The notes beneath the pieces are model-generated. The model saw nothing but the letters and a program-made list of their open reading frames with translations, ran no database searches and was not told the origin of the DNA. A stretch of 64,000 nucleotides of DNA from Dendrobates tinctorius. Lineage: Eukaryota. Where the stretch lies: assembly GCF_039654945.1 (NCBI RefSeq), contig NW_027361687.1, forward strand, positions 62,372,001 through 62,436,000. The letters are read 5' to 3'. Below, one piece after another: positions 1-64,000 of the stretch. Made by a program: the position numbers and the translations under genes. Positions within the stretch are counted from its first letter, which is position 1. Each line of letters opens with the position of its first letter.

Positions 1-2
1 TT

Positions 3-1428
3 GATGTTGAGTCCCTATATACTAACATAAAGCATATTGATGGCCTACGTGCCGTACGATTCTATCTGACCACCTCCACTATTCCAGTGGGACTTAGGGA
101 CCCCATCCTGGAGCTCTTAGAGTTCACTCTCACACACAACTTTTTTGTGTTTAAGGGATCCTTCTACCTACAGCTCCAGGGGACCGCCATGGGTGCGGCC
201 TTTGCGCCATCCTATGCTAATCTCTTCCTGGGGCTGTGGGAGAGGGACCTCTTCCTGTCTGATAAACACGGGTTGATTGAGCGTGTCCATTTATGGGCAC
301 GCTACATCGACGATATCTTCTTTATCTTTCAGGGCAGCTCCATCGACCTCCTGCAATTTATATCCACCTTGAAAAGTAATGATCTGAATATCAAGCTTAC
401 ATTGACTTGGGATCCGGCAAAAATCAACTTTTTGGATGTTTCCATTAGAAAGGATATAGAAGGAACAATTCAGACTGATGTCTACCGTAAGGAGACATCT
501 ACTAATACCTTACTCCATGCCTCATCTTGCCATCTGCATCATCTCATTAAAGCTATCCCTGTGGGGCAGTTCTTACGACTCCGTCGTATTTGTTCCACTA
601 ATGCAGATTTTGAAAATCGTGCTAATGAATTAAAAACTCGGTTTCTATCACGTGGATATAGTAAACGGAGTGTTAAAAAGGCCTACCAACGTGCTAAACA
701 TGTAACTCGTAATGATCTACTCTACAGGGATTGCAATAAATCTAAGGGGAATGATGTTGTGAGATCACCCCCAACATGGAATGATGCGTGATGCAATGAG
801 AAGGGCTTGGCCCATCCTTATGGTGGATCCTATTCTGAACTAATTTCTCCCGGAGTATCCGTCCATCACCTATAGAACGGCTAGGAATCTACGTGATCAG
901 TTGGTGGCTAGCCATTATGTTGACCATCCAGTACATACTTTCTTGGATTATCTTCCGATTAAACATGGGTGTTTTCCTTGCGGCAGATGTATAGCCTGCC
1001 CCAATATCGAACGGAGTACCTCGTTTACTAACTTTGATGGTACCAAGACATTTTCCATCAAGCAACGTATATCATGTACCACTCAGTACGTGATATACTA
1101 TGCCACCTGCCCGTGTGGACTCATCTATGTGGGCATGACCACACGGCTGTTGAAAGTACGCACAAGGGAGCATGTCTTGGGCATACTGGCTGCTGCCGCT
1201 TGTACTGATGATTCAAGTTTGAAGACGCTACCCAGGCATTTCAAGGAATTCCATCAGTGCAATGCTACACTCCTTAGAGTAAGGGGTATTGATGCTCTTA
1301 ACATCAATATAAGGGGTGGTAAACTGTCTAATCATTTGGCTAGGTCAGAAACTAGATGGATCTGGACCTTAGGTACCATTCATCCACGTGGATTAAATGA
1401 AAATATTTCATATGCCCCATACTTGTAA
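3..1428 (+). pseudogene. Disrupted Penelope RT-GIY-YIG polyprotein (5' end outside window)
   Basis: RT motifs DVESLYTNI and YIDD plus a C-terminal GIY-YIG domain, split over two frames. Confidence 0.85.
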
Positions 1429-2468
1429 TTCAATCTGGGTGGACACTAATGTGAGCATTGTGGTCTTGTGCTTCTAGATTTTATTATATATATTTTATAT
1501 CTTTATAGTGATTTGAATATGACTCATTGTCTCTGGAAATTGTGGAAGTTGTCCGAAGGTTCTCTTGAATCACAAAAGCTGCTTGACGGATTAAATCCAC
1601 GATGACGTCTTTTGAAATGTTGTGTGTGTTTTATATACATATGGGGTAGTGTGTACCTACCTACTTTGTAGTGATGGGTTTTGGTGCCACCCACATTGGC
1701 ATATAGCCTATATGTATTTTGCATCTTAAATTTTGTCAATTATATTTTGTAATTTTTTGTGTTTTGTATTATTTATTATTTATATATATACATATATATA
1801 TTTGTGTGTATCTCCAGATATTCCTCATTTACGTGCAGTTATATGGGGGGTACTTTTCGATGGTTCTTATGTACTTTGGCATGTAGTGATTGTGATATAC
1901 ACTTTCTATACCATTGTGGCTATATCTACATATGGATACAATTTTTATATTTATTTTTATATATTATACATCGGACATTGAGTTTTGTCTAATTGAGAGT
2001 CCTTTTTTAGCTCCAAACTTGACTGATAATAGTAATCTATATGTAACCATATGCTATAGATGTGGCCAATCTAGGAATATGTGGAATATGTTAATCTAGT
2101 CCCACATGCAATATCATGCTTCTTGTCCGTATGCCACTCTTTTGTGTACTGATTAACATTTAGCACCCGGACGTTATATCTTGTCTATGTACACACAATG
2201 ATTATTGTTTGGTGCACCGTGTTTTGTTTGCCCTCACCCCTGCCCTTTTTAGATATGGCGGCTTTGACGTGACGCCGTCTGTGCGCATGCGCACTGTCCG
2301 TCGGGCAGTCATCTGTGTTCCTTGCTTGGTGTGCTGGATCACGTGGGCCCGCGTGCTTCCGGTGGCGCCGTAGCATGAATCCGGCTGGTGCGTGATGGGC
2401 AGTCCGTGCACATAGACGGCCTCCGGCGCGTGCGCTATATAAACCTGGTGGTCGCGCCCTTTTCCACG

Positions 2469-2512
2469 CCCCCTGAGGAAGGAGCTTTTTGGCTCCGAAA
2501 CGCGCGTCGGGG
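2469..2512 (+). ncRNA. Minimal type I hammerhead ribozyme (Penelope-associated)
   Basis: CCCC-CTGAGGA-A-GGAGC-TTTTTG-GCTCC-GAAA-CGCGC-GTC-GGGG. Conserved core, 5-bp stem II, palindromic stem III (ACGCGCGT, 2500-2507), GUC cleavage triplet ending at 2508, and stem I CCCC/GGGG. Confidence 0.85.
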
Positions 2513-3226
2513 ACTGGACCGACCTCACTGCCACCACTGCTTCCAGGTACTTTAATGTAGCTATCAGCTATTCTATTTGTGATGCTCTTTGAGCATCAGT
2601 CGAGTTATGATGTGTGTTCTTAACTGTCAGGGAACCTTTCCAGCCTACATAAGGGCAGTAGCACTTGCTACATGGTGATGTTTCATAACACTCCTTGCTA
2701 CATTATTTTCTATGTGTCCCTGACTCATCATTAGTACTTTGCAATCATTTTTGGCACATTGCTGTTTTCCTGATGTTGTGCCTGCAGTGTGGCTGGTCCT
2801 ATGACCACTGTGTTTCTACATTTGCTGTTCCTCCCTACCCATGCACTGTATGTCCATAATTTTTAAATACTATTCAATAAAATATTGCATTTTATGGATT
2901 CTTTGACTGCTGGTTCTCTTTGGGTAGTTTCTAGTAAATGTGCAGTTTTCCTACATTGTCCTGCTTTATTATGTGGATCATGATATACAATATATATTAT
3001 TGATCATCCCTTTATGGCCATTATAATCGTTGATTTTTTTTGGCCTCCACATTAATATGTCTATCACCTATTTATTCTGTAGTGATTCATGCATATGGGG
3101 CCACCAGAGGATTCTCCTGTGGGCCAGTCCGAGCCTGATTACACCTTACAGTACATGCTGATAGATGTTTTGAGGAAAAAAAAAAAGGTTTTATTTGGAG
3201 AAGTTTACTTTAGGATCTGCTTCAAA

Positions 3227-3657
3227 ACATTCTAGATAAGATGTCGTTACATCATTCTTATGAGAAATCGCACGCAATCGCGAATAATTATTTTGATAAG
3301 TTTAGCAAAAGATGGGACTCTTGGGCCAAATTTACGCCATGATCTTTAGTATAAAGGTCCTCTTTTTGGGTCCAAAAGTTTCATCCACATATTCTCTTTG
3401 CATAACTCCATGTGACGAAGTTAATTTTTCTCTGCATTATAATAAGGTAATATCCTACTGTCAAGGATAAATATATGTATGTACATATCTTTGCTCTGAA
3501 ATGTAACGTTACTGTTATATTTTCCCCCTTTCTTTCCATCTGTTTTACCCTTTGTATGTCTTTAATAAAGCAATGTATACCTCTCTCCAAAAACCCTATT
3601 ACCTTTACCTTCCCCTTATCGTTGTATCATAAAACTTCAATAAAGTTATTTTGAAAA
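3227..3657 (+). mobile_element. 5'-truncated L1/Tx1-like LINE 3' end with 15-bp TSD
   Basis: The direct repeat AGGATCTGCTTCAAA occurs at 3212-3226 and 3658-3672. The insert encodes an ORF2-like C-terminus (EKSHAIANNYFDKFSKRWDSW), then an AT-rich UTR, AATAAA and a short A tail. Confidence 0.75.
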
Positions 3658-4420
3658 AGGATCTGCTTCAAAGAAAGATGCACAAAAAAAAATACCTGAA
3701 GTGAAAAAAAACCCTATAAAAAAACGCCTCATGGGAAGAGCTAAGTGGTAATGTCCAGGAACGTGAGGTAATATGAAACCCATGAGCTGCATCCTGCTCA
3801 CCAATAAAGCCATGGAGCTCCCGTCACCATCAGCAAATCATGACGTCTCTCCGGTGGTTTCCTCGGGTCCTGCTCACACTTCGTACTACAATGATGGAGT
3901 GAAGGCCACGGTTATGGTCAGGTTCTGCTGCTAAGAGCTGTAACGATAAAGTCACACGGGGCAGATGTTTCCTGCCGTGGGTTGGATATGATTTCATGTT
4001 AAAAACTAAATAGATTAAAAATATTTTATGTGTGGATTTTGCTACAGATACAACATTTCTCCCTTCTACATTGTGAAAAATCTTAGTTACTTACCGGTAA
4101 CAGGATTTTACGGAGCCCGTTGCAGCACCACCTGAGAGAGGGTATCTGCCCACCAGGACAGGAAACCTACTGAATAAGAACCCTCCTCCACATCAGTTTG
4201 GTTGCAGAGCAGGCGAGGACCTCCAGACAGTAGCATAACCATCACCAAATACATTTCTCTTAACACCCTTAATAGTGCATACCACAAGTGACAAAGCGGG
4301 GGAGGGAATATAAGGGTGCTGTCATGGGCTCTGTAAAATCCTGTTACCGATAAGTAACTAAGATTTTTTCCCTTCTCCCATGACAGCACCACCTGAGAGA
4401 TTTATTTAGATCAAAGCATC

Positions 4421-5039
4421 CTAGGGAGGGATCACTGCTTGCAATACCTTTCTCCCAAAAGACAGGTCAACAGAGTAGGACAGTTTGAGGCGATAGTGTC
4501 TATAGAAGGTGGAAGGGGAAGACCATGTGGCTGCCTTACATATCTTGTGGGTTGACACCTCCGCTCTTTCAGCCCAGGAGGTCGCCATAGCCCTGGTGGA
4601 ATGGGTTTTCAGATTTCCAGGAACTGGCCTATTACTAGAGGTGTAAGCTAAGCTAATGGCGTCCCTTATCCATCTAGCTTGTAACACCACACCCCTTCCT
4701 GATTCCCTGGAATTACACAAATAAGGCCTCATGCTTCCTCCATTGCCTAGTTCTGTCTAAGTACTGCACCAAGGCCCTCCTGACATCTAATTTGTGAAGT
4801 TTGCATTCCTCTGCAGTCTTTGGTTCACTATAGAATGAGGGAAGAACTACCTTCTGACTCCTAAGAGACTTCGAGGCCACTTTGGGGAGATACGCTGGAT
4901 CTGGCCTCAAAACCACTCTATCATCTAATACCTGCATAAAAGGATGATTAATAGATAGGGCCTGCAAATCACTAACTCTGCGGGCCGACGTCAGGGCCAC
5001 TAGAGTCACCGTTTTTAGTGCTAGTATCTTATCTGGCAC
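4421..5039 (-). pseudogene. DIRS tyrosine recombinase, frameshifted
   Basis: Catalytic R..HxxR..Y motifs are spread over ORFs 4713-5039 and 4421-4732. Confidence 0.85.
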
Positions 5040-5096
5040 CTCATGTACGGGCTCAAAGGGCGATTTTGTTAAGGCTTCCAGGACTAAATTTAAATC

Positions 5097-6538
5097 TCAT
5101 GTAGGCATTTTTGGAGCTGGCATAGGCCTAGACCTCTGGCATGCTTTAAAGAACCTGAGCACCCATCTATCCTGCATCAGCGCACTGGTAACTAACGAAC
5201 ACAGCGTCGCCGCCAGCAATCCTGACACGTTGCTCCCTAAAGATTCACAATCTGTTGAAAGATAGATGAATCCAGTTCCCATTCCCCGTTTTAAGGTTGT
5301 CCGGCTGAGGAAATCTGCTTCCTCATTCTCCTTGCCCTTTATGTGTAGGGCCGATATTTGCAGCTGATGTTTCTCCATAACCTGGAGAATTTACCGAGCT
5401 AGCCGCATTAGGGGCTGGGATCTTGTGCCCCCCTGGTAATTGATATAAGCTACAGAACTTCGATTGTCCAAATTATTCGAACGTGGCTCCCTTCTAAATG
5501 GGGAAGGAACTCTATCATTGCAATGTTTATTGCTAGCAGTTCCCTGTAGTTTGAGGAACCACCTGCTTCTACCCATGACCAGATTCCCTGATTTATATGG
5601 TCCCTGAGATGCGTGCCCCATCCTTACACTCTTGCGTCTGTCACTATCACATCCGATATTTGGAGGAACCATGGAACGACCCCACAATAGATTCCCTTGA
5701 TCCAGCCACCAGGTCATGGAGTTTACTGCTTCCGGGGAGAGCACAATCTTTCCCTTTAGACGTCCGGCAAGCTTCCTTCCTCCCTCTAGGACATCCTGCT
5801 GAAAGGCCCTGGAATGACACTGGGCCCACTGCACTGCTTGAATGCATGATGTCATTGATCCTAAAAGGGACATGGCTTTTCTCAGAGGCATGATGGGGTT
5901 GGTCAATACTGCTGACACTAGAGCTATAATCCTGTCTTTCTTTTCCTCTGGTAGGAGACAGACAGACCTGCTTCTCTGAGTCCAAAATAAGCCTTAAGAA
6001 GAGTTGAACCTTCAGGGACTGCATCCTCAATTTTTCAATATTTATTATCCAACTGAGTTTTGACATAGTGGCTTGAATGTGATTTGGTTGAGAGCAGTAT
6101 TCGTGTTCTGTTCTGCCGATCACTAAAAAATCGTCTAGATATGGCACTACTAGCACATCCTTTTCCCGTAAATGTGCCGTCACCTCCAGAACAATCTTGG
6201 TGAAGATTCTCAGAGCCATGGCCAGACCAAAGGGCAGAGCCCTGTACTGGAAATATCTGAGTTGTCTGTTTATATATACCGCTACCCTTAGGAATTGCTG
6301 GTCTTCCTGATGAATGGGGACATAGTAATATGCATTCTTTAAATCCAAGACACTCATGTAAGAGACAGAGAACAAAATCTTTATTGCTGTCTTTATCGAC
6401 TCGATTTTGAATGGTCTGTAGACCAGGAACTTGTTGAGGCCTTTCAGATTGATTATCAAAAACGGGAGAATAAAATCCCCTCCCCTGCTGCTGAACAGGC
6501 ACCTCCACCAGTACCCCCTTTTGAAGTAAGAACAACAC
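5097..6538 (-). pseudogene. DIRS reverse transcriptase/RNase H, frameshifted
   Basis: Motifs FYSP.F, LDLKNAYY, LPFGL, YLDD, DN.S.VAYIN.QGGT and HIKGKEN..ADFLSR. Confidence 0.85.
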
Positions 6539-9109
6539 TTCTGCTTCCAGAGCCTGTTGTTCCTTCCAGGATCTGGGGGATGAGATCCTAAAGCTGAGCC
6601 TGGGGGGTGGATGTGAACTCTAGTCTCAGCCCTGGTCTTATTATACTGAGCACCCAGGCATTGGCCGAGATTCCCTCCCAGGCAGTTTGGAATTGGGACA
6701 GCCTTTCTCCTACTTGGGACCGCCCATCACTTGTAGCATTTTCGGCTCCTCGTCGAGGAACCCCCAACCATGAATCTCTTTTTCTTCGGTTTCTTATCCC
6801 TCCAGTCGCCCTGTTCCTTGGAGAGTCTACTCCTGCTATACCTTCTGCTACAAAAGGAACTTTTAAACTGAGCACGGGACACACTAGTTTAACCTTTCTT
6901 CTTGTCTGCTGCCTTATTGAGAATATCGTCCAGAGCTTGACCAAAAAGATATTTCCCTTCACACAGGATAGATCATAGCCTAGTTTTGGACTGAGCATCT
7001 CCCAGCCAGCCTTTGGCAGCATTAAAGAGGTTTGCTGGTCTTGCCGCTAACCTAACAGAGTCGGACGAGGCATCGGCCAAAAAGGAAGCTGCTCCCTGCA
7101 ACAGCAGAAGATCCGCCAGGTTCTTCTCTCTTGGGGTGTTGTCTCTTAGATGGTCGCCAAGCTGCTGTAGCCACACCATCATTGATCTTGCCTTGCAGAT
7201 TGCTGCTATCGCTGGCTTTAACGAGTCTGCTGCTGACTCTCAGGCTTGTTTTAGGAAGACCTCTGCCTTCTTGTCTAAGGGATCCCTTAGAGTCCCTAGG
7301 TCTTCAAAGGGCAACATAGATTTTTTTAACTGACTTAGCAACTGCAACGTCAATTTTTGGGGTCTTTTCCCATATGCTCCCCTCTTCCTCATCAAAAGGA
7401 AATTTCCTTTTTGAAGAAGATGGTAGTGGCCCTTTCCGGACCTTTCCACTCCTTATTAATGAGCATCTTGATGTTTTCATTAACCGGAAAGGAAAGCCTC
7501 TTCCTTTGACCCAAGCCCCCAAACATAATGTCCTGAACTGTCTTGGTTGGCTTGGGATCAGATGTGTCCACAGTGGACCTTATTGCCCCAATCAGCCTGT
7601 CAGTATCCTCAGCTGGGAAGCAGGGCCTACCCCCCTCCCCCGTGTGTCCTCATCAGAGGATGACTCCGTTGGGTCCAAACTATAACCCTTGAACTCTACT
7701 GATCCTTCAGACTCTGACGATAGTGGTTCGGGCTTCTCCTCTTCTCTTTGCCTCATCAGGTGTTTTAAGGACTCCTATACCTCCGATCTCATGATGGCTT
7801 TTAGGTCCATAGCAAACCCGGGGGTTTCTTCTGAGACTGTCTGCTGTATATACCCAGGACAGAGTCTCTTATTATAAGTGCTGGGTAGATCCCCTTTGCA
7901 CAGGGTACACTCCCTATTGTTCTCCTTGGAACTACATTTCAGGCGCCTTCCCTAGCAAAGGAATACACAAAGGGGCCTGTTTTAATACAGTGCACTTTCA
8001 CGTAGATCATTCACTATTCAGCTGATCAATCTACAGTACCAGAGACAGAGGCTGAGCTGGTTCAGAAGAACGTCTCCTCCTGGTGGTGGGATCGTAACAT
8101 GCCTTGCTCTTCAGGCTGGTCCTGCTGCTTGTACGACTGCCATTGCGCCTTTGCTGATGCTGCGGGGGCCGCTGAAAAGGCTCCTGTGTCGACTGCAACG
8201 GAGATGGTGGTAGTGGGGGTGGCTGCTGCAACTCATCCATGATGTGGATTCTGTAGGAAATGCCACCATCTTCCTGGCACTTCCCTTTAAATATTGTGTG
8301 GCCCCGCCCATTTCTTCTCGTGAATTTTTAAATCAAGCACGCTGTGTGCAGGGATTCCTCTAACCCTGCGCAGACCCGGATGACCACTTAAGTCCCCGGC
8401 GTGCTACGTCACCGGGACACGCCGGATATCCTCCTGCGTCCCGTGCAAACCCGGGTGGCCTCGCTTTCCTGCGCACTCGGCTCCAGGCCATGCCGGCTTC
8501 CCCGGCATCGCTGGGGTGCTCCTGCAACCCCCAGTGCGTGCAGCCCCGGGACACGTGTCGGTCCAAGAGGTCTCAGCCTGCAGGGCGCTGCACCACTCTG
8601 TCGGTCACAGTTACCTCACCCACGGATGGCATCCTATGTTCCCAGACACCCTCCCAGGTAAGCGTACTGCTTCATCCGCAGGTTCCCACGAGGACAGGAA
8701 ACCGAACTGATGTGGAGGAGAGGTACTGCCTTTTTATGCAGTATGTTTCCTGTTTGGTGGGTGGATGCCCTCTCTCAGGTGGTGCAGTCATGGGAGAAGG
8801 GAAAAAAAAAAATAGTGTTTTTGCTTTATGTGGACAAGGTATTCAAAGCAAATCCCTCCCCTGCCGCGGTAGAGGCCATCTCCTGTCCCATCCCTTGTCG
8901 GGTATTCTCACATTTGATATCCTAGAGAGACTGCCAGATTATACATGTGGTGCTGATGCCACTGCTGAAACTCTCTGGGCTCCAAAATATTTATTTCTGT
9001 GGCACCCCCTACAGCCTATTGTCTGTGGATGCGGAGTTATAGGAGGACATTTTCTTCCTCTGGTGTGTGGGAGCAGCCGGATGGCAAGACAAAATACAGA
9101 GACTGTATA

Positions 9110-11097
9110 GAGTTGGGGAAAAAAAAAAGCATTTAGCCATCAATTGTGCAAGTTCTCCCACTTGAAAAGATGAGAGAGGCCTGTAATTGACATCATAGGT
9201 AGACCACAACTATGAGAGTCAAAATGAGAAAACAAATCCAGAAAATCACCTTGTCTGATTTGGCAAGATTTATTTTTTAAATTCTGGTGGAAAATAAGTA
9301 TTTGGTCATTAAAAGTTCATCTCAATATTTTGTTATATATCCTTTGTTGGCAATGACAGAGGTCAAACGTTTTCCTGTAAGTCTTCACAAGGTTGGCACA
9401 CACTGCTGGTGGTACGTTTGCCCATTCCTCCATGCAGATCTCCTCTAGAGCAGTGATGTTTTGGGCCTGTCGCTGGGCAACACAGACTTTCAAATCCCTC
9501 CAAAGGTTTTCTATGGGGTTGAGATCTGGAGACTGGCTAGGCCACTCCAGGACCTTCATATGCTTCTTAGGCTAGGTTTACATTGCGTTAGGGGCATCCG
9601 TTTATCGGATCAGTTAAACGGATGCGCTAACGCTGATGTCAATTTTGGCATCTTTTGTGCCCTTGCTCTAACGCATGGCAGCAGTTCGCTACCATGCGAT
9701 AGCCCATACATGTCTATGCACAGCGAACGCATCCGTTCGCTGTGCGCTAGACCCGACGCACCCCCAAATGCTGTAGACAGCGTTTGAGGGTGCGTCGTGA
9801 AGTGACCCATCATCTCTAACACATGCTGATTTTGGCATGCGTTACGATGTGCTACTGTCATCGTGGGCAATGGGTGTGTTAACGCATCCAATACATAGCA
9901 TTAGTGCCGCAATGTAACAGATCCCTAACGCAATGTGAACGCAGTCTAACAAAGCCACTCCGTTGCCCTGATGGTATACTTGGGATCATTATCATGCTGA
10001 AAGACCCATCCACGTTTCATCTTCAATGCTCTTGCTGATGGAAGGAGGCTTGCACTCAAAATCTCACAATACATGGCCACATTCATTCTTTCATGTACAA
10101 AGTTCAGTCATCCTTGTCCCTTTGCAGAGAAATAGCCCCAAAGCTGATGTTGCCACCCCCATGCTTCACAGTAGGTATGGTGTTCTTTGGATGCAAGTTC
10201 GCACTCTGTCTCCTCCTAACACAAGTAGTTTTGTTTCTACAAAACAGTTCTACTTTGGTTTCATCAGACCGTATGACATTCTCCCAATACTCTTCTGGAT
10301 AACCCAAATGCTCTCTAGCAAACTTCAGATGGGCCCAGACCTGTACTGGCTTAAGCAGGGGGACACGTCTGGCCCAGACATGTACTGGCTTAAGCAGGGG
10401 GACGCATCTGGTACTGCAGGAGCTGAGTCCCTGACGGTGTAGTGTGCTACTGCTGGCAGCCTTTGTTACAGTGCTCCCAGCTCTATGCAGGTCATTCACT
10501 AGGTCCCCGCCATGTGGTTCTGAGATTTTTGCTCACCGTTCTTGTGATCATTTTGACCCCACAAGGGGAGATTTTGTGTGGAGCCCCAGATCGAAGGAGA
10601 TTATCAGTGGTCTTGTATGTCTTCCATTTTCTTATTATTGCTCCCACAGTTGATTTCATAACACCAAGCTGCTTGCCTATTGCAGATTCAGTCGTCCCAG
10701 GCAGGTACAGGGCTACAGTTTTGTTTCTGGTTTCCGTCGACAGCTCTTTGGTCTTCACCACAGTGGAGTTTGGAATGTGACTGAGATTGTGGACAGGTGT
10801 AATTTATACTAAGTTCAAACAGGTGCCATTACTACAGGTAATGAGTGGAGAACAGAGAAGCTACAGGTCTGTGAGAGCCAGAAATCTTGCATGGTTTTTA
10901 GGTGACCAAATACTTATTTTCCACCATAATTTGCAAAATAAATCTTGCAAAATCCGACGAGGTGATTTTCTGGATTTGTTTTCTCATTTTGACTCTCATA
11001 GTTGTGGTCTACCTATGATATCAATTACAGGCCTCTCATTTTTAAGTGGGAGAACTTGCACAATTGGTGGCTGACTAAATACTTTTTTCCCCCACTG
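9110..11097 (-). mobile_element. Tc1 DNA transposon (long TIR type), defective
   Basis: ~200 bp TIRs with TA flanks (9108-9109 and 11098-11099). Transposase fragments VKTKELS, WENVIRSDETK, TVKHGGG and [15 protein letters not shown] lie in different frames. Interrupted by a MITE. Confidence 0.9.
9570..9946. mobile_element. PIF/Harbinger-type MITE nested in Tc1
   Basis: TIRs GGCTAGGTTTACATTGCGTTAGGG / CCCTAACGCAATGTGAACGCAGTC with TTA/TAA flanks. Removing it restores contiguous Tc1 sequence. Confidence 0.8.
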
Positions 11098-12105
11098 TAT
11101 GTGAGGTGTCAGTGCGGCAGCAGTGGTCAAGCTGTCCCAGTATGCTGTCTAATAAAGGGCACTCACTTGCAGGCCAAACGTCCGCTGTCTCCAGTTCATA
11201 TTCAGGAGCCGCCGCACACATCAGGGGACACTCCGGCCATTTCAATACAGTTTACTTGACTGTTCTGGTTCATCAGATTGTTACTCGCAGTACCAGGCAC
11301 AGCGCCCTCTGGTTCTTGCTGTCCGTTCATGGACTATCCCCACGCTCACTTATACACAACTGCATGGGGAATCCCTGAGGCTGACCGGACCATTACAGAG
11401 TTCCCTAACCTTTCCCACACGAGGTTCCACGTTCATCTTCCTCTGTTGAGGTGCTCTCTATGGCTACTGTCTTGAACCTTGAGCTATGAATGTTGCAGGA
11501 ATGTGCACAGGGAATATTGTAAGGCCTCATACTGACCAGAATAATATGTGCTCACTTTTGCTATAGGCCCACTGCACCTTGAACATGACTTTGTTATACT
11601 AGCTAACGAACTCAAAACTCACACTATCCAGGAAGCACTGTCCCTATCACTAAGCCTTTCCTCCCTGGGCTAGTCCAAATACTCAACTAAATCTCTTCCT
11701 GCAGCTGGGCAGATCTCCTTTACAAACACTAGAATGGAGCAGTATATCTGACTTGACTACTGATCCATTAATTCCCTACTGGCCGCCAAGTGCAGCACTT
11801 CGCTTTTTCTGACAGCTAAAAGAGGATAGAGCTTCGGTCAGACATCCGACCCACTGCTGCATTTTAAAATGGGGATAAAAGTTCCCCATTCCTCCAATCA
11901 TTGTGCTTTCCAGAGATCAATAAATTATCACCTTCCTAACCTGTGGATCGCTGATAACTCGTTTTCATCAAAGAACCCTTTACTGCAAGCTACCGTAATT
12001 GTATATCCCAGTTATGGGGGCGCACAGGAGATGTGAAGGAGCAGACGGTGTTTTATAGTCGACTCTCCACTATATCGGGGATAACTGCTTACAGATATTT
12101 GCACA

Positions 12106-12735
12106 TTATTATTTATATAGCACCATTGATTCCACGGTGCTGTACATGAGAAGGGGTTACATACAAATTACAGATATCATTTACAGTAAACAAACTTACA
12201 ATCATTTTAGCAGATTGAGGAAGGGACGGATTCTGGAAATATTTTTGAGCTGGAGGCGACGGGAGGTAGAAAGAGCTTGGATGTGCAGTTTGCAGGACAG
12301 GGCAGAGTCAAAGGTTACTCCAAGGCAGCAGACTTCCGGTACAGAGGAAAGTGTGATGTCATTAATTGTTATAGCTAGTTCGGGTAAGGAAGATCTGTGA
12401 GATGGAGGAAAGATGAGTTCAGATTTGTCCAAACTGAGCTTGAGGAAGCGAGAGGAGAAGAAGGAGGATATCTCTGATAGACACTCCGGGATTCTGGAGA
12501 GCAGAGAGGTGACATCTGGGCCAGAGAGGTAGATCTGAGTGTCATCAGCATAAAGGTGGTAGTGGAATCCGTGGGACTTTATGAGTTGCCCCAGGCCAAG
12601 TGTATAGATTGAGAAGAGTAGGGGTCCTAAAACAGAGCCTTGGGTGACTCCAACAGAGAGAGGGTGGGATGAGGAGGTGGTGTGGGAGACGCTGAATGTG
12701 CGGTTGGAAAGGTATGAGGAGATCCAGGATAGGGC
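12106..12735 (-). mobile_element. L2-clade LINE 3' fragment
   Basis: The minus strand encodes [35 protein letters not shown] (TAA)n-like tail and 3' stem-loop lie at 12106-12140. Confidence 0.75.
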
Positions 12736-14130
12736 AATATAGCTGTAGGGTGGGCCTCTAGAGTCAATTCCTCCTGTGGGCCCCAGACGCCCCTGTGGTT
12801 ATGCGTTTTCTGCAGTGTCACCTCTCCACGTGCTGACAGCTAGGACATAATGCAATGACTGTGGGTGAACTGAGGTGTGGCGACCGTGCCCTGTGGTTTA
12901 CCTTCCCGAGCCATGTGAGCGCAGAGCAGTAATAACCCCGGGGCATCAGAGTCTAATAAAGTAATAACCTTTCTGGCAATGCTCTGCATGCCCCAACACC
13001 ATCCTGGCACAACCCTGACACCTTTCTGTTGATGATCTGCCCATCCCTGACACCGTTCTGGCTCAACCCCCATGCTCCCGGACACCTTTCTGGCATAGGT
13101 CTGCACACACTAAGACAAGCCTGACGCTCCCCGACACCTTTGTGGAGCAGTTGCGACTCCAATTTAGAAATATTTACAGAATAAGTCCGGTAAATCTGAA
13201 TGCAGTTTTCACTAATTTGCAATATCCACGTTTCACCAGTAGAGGTTGCTGTTTACTATAGAAATCCTGGCTAGATATCTGCTTCTAAACTAATTGACAC
13301 AATGACATCTACTGGACATACAGTGAAATTGCATTTAAATAACATTGTTGGTTATTCTCCTTATTAGTCACTGGAACAAACACTTTGTGGACATTTATAG
13401 GTTTTCTTTTTCTACATAATTAATCACGCCAATAAGAATATTAAGGAAAAAAAGTGATGTATTTTTGTACAAACAGTAAGCAATGAATAGCCGGTTTTCA
13501 CTTATAAATCATTTTTCATAGATTTTCCAAACTGCATATTGATAAAACCAGATTAAACACGTGGCCATGGGCAGATCGGGACGGTACATGTTTCACAATG
13601 GGGCCAGGATCTCCAAACTTCGCTTATATTCACCTTAAATTGCTTTTTCCGCTCTAGGAGGCTGATTCTCTTAGAGGAGATCAGTCTGGGGCTGGGGGTC
13701 TTCCAAGCAATGCTTCCTGGGAAAAATCAGCTCCCCTCCAGATAGAGGAAACCTTTTCTCCAGCCCCACCAGTGGGTTGTACTAGAGACAGTTTTCTTTC
13801 TATAGGTGGCACCAGATACATTTTTTCCTCTAGGTGGCTCTAGAGACAGTTTTCTTCCTTCTGGAGGAGAGCATATTTGTAAGCTTCTAGAATAAAATTC
13901 TGGAACATCTCGGAAGAGATCAAAACCAAACTTGTGACCAAAGATCAAACTTTACAAAGCTGTTGCAGCTCTTAGGTGTTGAGGACCGAGTCTGGACAGG
14001 GTCCATCAGGCCAGTCCTTCATATTTCTGATCAGTCACCTCCTCCACGAGTTCGCCTTCTTCAGTCTTCCTTCTAGGTGACCCAGAAGGCTCTGTAACTT
14101 CTCCTACGATCTGGGATGGACTGGTCATGC

Positions 14131-14261
14131 CTAGATGTTTCGGCAACAAGCCTTCTTGGTTTCGGCATCTTGACCCTGGGTGGTGGGAGTGTCGTTAGAT
14201 AAGACCACAATGTTTTCTTTGGGCACTTCTCCTTTGTTCTTCAGGACCCTCTTGTAGATAT
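14131..14261 (-). CDS. rab25: Ras-related protein Rab-25, coding exon 5 (stop TAG at 14131-14133; C-terminus CCRNI prenylation motif)
   Basis: AG acceptor at 14262-14263; phase consistent with exon 4; the spliced CDS totals 645 nt (214 aa). Confidence 0.93.
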
Positions 14262-14366
14262 CTAGAAGATAAGACCATAAGATGTGTACTGTAATATCTA
14301 GACTGTCCTCAGAATAGCACCCTGGAAACCAGGAGACCCTGTAAAATAGGAGGACGGGACACTCAC

Positions 14367-14447
14367 CCCTAAGGATGGTTTCGAAGGCCAGTTCAACATT
14401 GGTGGAGTCAAGTGCTGACGTTTCCATAAATGACAAGCCGTTACTGT
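14367..14447 (-). CDS. rab25: Rab-25 coding exon 4 (DSNGLSFMETSALDSTNVELAFETILR)
   Basis: 81 nt, AG/GTGAGT boundaries, contains the G5 motif ETSA. Confidence 0.95.
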
Positions 14448-14896
14448 CTATAGGGAAGAAGAACCAGAGATGGGGTGAGGGACAATGAGGGAAACTTGGT
14501 GGTGGGATCAGCAGAGGCCAACGGGCACCATCATTTAGTCATTTTTCTTTTATACTGGATAGCCCCTTTAATTATACGTATATCAGGCTTTACGCAAATA
14601 TTCTATCCAGACGCCACGCAAGAGTAGGAAGCCAACACAGTTCAATCTCGTGATATAGCAGGAAGTTTTGACTTCAGGCTCTATCGCTGTCCGTCTGGTA
14701 ACAGCAAACTGCTGTAGGGCTTCAGCTTTTGGGACGCTAGCATACCCATGCAGGCGGCACAATGACATCATTGCACCGCCTCTGCAGGCTCACTGTAGAC
14801 ATTAGAAGAGAAGGAGACTGCAGTGGCGAGTATAGGGTTGTGGGGACATCATACTATACATAAGGGACCACTATATAGTAAATGGGGGCTGTGAGG

Positions 14897-14898
<2 letters not shown>

Positions 14899-14947
<49 letters not shown>
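14899..14947. repeat. (TA)n microsatellite in rab25 intron 3
   Basis: Direct reading. Confidence 0.95.
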
Positions 14948-14951
<4 letters not shown>

Positions 14952-15257
14952 CATAGTACCTTATAGAGTGGCTCTCTGGACATCCTGCTGTATAAAGGGA
15001 GCCTGTGGGGGCCATAATTCTGTATAAAGGGAGCCTGTGGGGAACATCGCTCTATCGGGCACACAGTCTGTGCAGCAGTTTTGGGGGATGGCAAATCATA
15101 GTAATGATGCAGTTTGTGGAGTATTGGGGTCCCTGTTCCTCAGTGCAGGTACAGGACAGAGGAGAGTTTGTTTTTGTAGTTAGGAAATGAACGCCCCACA
15201 GTATTTCTCCTGACCACCCGTACCCATACACAATAGCCCCCTAGTGGTTGACATTAC

Positions 15258-15454
15258 CTGCATACATCTTGGCTTCCTCTGTCGGCACCTCCCGGGCCTC
15301 ATCTGCCAGGTCAGACTTGTTTCCAACCAGCATCACAAGGATACTAGCATCTGCGTGGTCATACAGCTCCTTGAGCCACCGGTCCACACTTTCATACGAC
15401 TGATGCTTGGTGATGTCGTACACCAGGAGCGCCCCAACAGCCCCCCGGTAATAT
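15258..15454 (-). CDS. rab25: Rab-25 coding exon 3 ([19 protein letters not shown])
   Basis: 197 nt, AG/GT boundaries, G4 motif NKSD, Rab25-type WLKELYDHA. Confidence 0.95.
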
Positions 15455-15590
15455 CTGAAAGAGGAGGAAAAGAGCCCCCCAGTGGGTAAGTGAGAAGGTG
15501 TGATTGTGGAACAAACCCTTTAAATTTACATGAAAAGGGGCGTTTCTATCACTGGGTACGTTCCTTGCTCGGGGGGGCTATGTAACTTAC

Positions 15591-15786
15591 GCAGATGTAA
15601 TGGCTCTATAACGCTCCAGTCCTGCCGTGTCCCAGATCTGAGCTTTCACTAGATGACCGTCCAGCGTCAGCGTCCGGGTGGAGAACTCCACGCCGATCGT
15701 GGTGCGGCTGTCGTGGTTAAACTCATTCCTGGTGAATCTGGACAGGAGATTGGTCTTACCCACCCCAGACTCTCCGATCAGGACCA
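15591..15786 (-). CDS. rab25: Rab-25 coding exon 2 ([32 protein letters not shown])
   Basis: 196 nt, AG/GTAAGT boundaries. P-loop GESGVGKT and the Rab25-diagnostic DTAGLE (Leu where Rab11 has Gln). Confidence 0.96.
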
Positions 15787-16052
15787 CTGCGGGAAAGAGG
15801 CGATAGGTCAGGCCAGCAGGAAGCAACACAGCACAGGATCAGATATACCGACTCAGCATCAGGGCTGTGGAGTCGGTGCTCATTTTGGTGGAGTCGGAGT
15901 TGGAGTCGGTATAAAATGGACCTACTCCGACTCCTAAAATATATAATAAATTGGGTACAGTAGATCAATGCAGAACGTGCTGAATATTTTTTCATAGGAA
16001 TTTGGGAAAGTTATGAAATGCCCTATAAATGACTGTTCTATTCCTGATCTAA

Positions 16053-16537
16053 GGCTACATTCACACACAGCGTTTTTCCTGCATTTTTTGAGGATACGTA
16101 TTTCAGTTGCAAAAGCAGATCAGCTTTTTAAGCTCATAGATGTTTTCAATAGCAAAAGAAGATTAGAAATCTGCTCTATCTATATATCCATATCATATCT
16201 GTACCAAAAAGAATGAAAGCCGGATAGCACACAGACTAACACTCCTTTTTTTTTTTTTTTTTTTTAGCACCAGTCAGGTACACCTCATAGCTGCCCAAAA
16301 GGACGCCCAGGACAGGCATTGTTCGTCTTCAGTAACATCAATCGATAGTTGGAATAAATAGACTGCATTCATCACCACCCCATCTTCTTAAGGTGCAGGC
16401 TTTATTTTCAAGTGTAGGGGTGTGAAGTATGAGGTTCTGCAGCAGCTGAGGTGTGCAGTATGAAATTCTGCAGAACAGCATGAGGTTCTGCCCCCCCCAG
16501 GTTTCATCCTGGCTACGCCCATAGTGTGAATGTAGCC
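16053..16537. mobile_element. PIF/Harbinger-type MITE
   Basis: TIR GGCTACATTCACAC / GTGTGAATGTAGCC with TAA/TGA flanks. Confidence 0.75.
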
Positions 16538-16547
16538 TGAGGATCTA

Positions 16548-18159
16548 GGCCAAAAGTTTGGACATACCTTCTCAAAGAGTTTTCTTTATTTTCATGACTA
16601 TGAAAATTGTAGATTCACTCTGAAGGCATCAAAGCTATGAATTAACAGATGCGGAATTATAGATTTAACAAAAGAGTGTGAAACAACTGAAAATATGTCT
16701 TATATTCTAGGTTCTTCAAAGTAGCCACCTTTGCTTTGATTACTGCTTTGCACACTCTTGGTATTCTCTTGATGAGCTTCAAGAGGTAGTCACCGGAAAT
16801 GGTCTTCACTTCACAGGTGTGCCCTGTCAGGTTTAATAAGTGGGATTTCTTGCCTTATAAATGGGGTTGGGACCATCTGTTGTGTTGTGCAGAAGTCTGG
16901 TGGATACACAGCTGACAGTCCTATTGAATAGACTGTTAGAATTTGTATTATGGCAAGAAAAAAGCAGCTAAGAAAAACAAGTGGCCTTCATTACTTTAAG
17001 AAATGAAGGTCAGTCAGTCCGAAAAATTGGGAAAACTTTGAAAGTGTCCCCAAGTGCATTGGCAAAAATCATCAAGCGCTACAAAGAAACTGGCTCACAT
17101 GAGGACCCCCCCAGGAAAGGAAGACCAAGAGTCACCTCTGCTGCGGAGGATAAGTTCATCCAAGTCACCAGCCTCAGAAATCGCAGGTTAACAGCAGCTC
17201 AGATTAGAGACCAGGTCAATGCCACACAGAGTTCTAGCAGCAGACACATCTGTACAACAACTGTTGAGAGGAGACTTTGTGCAGCTGGCCTTCATGGTAA
17301 AATAGCTGCTAGGAAACCACTGCTAATGACAGGCAACAAGCAGAAGAGACTTGTTTGGGCTGAAGAACACAAGGAATGGACATTAGACCAGTGGAAATCT
17401 GTGCTTGGTTTGATGAGTCCAAATTTGAGATCTTTGGTTCCAACCACCGTGTCTTTGTGCGATGCAGAAAAGGTGAACGGATGGACTTTACATGCCTGTT
17501 CCCACCGTGAAGCATGGAGGAGGTGGTGTGATGGTGTGGGGGTGCTTTGCTGGTGACACTGTTGGGGATTTATTCAAAATTGAAGGCATACTGAACCAGC
17601 ACGGCTACCACAGCATCTTGCAGCAGCATGCTATTCCATCCGGTTTGTGTTTAGTTGGACCATCATTTATTTTTCAACAGGACAATGACCTCAAAACACA
17701 CCTCCAGGCAGTGTAAGGGCTATTTGACCAAGAAGGAGAGTGATGGGGTGCTACGCCAGATGACCTGGCCTCCACAGTCACCAGACCTGAACCCAATCGA
17801 GATGGTTCGGGGTGAGCTGGACCGCAGAGTGAAGGCAAAAGGGCGGACAAGTGCTAAGCATCTCTGGGAACTCCTTCAAGACTGTTGGAAGACCATTTCC
17901 GGTGACTAACTCTTGAAGCTCATCAAGAGAATGCCAAGAGTGTGCAAAGCAGTAATCGAAGCAAAAGATGGCTACTTTGAAGAACCTAGAATAAAAGACA
18001 TATTTTCAGTTGTTTCACACTTTTTTGTTAATTATATAATTCTACATGTGTTAATTCATAGTTTTGATGCCTTCAGAGGGAATCTACAATTTTCATAGTC
18101 ATGAAAATAAAGAAAACTCTTTGAATGAGAAGGTGTGTCCAAACTGTCGGTCTGTACCG
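16548..18159 (+). mobile_element. Tc1 DNA transposon, defective
   Basis: ~200 bp TIRs (left tip eroded). Transposase fragments at 16981-17556, 17492-17716 (VKHGGGGVMVWG, FQQDND) and 17655-17909 ([12 protein letters not shown]). TA at 18160-18161. Confidence 0.9.
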
Positions 18160-18432
18160 TATGTAATCAATATTATACAGTGTATTACATATTTACAATT
18201 TATTACAGTTTGTGTTCTAAAGTTGTATTCCAATAAATAAATATTATGTTCTATCTAAATATCTTGATTATTGGATCATAGAAATGATTAAATGTCTGAT
18301 GTTCACATTGTACTACAATAAATTTTTCACTTAAACATAAGCAATATGTGTGAGAGTCGGAGTCGTGGAGTCGGAGTAAGGGAAATTGAGGAGTCAGAGT
18401 CGCAGGTTTGGCTTACCGACTCCACAGCCCTG

Positions 18433-19945
18433 GTCAGTATCACACAGGATTGGATTAGATACAAAGCACAGCAGACAGTATCACACAGGAGAGGATTAGA
18501 TACTGTCTGCTGAGCTGTGCATCATACAGGATAGGATTAGATACACGGCTCAGCAGTCAGTATCACACAGGATAGGATTAGATACACGGCTCAGCAGTCA
18601 GTATCACACAGGATAGCATTAGATACACGGCTCAGCAGTCAGTATCACACAGGATAGCATTAGATACACGGCTCAGCAGTCAGTATCACACAGGATAGCA
18701 TTAGATACACGGCTCAGCAGTCAGTATCACACAGGATAGCATTAGATACACGGCTCAGCAGTCAGTATCACACAGGATAGCATTAGATACATGGCTCAGC
18801 AGTCAGTATCACACAGGATAGCATTAGATACACGGCTCAGCAGTCAGTATCACACAGGATAGGATTAGATACTGTCTGCTGAGCATCATACAGGATAGGA
18901 TTAGATACACGGCTCAGCAGTCAGTATCACACAGGATAGCATTAGATACACGGCTCAGCAGTCAGTATCACACAGGATAGGATTAGATACTGTCTGCTGA
19001 GCTGTGCATCATACAGGATAGGATTAGATACACGGCTCAGCAGTCAGTATCACACAGGATAGCATTAGATACACGGCTCAGCAGTCAGTATCACACAGGA
19101 TAGCATTAGATACACGGCTCAGCAGTCAGTATCACACAGGATAGCATTAGATACTGTCTGCTGAGCTGTGCATCATACAGGATAGGATTAGATACACGGC
19201 TCAGCAGTCAGTATCACACAGGATAGCATTAGATACACGGCTCAGCAGTCAGTATCACACAGGATAGCATTAGATACACGGCTCAGCAGTCAGTATCACA
19301 CAGGATAGCATTAGATACACGGCTCAGCAGTCAGTATCACACAGGATAGGATTAGATACTGTCTGCTGAGCTGTGCATCATACAGGATAGGATTAGATAC
19401 ACGGCTCAGCAGTCAGTATCACACAGGATAGCATTAGATACACGGCTCAGCAGTCAGTATCACACAGGATAGCATTAGATACACGGCTCAGCAGTCAGTA
19501 TCACACAGGATAGGATTAGATACTGTCTGCTGAGCTGTGCATCATACAGGATAGGATTAGATACACGGCTCAGCAGTCAGTATCACACAGGATAGCATTA
19601 GATACACGGCTCAGCAGTCAGTATCACACAGGATAGCATTAGATACACGGCTCAGCAGTCAGTATCACACAGGATAGGATTAGATACACAGCTCAGCAGT
19701 GTATCACACAGGATAGGATTAGATACACAGCTCAGCAGTCAGTATCACACAGGATAGGATTAGATACACAGCTCAGCAGTCAGTATCACACAGGATAGGA
19801 TTAGATACACAGCTCAGCAGTCAGTATCACACAGGATAGGATTAGATACACAGCTCAGCAGTCAGTATCACACAGGATAGGATTAGATACATGGCTCAGC
19901 AGGCAGTATCACACAGGCTAGGATTAGATACACGGCTCAGCAGTG
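18433..19945. repeat. 41-bp minisatellite (CAGTCAGTATCACACAGGATAGGATTAGATACACGGCTCAG)n in rab25 intron 1
   Basis: Period 41 read directly; contains inverted-variant units. Confidence 0.95.
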
Positions 19946-20407
19946 TGTGGGAATTCTCTCAGCGATGTCCCAGGTGGTGTAGATGATGTGACAGCGTCTC
20001 ATCCTCTCCCACTCATCATTATGTTGGGACTTGTTGCATCACACACCCGACTATTTCCCATGTGACATGAAAGTGGCAGCCTCCTGCTTCACAAGCCGTA
20101 ACGCCCAGATGTGGCCAATCACAGAGTCATTACACGGTATCACTCATGAAAGGCCCGGGCTCCGTACACAGTGCCGGCATCTGTCAGACATGTACACTCC
20201 CTGTAAATACCGCCTTACACGTTTGCGGTCACATTAAACCAGTGTATCTAAGCCTGCAAACTGAAATGATAGGCTTAGATACAGCAGAGTAGCAGCACAA
20301 TAACACATATGACTGGTGAGCTGTGTATCTAAGCCTATCACGTGGCTCAGCAGGCAGAGTCGCACATCTTGGAGGGATATTTATGAAGCCGCCATTGAGC
20401 AAAACTA

Positions 20408-20508
20408 TTGTTGCCTATAGCAACCAATCAGAGCTCAGCTTTCATTTGAATTTCTGCTCTTTAAAAGCTAACGCTGTGTTGTGATTGGTTGCCATTAGGC
20501 TACAACAG
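20408..20508. repeat. Short inverted-repeat (MITE-like) element containing GTTGCCTATAGCAAC-CAATC
   Basis: Arms TTGTTGCCTATAGCAACCAATCA / TGATTGGTTGCCATTAGGCTACAAC. Confidence 0.5.
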
Positions 20509-21205
20509 CTTTTCCTTTTAGATACATTTGCTTAGATACAGCAGGAAGTATCACACATGACAGGATTAGATGCAGCTGCATTATTTATCAGTGCTACGGT
20601 TAGTTTTCTTATCACTGTGTACGGCTCACGCGCAGACAATTACTCTGACACATGGCGTGATATTACTAGCTATTATTAGTCGCTGACCACAAGGACTAGG
20701 CTGCAATATGGCACCAAAAGTCTCAGCATTACTTTCTAGAACCAGGAAGATCAGGATGAGCAGTACAAGTCAGAGCTACACGCCTTTATGCGACCTTTTA
20801 TTCTCCAGGACGAGGTCGTTAGACGGCAGAAACTTATCTGGAGTTTTATCATCAGGTCATGTTTGTAGGCAAATACTGGGTGTGATAGCCATGGTGCTGG
20901 GAGGAAAGGTTAGGCCTCTGACCGAGGAGGGAACGGCATGGGTACACGCGGTAAGTAGGCCTCGACATTCCCAGGACTGTTGGAGGTATTGTGGGGGCCC
21001 CCAACATCTTCCTCTGGGGAAGAGGAAACAAACAGGTGTGCCATACAGTGCTGAAAGAATACTGTCAGATGGTATTCAAATATTAACACCTTACGGTGCA
21101 TAAAGAAGGCTAACACACAGTGCCCGTAGGAGCACAGACTGGGTAAATATCAGCATGGCCTAAATACATCTAAATATTACCACCATACAGTGACTAAACA
21201 GTATA

Positions 21206-21242
<37 letters not shown>

Positions 21243-21675
21243 CAAAGAGTAGTGTCATACAGTGACAAACTATTTCCGCCATTAAAAAAAGCTAAATACC
21301 AACATAGAGTGCGTAAATAATCTAAAAACACATGGCCTGCAGCAAAATAAAATGGTAAAATAATAGTGCCGTACAGAGCTGAAATAATACTGCTATTATC
21401 TAGTAACCAAATAAGCGTACCATACAGTATGCAAGTGAAACTAGTAGACAGGCCTGAACAGAAAATGGTCAGCTATTAGTGCCATATAATGCTTATTACA
21501 CCAGCATAGAGTGACATGTATCACCCTACAGTGCTGCAGCCATGCACTGTGGTCACATACCAGCCCCACACACAGCTGCAGCAACATGCAAAGCTACAAG
21601 CTAAGTGCAGAAATCATGTCACCATACAGAGAAACAACAGGATCTCATCCTCAACACCTTACAGAGCAAAACTAA

Positions 21676-22147
21676 GGCTAGTTTCACATTAGCGGTTTTT
21701 TGCGCAGCGCATCGGGCGCATAAAAAACGCAAAACAAACGCGCGTTTTTTTAACGTCATGCGCACACTGATGCGTTTTGCATGTGTTTGCGTTTTTTTAT
21801 GCACATGCGTTTTTAGGTGTGTCATTTTTCCATTGTCTAGAGAACATTCTAGACTTGTTTAACTCAAAAACGCAGGCGCAAAAAAACGCAACCGTGCGCA
21901 AGACCATGCGCACGCATGCGTTCCCATAGACTTCAATGTGTTTTTGCGCATTACGTGCACAAGTGTGCGCATGCGTTTTTTTGCCGAGACAGGGCGCACC
22001 AAAAAATGCAACATGTTGCGTCTGGCGCGAAAGACAAAAAAACGCATGCGCACGAAAACGCAAGCGTGCGCAAGACCATGCGCACGTCATGTTAAACATA
22101 GGTGCGCACGATGCGCTGCACACAAAAGCGCAAATGTGAAACCAGCC
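21676..22147. mobile_element. PIF/Harbinger-type MITE in rab25 intron 1
   Basis: TIR GGCTAGTTTCACATT / AATGTGAAACCAGCC, perfect TAA TSD (21673-21675 and 22148-22150), palindromic interior. Confidence 0.85.
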
Positions 22148-22529
22148 TAACCCCAACATCCAAATAATAGTACAGAACTAGTACCACCGCTACACTGTGC
22201 AGCAATACGGGGCCGCAGAGAGCGCCATACAGTGCTAGGAAATTATGCCGCCCTACAGTGACCAACTCAGAGCGGCCCTGAAGAGGAGAAGCACAGTGCC
22301 AATAGAAGAGCGCTGCGGCAACAGTGCCTATAGAATACCGGCAGCACCGCACAGGGCCATAACAACCGAATAGTGCTATGCCCGCCCAGCATTGCCGCAC
22401 ACTGACCAGAGAAGTCATACTGCCACAGAGTGCGCCCACAACGTAGTGTTCGGAAAAGGGAACTGCTCTAGGACAGAGTGCGGGACTTTGCCCGGGCCCG
22501 TCTGTGGCGGCAGGGACGGGCGGCCTCAC

Positions 22530-22569
22530 CCTTGAACACAAAGTTATATTCATCCTCCTCAGACTTCAT
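22530..22569 (-). CDS. rab25: Rab-25 coding exon 1 (MKSEEDEYNFVFK)
   Basis: GCAGCCATG start context and 40 nt ending in G|GTGAG. Phase 1 joins exon 2 in frame. Resembles human MGNGTEEDYNFVFK. Confidence 0.92.
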
Positions 22570-22850
22570 GGCTGCCCCCGTCGCCCTCCCGGCAGCGGCT
22601 CTGCGGTGCGGTCCTAGTGGCCGGAGCCCCTAGCAGGTGTGCAGCTGGCGGCGGGGAGTCCTCGCATACCTGCGGCACTTCCGGCAGACAGGTGGGGCGC
22701 TGAGGTGACTCAGTGGGCGTCCTGTGCTTAGGTGTCGCCTTTCAGGACTGACAGGTAATGCAGAGCTCCGGCCTCTGATTGAGGCAATCGCTACCGACTG
22801 ATTATTAACCACGTCCCTGCCGCCACAAAGCTTCCATGCCTTACCTCAGG
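22570..22850 (-). promoter_or_regulatory. rab25 5' UTR / proximal promoter (GC-rich)
   Basis: CpG-rich sequence upstream of the ATG. CAGGTG at 22634 and 22689, CAGGTA-type sites at 22667 and 22752, ETS ACTTCCGG at 22677, AP-1 TGACTCA at 22706. Confidence 0.6.
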
Positions 22851-22869
22851 AGGCAGGATCACAAATCCA

Positions 22870-23843
22870 GAGGCTCAGATACCCCACTGGGAGATACAGC
22901 ACGGGGTGCAGGCTCAGATACCCCAGCCCCACTGGGTGATACAGCACGGGGTGCAGGCTCAGATACCCCAGCCCCACTGGGAGATACAGCACGGGGTGCA
23001 GGCTCAGATACCCCAGCCCCACTGGGTGATACAGCACGGGGTGCAGGCTCAGATACCCCAGCCCCACTGGGAGATACAGCACGGGTTGCAGGCTCAGATA
23101 CCCCAGCCCCACTGGGTGATACAGCACGGGGTGCAGGCTCAGATACCCCAGCCCCACTGGGTGATACAGCACGGGGTGCAGGCTCAGATACCCCAGCCCC
23201 ACTGGGTGATACAGCACGGGGTGCAGGCTCAGATACCCCAGCCCCACTGGGTGATACAGCACGGGGTGCAGGCTCAGATACCCCACTGGGAGATACAGCA
23301 CGGGGTGCAGGCTCAGATACCCCAGCCCCACTGGGTGATACAGCACGGGGTGCAGGCTCCGATACCCCAGCCCCACTGGGTGATACAGCACGGGGTGCAG
23401 GCTCCGATACCCCAGCCCCACTGGGTGATACAGCACGGGGTGCAGGCTCAGATACCCCAGCCCCACTGGGTGATACAGCACGGGGTGCAGGCTCCGATAC
23501 CCCAGCCCCACTGGGTGATACAGCACGGGGTGCAGGCTCCGATACCCCAGTCCCACTGGATGATACAGCACAGGGTGCAGGATCAGATACCCCAGCCCCA
23601 CGGGATGATACAGCACAGGGTGCAGGCTCAGATACCCCACTGGGTGATACAGCACAGGGTGCAGGATCAGATACCCCAGCCCCACTGGATGATACAGCAC
23701 GGGGTGCAGGCTCAGATACCCGACTGGGTGATACAGCATAGGGTGCAGGCTCAGATACCCCAACCCCACGGGATGATACAGCACAGGGTGCAGGCTCAGA
23801 TACCCCAACCCCACGGGATGATACAGCACAGGGTGCAGGCTCA
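22870..23843. repeat. 45-bp minisatellite (with 39-bp variants) upstream of rab25
   Basis: Unit GGCTCAGATACCCCAGCCCCACTGGGTGATACAGCACGGGGTGCA. Confidence 0.95.
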
Positions 23844-24074
23844 CTCAGGAGCAGGCATTGGAGCCATGGGTTCTCACCTAGGCTGTAATAAACCAGATGA
23901 ATCTAATGTCTCCTGGTGGGCCAGTGGCCCAGAATAAAACGGCGTAAGAAGTATCATTTCCTAGTCACTGCAGCCTCCTTACATTTTATGTACAAGATCG
24001 AGTCCACAACGCACCAGCACCAAGTGGTACAACCAGTGCCATCTCTCCGATGTGGTCTAGTGGCGTATACAAAG

Positions 24075-24995
24075 CTTACTCCCTGGTGGTATAGTGGTAA
24101 GTCACTTCCATATGTCTTACTACTCAGTCCCTGGTGGTATTGTGGTACAGTCACTTCCATATGTCCTACCTCTCAGTGCCTGGTGGTATGGTGGTCCAGT
24201 CAGTTCACATGTTCTACTTCTCAGTTCCTGGTGGTATAGTGGTACAGTCACTTCCATATGTCCTACTGCTCAGTCACCGGTGGTATAGTGGTACAGACAG
24301 TCCATATGTTCTACTGCTCAGTCCCTGGTGGTATAGTGGTACAGCCAGTCCAATATGTTCTACTGCTCAGTCCCTGGTGGTATAGTGGTACAGCCAGTCC
24401 AATATGTTCTACTGCTCAGTCCCTGGTGGTATAGTGGTACAGCCAGTCCATATGTCCTACTGCTCAGTCCCTGGTGGTATAGTGGTACAGCCAGTCCAAT
24501 ATGTTCTACTGCTCAGTCCCTGGTGGTATAGTGGTACAGATAGTCCATATGTCCTACTGCTCAGTCCCTGGTGGTATAGTGGTACAGCCAGTCCATATGT
24601 CCTACTGCTCAGTCCCTGGTGGTATAGTGGTACAGCCAGTCCATATGTCCTACTGCTCAGTCCCTGGTGGTATAATGGTACAGACAGTCCATATGTCCTA
24701 CTGCTCAGTCCCTGGTGATATAGTGGTACAGACAGTCCATATGTCATACTGCTCAGACCCTGGTGGCATAGTGGTACAGACAGTCCATATGTCCTACTGC
24801 TCAGACCCTGGTGATATAGTGGTACAGACAGTCCATATGTCATACTGCTCAGACCCTGGTGGCATAGTGGTACAGACAGTCCATATGTCCTACTGCTCAG
24901 ACCCTGGTGATATAGTGGTACAGACAGTCCATATGTCATACTGCTCAGACCCTGGTGGCATAGTGGTACAGACAGTCCATATGTCCTACTGCTCT
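24075..24995. repeat. 48-bp minisatellite, left part
   Basis: Unit GTCCCTGGTGGTATAGTGGTACAGCCAGTCCATATGTCCTACTGCTCA; the same family resumes at 44291. Confidence 0.95.
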
Positions 24996-25061
24996 GTCCC
25001 CTCAGTTTTGGTCCGTCTCTGTTCCGTGGTGACATGCTCAGCACCTGCACATTAATACATT

Positions 25062-25079
25062 TGGCGTAGTCGGCAGGAT
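25062..25079 (+). promoter_or_regulatory. Primer binding site complementary to tRNA-Ser 3' end
   Basis: TGGCGTAGTCGGCAGGAT is the reverse complement of ATCCTGCCGACTACG-CCA, and lies 2 nt after the LTR end. Confidence 0.88.
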
Positions 25080-25938
25080 GTCACACGGTAGCGAGGATGG
25101 GGCAGACCAAGCAGTCAGGGGAGGCCCCAGGTCTAGCATTTCCCTGGGAGCCATGTTCAATATGTGATGTTGTGGAGCTGGATGGAGCGCATCGGGGGGG
25201 GGATGATGCGGATGCATCCCATGACATTGGCCCTGGAGGCAGAGATTGCAGTGATGGCCCTGGAGGGAGAGGCACGGGACTCTGTTATGCTTAGGCCCCC
25301 CAGGCGAGAGACACCCTGGACAAAGAACTACGTATACTTAAGGAGATGCATGGGGATACCACTGACGTAGGGGAGCTGCGCATGCGACTGTTTCATTGGG
25401 TGCAAAGAGAGGGGGAGACCGTGACGCAATTTATGAACGCCATGCAAGAGCTCCATACTGCCATCATACGGAAGGACGGCATAGGTCAATTGCCGTTGTG
25501 CTCCAAGACCAGCTGGTGACGGGTTTGTGTGATGTGTTGATGAAACAGGCCCTGCGAGAGCGCATGCGGGTAAAGCCAGATATGACTTTCTCTGAAGTCG
25601 ACAGTTTTGGCGCGCACGAGACAGAGCAGGGAGTGATACTGCTGGTGGGGAAGGTACGGAGCGGGTAGGTAACTGCCACCACGGACACTGCCCCTCAATG
25701 GGTGGAAGACCTGAAGAGGGAAATTAGACAGGTCCATGAAGAAATGGCGGCGTCAAAAAGAACTCTGGCGGTAGAATCCGGCTCTTTGGTAGGAGACAGA
25801 GAAGTTGCCCCCCAACATGAGACTGGTGCTACCCGGAGGAGAAGCTCACCTACATGTTATACCTGCGGAGAACCTGGCCACGTTGCCCGGTGGTGTCTCC
25901 GGCGGAGCCGACCATCCCCGCGCCATCCGTTAAACTAG

Positions 25939-26847
25939 GTGAGAAATAAATCAAGTGGGCACCATCATTATAATACCAGAGAAAATAGTACTACAGGGAT
26001 CACTAAATGCATGTAAAATGTACCAGAACAATGTAAGACAAGTACATGCATACATTTAGGATCACCACACAAGATACAAATAGATATATCAAAATATATT
26101 TTATTGTTTACAGAACCAGAAAACAACACCCGTTTAAGAACACTTAAACACTCCCGCTAAATCACAGACTCTTGTACCCTGAAAGAAAAAATAACCTGAT
26201 GGAAAAGCCACTGGCCTATCATGCAGTAAGGTGGATACATACATCACCACAGACCAGCTGAGCTCACCTTGGGTGTCGGAATGCGTGGGTTATCATGCAC
26301 CACTTTGGCTGCATGACTGCTTCCCAGATGACGGGGCGACAGCGTCTTTTCCCTGACTGACTGGTCTGTTTTGATGTATTAGTCCACCTTACTGCATTTA
26401 CACCAGTGGCCTTTCCATCAGGTTATTTTTTCATTCAGGGTACAAGAGTCTGATTTAGCAGTAGTCTATTGGTGGTTATAATTGCATGTCTGTCGCTTCC
26501 CTGATAATATAGTTTCTACCTATTTATATTTTTTTCTTTACTCTGTGGGGCTATATAAGCAGCATTTCTATATGATACATGGTTTGTGCAATAATTATCA
26601 GCGGCCAGGGGTTGTATAATATTGACTACTTAATACTATACTAATAGGGAATTTGGATTGTGAGCCCCATCGGGGACAGTGATGATGTGTGTGCAAAAAC
26701 TGTAAAGCGCTGCGGAATATGTTAGCGCTATATAAAAATAAAGATTATTATTATTAATACTGATTTTTGGGGACCATGTTTGACCCAATCTATTGTATTT
26801 TTTAAGTGTTCTTAAACGTGATGTTTTCTGGTTCTGTAAACAATAAA
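25939..26847. repeat. Fold-back (nested inverted repeat) insertion inside element A
   Basis: 26100-26147 is inverted at 26801-26847, and 26157-26258 is inverted at 26361-26458. Confidence 0.75.
26638..26757 (+). mobile_element. L2-type LINE/SINE 3' tail
   Basis: Stem-loop AGCGCT..AGCGCT followed by ATATAAAAATAAAG(ATT)n. Confidence 0.65.
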
Positions 26848-27018
26848 GGAAGGCGTTAGGAACGGCAAAACGCACTAAATAAATAATAAAGTGCGTTCGC
26901 CGCTCGGGGTCCACCGTGCAATAGGTGTTAACACTGCCGCTATATAATGGCTGAGCCCTAGGCAGAGGGACAGAGTCCGTCTAGACCTACCGTGAATGCG
27001 GTATCGCTACCGCGGACG

Positions 27019-30000
27019 CCCCCGGGTCTCTCAGGATACTTGGCATGAAAGGCCCGGACCAACAGATCCGCATGAACCGATTGGGCAGGAACCCACGACC
27101 TGTCCTCAGGACCGTAGCCTTTCCAATGCACAAGATATTGAAGAGCACGACGGACCAACCTAGAGTCAACAATTCATTCCACCTCATACTCAGACTGCCC
27201 GTCTACCAAAACTGGTGGCGGGGAAGACAATGATCCCTCCCCACAGGACCCCACAGGTTTCAAAAGGGCCCTATGGAACACATTGGGGATCCATAGAGAC
27301 GGCGGGAGACGCAACCGAAAAGTCACTGGGTTAACCGCTTCAGTAATTTCATAGGGACCAATAAATTTAGGTCCAAGCTTCGCAGAGGGGACCTGGAGAC
27401 TTATATTCTTGATAGACAACCATACCTTATCCCCAACCTGGAACACCGGCCCCATGGACCATTTTCTGTCTGCAAAAAAATTATATATAGCCTGAGCTTT
27501 CGTAATGTTTCTCTGGACCTCCCGCCATACCTCCCCTAACCACTGGATAGTCTCATCCACCCCAGGACACCCCGAGTCCAAACGGGAGAACTCCCCAAAA
27601 TGTGGATGAAACCCATAGTTGCAGAGAAAGGGAGATGTACCCGTAGACTGGTTACTGCGGTTGTTAAATGCAAACTTGGCCAAAGGTAACGCAGTACACC
27701 AATCATCCGGTCGGGCTGAGGTCAGGCAACGCAGAATTTGCTCCAGAGACTGATTGGTCCGCTCAGTCTGCCCATTAGTCTCTGGATGATAAGCGGATGA
27801 AAAAGACAGACCAATACCCAACCTCTTACAAAATGCCCTCCAAAATCTGGAAACAAATTGTACCCCCCCCCCCCCCCATCAGACACCACATTCAAGGGTA
27901 CCCCATGCAACCGTACCACATACTCAACAAACAATCTGGACAACGTTTCTGCATTAGGTAGAGTCGCCATGGGTACAAAATGTGCCTGCTTACTAAACCT
28001 GTCCACCACTACCCAAATGACGGTATTACCCTTGGAATGGCGAAGATTGGTGATGAAATCCATGGACAAATGGGTCCATGGTCTATCAGGAATTGGCAGT
28101 GGCACCAATTCCCCGGCCGGCTGGTTATGGGGGGGGGGGGTTCGCAAGGGCACATACACCACAAGCAGACACAAATTCCCCAACATCAGAGGCTAAAGAA
28201 GACCACCAGAATATCCTAGCGATGGCCTTCCGGGTAGCCGAGATCCCTGGATGTCCACCCAGAACTGAGTCGTGGAACTCCCGAAGGACCTTGAGACGAA
28301 GTTGAGCTGGTACAAAAAGTTTATCCACTGGCTTAGCCGGAGGGACAAGAGACTGAGCTTCCCGAACCTCCGCTCCAACACAGTAGAAATACCTGCCACC
28401 ACCACCCCAGACTGGAGGATGGCGGTTCGGGGGGGGGACACCGGATCCAGACTGCATGACAAGGCATCAGCTCTGACATTTTTGGATCCTGGCCAAAAAG
28501 TGCTGGAGAACTGGAATCGGGGAAAAAAAACTTGACCATCTAGCCTGTCTAGGAGTCAACCTTTTAGCTGACTCAATGTGAGCTAGGTTCTTGTGGTCTG
28601 TAATTACGGTTATAGAATGGACAGCCCCCTCCAAAAAATGCCTCCATTCTTCAAAGGCCAACTTCACGGCCAGAAGTTCTCGATTCCCAACATCATAGTT
28701 TCTCTCCGCAGGGGAGAATTTCTTAGAGAAAAAGGCACAGGGTCTCAAATTAGTCAAAGTGGCGGGTCCTTGGGACAACACCGCTCCCACCTCTGAGGCG
28801 TCCACCTCAAACAATAAATGGAGCAGACGAGTCCGGTTGAATAAGAACCGGAGCAGACATGAAACATTTTTTTAAAAACTGAAACGCCACTATCGCTGCG
28901 GCTGACCAATTCTTGATATTGGCCCCCTTTTGAGTCATCTTTGAGAGGTTTAACTCCCTGTGAGAACCCCCTTATAAACTTGCGATAATAATTAGCGAAT
29001 CCTAGGAAACGCTGCAGAGCCTTCAAATCACAAGGTTGAACCCAATCGACAATGGCCTGCACCTTATTTGGATCCATGAAATACCCCTCAGCAGACACAA
29101 TGAATCCCAGAAAAGACAATTCCTGAACAAAAATTAAACATTTCTCTAGCTTAGCAAAGAGACAGTTCTCCCGGAGCCTTTGGAGAACTGCCCGAATATG
29201 ACCAATGTGAGCATGTTTATCAGGTGAGTAGATAAGTATGTCATCCAAATACACAACCATAAAACGTCCAATAAAATCAGAGAACACATGATTGATGAAA
29301 TTTTGGAAGACTGCTGGAGCATTGGTCAGACCGAAAGGCATGACCAAATTCTCAAACAACCCTTCAGTAGTGAGAAAAGCAGTCTTCCACTCATCCCCCT
29401 CCCGGACTCGGATAAGGTTATATGCTCCCCGTAGATCTAATTTCGAAAACCACTTAGCCCTAGACAACTGGTTGTACAAATCAGGAATAAGTGGGAGAGG
29501 GTAAGTATTTCTCACAGTTATTTTGTTTAACTCTCGAAAATCGAGGCATGGGCGCAAACCATCGTCTTTTTTCTTTATGAAAAAGAACCCCGCCGCCACG
29601 GGCGAGACAGAAGGACGAATGTGTACTTTACGAAGACTCTTGGAAATGTATTCTTTCATAGCAGCCCGCTCGGGACCCGAAATGTTATACAAGCGGGCCT
29701 TGGGCAATTTAGCACCTGGATCCAGGTCAATGGCACAATCAAATGGGCGGTGTGGTGGTAAAACTTCAGCCTCCTTTTCGGAAAAAACATCCGTATAGTC
29801 CTTCAGGTACTCCGGAATACCTTCCAGACCAACGGACGACAGACACAGTAGCAAGACATCTTTCAGAACAATTAGGTCCCCATTTAACAATATCCCGGGA
29901 ACCCCAGTCAATAATCGGGTTATACCGTTGCAACCATGGAAACCCTAACACCAGGCCAGCAGAGAGGTTATCCAAAGCATGACATACGCACCTGGTGAAG

Positions 30001-31819
30001 GGCCCCCACCCTGAAGGTGAATTCCTCAGAAACAAAATGGAGACCGTCCTTGGTGAGGGGTGTAGAATCAATGGGCATTATTTTTATAGGAGTCTCCAAC
30101 CTAACTGTCCCTAATCTACAGCTGGCCACCAGCTTGGAGTCAATCAGGTTCAAGGATGACCCACAGTCCACAAAAGCCGAAGTAGGGAAAAAACAGTTCT
30201 TAACACCAAGTTCCACCTTTAACAGTATCTTATAAAATGAAGAAAGGTGTACCTGAGAGTCTGAGTGACCTCCAAGATGATCACCCAGACTCAGCCGCTT
30301 GTTAGTTGGTAGGCAGGAGGGGCAGTCCTTTTTCCAATGTCCAGAATCACCGCAGTAAAAACACAGTTTTCCAAAGTGCTGTCGTGTCCTTTCTTTCTCT
30401 TTGAGGTCGATGGTTCCCATCTCCATGGTTTCCAATGTAGGACTGGCTCCCCTTCCTTGGGAGAATAACGGGGTCTCAATCTGCATCACTCTTCTCACCT
30501 GTAGCCTGCGATCCATTCGGGCGGCCTGTGTCATAGCATCCTCCAGAGAATCAGGTGGAGGGTGGAGTGCCAAGGCATCTTTCAGATGTTCAGGCAGGCC
30601 TCTACGGAACAAGCCCCGGAGGGCGGCATCATCCCAGAAGACCTCAGCAGCCCAGCGTCTGAACTCTGAGCAAAACCACTCGGCTGAGTGCTTCCCCTGA
30701 CATACACTCATCACCATGTCCTCAGCCTTACGCACCCGATCAGGCTCATCATAAATATGCCCCAGGGCCTCAAAAAATGCATCCACAGTCATACGCTCAG
30801 GGGCAGTGGTCGAAAGGGAGAAAGCCCAAGCCTGGGGGGCTCCCCTTAACAAAGACATAATGACCCCCATTCTTTGACTTTCATCCCCAGAAGAGTGTGG
30901 TCTTAATGAGGAAAAAAAGCTTACAGCCCTCCTTGAAAACTTTAAATTTCTTTTTGTCTCCAGAAAAGGTATCCGGTAATTTAACCGGGGACTCAGGGGA
31001 AACTAATGTAACATCTTGAGCCCCCGATGATAAAACCCCCTGCACAGTGTCAGCGATCAGCTGCTGAGACTGAGCCAGGACTCGTTGTTCCCCAATGAGT
31101 TTTTGAGACATCTGAGTCAGATGCTTTACCTGCTCAGAAAGAGCGTGCATAGGATCCATCACACACACAGGAGAGGAGAAGAAAAGAAAAAAAGGGTAAC
31201 GGTTAGTTATAATGTCAAGATCTTGTTAGCGTTGGCAAACTGCCATGGCTGAGCAGGTTGACTTACCCACACTACAGGAGGGCCCGGTGTCCGAGACTGT
31301 AGTGAAAGTTCAAGCAGACAGGACCTGCGACACTGAAAGTAGTAAGGAGTACAAGGACCTACGATCATGTGATTGCAGGGGGCGGGGCTTAGCGTCCTAC
31401 TGCTGCAGATGATGGAATATACTAACTGCAGGGATACTGTAGTAGAGGAGAGGGAAACGCAGGTCAGACAAGCAGAGGTCATACACAGAGAGGGCGGCGC
31501 GGTACCAGAGGAACGAGCAGAGAATAGTCAAGTCACAGGCAGAGAGTCGTACACAGAGAAGATAGCGCAGTACAAGAGGGACAGGCAGAACTCGTAACAG
31601 GGACGGAACCGGATCAAAACCAAGCAAGCAACAAGTTATCAGGCACAAGGCACACGTACGCAAGAGGTCAACTAACTCAGCCGAGGGCAGGAGTATAACT
31701 GACACCGGACCTAGGTCGAGTGGCCACTAAATAGCCGCCCTCTGCCAGAGAGAGGCAGAAACAATTAACCCGTCTGACCAGGACGGGCCAAAAACAAAAC
31801 TCCGTCCTGGATCATGACA
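27019..31819 (-). mobile_element. Chromoviral Gypsy element C inserted in the 3' LTR of B; own 3' LTR deleted
   Basis: LTR at 31213-31819 (TGTCAAGAT..ATCATGACA). Gag-CCHC-protease at 29968-31168, RT YLDD at 28754-29911, RNase H at 28467-28814, integrase with GPY/F at 27174-28457, chromodomain [19 protein letters not shown] at ~27019-27190. Confidence 0.9.
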
Positions 31820-34519
31820 GCAGCACGGCGACTGACACAGCCGCTATGCGACAGTGCCCAGGAGGGGCGCACTGTCGGACGCTAGTTAGGTAATGATATG
31901 CACTGTGGCCTGTAGCGTGCCACTGACTGGTGCTGACTCTATGACTAAGTCCCTATCCACACACGTAATATCAGAGGGAGGGGAGTCTTAATGAGTCATT
32001 CGCAGGTTCATGCATCCGTCATCCTTCACACATGTAGCAAGTAGAGTCTATACTAGCGCATGGCCGAGAGGCCATGCGGACCTTTTATAGCCGTGCGCTT
32101 CCGGGACCTTCCAGATCTCTGAAATGGACCAATGAGATCAGGAGAAGGACCTGAGCATGTGACTCCCGATCTCCAATGGGAGATTGTCTCGTGAGCATGC
32201 CCAGTAGCACGATGAGAGGACTTAGCCTCTGGAGCGTTTTGCTGCAAAGCAGCCTGCATTGCTATTGCCGACCCAAAGGTGGCAGCAACAGCCAGACCCA
32301 CAGAACAGGTCTGGGCAGAGCGTCTGGGACGCTGAGGCTGCTGAGCAATCTCCTCTGCGGTCAATAGACTGTGAGAGACCGCAGAATGTGAGGCTCTGGA
32401 TTCCTGCTGAACCCCTGCAGGAACCCGACGCCTAACATTCCCCCCCCTCCTAGGGCCCCCTCCCCCCTGAGCCTTCCAATCCACCCAAAAAAAATTTTTT
32501 GCCACGTACCACCCTGTGTCCCACAGAGGCATAGGCCTCAGACTCGTCCAAACACAAGTCTGATGTCCCGCCAGATGACTCGGAAAACCGGGACATGTGA
32601 ACAGGTGTGAGAAGGGACACGTGGAAGGCGTCAGAGATGGCTAAGTTGCCAGGGGCAAAAGCAGGAGCGGGGCGCCGATGTGTGTCGGCAGGTGTCTTCA
32701 TTCTCTCTTTAGAGGCATGTGTGGCATGCGAGGTGCGACCCAAACTGTCGCGAACCTCCATTGCCCGGTCTGCCACCGGCAAGGGATACAGTAACCCAGC
32801 TGGCCTCTGTTTAGTGGAGCTGTTCCGAGGACAAGAGGCGCGTGCCTGAATGTATTTTTTAGTGTCCCGGGCCCTGTGCGGCCACCAGTAAGACCTTGCC
32901 AGGAGTTTTGTGGTCCGCTTGTAACCAAAGTGACCAACCATCCTGGACGCGTGTGCCCACGCGAGAACCTTGGAACGCAGGCGAGGTGGGACAAAGGTCT
33001 TGGCCGACGGCACTGATTCAAGGGCGGCCGTAACCGTGGACCTCAGATTCCCAGTGGGGGGCGCGGAAAGACCCGCGGGCACCTCTGCAGAGGCTACTTG
33101 GACACTGCACCCCATGCACCTTCCCACACAGTCCTTGCCCTAGCCCAGTATACTCCCCGAGGACCACTCTATATGAGGGGAATGGCAACGGAGCCAAGGA
33201 AGTCCGAGAAGCACCTGGTTGATGCCCTTTGACATAATGAGCAGGGACAATGTCTTGTGATGAGACTGGGAGATTGAGAGCCCCAGGGATGCTGTCTGGT
33301 GGGTAATCTGAGATGGTAAGGTAGATCCGTTGACCAACCTGACGGTCACGGGGTAAGGAAGTGGCACCAGTGGAATAGCGTGCTTTTGGGCGAAGGCCGA
33401 GGACATAAAATTCCCTTCTGCCCCAGAATCCACCGTGACCTCTACCTCCCAGGTGGAAGCTCCACTGTCTAACATCCCTCGGAATACCGGTTTGGAGGAG
33501 AAAGTTTTCATTTTAGGTAGATCCCCACCAACTACTACAGGAGGCGAACGTTTTTTCGATCACTGCGGACACCTGTTAGCCAGGTGGCCAGACTGTCTAC
33601 ACAGGTAACAGCATGTGGAGCCCTGTGCCGGACGCGGTTTGGGACCGGTACGAGACACATCCATGGGCTCAGGAGATATAACCTCTAGATCAGGGGGTTC
33701 AAGCAATTCAGAGAAGTCGGGAGCTGACCTAAGCTTCTGTCTGGATTGAGTACGCTCTATCCCGCGCTCCGTAAAACGGAGGTCAATATGGGTGGAAATC
33801 GCAATCAACTCCTCTAGGCTTACGGGAACCTCCCTGGTAGATAAAGCATCTTTGACATGCTCAGCCAACCCTCTCCAGAACACAGGGATGAGTGTTTTAT
33901 CTGGCCACTCCAGCTCGGAAGCCAGTGTCCGGAAACGGTCGGCGTACTGACTGACTGGATCCCTGTGTTAACGCAAGTAACTGGAGAGAGGTGTCGTGAG
34001 TGACCCGGGGCCCTAAAAAGACCTGCTTTAGTGATTTCAGAAACGGAGCAGCGCTCAGTACCACAGGGTCATCACGCTCCCATAGTGGCGTAGCCCATTC
34101 CAACGCCCTGCCTGACAGGAGGGAGACTATAAACCCCACCTTAGCCCGCTCTGTAGGAAACCGCGCGGCCAGTAACTTGAGCTGGATAGAGCACTGGCTC
34201 ACGAAACCCCTACAGGTGGCGCTGTCACCAGAAAATTTATCGGGCAACGGGAGGCGGGAAATTGTCGCCGTGGACATGGATGCAAAGGAGACAGCCTCTG
34301 CAATTGTCTGAGCAGCGACCGCAGCAGCATCCGCAGCCGAGGTGGAACTCTCGAGGGCTGCCAACCTGTCCTCCAGCTGCCGAATGTACCGCTGTAGCTG
34401 CTGCTGGTCCGCCATTATTAGCCAGACCCTGGCGCTAGTATAATGTTAGGAACGGCAGAACGCACTAAATAAATAAATAATAAAGTGCGTTCGCCGCTCG
34501 GGGTCCACCGTGCAGAAGT

Positions 34520-35283
34520 TGTTGTGAGGTAGCGCTGTCATTCATGGTTGGGGGACACTCGCTTGGCAGCAAATAAATCACATCCAGTACGGGTTTTCCA
34601 TAAAACCATATCAGTCTGTGAGGTTTATTCACCATCATAAACCACAGCAGCAATATACAACAGCGTAGCGTCCATTATATAGCTTCACATTACAGCATAG
34701 CATCCATTAAACAGGCTTTTCATCCCCAGTGTTATCTCACCCACGTCAGGGTTCCCATATGGCTGTTTCTCCAGGCTGCAGACATCCACTCACTCCTCAG
34801 GGACTCTCAGACACTGGCTGCCATTACACACACAGCCGCTCCACAGGCTGTTAGTGAGGAGATCCTTCTCCTCATGGGACCTTCCAAACTGGACCAATCA
34901 GGTCCCAGCATTCACCCCTTGTGACCTACCCTGGCCACCTTATATGGTCCGTAGCCACGCCTACTGGGTCACATGGCTATGACCTCATGACAGGTCCTTC
35001 ACACACTTACAAAGCCTTTTTTTATAGGCGTTTTCAGACACACCCCTGGATGGATTTGTAGGTAACCAGAACCCGCCCATCTCTCTAGTTACCTGAAGAC
35101 TTCTCCCTTACACTTAGAAACAACACATCAGCAATGATATTGCTGATCACACATACACAAGTCTCCATCTCAAAGCCACCCACTTTGAGATACATAACTA
35201 TCCTTCAGGATTCTGCCACTCATCCGTTCTCGTGGGACATCCACACAGCGCCCCCTAGTGGACACAGTGGTCATTACACCACA
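34520..35283 (-). mobile_element. Probable solo LTR (D) inserted in the 5' LTR of element B
   Basis: TGT..ACA ends; absent from the other copy of the B LTR; minus-strand AATAAA at ~34624; CTCF motif at 35247-35264. No clear TSD. Confidence 0.7.
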
Positions 35284-36858
35284 GTGTTAACACTGCTGCT
35301 ATATAATGGCGAACACTAAATATGGCGATATTATGGCACGCAGGTTGGACGTCACTCGGTGTGCGCTGGGCATACTCTGTTAGCTTCACAGAGATGCCTT
35401 AGACATAAACATAAGTACTGAGCCTGTTGGACTCACAGGTCTCAGAGAAATGCACGCACGGTATATGGTCACAGGAGCTGAGCCCTAGGCAGAGGGACAG
35501 AGTCCGTCTAGACCTACCGTGCATGCGGCGTCGCTACCGCGGTCGCCCACAGGTGCTGCAGACTGCAGCGCGGCGACTGACACAGCCGCTATGCGACAGT
35601 GCCCAGGAGGGGCGCACTGTCGGATGCTAGTTAGGTGATGATATGCACTGTGGCCTGTAGCGTGCCACTGACTCTATGACTAAGTCCCTATCCACACACG
35701 TAATATCAGAGGGAGCGGAGTCTTAATGAGTCATTCGCAGGTTCATGCATCCGTCATCATTCACACATGTAGCAAGTAGAGTCTATACTAGCGCATGGCC
35801 AAGCGGCCATGCGGACCTTTTATAGCCGTACGCTTCCGGGACCTTCCAGATCTCTGAGATGGACCAATGAGATCAGGAGAAGGACCTGAGCATGTGACTC
35901 CCGATCTCCAATGGGAGATCGTCTCGTGAGCATGCCCAGTAGCGCGATGAGAGGACAGCCTCTGGAGCGTTTTGCTGCAAAGCAGCCTGCATTGCTATTG
36001 CCGACCCAAAGGTGGCAGCAACAGCCAGAACCACAGAACAGGTTTGGGACGCTGAGGCTGCTGAGCAATCTCCTCTGCGGTCGATAGACAATGAGAGACC
36101 GCAGAATGTGAGGCTCTGGATTCCTGCTGAGCCGCTGCAGGAACCCGACGCCTAACAAAGGCAAGCCGCCCAGAGCATGAAAGTTGGAGAAGTGTCAGAA
36201 GTCCCACCAGCCTTGTTTCCACATGCCCCCTGGTCTGGGCCAAAATCAATGGAAGAGCAGTGCGGTGCCTGATAGACACCGGCTCACAAGTGATCATCAT
36301 GCCTGAAGGATATTTTCGCCGACACTTTACGGAGGCACTACGGCCAGAATGGGACCCAGTGATCAAACTTACGGCGGCCAACCACTTACGCATCCCGGTC
36401 GTAGGGGTGGTATGGATGAACATAGAGGTCTGCGGAAAGGATGTAGGGAGAAGAGGAGTAGTACTGATGGATGGAGAAGCAGCTAAGGACCATACCGTAA
36501 CCCTGGGCATGAATGTGCGTAAAGATCTCGGGAGCCTTCTTTTCAACGAGTCCCCAGAACAGTTCCTACAACAGTGGAGCGACTAAACCCCTCAGAGAAG
36601 GGTCTTCCAGCTGATGATATAGACAGCCCAGGTCCGGGAAACATACAGCGATGGGAAGGAACTCGGCAAAGTCATCGCTCCCGCCTCCGTCAATCGAGTG
36701 TTGCCCCCTGGACAGACCGTGCTCCCTCTACCTATCCGAGCTGGTATTCCCCTGGAGGGGGTTGAAGTACAGGTTGAACCCAGCAAGGCCGACCAGCTGC
36801 CATCGGGAATATTGGTCGCACGGACCTTGGCTGCTGCACTGATGGCACTGTCCTTGTA

Positions 36859-38491
<1,633 letters not shown>

Positions 38492-41400
38492 TACGCTGTG
38501 TAAATTTGGGGGAGATCGATTTAACTTTGCAACCCAGGAGTGAAGTTGCCCACATTCTGAGCATGCCAGACAAGCTGTTTCCATCGGAGACATTACAGCA
38601 GACTGCAAAGCCAGAAGAACCGTGACTGTAAAGGCGGAGGCGGCCACAGACCCCAGATTGCTGCAGGAAGGGCGACAGATACTGGAACACATGCAGGCAG
38701 AGATCTCAGAACTGACCCCTCAGCAGGTTCCCCGAGTGGAAGCCGTTAGGAAAATACCAGGAAGTGTTTACCAGAAACGAAGACTTTGGTCACTCCACGG
38801 CCATCACCCACGAGATACCCACCGGGCATGCGGAACCAATCCGGGAACGGTATCGCCAGATACCCCCACAGATGTATCAGGAGGTAAAGGGGATGCTGTC
38901 ACAGATGTTGAAGAAAGGAGTTATTTGTGAGAGTCAGAGCCCGTGGGCTGCCTCCATCGTCTTGGTGCGGAAGGACGGGTCCTTACGTGGCTGTGTGGAC
39001 TACCACCGGCTCAACGCTTGTACGGTGCGAGACTCGTATCCATTGCCGAGGATAGAGGAGTCCCTGTCGGCGTTAGGGAATGCCAGGTACTTTTCCACGC
39101 TAGATCTGTCCAGCAGCTACTGGCAAGTGCCAATGTCCGAACAAGATCGAGCCAAGACAGCTTTCATCCTTCCGATGGGATTATTTGAGCTCGACTGCAT
39201 GCCCTTCGATCCAGCAAATCCCCCAGGAACGTTTCAATGCCTCATGGAGAGATGTCTAGGAGACCTAAACTTTGAAGCCACCTTAATTTACCTGGATGAT
39301 ATCATCGTCTTTGCCCCCACCTTTGATGAACATCTGCAGAGACTGGAGCAGGTTCTGAGTCAGCTACAGAAGTACGGGTTGAAAGTGAAACCCCAAAAGT
39401 GCCACCTCTTTCGTACCCAGATTTAATACTTGGGGCACGTTGTCTCCGCTGAAGGAGTGAGGCCATCTCAGGAGAAAATAGCTGCAGTACAGGAGTGGCC
39501 GACCCTGAAGACCGTGAAGAATGTGCGTGCATTCCTGGGGCTCACAGGATACTTCCGGCGCTTCGTAAAAGACTTTACCTGCATCACAAATCCCCTTCTG
39601 GAGTTGTTGAGGGGAGTACCCTCTTCTGCAAATAACAGGAACATACAGTGGGGAGAGCGTCAGGAAGAAGCTTTCCTAGCCCTGAAGAAGGCTTTGACGG
39701 AGGCCCCTGTGCTGGCCTATGCTGACTTCACATAGCCATTCATTTTGCATTCCGATGGGAGTCTACAGGGGCTCGGGGCAGTGCTTTTGCAGATGCAGGA
39801 CGGGAAAGAGCGCATCATAGCATACGCCAGTCGGTCCCTACATGATTTGGAAAAAAAATCCAGATAACTACAGTTCATTCAAGCTGGAGTTGTTGGCGCT
39901 GGTGTGGGCGATGACTGAGAAGTTTGGAGTATCTGGCCGGCTCAGAAGTTCACGTGTGTACGTATAACAATCTGTTAGCTCATCTCGAGACAGCAAAGTT
40001 AGGGGCCCTAGAACAACACTGGGTAGCCCGGATGGCAAAGTTCCAATACAGGATCTCCTATAAGAGAGGGGCAGAGAATACTCTTGCTGATGCCCTTTCT
40101 CGAGTGAATTATCGCAAGCCAGCGCCAAGTCGGGATGAAGAGTTGAAGGCTGTGGAAGTCCAAGAGTTTGGAGAAACTGCCAGCTATGCGGGAAACAGAT
40201 CAGGAGGAGACCCATGTGAGTTTGCTGGAGTAACCCCGCAATGAGTGGGTCTGAAAGCAGCAGGAGGACCAGCAGATAGCCCAGTTGAGACGGTGGGTCA
40301 CGTCTAAACAGGTGCCCAGCCATCACGAAAGGAGGTCTGCATCATCTGGAATGCTGAGAATGCTGCGTCAATGGGAAAGGCTTCAGTCGCGGGATGGCAT
40401 CCTGTATCGGAAGATATTCCTCCAATCGGAACTCAGCCTTGTCTGGGAGACGGTGATTCCCTCATCCTTGGTAGACCAGGCGGGTACAGAAGCACATGAA
40501 AAAGGAGCACATTTTGGTCCGGAAAAAACCTTTCAATAGTTACAGCGTCTGTTTTACCATCCCAATCTGAGGAACGTCATGGAAAGAGTCTGCCAGCAGT
40601 GCCGGAGTTGTGAACTGGTCAAACCACCTGAATAGCGGGCTCCCACAGAGACGGTGAAGGCCTCTGGACCTTTGGATCTGCTGGCCATAGATTACCTGAC
40701 GATCGGGCCAGCGCATCAGGGCTATGAGCACTGTTTAGTGATGATAGACCACTTTATTAAATTTGCCTACTGACGCGTACACGGGACCAGACTGCCGAGT
40801 CTGCTGCCTACGCAATCTGCAATCATTTCATACAGCTGTATGGGTGCCCCAAACGTATCCACTCTGATCAGGGGGCCTGTTTGCTCGGAAAAGTGATAGA
40901 GGAGCTGCACCAGCTGTGTAAGATCAATAAGTCCTGGACAAACCCCTATCACCCACAGGGGAATGGAGCTTGTGAGAGATTTAGTCGCACCCTAATCCAA
41001 ATGCTGCGGACCCTGGAAAAGGATCAGAAGGCACGATGGACTGAATTCGACCCGAAATTGGTGTGGATATATAACAATCGTAAACACTGCACCACCGGCT
41101 TCACACCCTACTCTCTATTCTTTGGACAGCTCGGGAAAGAGTTGGCAGAGTTGGAGTTAGAGCCCGAGGAGGACTACCCACAGATGGGGGTGTACTCATG
41201 GGTTTGAGAACACAGTCGTCGGCTACTGACTGTCCATCGACTAGTGCAGAACCAGCTACAGGAGTTGGAACATCCTCAAGCAACCCCTCAAAAGGGAACA
41301 GCTCTACGGCCTGGAGACTGAGTCTTGGTGAGAGAAAAACACCCACACAATTGGAGTACCGGTGGGAGAAGAATCCGTACAGGATGAAGCGGCGACTTGG

Positions 41401-42211
41401 TAACAAAGATCCCGTCTGAGGTCCAGCCAGAATCTGAGGAAGGGGCCCCCACTCGCACGCTGCATCAAAATACAGTATGTTGCGACCATGTTTGTCTCGA
41501 AATCCTGAACTAGTGTAAGTGGCCCCAGCACCCCCACAGGCCGTTCCAGTGATAGATGTTGATGTTAATGACGAGGAACACTCCCAACTTCCCCCGTGGG
41601 ATGCGGAAACAGGGCTGGTGACTGAAACTACCAACATGCCGGGAGTGATCCCGACTCCCGTTCCTCCCGCAACAGCTGACACTGCTGCTCCTTCTGATTT
41701 GCGACGCTCTGAACGTTCAACGGCTGATGTACCCCCCGCTCGCTATAACCGAGATCAGTTTGTCTGGCAGCAGATTTTCCAAGGATTGGAAGACTGTCAA
41801 CGAGAACTTCAGCAACTCTCGCCCGTGGAATGGCGAGCAAAAAGAGAGGGAGAATTTAAGGGGGTGAAGCACAAGAAGAATCAGAAGGGGGTTTTCTCCT
41901 CTGCTCCGTGCCCGGAACTACATAGCCGGGTTGCCCCGGGGGAAGACTTTTAGACTTGGACCGTCTGCATCATGTGTCTGTCAGAAGCAGTGGGGAAGGT
42001 GAAGGGGCGCAGCACAGGAAGTAGTGCAGGCTGAGGGTGCGAAAAGGGAGCGCGCGAGTCAGAGCAGCGTGTGCAGCAGAAAGAGCAGGTCGCAGCCACG
42101 CGCACCAGAAGAGAGATGACTCCCGGTCAGAGGGCTAAGACAGGAGGACGTGACATAGAAACTGCTGTCTGTGAGTACGTGGACGCGGAGTCACCGTTGA
42201 GTAGAGGAGTA

Positions 42212-43772
42212 CAGTCATGGCCAAAAGTTTTGAGAATGACACAAATATTATATTTTCACATGATCTGCTGGCCTCTGGTTTTTATGTGTGTTTGTCAGAT
42301 GTTTTTATCACATACAGAAATATAATTGCAATCATATTATGAGTAGCAAAAGGTTATATTGACAGTTAGAATGAGTTAATGCAGCAAGTCAATATTTGCA
42401 GTGTTGACCCTTCTTCTTCAGGACCTCAGCAATTCTCCCTGGCATGCTCTTAATCAACTTCTGGATCAAATCCTGACTGATAGCAGTCCATTCTTGCAAA
42501 ATCAATGCTTTTATTTTGTCTGAATTTGAAGGTTTTTGTTTGTCCACCCGTCTCTTGATGATTGACCACAAGTTCTCAATGGGATTAAGATCTGGGGAGT
42601 TTCCAGGCCATGGTCCCAAAATCTCTGTTTTGTTCCCTGAGCCATTTAGTTATCACCTTTGCTTTATGGCAAGGTGATCCATCATGTTGAAAAAGGCATT
42701 GTTGATCGCCAAACTGCTCTTGGACGGTTGGGAGAAGTTGCTCTTGGAGGACATTCTGGTACCATTCTTTATTCATGGCTGTGTTTTTAGGCAAGACTGA
42801 GAGAGAGCCCATTCCCTTGGCTGAGAAGCAACCCCACACATGAATGGTTTCAGGATGCTTGACAGTTGGCATGAGACAAGACTGGTGGTAGCGCTCACCT
42901 GGTCTTCTCCGAATAAGCCGTTTTCCAGATGTCCGAAACAATCGAAAAGGGGATTCATCAGAGAAAATGACTTTACCCCAGTCCTCAGCAGTCCACTCCC
43001 TGTACCTCTTGCAGAATATCAGTCTGTCCATGATGTTTTTCCTGGAGAGAAGTGGCTTCTTTGCTGCCCTCGAGACCAGGCCTTGCTCCAAGAGTCTCCG
43101 CCTCACAGTGCGTGCAGATGCACTCACACCTGCCTGCTGCCATTCCTGAGCAAGCTCTGCACTGCTGGTAGCCCGATCCCGCAGCTGAAACACTTTTAAG
43201 AGACTGTCCTGGAGCTTGCTGGTCTTTCTTGGGCGCCGTGGAGCTTTTTGGCAACAAGGGAACCTCTCTCCTTGAAGTTCTTGATGATGCGATAGATTGT
43301 TGACTGAGGTGCAATCTTTCTAGCTGCGATACTCTTCCCTGTTAGGCCATTTTTGTGCAGTGCAATGATGACTGCACGTGTTTCTTTAGAGATAACCATG
43401 GTTAACAGAAGAGAAACAATGATGCCAAGCACCAGCCTCCTTTTAAAGTGTCCAGTGGTGTCATTCTTACTTAATCATGACAGATTAATCTCCAGCCCTG
43501 TCCTCATCAACACCCACACCTGTGTTAATGGAGCAATCACTGAAACGATGTTAGCTGGTCCTTTTAAGGCAGGGCTGCAATGATGTTGAAATGTGTTTTG
43601 GGGGATAAAGTTCATTTTCTAGGCAAATATTGACTTTGCAAGTAATTGCTGTTAAGCTGATCACTCTTTATAACATTCTGGAGTATATGCAAATTGCCAT
43701 TAGAAAAAATGAAGCAGTAGACTTTGTAAAAATTAATATTTGTGTCATTCTCAAAACTTTTGGCCATGACTG
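42212..43772 (-). mobile_element. Tc1-superfamily transposon with short TIRs, frameshifted, inserted in the 3' LTR of A
   Basis: TIR CAGTCATGGCCAAAAGTTTTGAGAATGACACAAATATTA on both ends with TA TSD. Fragments FSDES, FQHDGSPCH and [12 protein letters not shown]. Confidence 0.92.
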
Positions 43773-44290
43773 TACATCCTCCTGACCGTTCAGAGACGCA
43801 GGCCAGGTGCTCGCGGTGACTGGTCAGAGCCCCTGATTCTGGCTGAGAGACTTAACAAAGGACGGAACATCTTTCCTGCAGAGAGACTGTTAGTTTGAAA
43901 GCAAAGACTCAGAGCAGGGGAGATCTAGATGCACAGCGTCCCCCCTGCCTCCCGCTTTAACCCCTGAGGCCCCGTTTACCTGCTACAAAGACTACAGAGC
44001 TTACAGAGACTACAAGTGCCGCTGTTGACGGCGCCTACGTTGGAGAAGACGACCCTACAATCAAGATTATCAGACTGATAAGTTGCAAGAATACCCGTTA
44101 ATTATCGTTGTTCTGCTTGACTGTTTGATAACTTTGTCTAATTTTCGTATACCGTTAAATCACTATTACCTTGGCAATTTAACCCCCATTGTTTTCTCAC
44201 TGCGAGATTTTGACCCCTGTAAATAAACCCTTTAACTTTTGGTCTGTCTCTGTTCTGTAGTGACATACTCAGCACCTGCACGTTATTTCA

Positions 44291-45000
44291 GTCAGTCCAT
44301 GTCCTACTGGTCAGTCCCTGGTGGTATATTGGTACAGTCTGTTCATATGTCTTATCGCTCAGTCCCCAGTGGTATAGTGGTACAACCAGTCCATATGTCC
44401 AACTGCTCAGTCCCCGGTGGTATAGTGGTACATTCAGTCCAGATGTCCTACTGCTCAGTCCCTGGTGGTATAGTGGTACAGTCAGTCCATATGTCCTACT
44501 GGTCAGTCCCTGGTGGTATATTGGTACAGTCTGTTCATGTCTTATCGCTCAGTCCCCAGTGGTATAGTGGTACAGCCAGTCCAATATGTCCTACTGCTCA
44601 GTCCCTGGTGGTATAGTGGTACAAACAGTCCATATGTCATACTGCTCAGTCCTCGGTGGTATAGTGGTGCAGTCAGTCCATATGTCCTACTGCTCAGTTC
44701 CTGGTGGTATAATGGTACAGCCAGTCCATATGTCCTACTGCTCAGTCCTCGGTGTAGTGGTACAGACCGTCCATATGTCCTACTGCTCAGTCCCTGGTGG
44801 CATAGTGGTACAGACAGTCCATATGTCCTACTGCTCAGTCCCCAATGGTATAGTGGTACAGGCAGTCCATATGTCCTACTGCTCAGTTCCCAGTGGTACA
44901 GTCCGTCCATATATCCTACTGCTCAGTCCCTGGTGTTATAGGGGTACAGCCAGTCCACATGTTCTACTGCTCAGTCCCTGGTGGCATAGTGGTACAGTCA
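44291..45000. repeat. 48-bp minisatellite, right part
   Basis: Same unit as 24075-24995. Confidence 0.92.
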
Positions 45001-45506
45001 GTGCTAACTCCAATATGGTGTATTGTCTTTTGCTGGTTATACACTGATCCCACATTCCCAATTTCTTTTGAATAATACTGTGTGTCCGGACTATCAGACG
45101 CCGGACTAATGGATTTGAACAGTGCAGACTTCCTTTTCGCCAAAATGAAGGACACAATATGGAGGACGGTGTAAACTTTATTTTATTCACTAGAAATGAA
45201 GAGTGCACAGATACAAGAGGGGCCAAAGCTCCAGACAGCAACCAAGACCCAGAAACTGAGAGAAATCAAGGGTCTTAATGGGAGGAGTTTCAATTTTACA
45301 TATGGAACGAAGTCTCAACAGTGCTGATCCTGGGCTCCAGAGCTGTATTCACAATTCTGTAGATATCAGAGCCAAAATTTCCCAGCATTCCCTGATTTTC
45401 AGAGTCTTCCGTCGAGGATTTAAAGGTCAGACCCCCACCAATCAGACGTGTCGCCTTCCGCCAGTTGTTAAAGAATATACCTTTAAGTGGGCTATACTAC
45501 TATTAA

Positions 45507-45734
45507 AGGGGCGTTCTTTTAATTCTAAGTTATAACCTATTCTTAGGATAAGTTATACTTTGTAGATTGTTGGGGTCTGACATCTGAGACGCCCCAGAGC
45601 AGCAGAGCCAGTATGCACAGCTGTACATCATTGGCTGATTCATAAGGACTCCCCCTAGTGGTGAGGCAGGTGTACTGCAAGCAGGAAATAAAACGCTGCT
45701 CCGACTAGAACATTACTTGGATTTTGTGCGACCT
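45507..45734. mobile_element. Kolobok/T2-like MITE (TTAA-AGG..CCT-TTAA)
   Basis: TTAA flanks at 45503-45506 and 45735-45738 with AGG/CCT termini; interior is degenerate. Confidence 0.5.
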
Positions 45735-46322
45735 TTAAACTTCCTCTGTCACAACCCAAGGACAACTCTTTAACCATTATGGCAACATCCGACAGAAGTA
45801 CTGATTTAGTGACATGGCGGGCACTGCTTTTTTCAGATAAACGCCTCTTGGATGTAGTCAGCTTAGATCAGAAGATCAATGATCGGGGGAGATAGGCTGC
45901 ATAGTGGCCCCCTATAAATATTGTGCAGGTGTCTGCTGCCACCTTGTGGCGAATAATAACACTGCTGGAATCTTCATTTCTCAGCATGTTAACCCTAATC
46001 ATGGCAGTTAGCCTATACTTTATCATCCCACATGTAGGGCCTTATATGACACGGTGATATTCCTTAGTTAGTAAAAAAAAAAAAAAAAAAAAGTATATTG
46101 TAAAAGAAGTATTTATAGCCAAGGCTTCTCCACCCGGTAAGGTCTGGGCAACCTTTAATCGGCTGCACTTGGCTTCCATTGAAATTCAGACATCGGAAAA
46201 CACAGAAAATAATACAATACGGGAGGATCAGTGGTAGGTCCGCACACACCGGCATCGGGGATGGAGGCCGGCCTTCATAGGTGTCAATGGGGGGATAACA
46301 GTCCATGTGGATCCAGAGTCGC

Positions 46323-46379
46323 TCAGCAAGCAGAAACCTGGTTCAGGGGCTCCTCGAGGTACTGCACCAAAGCCTGGGC
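46323..46379 (-). CDS. lamtor2: Ragulator complex protein LAMTOR2, coding exon 4 (AQALVQYLEEPLNQVSAC*)
   Basis: AG acceptor at 46380-46381, TGA at 46323-46325. The spliced CDS is 68+163+90+57 = 378 nt = 125 aa. Confidence 0.95.
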   Translation of the reverse strand, partial: AQALVQYLEEPLNQVSAC

Positions 46380-46609
46380 CTGGGAAAACAACACAGCGGC
46401 TAATGGACAGCCCCTTTATTAAAGTCACTCCCCCTCTATGCACTGCAGGGACTGTCTCACAAACTTTTACACATTGGTCCTGGACAAGCAGTGCTGCAGT
46501 GTAAAGCATGGGAGCGCCTTCACTATCCATAACATATATATCCATCATGGATGACGTCCAGGACCTGCAGCGACTGGAGCCTAGGGCAGAAGGAAGGACG
46601 GTCACTCAC

Positions 46610-46699
46610 CTTTGCTTTTAGCATGCCAAATCCGACAGTCTCCTTGGCATACATGCACAGCAGCAGGTTGGACACTCTTGTAATCGCCACGCGACCTTC
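46610..46699 (-). CDS. lamtor2: LAMTOR2 coding exon 3 ([30 protein letters not shown])
   Basis: 90 nt with AG/GTGAGT boundaries; near-identical to the human protein as recalled. Confidence 0.96.
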
Positions 46700-47101
46700 C
46701 TGGGGGAGAAGCAGCAAAATACAAGGGTACAGGAGAGAGTGGAGAGTGGAGATCGTTATGAAGAAGACCAGTCTCTTAACTAGTGAGCTGAGACTTGGTA
46801 TGGTCTTTACCTAGGGGCGTGGCTCAAAAAGTAATTATGCAAAGCAGCCTAAAGACACGCCCCAGAGGATCCTGAGAGACATGCCCCCCCCTCCTCCTCA
46901 GGAGAGCAGCCCAAACTGAAACAAAAAATGGCCACTTTTCACATGCTGACATGTCCTCCTTAAAGCACCCCATTCCACTAGGCAGGTCTCTATACCTGAC
47001 CCTCTGTTGGGGGCATCCCACCCAATCAGTGCTCAAAATAGCAGACTAATCAGTAGTACCCTCATCTACAAAGCGAGAGGCCGTAAGTCTACTTAAACTA
47101 A

Positions 47102-48059
47102 CCCCTTCCTTACCAGGCCATTATTTTGTCATCCCCTATCCCGTCCCTTTTTGAAAGTTTGACCCAACTGTTCTATTTTCTGGCAATATGGCCGTATGAG
47201 GGCGCGGTTTTTGTAGGACGAGTGGTAGTTTTGACTGTCTCCATTGATTTTACCATATAGCGTAAATAAAAATAATTCCAAATGGGGGGAAATGAAAAAG
47301 GAATCCACCACTGAACGTTTGGTAAAAAAAAGAAAAAAAATTCAAATCACCCCCATTAAAAAAAAAACAATTACAAAAATACACATATTTGGTGTCTGTT
47401 GCGTTGATAAATGCCCGAACTATCAAAATATAACATAAATTAACCCGATCGGTAAACAGCGCAATTAAAAAAAAAAAAAAAAAAAAAAAATACAAAATGA
47501 CAGAATTATGGCTTTTTGGCCCCAGTAACATTGCAATAAGAGGCGATCAAAATGGTTATCAGCAAAAACTTCAGCTCAGGGTGCAAAAAATAAGCCCTCA
47601 CCCAGCCCCATATTACCAAAACTGAAAACGTTCTGGGTCTTGGAAGATGGCGACTCAAGCAAAAAAAAAAAATGTAAATTTTTTTTTACAAATCTCAGAC
47701 TTTTTTTCCCACACAAATAAAAATAAACTACACATGTTGGGTGTCTGCGAACTCGTACTGACCTGGGGAACCATAATGGCAGGTAAGTTTTACCATATAA
47801 CGAATGTAGAAATTAACATTTTAAAAAAAAAAAAAAAAATGTGGAATTTCAAAGCACTTGGAATGTTTTTCTCCTTTTCCAGGACACTATGTGGTGGAAT
47901 AAATGGTGTCATTCAAAAGTGCAACTCGTCCTGCAAAAAACGGGCCCCCACACGGCTATGGGGACAGAGAAACAAAAAACTTGTGGCTCTTGGAAGAAAG
48001 AGAGAAAAAAACGAAGCGGAGAAAAAAAAAAAAACGGAAATGTCCCGGGGGTGAAGGGG
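47102..48059. mobile_element. piggyBac-like non-autonomous element (CCCCTTC..GAAGGGG) in lamtor2 intron 2
   Basis: Terminal CCCCTTC / GAAGGGG and an A/T-run-rich interior with internal repeats; TTAA flanks are not intact. Confidence 0.5.
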
Positions 48060-48092
48060 ACACCTGCCGTCACCCCCTCAAGCGATACCCAC

Positions 48093-48255
48093 CATACAGT
48101 CCATAAGGATGAACTTAAGGTTATCCTCATTGAATGCCTGATGTCCGTTTTTATCATAGGCAGCCCAAATGTTGCTAGCAATAGCAGCTGTAACTCGGGC
48201 ATCTGTGTCACCATAGCCAGAATACGCAAGTAGAGAGCCTTCATTATTCAGGAGC
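48093..48255 (-). CDS. lamtor2: LAMTOR2 coding exon 2 ([54 protein letters not shown])
   Basis: 163 nt, AG/GT boundaries, in frame with the neighbouring exons. Confidence 0.96.
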
Positions 48256-48474
48256 CTGTGGGGAGGAAGACAAGATAGTCACATACGGGAGACACCGCAC
48301 CGCAGGAGGAACAGTGACGGGAAAGGAACAATAAATCATCAGGAGAGGAAGACATTCTCCTGCGCACAGCATACTTCCTGTCCTGATTCTCTCATTCTCT
48401 GATCCTGCCCCAACAGCCACTCCGTAATCAGGGAAAGCGGCAGTCACTTAAGTCAGGGGAAAATCAACCAATGG

Positions 48475-50845
48475 TTATACCAGAGGGCACTCCTGGTGGG
48501 ATCTGGATAGGTCGTTGGTATAGGGGGCGCTCCTGGTGGGATCTGAATAGGTCGGTGGTATAGGGGCCGCTCCTGGAGGGATGTGGATAGGTTGGTGGTA
48601 TTGGGGCCGCTCCTGGTGGGATCTGGATAGGTTGGTGGTATTGGGGGCGCTCCTGGTGGGATCTGGATAGGTTGGTGGTATAGGGGCCACTCCTGGAGGG
48701 ATGTGGATAGGTTGGTGGTATTGGGGCCGCTCCTGGTGGGATCTGGATAGGTTGGTGGGATCTGGATAGTTCGGTGGTATAGAAGCCGCTCCTGGTGGGA
48801 TCGGGTTAGGTTGGTGGTATTGGGGCTGCTCCTGGTGGGATCTGGATAGGTTGGTGGTATAGGGGGACCTCCTGGTGGGATCTGGAAAGGAGGGTAATAT
48901 AGGGGGCGCTCCTGGTGGGATCTGGATAGGTTGGTGGTATAGGGGGCGCTCCTGGTGGGATCTGGATAGGTCGGTGGTATAGGGGGCACTCCTGGTGGGA
49001 TCCGGATAGGTCGGTGGTATAGGGCGCGTTCCTGGTGGGATCCGGATAGGTCGGTGGTATAGGGCGCGTTCCTGGTGGGATCCGGATAGGTCGGTGGTAT
49101 TGGGGGCGCTCCTGGTGGGATCCGGATAGGTTGGTGGTATTGGGGGGCTCTCCAGGTGGGATCCGGATAGGTTGGTGGTATTGGGGGGCGCTCCAGGTGG
49201 GATCCGGATAGGTCGGTGGTATTGGGGGCGCTCCAGGTGGGATCCGGATAGGTCGGTGGTATAGGGTGCGCTCCTGGTGGGATCTGGATAGGTTGTTGGT
49301 ATAGGGGGCTCTCCTGGTGGGATCTGGATAGGTTGGTGGTATAGGGTGCGCTCCTGGTGGGATCTGGATAGGTCGTTGGTATATGGGGCTCTCCTGGTGG
49401 GATCTGGATAGGTCGGTGGTATAGGGGGTGCTCCTGGTGGGATCTAGATAGGTCGGTGGTATAGGGGGTGCTTCTGGTGGGATCTGGATAGGTCGGTGGT
49501 ATAGGGAGCTCTCCTGGTGGGATCTGGATAGGTCGGTGGTATAGGGTGCGCTCCTGGTGGGATCTGGATAGGTCGGTGGTATAGGGGGCGCTCCTAGTGG
49601 GATCTGGATAGGATGTTGGTATAGGAGGTGCTCCTGGTGGGATCTGGATAGGTCGGTGGTATAGAGGGTGCTCCTGGTGGGATCTGGATAGGTCGGTTGT
49701 ATAGGGGGCGCTCCTGGTGGGATCTGGATAGGTCGTGGTATAGGAGGCTCTCCTGGTGGGATCTGGATAGGTTGTTGGTATAGGAGGCGCTCCCGGTGGG
49801 CTCTGGATAGGTCGTTGGTATATGGGGCGCTCCTGGTGGGATCTGGATAGGTCATTGGTATAGGGGGCGCTCCTGGTGGGATCTGGATAGGTCGGTGGTA
49901 TAGGGTGCGCTCCTGGTGGGATCTGGATAGGTCAGTGGTATAGCGTGCGCTCCTGGTGGGATCTGGATAGGTCATTGGTATAGGAGGCGCTCCTGGTGGG
50001 ATCTGGATAGGTCATTGGTATAGGAGGCGCTCCTGGTGGGATCTGGATAGGTCTGTGTTATAGGGGGCGCTCCTGGTGGGATCTGGATAGGTCGGTGGTA
50101 TAGGGGGCGCTCCTGGTGGGATCTGGATAGGTCGGTGGTATAGGGTGCGCTCCTGGTGGGATCTGGATAGGTCTGTGTTATAGGGGGCGCTCCTGGTGGG
50201 ATCTGGATAGGTCGGTGGTATAGGGTGCGCTCCTGGTGGGATCTGGATAGGTCTGTGGTATAGGGGGCGCTCCTGGTGGGATCTGGATAGGTCGGTGGTA
50301 TAGGGGGCGCTCCTGGTGGGATCTGGATAGGTCGGTGGTATAGGGGGCGCTCCTAGTGGGATCTGGATAGGTCTGTGGTATAGGGGGCGCTCCTGGTGGG
50401 ATCTGGATAGGTCGGTGGTATAGGGGGCGCTCCTGGTGGGATCTGGATAGGTCATTGGTATAGGGGGCGCTCCTGGTGGGATCTGGATAGGTCATTGGTA
50501 TAGGGGGCGCTCCTGGTGGGATCTGGATAGGTCATTGGTATAGGGCGAACTCCTGGTGGGATCTGGATAGGTCTGTGTTATAGGGGGTGCTCCTGGTGGG
50601 ATCTGGATAGGTCGGTGGTAAAGGGGGAGCTCCTGGTGGGATCTGGATAGGTCATTGGTATAGGGGGCGCTCCTGGTGGGATCTGGATAGGTCATTGGTA
50701 TAGGGGGAACTCCTGGTGGGATCTGGATAGGTCTGTGTTATAGGGGGTGCTCCTGGTGGGATCTGGATAGATCGGTGGTATAGGGGGAGCTCCTGGTGGG
50801 ATCTGGATAGGTCATTGGTATAGGGGGCGCTCCTGGTGGGATCTG
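48475..50845. repeat. 40-bp G-rich minisatellite in lamtor2 intron 1
   Basis: Unit CTCCTGGTGGGATCTGGATAGGTCGGTGGTATAGGGGGCG. Confidence 0.95.
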
Positions 50846-50966
50846 TCAGGGGATCTACTTATCCAGATGACACTAGGAGTGACCGGTGGTGGAGGGGGGT
50901 ACCCTAGTAAAGTGGTGAATAACAGAGAGCAATGGCACTCACAGTGCAGGATGGACTCATACTCAC

Positions 50967-51034
50967 AGAGTGCTCTGCACGCCCCCAGTGTTGGCCTGGC
51001 TTAGAACCTGGGTCAGAGCTTTGGGACGCAACAT
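50967..51034 (-). CDS. lamtor2: LAMTOR2 coding exon 1 (MLRPKALTQVLSQANTGGVQSTL)
   Basis: ATG at 51034-51032, 68 nt, GTGAGT donor. Confidence 0.96.
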
Positions 51035-51594
51035 AATAATCTTCCTGCAGCAGGTCCACACGACGAACAGCCTCACAAGTACCAGCGGTCATGTGGCGAG
51101 CCAAACCCCTGCCCCTGCATTGCATGCTGGGAAATGCAGTCCGGAATCAGGAATTTATTTTTGGTTTGATAATTTAGCTCAAGTATCAGTTTATAAAACA
51201 TAAACCTTAAACATTTTAATGAAGTCATTAGAATAACATCATTTTGAAGCTCAGCGATTGGAATAAACTGCTAGAAAGTTGTGTAGCCCTGGTAACGGTC
51301 CAAGCCCTGCGTATCAAGCCTCGTTTACGTTTATACATTTCAACTATAGCTTTGATTGGTTGGAGACTTTCGTACGTTCCAAGGAGCTGAGTCTTGATTG
51401 GAGAGCTTGAATCAGCTGGTCGCGGGAATGACGCAGCATCATTCGTCTGAGCTGGGTCCCCCGCACCGCCAGATGGCGATGGAGAGTCTGGTAACTAAAA
51501 CAAAGCACGGAGTTGTCTGTGTCGCGGTAGCCGGCTACACTTCTCTTTTTTTTTTGCTCCTCCTCGGGGTGGGCGGGTGCACACAAGATGGCGG
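51035..51594. promoter_or_regulatory. Bidirectional lamtor2/ubqln4 promoter
   Basis: ~550 bp between the divergent ATGs, CpG-rich. ATTGG boxes at ~51355 and ~51397, GC box at 51571, YY1 motif CAAGATGGCGG at 51584-51594. Confidence 0.75.
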
Positions 51595-51725
51595 AGAGCG
51601 GCGCTGACGGTGCAGCCTCCGGTAACCCCGGACAGGCGCCGGGTAAAGGCTTTATTCGGGTCACAGTGAAGACACCCAAGGACAAGGAGGAGATCGTGAT
51701 CGGAGAGACGGCGTGTGTGCGGGAG
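51588..51725 (+). CDS. ubqln4: Ubiquilin-4 coding exon 1 (MAES..IRVTVKTPKDKEEIVIGETACVRE); later exons lie beyond the window
   Basis: The start of the UBL domain matches human UBQLN4 IRVTVKTPKDKEEIVI. Phase-0 donor GAG|GTGAG. Synteny with lamtor2 and rab25 supports the call. Confidence 0.9.
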
Positions 51726-54276
51726 GTGAGCGGGCTGCATTGTGGGAGATGGCGCTCAAACTGCACAGGTCACATGTGCCGTACTGCCCCGATTTAGGTG
51801 TATGGAGGAGGGGAGGACCGAGCAGAATAGTGAGTGCAGCTCTGGGGTATAATACAGGATGTAACTCAGGATCAGTAATGTAATGTATGTACACAGTGAC
51901 TGCACCAGCAGAATAGTGAGTGCAGCTCTGGGGTATAATACAGGATGTAACTCAGGATCAGTAATGTAATGTATGTACACAGTGACTGCACCAGCAGAAT
52001 AGTGAGCGCAGCTCTGGGGTATAGTACAGGATGTAACTCAGGATCAGTACAGGATCAGTAATGTATGTACACAGTGATTGCACCAGCAGAATAGTGAGTG
52101 CAGCTCTGGGGTATAATACAGGATGTAGCTCAGGATCGGTACAGGATCAGTAATGTAATGTATGTACACAGTGACTGCACCAGCAGAATAGTGAGTGCAG
52201 CTCTGGGGTATAATACAGGATGTAACTCAGGATCAGTAATGTAATGTATGTACACTGTGACTGCACCAGCAGAATAGTGAGTGCAGCTCTGGGGTATAAT
52301 ACAGGATGTAACTCAGGATCAGTACAGGATCAGTAATGTAATGTATGTACACAGTGACTGCACCAGCAGAATAGTGAGTGCAGCTCTGGAGTATAATACA
52401 GGATGTAACTCAGGATCAGTACAGGATCAGTAATGTATGTACACAGTGACTGCACCAGCAGAATAGTGAGTGCAGCTCTGGAGTATAATACAGGATGTAA
52501 CTCAGGATCAGTAATGTATGTACACAGTGACTGCACCAGCAGAATAGTGAGTGCAGCTCTGGAGTATAATACAGGATGTAACTCAGGATCAGTAATGTAT
52601 GTACACAGTGACTGCACCAGCAGAATAGTGAGTGCAGCTCTGGGGTATAGTACAGGATGTAACTCAGGATCAGTAATGTAATGTATGTACACAGTGACTG
52701 CACCAGCAGAATAGTGAGTGCAGCTCTGGAGTATAATACAGGATGTAACTCAGGATCAGTAATGTAATGTATGTACACAGTGACTGCACCAGCAGAATAG
52801 TGAGTGCAGCTCTGGGGTATAGTACAGGATGTAACTCAGGATCAGTACAGGATCAGTAATGTATGTACACAGTGACTGCACCAGCAGAATAGTGAGTGGA
52901 GCTCTGAGGTATAATACAGAATGTAACCCAGGATCAGTAATGTATGTACACAGTGACTGCACCAGCAGAATAGTGAGTGCAGCTCTGAGGTATAATACAG
53001 AATGTAACCCAGGATCAGTAATGTATGTACACAGTGACTGCACCAGCAGAATAGTGAGTGCAGCTCTGAGGTATAATACAGAATGTAACCCAGGATCAGT
53101 AATGTAATGTATGTACATAGTGACTGCACCAGCAGAATAGTGAGTGCAGCTCTGGGGTATAATACAGGATGTAACTCAGGATTAGTACAGGATCAGTAAT
53201 GTAATGTATGTACACAGTGATTGCACCAGCAGAATAGTGAGTGCAGCTCTAGAGTATAATACAGGATGTAACTCAGGATCAGTAATGTATGTACACAGTG
53301 ACTGCACCAGCAGAATAGTGAGTGCAGCTCTGGAGTATAATACAGGATATAACTCAGGATTAGTACAGGATCAGTAACGTAATGTATGTACACAGTGACT
53401 GCACCAGCAGAATAGTGAGTGCAGCTCTGCAGTATAATACAGGATCAGTAATGTAATGTATGTACACAGTGACTGCACCAGCAGAATAGTGAGTGCAGCT
53501 CTGGAGTATAATACAGAATGTAACCCAGGATCAGTAATGTATGTACACAGTGATTACACCAGCAGAATAGTGAGTGCAGCTCTGGGGTATAATACAGGAT
53601 GTAACTCAGGATTAGTACAGCATCAGTAATGTAATGTATGTACACAGTGATTGCACCAGCAGAATAGTGAGTGCAGCTCTGGAGTTTAATACAGGATGTA
53701 ACTCAGGATTAGTACAGGATCAGTAATGTAATGTATGTACACAGTGATTGCACCAGCAGAATAGTGAGTGCAGCTCTGGAGTATAATACAGGATGTAACT
53801 CAGGATTAGTACAGGATCAGTAATGTAATGTATGTACACAGTGATTGCACCAGCAGAATAGTGAGTGCAGCTCTGGAGTTTAATACAGGATGTAACTCGG
53901 GATCAGTAATGTAATGTATGTACACAGTGACTGCACCAGCAGAATAGTGAGCGCAGCTCTGGGGTATAATACAGGATGTAACTCAGGATTAGTACAGGAT
54001 CAGTAATGTAATGTATGTACACAGTGATTGCACCAGCAGAATAGTGAGTGCAGCTCTGGAGTTTAATACAGGATGTAACTCGGGATCAGTAATGTAATGT
54101 ATGTACACAGTGATTGCACCAGCAGAATAGTGAGTGCAGCTCTGGAGTATAATACAGGATGTACCTCATGATCAGTAATGTAATGTATGTACACAGTGAC
54201 TGCACCAGCAGAATAGTGAGTGCAGCTCTGGGGTATAATACAGGATGTAACTCAGGATCAGTACAGGATCAGTAAT

Positions 54277-56597
54277 GAATCATAGAATCGTAGAGTTGGA
54301 AGGGACCTCCTGGGCCATCTGGTCCAACCCCCTGCTCAAAGCAGGATTCGCTAAATCATACCAGTCAGATGTCTGTCCAGCCTCTGTTTGAAGACTTCCA
54401 TTGAAGGAGAACTCACCACTTCTCGTGGCAGCCTGTTCCACTCATTGATCACTCTAACTCTCAAAAAGTTTTTTTCTAATATCTAATCTGTGTCTCCTCC
54501 CATTCAGTTTCATCCCATTGCTTCTAGTCTTTCCTTGTGCAAATGAGAATAAAGTTGATCCTTCTACAATGTGACAGCCCTTGAGATATTTGTAGACAGC
54601 TATTAAGTCTCCTCTCAATCTTCTCTTTTGCAAACTAAACATTCCCAAATCCTGCAACCTTTCCTCATAAGACAGGGTTTGCAGACCGGTCACCATTCTG
54701 GTCGCTCTTTTCTGAACTTGCTCCAGTTTGTTGATGTCTTTTTTAAAATGTGGTGCCCAAAACTGGACACAATATTCCAGATGAGGTCTGACCAAAGAGG
54801 AGTAGAGGGAAATAATGACTTCACGTGATCTAGACTGTATGCTTCTGTTAATACATCCTAGAATTGCATTTGCCTTTTTTGCTGCTGCATCACACTGTTG
54901 ACTCGTATTCAGTCTGTGATCTATTAGTATACCCAAGTCTTTTTCACATGTGCTGTTGCTTAGCCCTATTCCTCCCATTCGGTATATGCTTTTTTCATTT
55001 TTATTGCCCAGATGTAGTACTTTGCATTTCTCCCTGTTACAAACCATTCTGTTAGTTGCTGCCCACTTCTCCAGTTTATTTAAATCTTTTTGAATCCTCT
55101 CTCTCTCTTCTCTAGTATTAGCTATCCCTCCTAGCTTTGTGTCATCAGCAAATTTAATCAGTTTACCCTCAATTCCTTCATCTAAATCGTTGATAAATAT
55201 GTTGAACAATACAGGGCCCAGGACAGAGCCCTGTGGTACCCCACTTGAGACATTCCTCCAACTGGATGTGCAGCCATTTACGACCACTCTTTGGGTCCGA
55301 TCACTAAGCCAGTTATGAATCCACCTAACAGTTGCCTTGTCCATTCCATACTTAGTCATTTTTTCAATAAGGATTGTATGAGAGACTTTGTCAAATGCTT
55401 TGCTGAAGTCAAGATATACTATATCTACAGCATTTCCCTGATCCACCCAATCAGTGATTCCGTCATAGAAGGAAATTAAGTTAGTCTGACATGACTTATT
55501 AGTTACAAACCCATGCTGACTCTGTTTAATCACTTCATTCTTATCCAGGTATTGACATACATGTTTAATAATTTGTTCAAAGATCTTTCCTGGTATAGAA
55601 GTCAGACTCACCGGCCTATAGTTGCCTGGGTCCACCTTCTTCCCCTTTTTGAAGATAGGAACAACATTTGCTCTTCTCCAGTCTTCTGGCACTTCTCCTG
55701 TTCTCCAAGAATTTTCAAAGATTATGGAGAGGGGTTCAAAAATTTCTTCTGCTATCTCCTTCAGTACTCTGGGGTGTAATTCATCTGGACCTGGAGACTT
55801 GAATTCATTTAGGTTAGCTAAGTGTTTCCTCACTATCTTTCTGTTTATAGATATCCTGGATTCTTCTATTCCCTTAATAGGACAGTGAATAACAGTTGAT
55901 GTTACATTTCCTTTCTGAGAGAAAACAGATGCAAAATAGGAATTTAAAAGTTCAGCCTTCTCAACATCCTGTCTTACCATTTCATCATTTTCATCCTGTA
56001 AAAACCCTATAGCATCTTTGACTTTTCTTTTACTTTTGACATATCCCCAAAATCCTTTATAATTGCTTTTGACATCTCTTGCAAGCCTCAATTCATTTTC
56101 AGCTTTAGATAATCTGATTTGTGCCCTGCAGGTTCTGCAGACAGCATTATATTCTTCTTTAGATATGCCTCCCTCTTTCCATTTTATAAACATTTCTTTC
56201 TTCCTTTTTAGCATGTGCTTAAGTTCTGTGTTCATCCATCCTGGTTTCTTTAAATGCTTCCTATTCTTCCCTCTTTTCGGAATTGTTAACAACTGTGCTT
56301 TGAGAATTTCATTTTTCAAGATTTCCCATCCTTCCTGGACATTTTTGTCTTTAAGGATATCCAGCCATTGGATCCCTCCAATTCTCTTTCTGAATCCCTT
56401 AAAATCTGCCTTTCTGAAATCTAACCTTGACGTCTGAGTCTTCACAGGTCTTCCGCCTCTAGTTATCCAAAATTCTAAAATAGCATGGTCGCTACCTCCT
56501 AGGGTCCCAGCCACTTTTACCTCCTCAACCATTTCCTCCCTGTTTATAAGGATTAGATCCAAGGTAGCAGTTCCCCTTGTTTTCTCCCTTACCTTTT
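54277..56597 (-). mobile_element. CR1 LINE, 5'-truncated, young
   Basis: Open for ~715 codons from the EN C-terminus (LDLIL..SDH) through RT (NYRPVSLT, YLDFSKAFD, GVPQGS, FADD). The 3' tail has ATTCTATG-type repeats at 54277-54292. Confidence 0.95.
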
Positions 56598-57315
56598 GTA
56601 TGTAATGTATGTACACAGTGACTGCACCGGCAGAATAGTGAGTGCAGCTCTGGAGAATAATACAGGATGTAACGCAGGATCAGTAATGTAATGTATGTAC
56701 ACAGTGATTGCACCAGCAGAATAGTGAGTGTAGCTCTGGGGTATAGTACAGGATGTAACTCAGGATCAGTACAGGATCAGTAATGTAATGTATGTACACA
56801 GTGACTGCACCAGCAGAATAGTGAGTGCAGCTCTGGAGTATAATACAGGATGTAACTCATGATCAGTAATGTAATGTATGTACACAGTGACTACACCAGC
56901 AGAATAGTGAGTGCAGCTCTGGGGTATAATACAGGATGTAACTCAGGATCAGTAATGTATGTACACAGTGACTGCACCAGCAGAATAGTGAGTGCACCTC
57001 TGGGGTATAATACAAGATATAACTCAGGATCAGTACAGTATCAGTAATGTATGTACACAGTGACTGCACCAGCAGAATAGTGAGTGCAGATCTGGAGTAT
57101 AATACAGGATGTAACTCAGGATCAGTAATGTAATGTATGTACACAGTGACTGCACCAGCAGAATAGTGAGTGCAGCTCTGGAGTATAATACTGGATATAA
57201 CTCAGGATTAGTACAGGATCAGTAATGTATGTACACAGTGACTGCACCAGCAGAATAGTGAGTGCAGCTCTGGAGTATAATACAGGATGTAACTCAGGAT
57301 CAGTAATGTAATGTA

Positions 57316-58964
57316 CAGTCATATGGTAAAGTTTGGGCACCCCTATTAATGTTAACCTTTTTTCTTTATAACAATTTTGTTTTTTGCAACAGCTTTTTCA
57401 GTTTCATATATCTAATAACTTATGGACTCAGTTATATTTCTGGATTCAAATGAGGTTTATTGCACTACCAGAAAATGTGCAATCTGCATTTAAACAAAAT
57501 TTGACCGATGCAAAAGTATGGGCACCCTTATCATTTTCTTGATTTGAACACTCCTAACTACTTTTTACTGACTTCCTGAAGCACTAAATTGGTTTTGTAA
57601 CCTCATTGAGCTTTGAACTTCATAGCCAGGTGTATCAAATCATGAGAAAAGGTATTTAAGGTGGCCACTTGCAAGTAGTTCTCCTATTTGATTCTCCTAT
57701 GAAGAGTGGCATCATGGGCTCCTCAAAATAACTCTCAAATGATCTGAAAACAAAGATTATTCAACATAGCTTTTCAGGGGAAGGATACAAAAAGTTGTCT
57801 CAGAGATTTAACCAGTCAGTTTCCACTGTGAGGAACATAGTAAGGAAATGGAAGAACACAGGTACAGTTCTTGTTAAGTCCAAAAGTGGCAGGCCAAGAA
57901 AAATATCAGAAAGGCAGAGAAGAAGAATGGTGAGAACAGTCAAGCACAATCCACAGACCACCTCCAAAGACCTGCAGCATCATCTTGCTGCAGATGGTGT
58001 CACTGTGCATCGGTCAACAATACAGCGCACTTTGCACAAGGAGAAGCTGTATGGGAGAGTGATGCGAAAGAAGCCGTTTCTGCAAGCACACCACAAACAG
58101 AGTCGCCTGAGGTCTTCAAAAGCACATTTGGACAAGCCAGTTACATTTTGGAAGAAGGTCCTGAGGACTGATAAAACAAAGATTGAGTTGTTTGGTCATA
58201 CAAAAAAGCGTTATGCATGGAGGCTAAAAAACACAGCATTCCAAGAAAAACACTTGCTACCCACAGTAAAATTTGGTGGAGGTTCCATCATGCTTTGGGG
58301 CTGTGTGGCCAATGCCGGCACCAGGAATCTTGTTAAAGTTGAGGGTCGCATGGATTCAACTCAGTATCAGCAGATTCTTGACAATAATGTGCAAGAATCA
58401 GTGACGAAGTTGAAGTTACGCAGGGGATGGATATTTCAGCAAGACAATGATCCAAAACACCGCTCCAAATCTACTCAGGCATTCATGCAGAGGAACAATT
58501 ACAATGTTCTGGAATGGCCATCCCAGTCCCCAGACCTGAATATCATTGAACATCTGTGGGATGATTTGAAGCGGGCTGTCCATGCTCGGCGACCATCAAA
58601 CTTAACTGAACTGGAATTGTTTTGTAAACAGGAATGGTCACAAATACCTTCATCCAGGATCCAGGAACTCATTAATAGCTACAGGAAGCGACTAGAGGCT
58701 GTTATTTTTGCAAAAGGAGGATCTACGAAATATTAATGTCACTTTTATGTTGAGGTGCCCATACTTTTGCACTGGTAAAATTTTGTTTAAATGCAGATTG
58801 CACATTTTCTGTTAGTACAATAAACCTCATTTGAATCCAGAAATATAACTAAGTCCATCAGTTATTAGATATATGAAACTGAAATAGCTGTTGCAAAAAC
58901 CAAAATTGTTATAAAGAAAAAAGGTTAACATTAATAGGGGTGCCCAAACTTTTACATATGACTG
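57316..58964 (+). mobile_element. Tc1 DNA transposon, full length, DD34E transposase with premature stop
   Basis: ~210 bp TIRs CAGTCATATG.. / ..CATATGACTG with TA TSD. ATG at 57714 has TAA at codon 6 (57729-57731); the same frame then stays open to 58736. Confidence 0.93.
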
Positions 58965-61702
58965 TATGTACACAGTGATTGCATCAGCAGAATAGTGAGT
59001 GCAGCTCTGGGGTATAATACAGGATGTTACTCAGGATCAGTAATGTATGTACACAGTGAGTGCAGCTCTGGGGTATAATACAGGATGTAACTCAGGATCA
59101 GTACAGGATCAGTAATGTATGTACACAGTGACTGCACCAGCAGAATAGTGAGTGCAGCTCTGGGGTATAATACGGGATGTAACTCAGGATCAGTAATGTA
59201 TGTACACAGTGACTGCACCAGCAGAATAGTGAGTGCAGCTCTGGGGTATAATACAAGATGTAACTCAGGATCAGTACAGTATCAGTAATGTAATGTATGT
59301 ACACAGTGACTGCACCAGCAGAATAGTGAGTGCAGCTCTGGGGTATAATACAGGATGTAACTCAGGATCAGTACAGGATCAGTAATGTATGTACACAGTG
59401 ACTGCACCAGCAGAATAGTGAGTGCAGCTATGGAGTATAATATAGAATGTAACTCAGGATCAGTAATGTAATGTATGTACACAGTGACTGCACCAGCAGA
59501 ATAGTGAGTGCAGCTCTGGGGTATAATACAGGATGTAACTCAGGATCAGTACAGCATCAGTAATGTGTGTACACAGTGACTGCACCAGCAGAATAGTGAG
59601 TGCAGCTCTGGGGTATAATACAGGATGTAACTCAGGATCAGTAATGTGTGCACACAGTGACTGCACCAGCAGAATAGTGAGTGCAGCTCTGGGGTATAAT
59701 ACAGGATGTAACTCAGGATCAGTACAGGATCAGTAATGTGTGTACACAGTGACTGCACCAGCAGAATAGTGAGTGCAGCTCTGGGGTATAATACAGGATG
59801 TAACTCAGGATCAGTAATGTAATGTGTGCACACAGTGACTGCACCAGCAGAATAGTGAGTGCAACTCTGGGGTATAATACAGGATGTAACTCTGGATCAA
59901 TACAGGATCAGTAATGTATGTACACAGTGACTGCACCAGCAGAATAGTGAGTGCAGCTCTGGGGTATAATACAGGATGTAACTCAGGATCAGTACAGGAT
60001 CAGTAATGTATGTACACAGTGACTGCACCAGCAGAATAGTGAGTGCAGCTATGGAGTATAATATAGAATGTAACTCAGGATCAGTAATGTAATGTATGTA
60101 CACAGTGACTGCACCAGCAGAATAGTGAGTGCAGATCTGGAGTATAATGCAGGATGTAACTCAGGATCAGTAATGTAATGTGTGCACACAGTGACTGCAC
60201 CAGCAGAATAGTGAGTGCAGCTCTGGGGTATAATACAGGATGTAACTCAGGATCAGTACATTATCAGTAATGTGTGTACACAGTGACTGCACCAGCAGAA
60301 TAGTGAGTGCAGCTCTGGGGTATAATACAGGATGTAACTCAGGATCAGTAATGTAATGTGTGCACACAGTGACTGCACCAGCAGAATAGTGAGTGCAGCT
60401 CTGGGGTATAATACAGGATGTAACTCAGGATCAGTACAGTATCAGTAATGTAATGTATGTACACAGTGACTGCACCAGCAGAATAGTGAGTGCAGCTCTG
60501 GGGTATAATACAGGATGTAACTCAGGATCAGTACAGGATCAGTAATGTATGTACACAGTGACTGCACCAGCAGAATAGTGAGTGCAGCTCTGGGGTATAA
60601 TACAGGATGTAACTCAGGATCAGTAATGTAATGTATGTACACAGTGACTGCACCAGCAGAATAGTGAGTGCAGCTCTGGGGTATAATACAGGATGTAACT
60701 CAGGATCAGTACAGGATCAGTAATGTAATGTATGTACACAGTGACTGTACCAGCAGAATAGTGAGTGCAGCTCTGGGGTATAATACAGGATGTAACTCTG
60801 GATCAATACAGGATCAGTAATGTAATGTATGTACACAGTGATTGCACCAGCAGAATAGTGAGTGCAGCTCTGGGGTATAATACAGGATGTAACTCAGGAT
60901 CAATACAGGATCAGTAATGTAATGTATGTACACAGTGACTGCACCAGCAGAATAGTGAGTGCAACTCTGGGGTATAATACAGGATGTAACTCTGGATCAA
61001 TACAGGATCAGTAATGTAATGTATGTACACAGTGACTGCACCAGCAGAATAGTGAGTGCAGCTCTGGAGTATAATACAGGATGTACCTCCTGATCAGTAA
61101 TGTAATGTATGTACACAGTGACTGCACCAGCAGAATAGTGAGTGCAGCTCTGGAGTATAATACAGGATGTAACTCAGGATCAGTAATGTATGTACACAGT
61201 GACTGCACCAGCAGAATAGTGAGTGCAGCTCTGGAGTATAATACTGGACATAACTCAGGATTAGTACAGGATCAGTAATGTATGTACACAGTGACTGCAC
61301 CAGCAGAATAGTGAGTGTAGCTCTGGAGTATAATACAGGATGTAACTCAGGATCAGTACAGGATCAGTAATGTATGTACACAGTGATTGCACCAGCAGAA
61401 TAGTGAGTGCAGCTCTGGGGTATAATACAGGATGTAACTCGGGATCAGTAATGTATGTACATAGTGAGTGCAGCTCTGGGGTATAATACAGGATGTAACT
61501 CAGGATCAGTAATGTATGTACACAGTGACTGCACCAGCAGAATAGTGAGTGTAGCTCTGGAGTATAATACAGGATGTAACTCAGGATCAGTACAGGATCA
61601 GTAATGTACAGTATGTACACAGTGACTGCACCAGCAGAATAGTGAGTGCAGCTCTGGAGTATAATACAGGATGTAACTCAGGATCAGTACAGGATCAGTA
61701 AT

Positions 61703-61928
61703 CACAGTGATCAGTGATCACAGCCAAACCAGATCTCCCACTTTGCACTGATGAGGGGCAGTACCCCAAAACACAGTGTCTGCAAATGGAGATTCTGTCT
61801 TGGCTTTTATCCTAAGTCATGTAACTAGTCTCGTTAAAGGGTCAACATTGACTTTTAGGATTGCTACTCCAATAGGTGGCACTAGAGTTCTAGTCCTCTT
61901 CCTCTCTGAAGAGACAATTTGCATAATT
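61703..61928 (+). mobile_element. Retrozyme-like (hammerhead-containing) short insertion with 12-bp TSD
   Basis: A non-array segment flanked by AGGATCAGTAAT (61691-61702 and 61929-61940). Contains a hammerhead fold, a CTCF motif and an octamer. Confidence 0.75.
61722..61805 (+). ncRNA. Type I hammerhead ribozyme fold with extended stem I (G12A variant)
   Basis: TTTGCA-CTGATGA-GGGG-CAGTA-CCCC-aAAA-CACAGT-GTC-TGCAAA. Stem I extends through TCTCC/GGAGA, CAGA/TCTG and AGCCAA/TTGGCT. Confidence 0.8.
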
Positions 61929-64000
61929 AGGATCAGTAATGTAATGTATGTACACAGTGACTGCACCAGCAGAATAGTGAGTGCAGCTATGGAGTATAAT
62001 ACAGGATGTAACTCAGGATCAGTACAGGATCAGTTATGTATGTACACAGAGACTGCACCAGCAGAATAGTGAGCGCAGCTCTGGGGTATAATACAGGATA
62101 TAACTCAGGATCAGTAATGTATGTACACAGTGACTGCACCAGCAGAATAGTGAGCGCAGCTCTGGGGTATAATACAGGATGTAACTCAGGATTAGTAATG
62201 TAATGTATGTACACAGTGACTGCACCAGCAGATTAGTGAGTGCAGCTCTGGGGTATAATACAGGATGTAACTCAGGATCAGTAATGTATGTACAGAGTGA
62301 CTGCACCAGCAGAATGAGTGCAGCTCTGGAGTATAATACAGGATGTAACTCAGGATTAGTAATGTATGTACACAGTGATTGCACCAGCAGACTAGTGAGT
62401 GCAGCTCTGGAGTATAATAAAGGATATAACTCATGATCAGTACAGGATATGTAATGTATGTACACAGTGACTGCACCAGCAGAATAGTGAGTGTATCTCT
62501 GGAGTATAATGCAGGATATAACTCAGGATCAGTACAGGATCAGTAATGTATGTACACAGTGACTCCACCAGCAGAATAGTGAGTGCAGCTCTGGGGTATA
62601 ATACAGGATGTAACTCAGGATCAGTACAGGATCAGTAATGTAATGTATGTACACAGTGATTGCACCAGCAGAATAGTGAGTGCAGCTCTGGGGTATAATA
62701 CAGTATGTAACTCAGGATTAGTACAGGATGTAATGTATGTACAGAGTGACTGCACCAGCAGAATAGTGAGTGCAGCTCTGGAGTATAATACAGGATGTAA
62801 CTCAGGATTAGTAATGTATGTACACAGTGACTGCACCAGCAGACTAGTGAGTGCAGCTCTGGAGTATAATACAGGATATAACTCATGATCAGTAATGTAA
62901 TGTATGTACACAGTGTCTGCACCAGCAGAATAGTGAGTGCAGCTCTGGAGTATAATACAGGATGTAACTCAGGATTAGTAATGTATGTACACAGTGACTG
63001 CACCAGTAGAATAGTGAGTGCAGCTCTGGAGTATAATACAGGATGTAACTCAGGATTAGTAATGTATGTACACAGTGACTGCACCATCAGAATTGTGAGT
63101 GCAGCTCTGGGTTATGATACAGGATGTAACTCAGGATAAGTACAGGATCAGTAATGTATGTACACAGTGACTCCACCCGCAGAATAGTGATTGTAGCTCT
63201 GGGGTGTAATACAGGATGTAACTCAGGATTTGTACAGGATCAGTAATGTATGTACACAGTGACTGCACCATGAGAATAGTGAGTGCAGCTCTGGAGTACA
63301 ATATAGGATGTATCTCAGGATCAGTAATGTATGTACAGAGTGACTGCACCAGCAGAATAGTGAGTGCAGCTCTGGTGTATAATAAAGGATGTACCTCAGG
63401 ATCAGTAATGTAATGTGTGCACACAGTGAGTGCACCAGTAGAATAGTGAGTGCAGCTCTGGAGTATAATACAAGATGTGATTCAGGATCAGTATTGTAAT
63501 GTACACAGTGAGTGCAGCGCTGGAGTATAATACATAAGTAATGTTTGTGAGGTCTCCTCAGTGTATGCAGACCATATATTGCAGTGGTGATGGTGTTGTA
63601 ACATTTGGCATTCTCTGCTACTTGGGATATGTTTGATCCCCTGCTGCTTGTTGTGCCTTCCCCACTGATCTGTGTCACCATTGTGTAACTGTCTGATTAC
63701 CAAACACTGCCGCCCCCCTTGTTCCCATCTTGTCCTGGCTGCTGTAATGTGGCTTAATCCTTGCAATACGAAGTTTTTTGCGTTAGTCCTGCACCATTTT
63801 CTAGATATGTTTGTGGTCTGTGATTTGACCTATTGTATTTACATCCAGAGAGCTCCTGCCCTGCACTTCTCAGCTGAGAGTTTGCCACAGTTGTCAATCC
63901 TTCATTTGGCAGCGCAGAACTGCGTATTCCTAGATGGTTTCTTTCATTGTGTCAGCATGGAGAGGACTGTAGCGAACCCTCAGCTGCTCAGAGTATTGGC

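What the first reader, a model, noticed from the sequence alone, without database searches (positions are those of the whole stretch)
61703..61928. Frog retrozyme-like element: hammerhead ribozyme + CTCF motif + octamer in one ~226 bp mobile unit
Seen: a unique segment interrupts the ubqln4 intron array with an apparent 12-bp duplication (AGGATCAGTAAT). It folds into a type I hammerhead: CTGATGA at 61748-61754, stem II GGGG/CCCC, a tiny near-palindromic stem III ACAC-A-GTGT, a GUC cleavage site ending at 61780, and a long bulged stem I (61722-61747 with 61781-61805). It also carries CCAATAGGTGGCAC (CTCF consensus, 61869-61882) and ends in ATTTGCAT (octamer, 61917-61924). Established: newt satellite-2 and non-LTR retrozymes are short hammerhead repeats; satellite-2 transcription uses snRNA-type promoter elements including an octamer; such elements are proposed to be mobilised by Penelope-like elements. 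Inference: this is a dispersed monomer of an anuran retrozyme family that could spread CTCF/Oct sites and, in tandem form, give self-cleaved or circular RNAs. It lies in the sense orientation of ubqln4 pre-mRNA.
Basis: partly seen in the sequence, partly recalled or inferred. Interest (0 to 1): 0.85.

Follow-up and report, generated by a model that had tools for sequence, protein, structure and literature searches.

The report
Dead copy of frog hammerhead retrozyme
This is one worn-out copy of a very abundant short frog jumping repeat whose family consensus carries a self-cutting hammerhead RNA motif; such repeats (non-LTR retrozymes) are already described in amphibians, frogs included, so it is real but ordinary.

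Summary
A 226-bp unique insert (61703-61928) interrupts an 81-97-bp tandem array in intron 1 of a ubiquilin gene, in the sense orientation. It is flanked by a genuine 12-bp target-site duplication. All the reported motifs are at the stated coordinates.

Three corrections are needed:
- This copy has A, not G, at hammerhead core position G12 (61768), so it should be catalytically dead. No Rfam hammerhead model detects it.
- Only about 61721-61925/61929 belongs to the repeat family. The first 18 nt are junction filler.
- The copy is a lone monomer with a weak helix III.

Contigs from public runs of four organisms show that the family is extremely abundant (more than 12,000 contigs laid in each of three runs, 1,427 in the smallest). 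In 85-90% of depth position 61768 is G, which restores the canonical core. The only common polymorphism inside the conserved core is at the free position N7. The majority letters also repair the distal part of helix I. Copies share a fixed 3' end but have variable 5' ends, and head-to-tail joints exist.

This fits a non-LTR retrozyme, probably mobilised by Penelope-like elements, which is a known class. The CTCF-like site and the octamer are conserved in the family, but binding is untested. The scan has noted this kind of element repeatedly elsewhere in this genome.

The parts
61691..61702 (.). Left copy of the 12-bp target-site duplication AGGATCAGTAAT.
   Evidence: The single-12-mer empty-site model is found at paralogous array units. 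Two abutting 12-mers are never found.
61703..61720 (+). 18-nt 5' junction filler (CACAGTGATCAGTGATCA). It is not family sequence and is partly array-like.
   Evidence: depth collapses to about 1-3% of the hammerhead region's in bin 61710-61719, and the longest contig pieces start at 61721 or later. CACAGTGAT occurs 15 times in the window. TRF reports a 16-nt period across 61689-61723.
61721..61928 (+). Family-homologous retrozyme unit (about 205-209 nt). It is non-coding, has GC 0.43, and differs from the majority letters at 5 to 6 positions: 61768, 61788, 61798, 61826, 61829, with 61799 borderline.
   Evidence: contig pieces span 61721 to 61925/61929; loose ends lie behind 61923, 61925 and 61929..
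61722..61747 (+). Hammerhead helix I, 5' strand. The proximal 6 bp are 61742-47, then an internal loop, then the distal helix.
   Evidence: Folds. No variant at 5% or more in the family.
61748..61754 (+). Core C3-U4-G5-A6-N7-G8-A9 (CUGAUGA).
   Evidence: Position 61752 (N7) is U/C polymorphic in the family, and the other six positions are invariant at the 5% level.
61755..61767 (+). Helix II, GGGG/CCCC with loop CAGUA (G10.1-C11.1 present).
61768..61770 (+). Core G12-A13-A14, which reads AAA in this copy (G12 to A). The family majority reads GAA.
   Evidence: 61768 A>G holds 0.89, 0.90, 0.88 and 0.85 of depth in the four runs. C61767 with the consensus G61768 forms a CpG.
61771..61779 (+). Helix III, near-palindromic ACACAGUGU (A15.1-U16.1, C-G, A-U, with a 3-nt loop). 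It is weak as a monomer and self-complementary for dimer formation.
   Evidence: self-duplex -7.0 kcal/mol. The architecture matches the canonical metazoan type I hammerhead described in PMC4209133.
61780..61780 (+). C17. The predicted cleavage lies 3' of GUC.
   Evidence: Inferred from hammerhead numbering.
61781..61805 (+). Helix I, 3' strand. This copy carries two pair-breaking departures (61798, 61799) from the majority.
61869..61883 (+). CTCF-like motif CCAATAGGTGGCACT, matching 14 of 15 positions of CCASYAGRKGGCRSY.
   Evidence: one of 3 matches with at most 1 mismatch in the 64-kb window. Conserved in the family. Binding not tested.
61917..61924 (+). Octamer ATTTGCAT at the extreme 3' end of the unit.
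   Evidence: the only + strand copy in the window. No variant at 5% or more in the family.
61929..61940 (.). Right copy of the 12-bp target-site duplication.
51588..51725 (+). Context: exon 1 of the host ubiquilin gene. The element lies in intron 1 in the sense orientation.
   Evidence: matches the ubiquitin-like domain starts of ubiquilin 3, 2 and 1. The paralogue number 4 was not tested.

Best explanation
The insert is one dispersed, full-length but decayed monomer of a very abundant, non-coding retroelement family of about 205-209 nt. The family's master copies encode a canonical metazoan type I hammerhead ribozyme, so it is a non-LTR retrozyme.

Shown here:
- The family exists in runs labelled as four organisms.
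- Its majority sequence has the complete hammerhead core and helices.
- Its copies share a fixed 3' end just after the octamer (61923-61929) and have variable 5' ends.
- Head-to-tail arrangements occur.
- This copy has a 12-bp TSD plus 18 nt of 5' junction filler.

Inferred from the literature:
- Tandem master loci are transcribed.
- Paired hammerheads form an extended intermolecular helix III through the palindromic ACACAGUGU and cut out unit-length RNAs, which a host ligase circularises.
- A Penelope-like element's reverse transcriptase and GIY-YIG endonuclease nicks a target and starts cDNA synthesis at an internal site of the RNA, here just 3' of the octamer. It often stops early, which gives 5'-truncated monomers with TSDs of variable length.

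This copy is inert for three reasons. G12 became A (CpG decay), two distal helix I pairs are broken, and no partner hammerhead is nearby. It should therefore not cut the ubiquilin pre-mRNA in which it lies in the sense orientation.
For: - Motif and coordinates.
- Chance expectation: under 1 in 300 windows, even with position 12 left free.
- Family abundance: 12,932, 12,555, 1,427 and 17,349 contigs laid in runs of organisms A, B, D and E.
- Core restored by the majority: G at 61768 holds 85-90% of depth.
- Core polymorphism: the only polymorphism inside the conserved core nucleotides is at 61752, the free position N7. The other two variable sites in the ribozyme block are 61761 (loop II) and 61767 (C11.1, 6-9%, CpG).
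- Helix I: the majority G at 61798 and T at 61799 restore a perfect AGCCAAACCAG/CTGGTTTGGCT distal helix.
- Insertion signature: pieces start at 61721 to 61741 but end at 61921 to 61929. There are hundreds of loose ends with dissimilar flanks behind 61925, and joints from 61929 back to 61721 in 7 contigs of 3 runs.
- Species-specific subfamily letters: for example, 61823 G holds 97% of depth in organism E and 12% in organisms A and B.
- TSD.
- Fold: a hammerhead-constrained fold is feasible at -33.5 kcal/mol against an MFE of -37.8. The unit folded as a circle has z = -3.3 and 62% of bases paired.
- Architecture: a 6-bp proximal helix I, a 4-bp helix II and a short palindromic helix III match the 'canonical metazoan HHR' of PMC4209133.
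- Class features: low GC, TSDs longer than 4 bp and units of 170-400 nt match PMC7229834.
- Precedent in frogs: retrozyme families related to PLE pLTRs are described in the bioRxiv preprint 10.64898/2026.07.22.740005.
- Precedent for the 3' end: internal RT initiation by a PLE is shown in PMC11167929.
Against: - No Rfam hammerhead model scores this copy, even at E<=10 on 71 nt.
- No compensatory covariation was seen in the stems. They are simply conserved, and one common variant (61798 A) breaks a distal pair.
- The evidence from other copies comes from short assembled contigs, not from full copies I could align.
- The spacer in the head-to-tail joints is unknown, so the unit could be longer. 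Earlier notes on this genome describe 317-331-nt units.
- No Penelope-like element is in the window. The reverse transcriptases here are CR1/LINE-like and Gypsy-like.
- No run that holds the element is confirmed as RNA.
- The predicted MFE sequesters part of the core (GCACUG with CAGUGU).
Confidence: 0.85

Rival explanations
1. The insert is a solo pseudo-LTR, or a fragment of an autonomous Penelope-like element, and not a copy of a separate non-autonomous retrozyme family. The hammerhead would then be the PLE's own pLTR ribozyme.
For: About 40% of contigs reaching the 3' end continue past 61929 into a semi-conserved sequence (ATTTCCCAGAGGAGCATTGCATGGC...). This could be PLE internal sequence. 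PLE pLTRs carry type I hammerheads and are sister to frog retrozyme families. PLE insertions have variable TSDs and end extensions.
Against: PLE hammerheads in metazoa are mostly 'minimal' variants with a long helix II and little or no helix III. This one has the canonical retrozyme-type architecture. Hundreds of contigs end at 61923-61925 with unrelated flanks, as expected of a short dispersed unit. The continuation sequence is absent from the window, and no PLE ORF is nearby.
Confidence: 0.1
2. The hammerhead resemblance is a coincidence within an ordinary SINE- or MITE-like repeat, and no ribozyme is involved.
For: There is no Rfam hit, no covariation, and this copy lacks G12. The helix III and cleavage-site segment ACACAGTGTCTGCA resembles the host array's ACACAGTGACTGCA.
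Against: The descriptor gave 0 hits in 300 simulated windows. The family majority supplies the missing G12, and core variation falls on the one free core position. Array contigs cannot explain this: they would give T at 61768 and A at 61779, and neither is seen. No tRNA-like head is present and there are no terminal inverted repeats.
Confidence: 0.03
3. The copy has been co-opted by the host. It might act as a CTCF and Oct-1 binding element in ubiquilin intron 1, or as a residual intronic ribozyme that modulates the pre-mRNA.
For: It lies in the sense orientation in intron 1. The CTCF-like site matches 14 of 15 positions, and the exact octamer is retained in this copy and conserved in the family.
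Against: G12A should abolish catalysis. The motifs are present in essentially every copy of an extremely abundant repeat, so their presence here says nothing about this locus. The copy sits inside a fast-evolving tandem array and shows ordinary decay of about 2.5-3% from the majority. No contig in the four runs was seen to bridge the array-insert junction, so conservation of this insertion across species cannot be judged.
Confidence: 0.02

Closest known systems
Non-LTR retrozymes of amphibians: newt and salamander satellite 2, axolotl Rtz331 and Rtz353 (Cervera & de la Pena 2020, PMC7229834), and Xenopus retrozyme families (Li, Clavereau & Pollet 2026, bioRxiv 10.64898/2026.07.22.740005)
   Same: It is a short non-coding unit with GC below 50%. 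It carries a type I hammerhead with a 6-bp proximal helix I, a 4-bp helix II and a weak palindromic helix III that implies action as a dimer. Copy number is very high. Monomers are dispersed and head-to-tail copies also occur. TSDs are longer than 4 bp. About 42-44% of Xenopus copies lie in introns.
   Different: At about 205-209 nt the unit is shorter than the amphibian mean (316 bp) and the roughly 330-nt salamander units. The consensus helix I continues into a 16-bp distal helix. The exact hammerhead sequence was not found in the searchable literature text. Dispersed copies share a fixed 3' end just after an octamer and do not end at the ribozyme cut site. This copy is catalytically dead (G12A). 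RNA circles and self-cleavage were not tested here.
Penelope-like element pLTR hammerheads (Cervera & de la Pena 2014, PMC4209133; Frangieh et al. 2024, PMC11167929)
   Same: Both have a type I hammerhead in a repeat unit, variable-length TSDs, tandem or partial-tandem insertions, and junction extensions. The 3' ends of insertions are set by an internal reverse-transcription start, not by ribozyme cleavage.
   Different: No RT or GIY-YIG ORF is attached. The hammerhead is the canonical form and not the 'minimal' PLE form. The 18-nt extra segment lies at the 5' junction and is array-like, whereas the PLE tail is a 30-40-bp piece of element sequence.
CTCF-site-bearing SINEs, such as mouse B2 (recalled from established knowledge, not tested)
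   Same: An abundant short retroelement has a conserved CTCF-like motif in every copy.
   Different: There is no pol III tRNA-like head. The motif has one mismatch at an informative position. No binding data exist.

Membership tests
Hammerhead ribozyme, type I | Core C3 U4 G5 A6 N7 G8 A9 | tested here: met
   CUGAUGA lies at 61748-61754. In the family only N7 (61752) varies at 5% or more.
Hammerhead ribozyme, type I | Core G12 A13 A14 | tested here: not met
   The window copy reads AAA at 61768-70. The family majority reads GAA, with G holding 85-90% of depth in 4 runs. The family therefore meets this feature and this copy does not.
Hammerhead ribozyme, type I | Helix II closed by G10.1-C11.1; A15.1-U16.1 pair; H17 (not G) at the cut site; helix I formed by the sequence 5' of the core and 3' of H17 (open helix I defines type I) | tested here: met
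   GGGG/CCCC is present, A61771 pairs with U61779, and position 61780 is C (GUC). The 6-bp proximal helix I is UUUGCA/UGCAAA, followed by a distal helix. The descriptor gave 0 hits in 300 simulated windows.
Hammerhead ribozyme, type I | Score against the curated covariance models (Rfam Hammerhead_1, HH9 and others) | tested here: not met
   No hammerhead hit at the gathering threshold or at E<=10 on 451 nt and on 71 nt. The tool cannot be given a copy with G12, so the family itself was not scored.
Hammerhead ribozyme, type I | Compensatory covariation in the helices | tested here: inconclusive
   The helices are conserved, not covarying. The variant table from the contigs shows no double changes, and full copies were not available to align.
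Hammerhead ribozyme, type I | Site-specific self-cleavage | not testable with these tools
   This needs in vitro transcription of natural intact monomer and dimer copies.
Non-LTR retrozyme | Short (about 170-400 nt) non-coding unit, without LTR, PBS or PPT, carrying a type I hammerhead; GC below 50% | tested here: met
   The unit spans 61721-61925/61929, has GC 0.43 and no ORF.
Non-LTR retrozyme | Multicopy, with tandem (head-to-tail) arrangements | tested here: inconclusive
   Multicopy status is clearly met. Joints from 61929 back to 61721 occur in 7 contigs of 3 runs, but the letters between the two sides are unknown. The copy in the window is a monomer.
Non-LTR retrozyme | Insertion with a TSD longer than 4 bp | tested here: met
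   The TSD is 12 bp, supported by paralogous empty sites.
Non-LTR retrozyme | Expressed as linear and circular unit-length RNAs | not tested
   No run holding it is on record as RNA. X12 is only guessed to be RNA.
Non-LTR retrozyme | Sequence relationship to, or mobilisation by, a Penelope-like element | not testable with these tools
   The window holds no PLE and no frog genome collection is searchable here. A fixed 3' end with variable 5' truncation is consistent with target-primed reverse transcription.
Pol III SINE (tRNA, 5S or 7SL head) | tRNA-, 5S- or 7SL-derived 5' head | tested here: not met
   ARAGORN finds no gene and there are no Rfam matches.
CTCF binding site | Match to the core consensus and occupancy by CTCF | tested here: inconclusive
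   The site matches 14 of 15 positions of CCASYAGRKGGCRSY, a consensus recalled from knowledge. I calculate a chance of about 0.002 for such a match in 226 bp. Occupancy cannot be tested here.

The most novel reading that the evidence does not exclude
The conserved 3' block of this retrozyme family (a CTCF-like site, a pyrimidine-rich stretch and an octamer) is functional. The octamer would be part of an internal snRNA-type promoter that lets tandem copies transcribe themselves, as reported for newt satellite 2. The CTCF-like site would be bound in vivo. A ribozyme-bearing retroelement would then have seeded very many CTCF sites across anuran genomes, much as B2 SINEs did in mouse.
Probability: 0.12. 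Interest if true: 0.6.

Novelty: new member of a known kind. Interest (0 to 1): 0.22.

Why it matters
The copy itself matters little. It is one dead monomer of a repeat class already documented in salamanders and frogs.

It has modest value in three ways:
- It shows that a hand-found hammerhead missed by every Rfam model can be validated from the letters of its sister copies. Curated models may therefore undercount this family.
- The family's dispersed copies end at a fixed site just after an octamer and not at the ribozyme cut site. This fits the internal reverse-transcription start recently shown for a Penelope-like element and bears on how retrozymes are mobilised.
- Every copy carries a conserved CTCF-like motif, which makes a genome-wide CTCF-occupancy test in this frog worthwhile.

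Tried and rejected
- Rfam: searches at the gathering threshold on the whole window and at E<=10 on 451 nt and 71 nt gave no hammerhead hit. I treat this as a limit of the models for this mutated, short-helix-III copy and not as a refutation.
- Other copies in the window: none. There is only a weak 52-nt resemblance at 13831-13879, and Rfam found nothing there.
- Natural intact copies: exact-pattern scans of the metagenome and viral contig collections with the majority-letter core gave 0 hits. No frog genome collection is available, so I could make no full alignment, covariance model or copy count.
- Scan's earlier findings, searched by sequence: blank.
- Partner element in the window: the 720-aa RT ORF at 54454-56616 is LINE-type, with a CR1-like 3' end by my recall, and shares nothing with the insert.
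- SINE reading: no tRNA-like head.
- Literature: a full-text search for the hammerhead sequence found 0 papers. The supplements of the Xenopus retrozyme preprint do not hold it. The newt promoter paper (PMC308520) is not held.
- Energy of the double-hammerhead conformation: ViennaRNA could not evaluate the crossing intermolecular structure. Only the helix III self-duplex (-7.0 kcal/mol) is reported.
- Conservation contrast: the hammerhead block against the middle of the unit is not significant (4/45 against 13/63 variable sites, p=0.12). It is significant only when pooled with the 3' block (p=0.02). An earlier Fisher test used wrong counts and is disregarded.
- Summed contig depth was not converted into a copy number, as the tool warns against this.
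- For the folding, a script placed the four majority letters into the 86-nt ribozyme domain of this non-coding frog repeat. No consensus of the whole unit was built.

Full report
**1. The observation**

Reading 61400-62300 shows an 81-97-bp tandem array, which TRF reports over 51821-63516. A 226-bp segment (61703-61928) interrupts it and has no other copy in the window (blastn).

The segment is flanked by AGGATCAGTAAT at 61691-61702 and at 61929-61940. The 12-mer occurs 63 times in the array, so I tested whether the duplication is real. A reconstructed empty site holding one 12-mer occurs exactly elsewhere in the array: the 52-nt version at 52311 and 56758, and the 33-nt version 8 times. Two abutting 12-mers never occur. 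The duplication is therefore a genuine target-site duplication.

- CTGATGA at 61748-54.
- GGGG-CAGTA-CCCC at 61755-67.
- ACACAGTGT at 61771-79.
- C at 61780.
- Complementary helix I strands at 61722-47 and 61781-805.
- CCAATAGGTGGCAC at 61869-82.
- ATTTGCAT at 61917-24.

A ubiquilin first exon (MAESG...IRVTVKTPKDKEEIVI, followed by a GTGAGT donor) lies at 51588-51725 on the + strand. It matches the ubiquitin-like domain starts of ubiquilins 3, 2 and 1. The insert is therefore in intron 1 and in the sense orientation. The label 'ubqln4' fits my recollection of that paralogue's N-terminus but was not tested.

**2. Is the hammerhead more than chance?**

I wrote a descriptor with these parts:
- CUGANGA.
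- A helix II of at least 4 bp closed by G-C.
- Any base followed by AA.
- A15.1 to U16.1 with at least 3 bp.
- A non-G at position 17.
- Five contiguous helix I pairs.

It hits the 64-kb window once, here. It hit none of 300 second-order Markov simulations of the window. The region folds better than shuffles (z = -3.5).

Two things count against the hammerhead reading:
- Position 61768, where the invariant G12 belongs, is A.
- No Rfam hammerhead model reports the site. This holds at the gathering threshold on the whole window and at E<=10 on 451 nt or 71 nt.

**3. Evidence from sister copies**

The 226 bp shares sampled 31-mers with 22 public runs, labelled with several different organisms, from 11 studies. 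I laid the Logan contigs of four runs (organisms A, B, D and E) on 61670-61960 at 80% likeness or more. The results were:

- Abundance. 12,932, 12,555, 1,427 and 17,349 contigs lie on the stretch. This is a very abundant repeat, not a unique sequence.
- G12. At 61768 the other copies read G in 89%, 90%, 88% and 85% of depth. The family majority is therefore ...CCCC-GAA-ACAC..., a complete hammerhead core. In the majority sequence C61767-G61768 is a CpG, so the A in this copy looks like ordinary methyl-CpG decay. The minor C>T at 61767 (6-9%) is the same decay on the other strand.
- Core polymorphism. Within the conserved core nucleotides, the only site that varies in 5% or more of depth is 61752 (U/C; C at 18-69%). 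This is N7, the one core position that is free in hammerheads.
- Helix I. The majority G at 61798 and T at 61799 turn the interrupted distal stem of this copy into a perfect AGCCAAACCAG/CTGGTTTGGCT duplex. With the four majority letters, helix I becomes 6 proximal pairs, an internal loop, and a 16-bp distal helix with one bulge.
- Array contamination. Contigs from the array cannot explain these letters. Aligned on the shared ACACAGTG they would give T at 61768 and A at 61779, and neither appears.

What I did not find is compensatory covariation. The stems are conserved and do not covary. One common variant (61798 A, 19-45%) breaks a distal pair.

Variable sites are sparser in the ribozyme block (4 of 45) and in the 3' block (5 of 57) than in the middle (13 of 63). 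The contrast is significant only when the two blocks are pooled (p = 0.02). For the hammerhead block alone p = 0.12.

**4. Anatomy of the element as a mobile unit**

- 5' boundary. Depth collapses in bin 61710-61719, to about 1-3% of the level over the hammerhead. The longest pieces begin at 61721, 61722, 61725, 61726, 61729, 61730 and so on to 61741. Some of these lie inside long contigs that continue into unrelated sequence. The first 18 nt of the insert (61703-61720) are therefore not family sequence. They are partly array-like: CACAGTGAT occurs 15 times in the window, and TRF sees a 16-nt period over 61689-61723. I read them as 5' junction filler.
- 3' boundary. Pieces end at 61921-61929. 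Hundreds of contigs per run go on behind 61923 or 61925 into dissimilar, AT-rich sequence (consensus agreement about 0.4).
- Continuation. A second class (about 250-330 contigs per DNA run) continues behind 61929 into a semi-conserved sequence. That sequence is absent from the window.
- Tandem copies. Joints from 61929 back to 61721 occur in 7 contigs of 3 runs, so head-to-tail copies exist. The letters between the two sides are not known.
- Subfamilies. Letters specific to one organism (61823 G at 97% in organism E against 12% in organisms A and B; 61825 G only in B; 61854/55 G only in E) indicate amplification after these lineages separated.

A fixed 3' end, variable 5' truncation and a 12-bp TSD are the signature of target-primed reverse transcription. 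The unit is non-coding and has GC 0.43. Folded as a circle it has z = -3.3 against shuffles, with 62% of bases paired. It has no tRNA-like head.

**5. How it most likely works**

The consensus ribozyme has a 6-bp proximal helix I followed by an internal loop, a 4-bp helix II, and a very short helix III whose sequence ACACAGUGU is a near-palindrome. This is the architecture Cervera and de la Pena describe for canonical metazoan type I hammerheads. They describe these as poorly active alone and as cleaving as dimers in tandem transcripts (PMC4209133; PMC7229834). The helix III segment can self-pair at -7.0 kcal/mol. As a monomer the predicted MFE sequesters part of the core, and the hammerhead-constrained fold costs about 4 kcal/mol more.

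By inference from those papers:
- Tandem master copies are transcribed.
- Paired hammerheads release unit-length RNAs, which a host ligase circularises.
- A Penelope-like element's enzyme makes the cDNA copies.

The family's shared 3' end lies just after the octamer and not at the ribozyme cut site. Part of the family reads on beyond it. This fits the internal start of reverse transcription shown for an Anolis PLE, where hammerhead cleavage was not needed for insertion in vitro (PMC11167929). The variable TSD fits the PLE endonuclease (PMC8557442). None of these steps was shown here, and the window holds no PLE. Its reverse transcriptases are a LINE with a CR1-like 3' end at 54278-56616 and Gypsy-type elements.

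This copy should be inert. It has A at G12, two broken distal pairs, and no neighbouring partner. It differs from the majority at 5 to 6 of about 205 positions. A dead ribozyme in the sense orientation in an intron is unremarkable. In Xenopus, 42-44% of retrozyme copies are intronic, although they are depleted there relative to intergenic DNA.

**6. CTCF-like site and octamer**

CCAATAGGTGGCACT matches 14 of 15 positions of the CTCF core consensus CCASYAGRKGGCRSY, which I recalled from knowledge. Only three matches with at most one mismatch occur in the window. I calculate a chance of about 0.002 for such a match in 226 bp. The exact octamer is the only + strand copy in the window.

Both motifs lie in the conserved 3' block of the family. 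They were therefore carried by the master copies and not acquired at this locus. That newt satellite 2 uses an snRNA-type promoter is recorded in the literature (Coats et al. 1994, as cited in PMC2220036). The original paper was not available. Whether CTCF or Oct factors bind these copies cannot be tested here. A 3' block conserved for recognition by the reverse transcriptase would explain the conservation equally well.

**7. Comparison with what is known, and novelty**

Non-LTR retrozymes with type I hammerheads are established in salamanders (PMC7229834). A 2026 preprint reports them in all seven amphibian genomes sampled. It describes 57 Xenopus families related to PLE pseudo-LTRs and shows one dimer cleaving in vitro (bioRxiv 10.64898/2026.07.22.740005).

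The present family is a further member of that kind. It is shorter than the amphibian average, has a long distal helix I and a conserved 3' block, and its hammerhead sequence did not appear in the searchable literature text.

The scan itself has already noted this kind of unit many times elsewhere in this genome. These include dispersed units of about 184-220 bp and units of 317-331 nt with octamer and CTCF-like motifs. At least one follow-up reached the same verdict for a 318-nt family. I did not see those sequences, so identity of the families is unverified.

**8. Verdict**

The element is a new member of a known kind, and interest is low (0.22). The most novel reading still open is that the conserved 3' block is a working promoter plus a CTCF site spread genome-wide by a ribozyme-bearing retroelement (probability about 0.12).

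Noticed in passing
window 51821-63516: An 81-97-bp tandem array fills at least 11.7 kb of ubiquilin intron 1. Its unit is itself an extremely abundant repeat: summed contig depth on the array flanks equals or exceeds that of the retrozyme in all four runs. Its segment ACACAGTGACTGCA differs by one base from the retrozyme's helix III and cut-site segment ACACAGTGTCTGCA. This is probably a coincidence.
   Followed up: partly
window 54278-56616 (-): A 5'-truncated LINE is inserted in the same array. It has a 720-aa ORF with an RVT_1 domain, closest to L1 ORF2 and R2 structures, and a 3' end (GGGTTGGACCAGATGGCCCAGGAGGTCCCTTCCAAC...) that I recall as CR1-like.
   Followed up: partly
window 57795-58736 (+) and 37193-38272 (+): Two Tc1/mariner-type transposase ORFs (HTH_Tnp_Tc3_2 and DDE_3 domains). 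The first lies in a gap of the intronic array.
   Followed up: no
window 50000-50845: A GC-rich 40-bp minisatellite (21 copies, 93% matches) lies about 740 bp upstream of the ubiquilin start codon. TRF was run only from 50000, so its left end was not determined.
   Followed up: no
window 13740-13880: Three closely spaced modules of the form (C/A)TAGGTGGC(A/T)C(C/T)AGA, followed by a pyrimidine-rich stretch, resemble the retrozyme's CTCF-like 3' block (79% over 52 nt). No ribozyme-like Rfam match is nearby. This may be the 3' block of a related family.
   Followed up: partly
window 35261 (-): An exact match to the CTCF core consensus (CCACTAGGGGGCGCT) lies inside the region another note calls Gypsy element B.
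   Followed up: no
window 61670-61960, run X12 (organism D): In X12, which is only guessed to be RNA, the retrozyme-to-array depth ratio is about 0.02-0.03, against 0.3-0.4 in the three DNA runs. Either copy numbers differ in that species or the array is far more represented than the retrozyme in RNA. This is not resolved.
   Followed up: no
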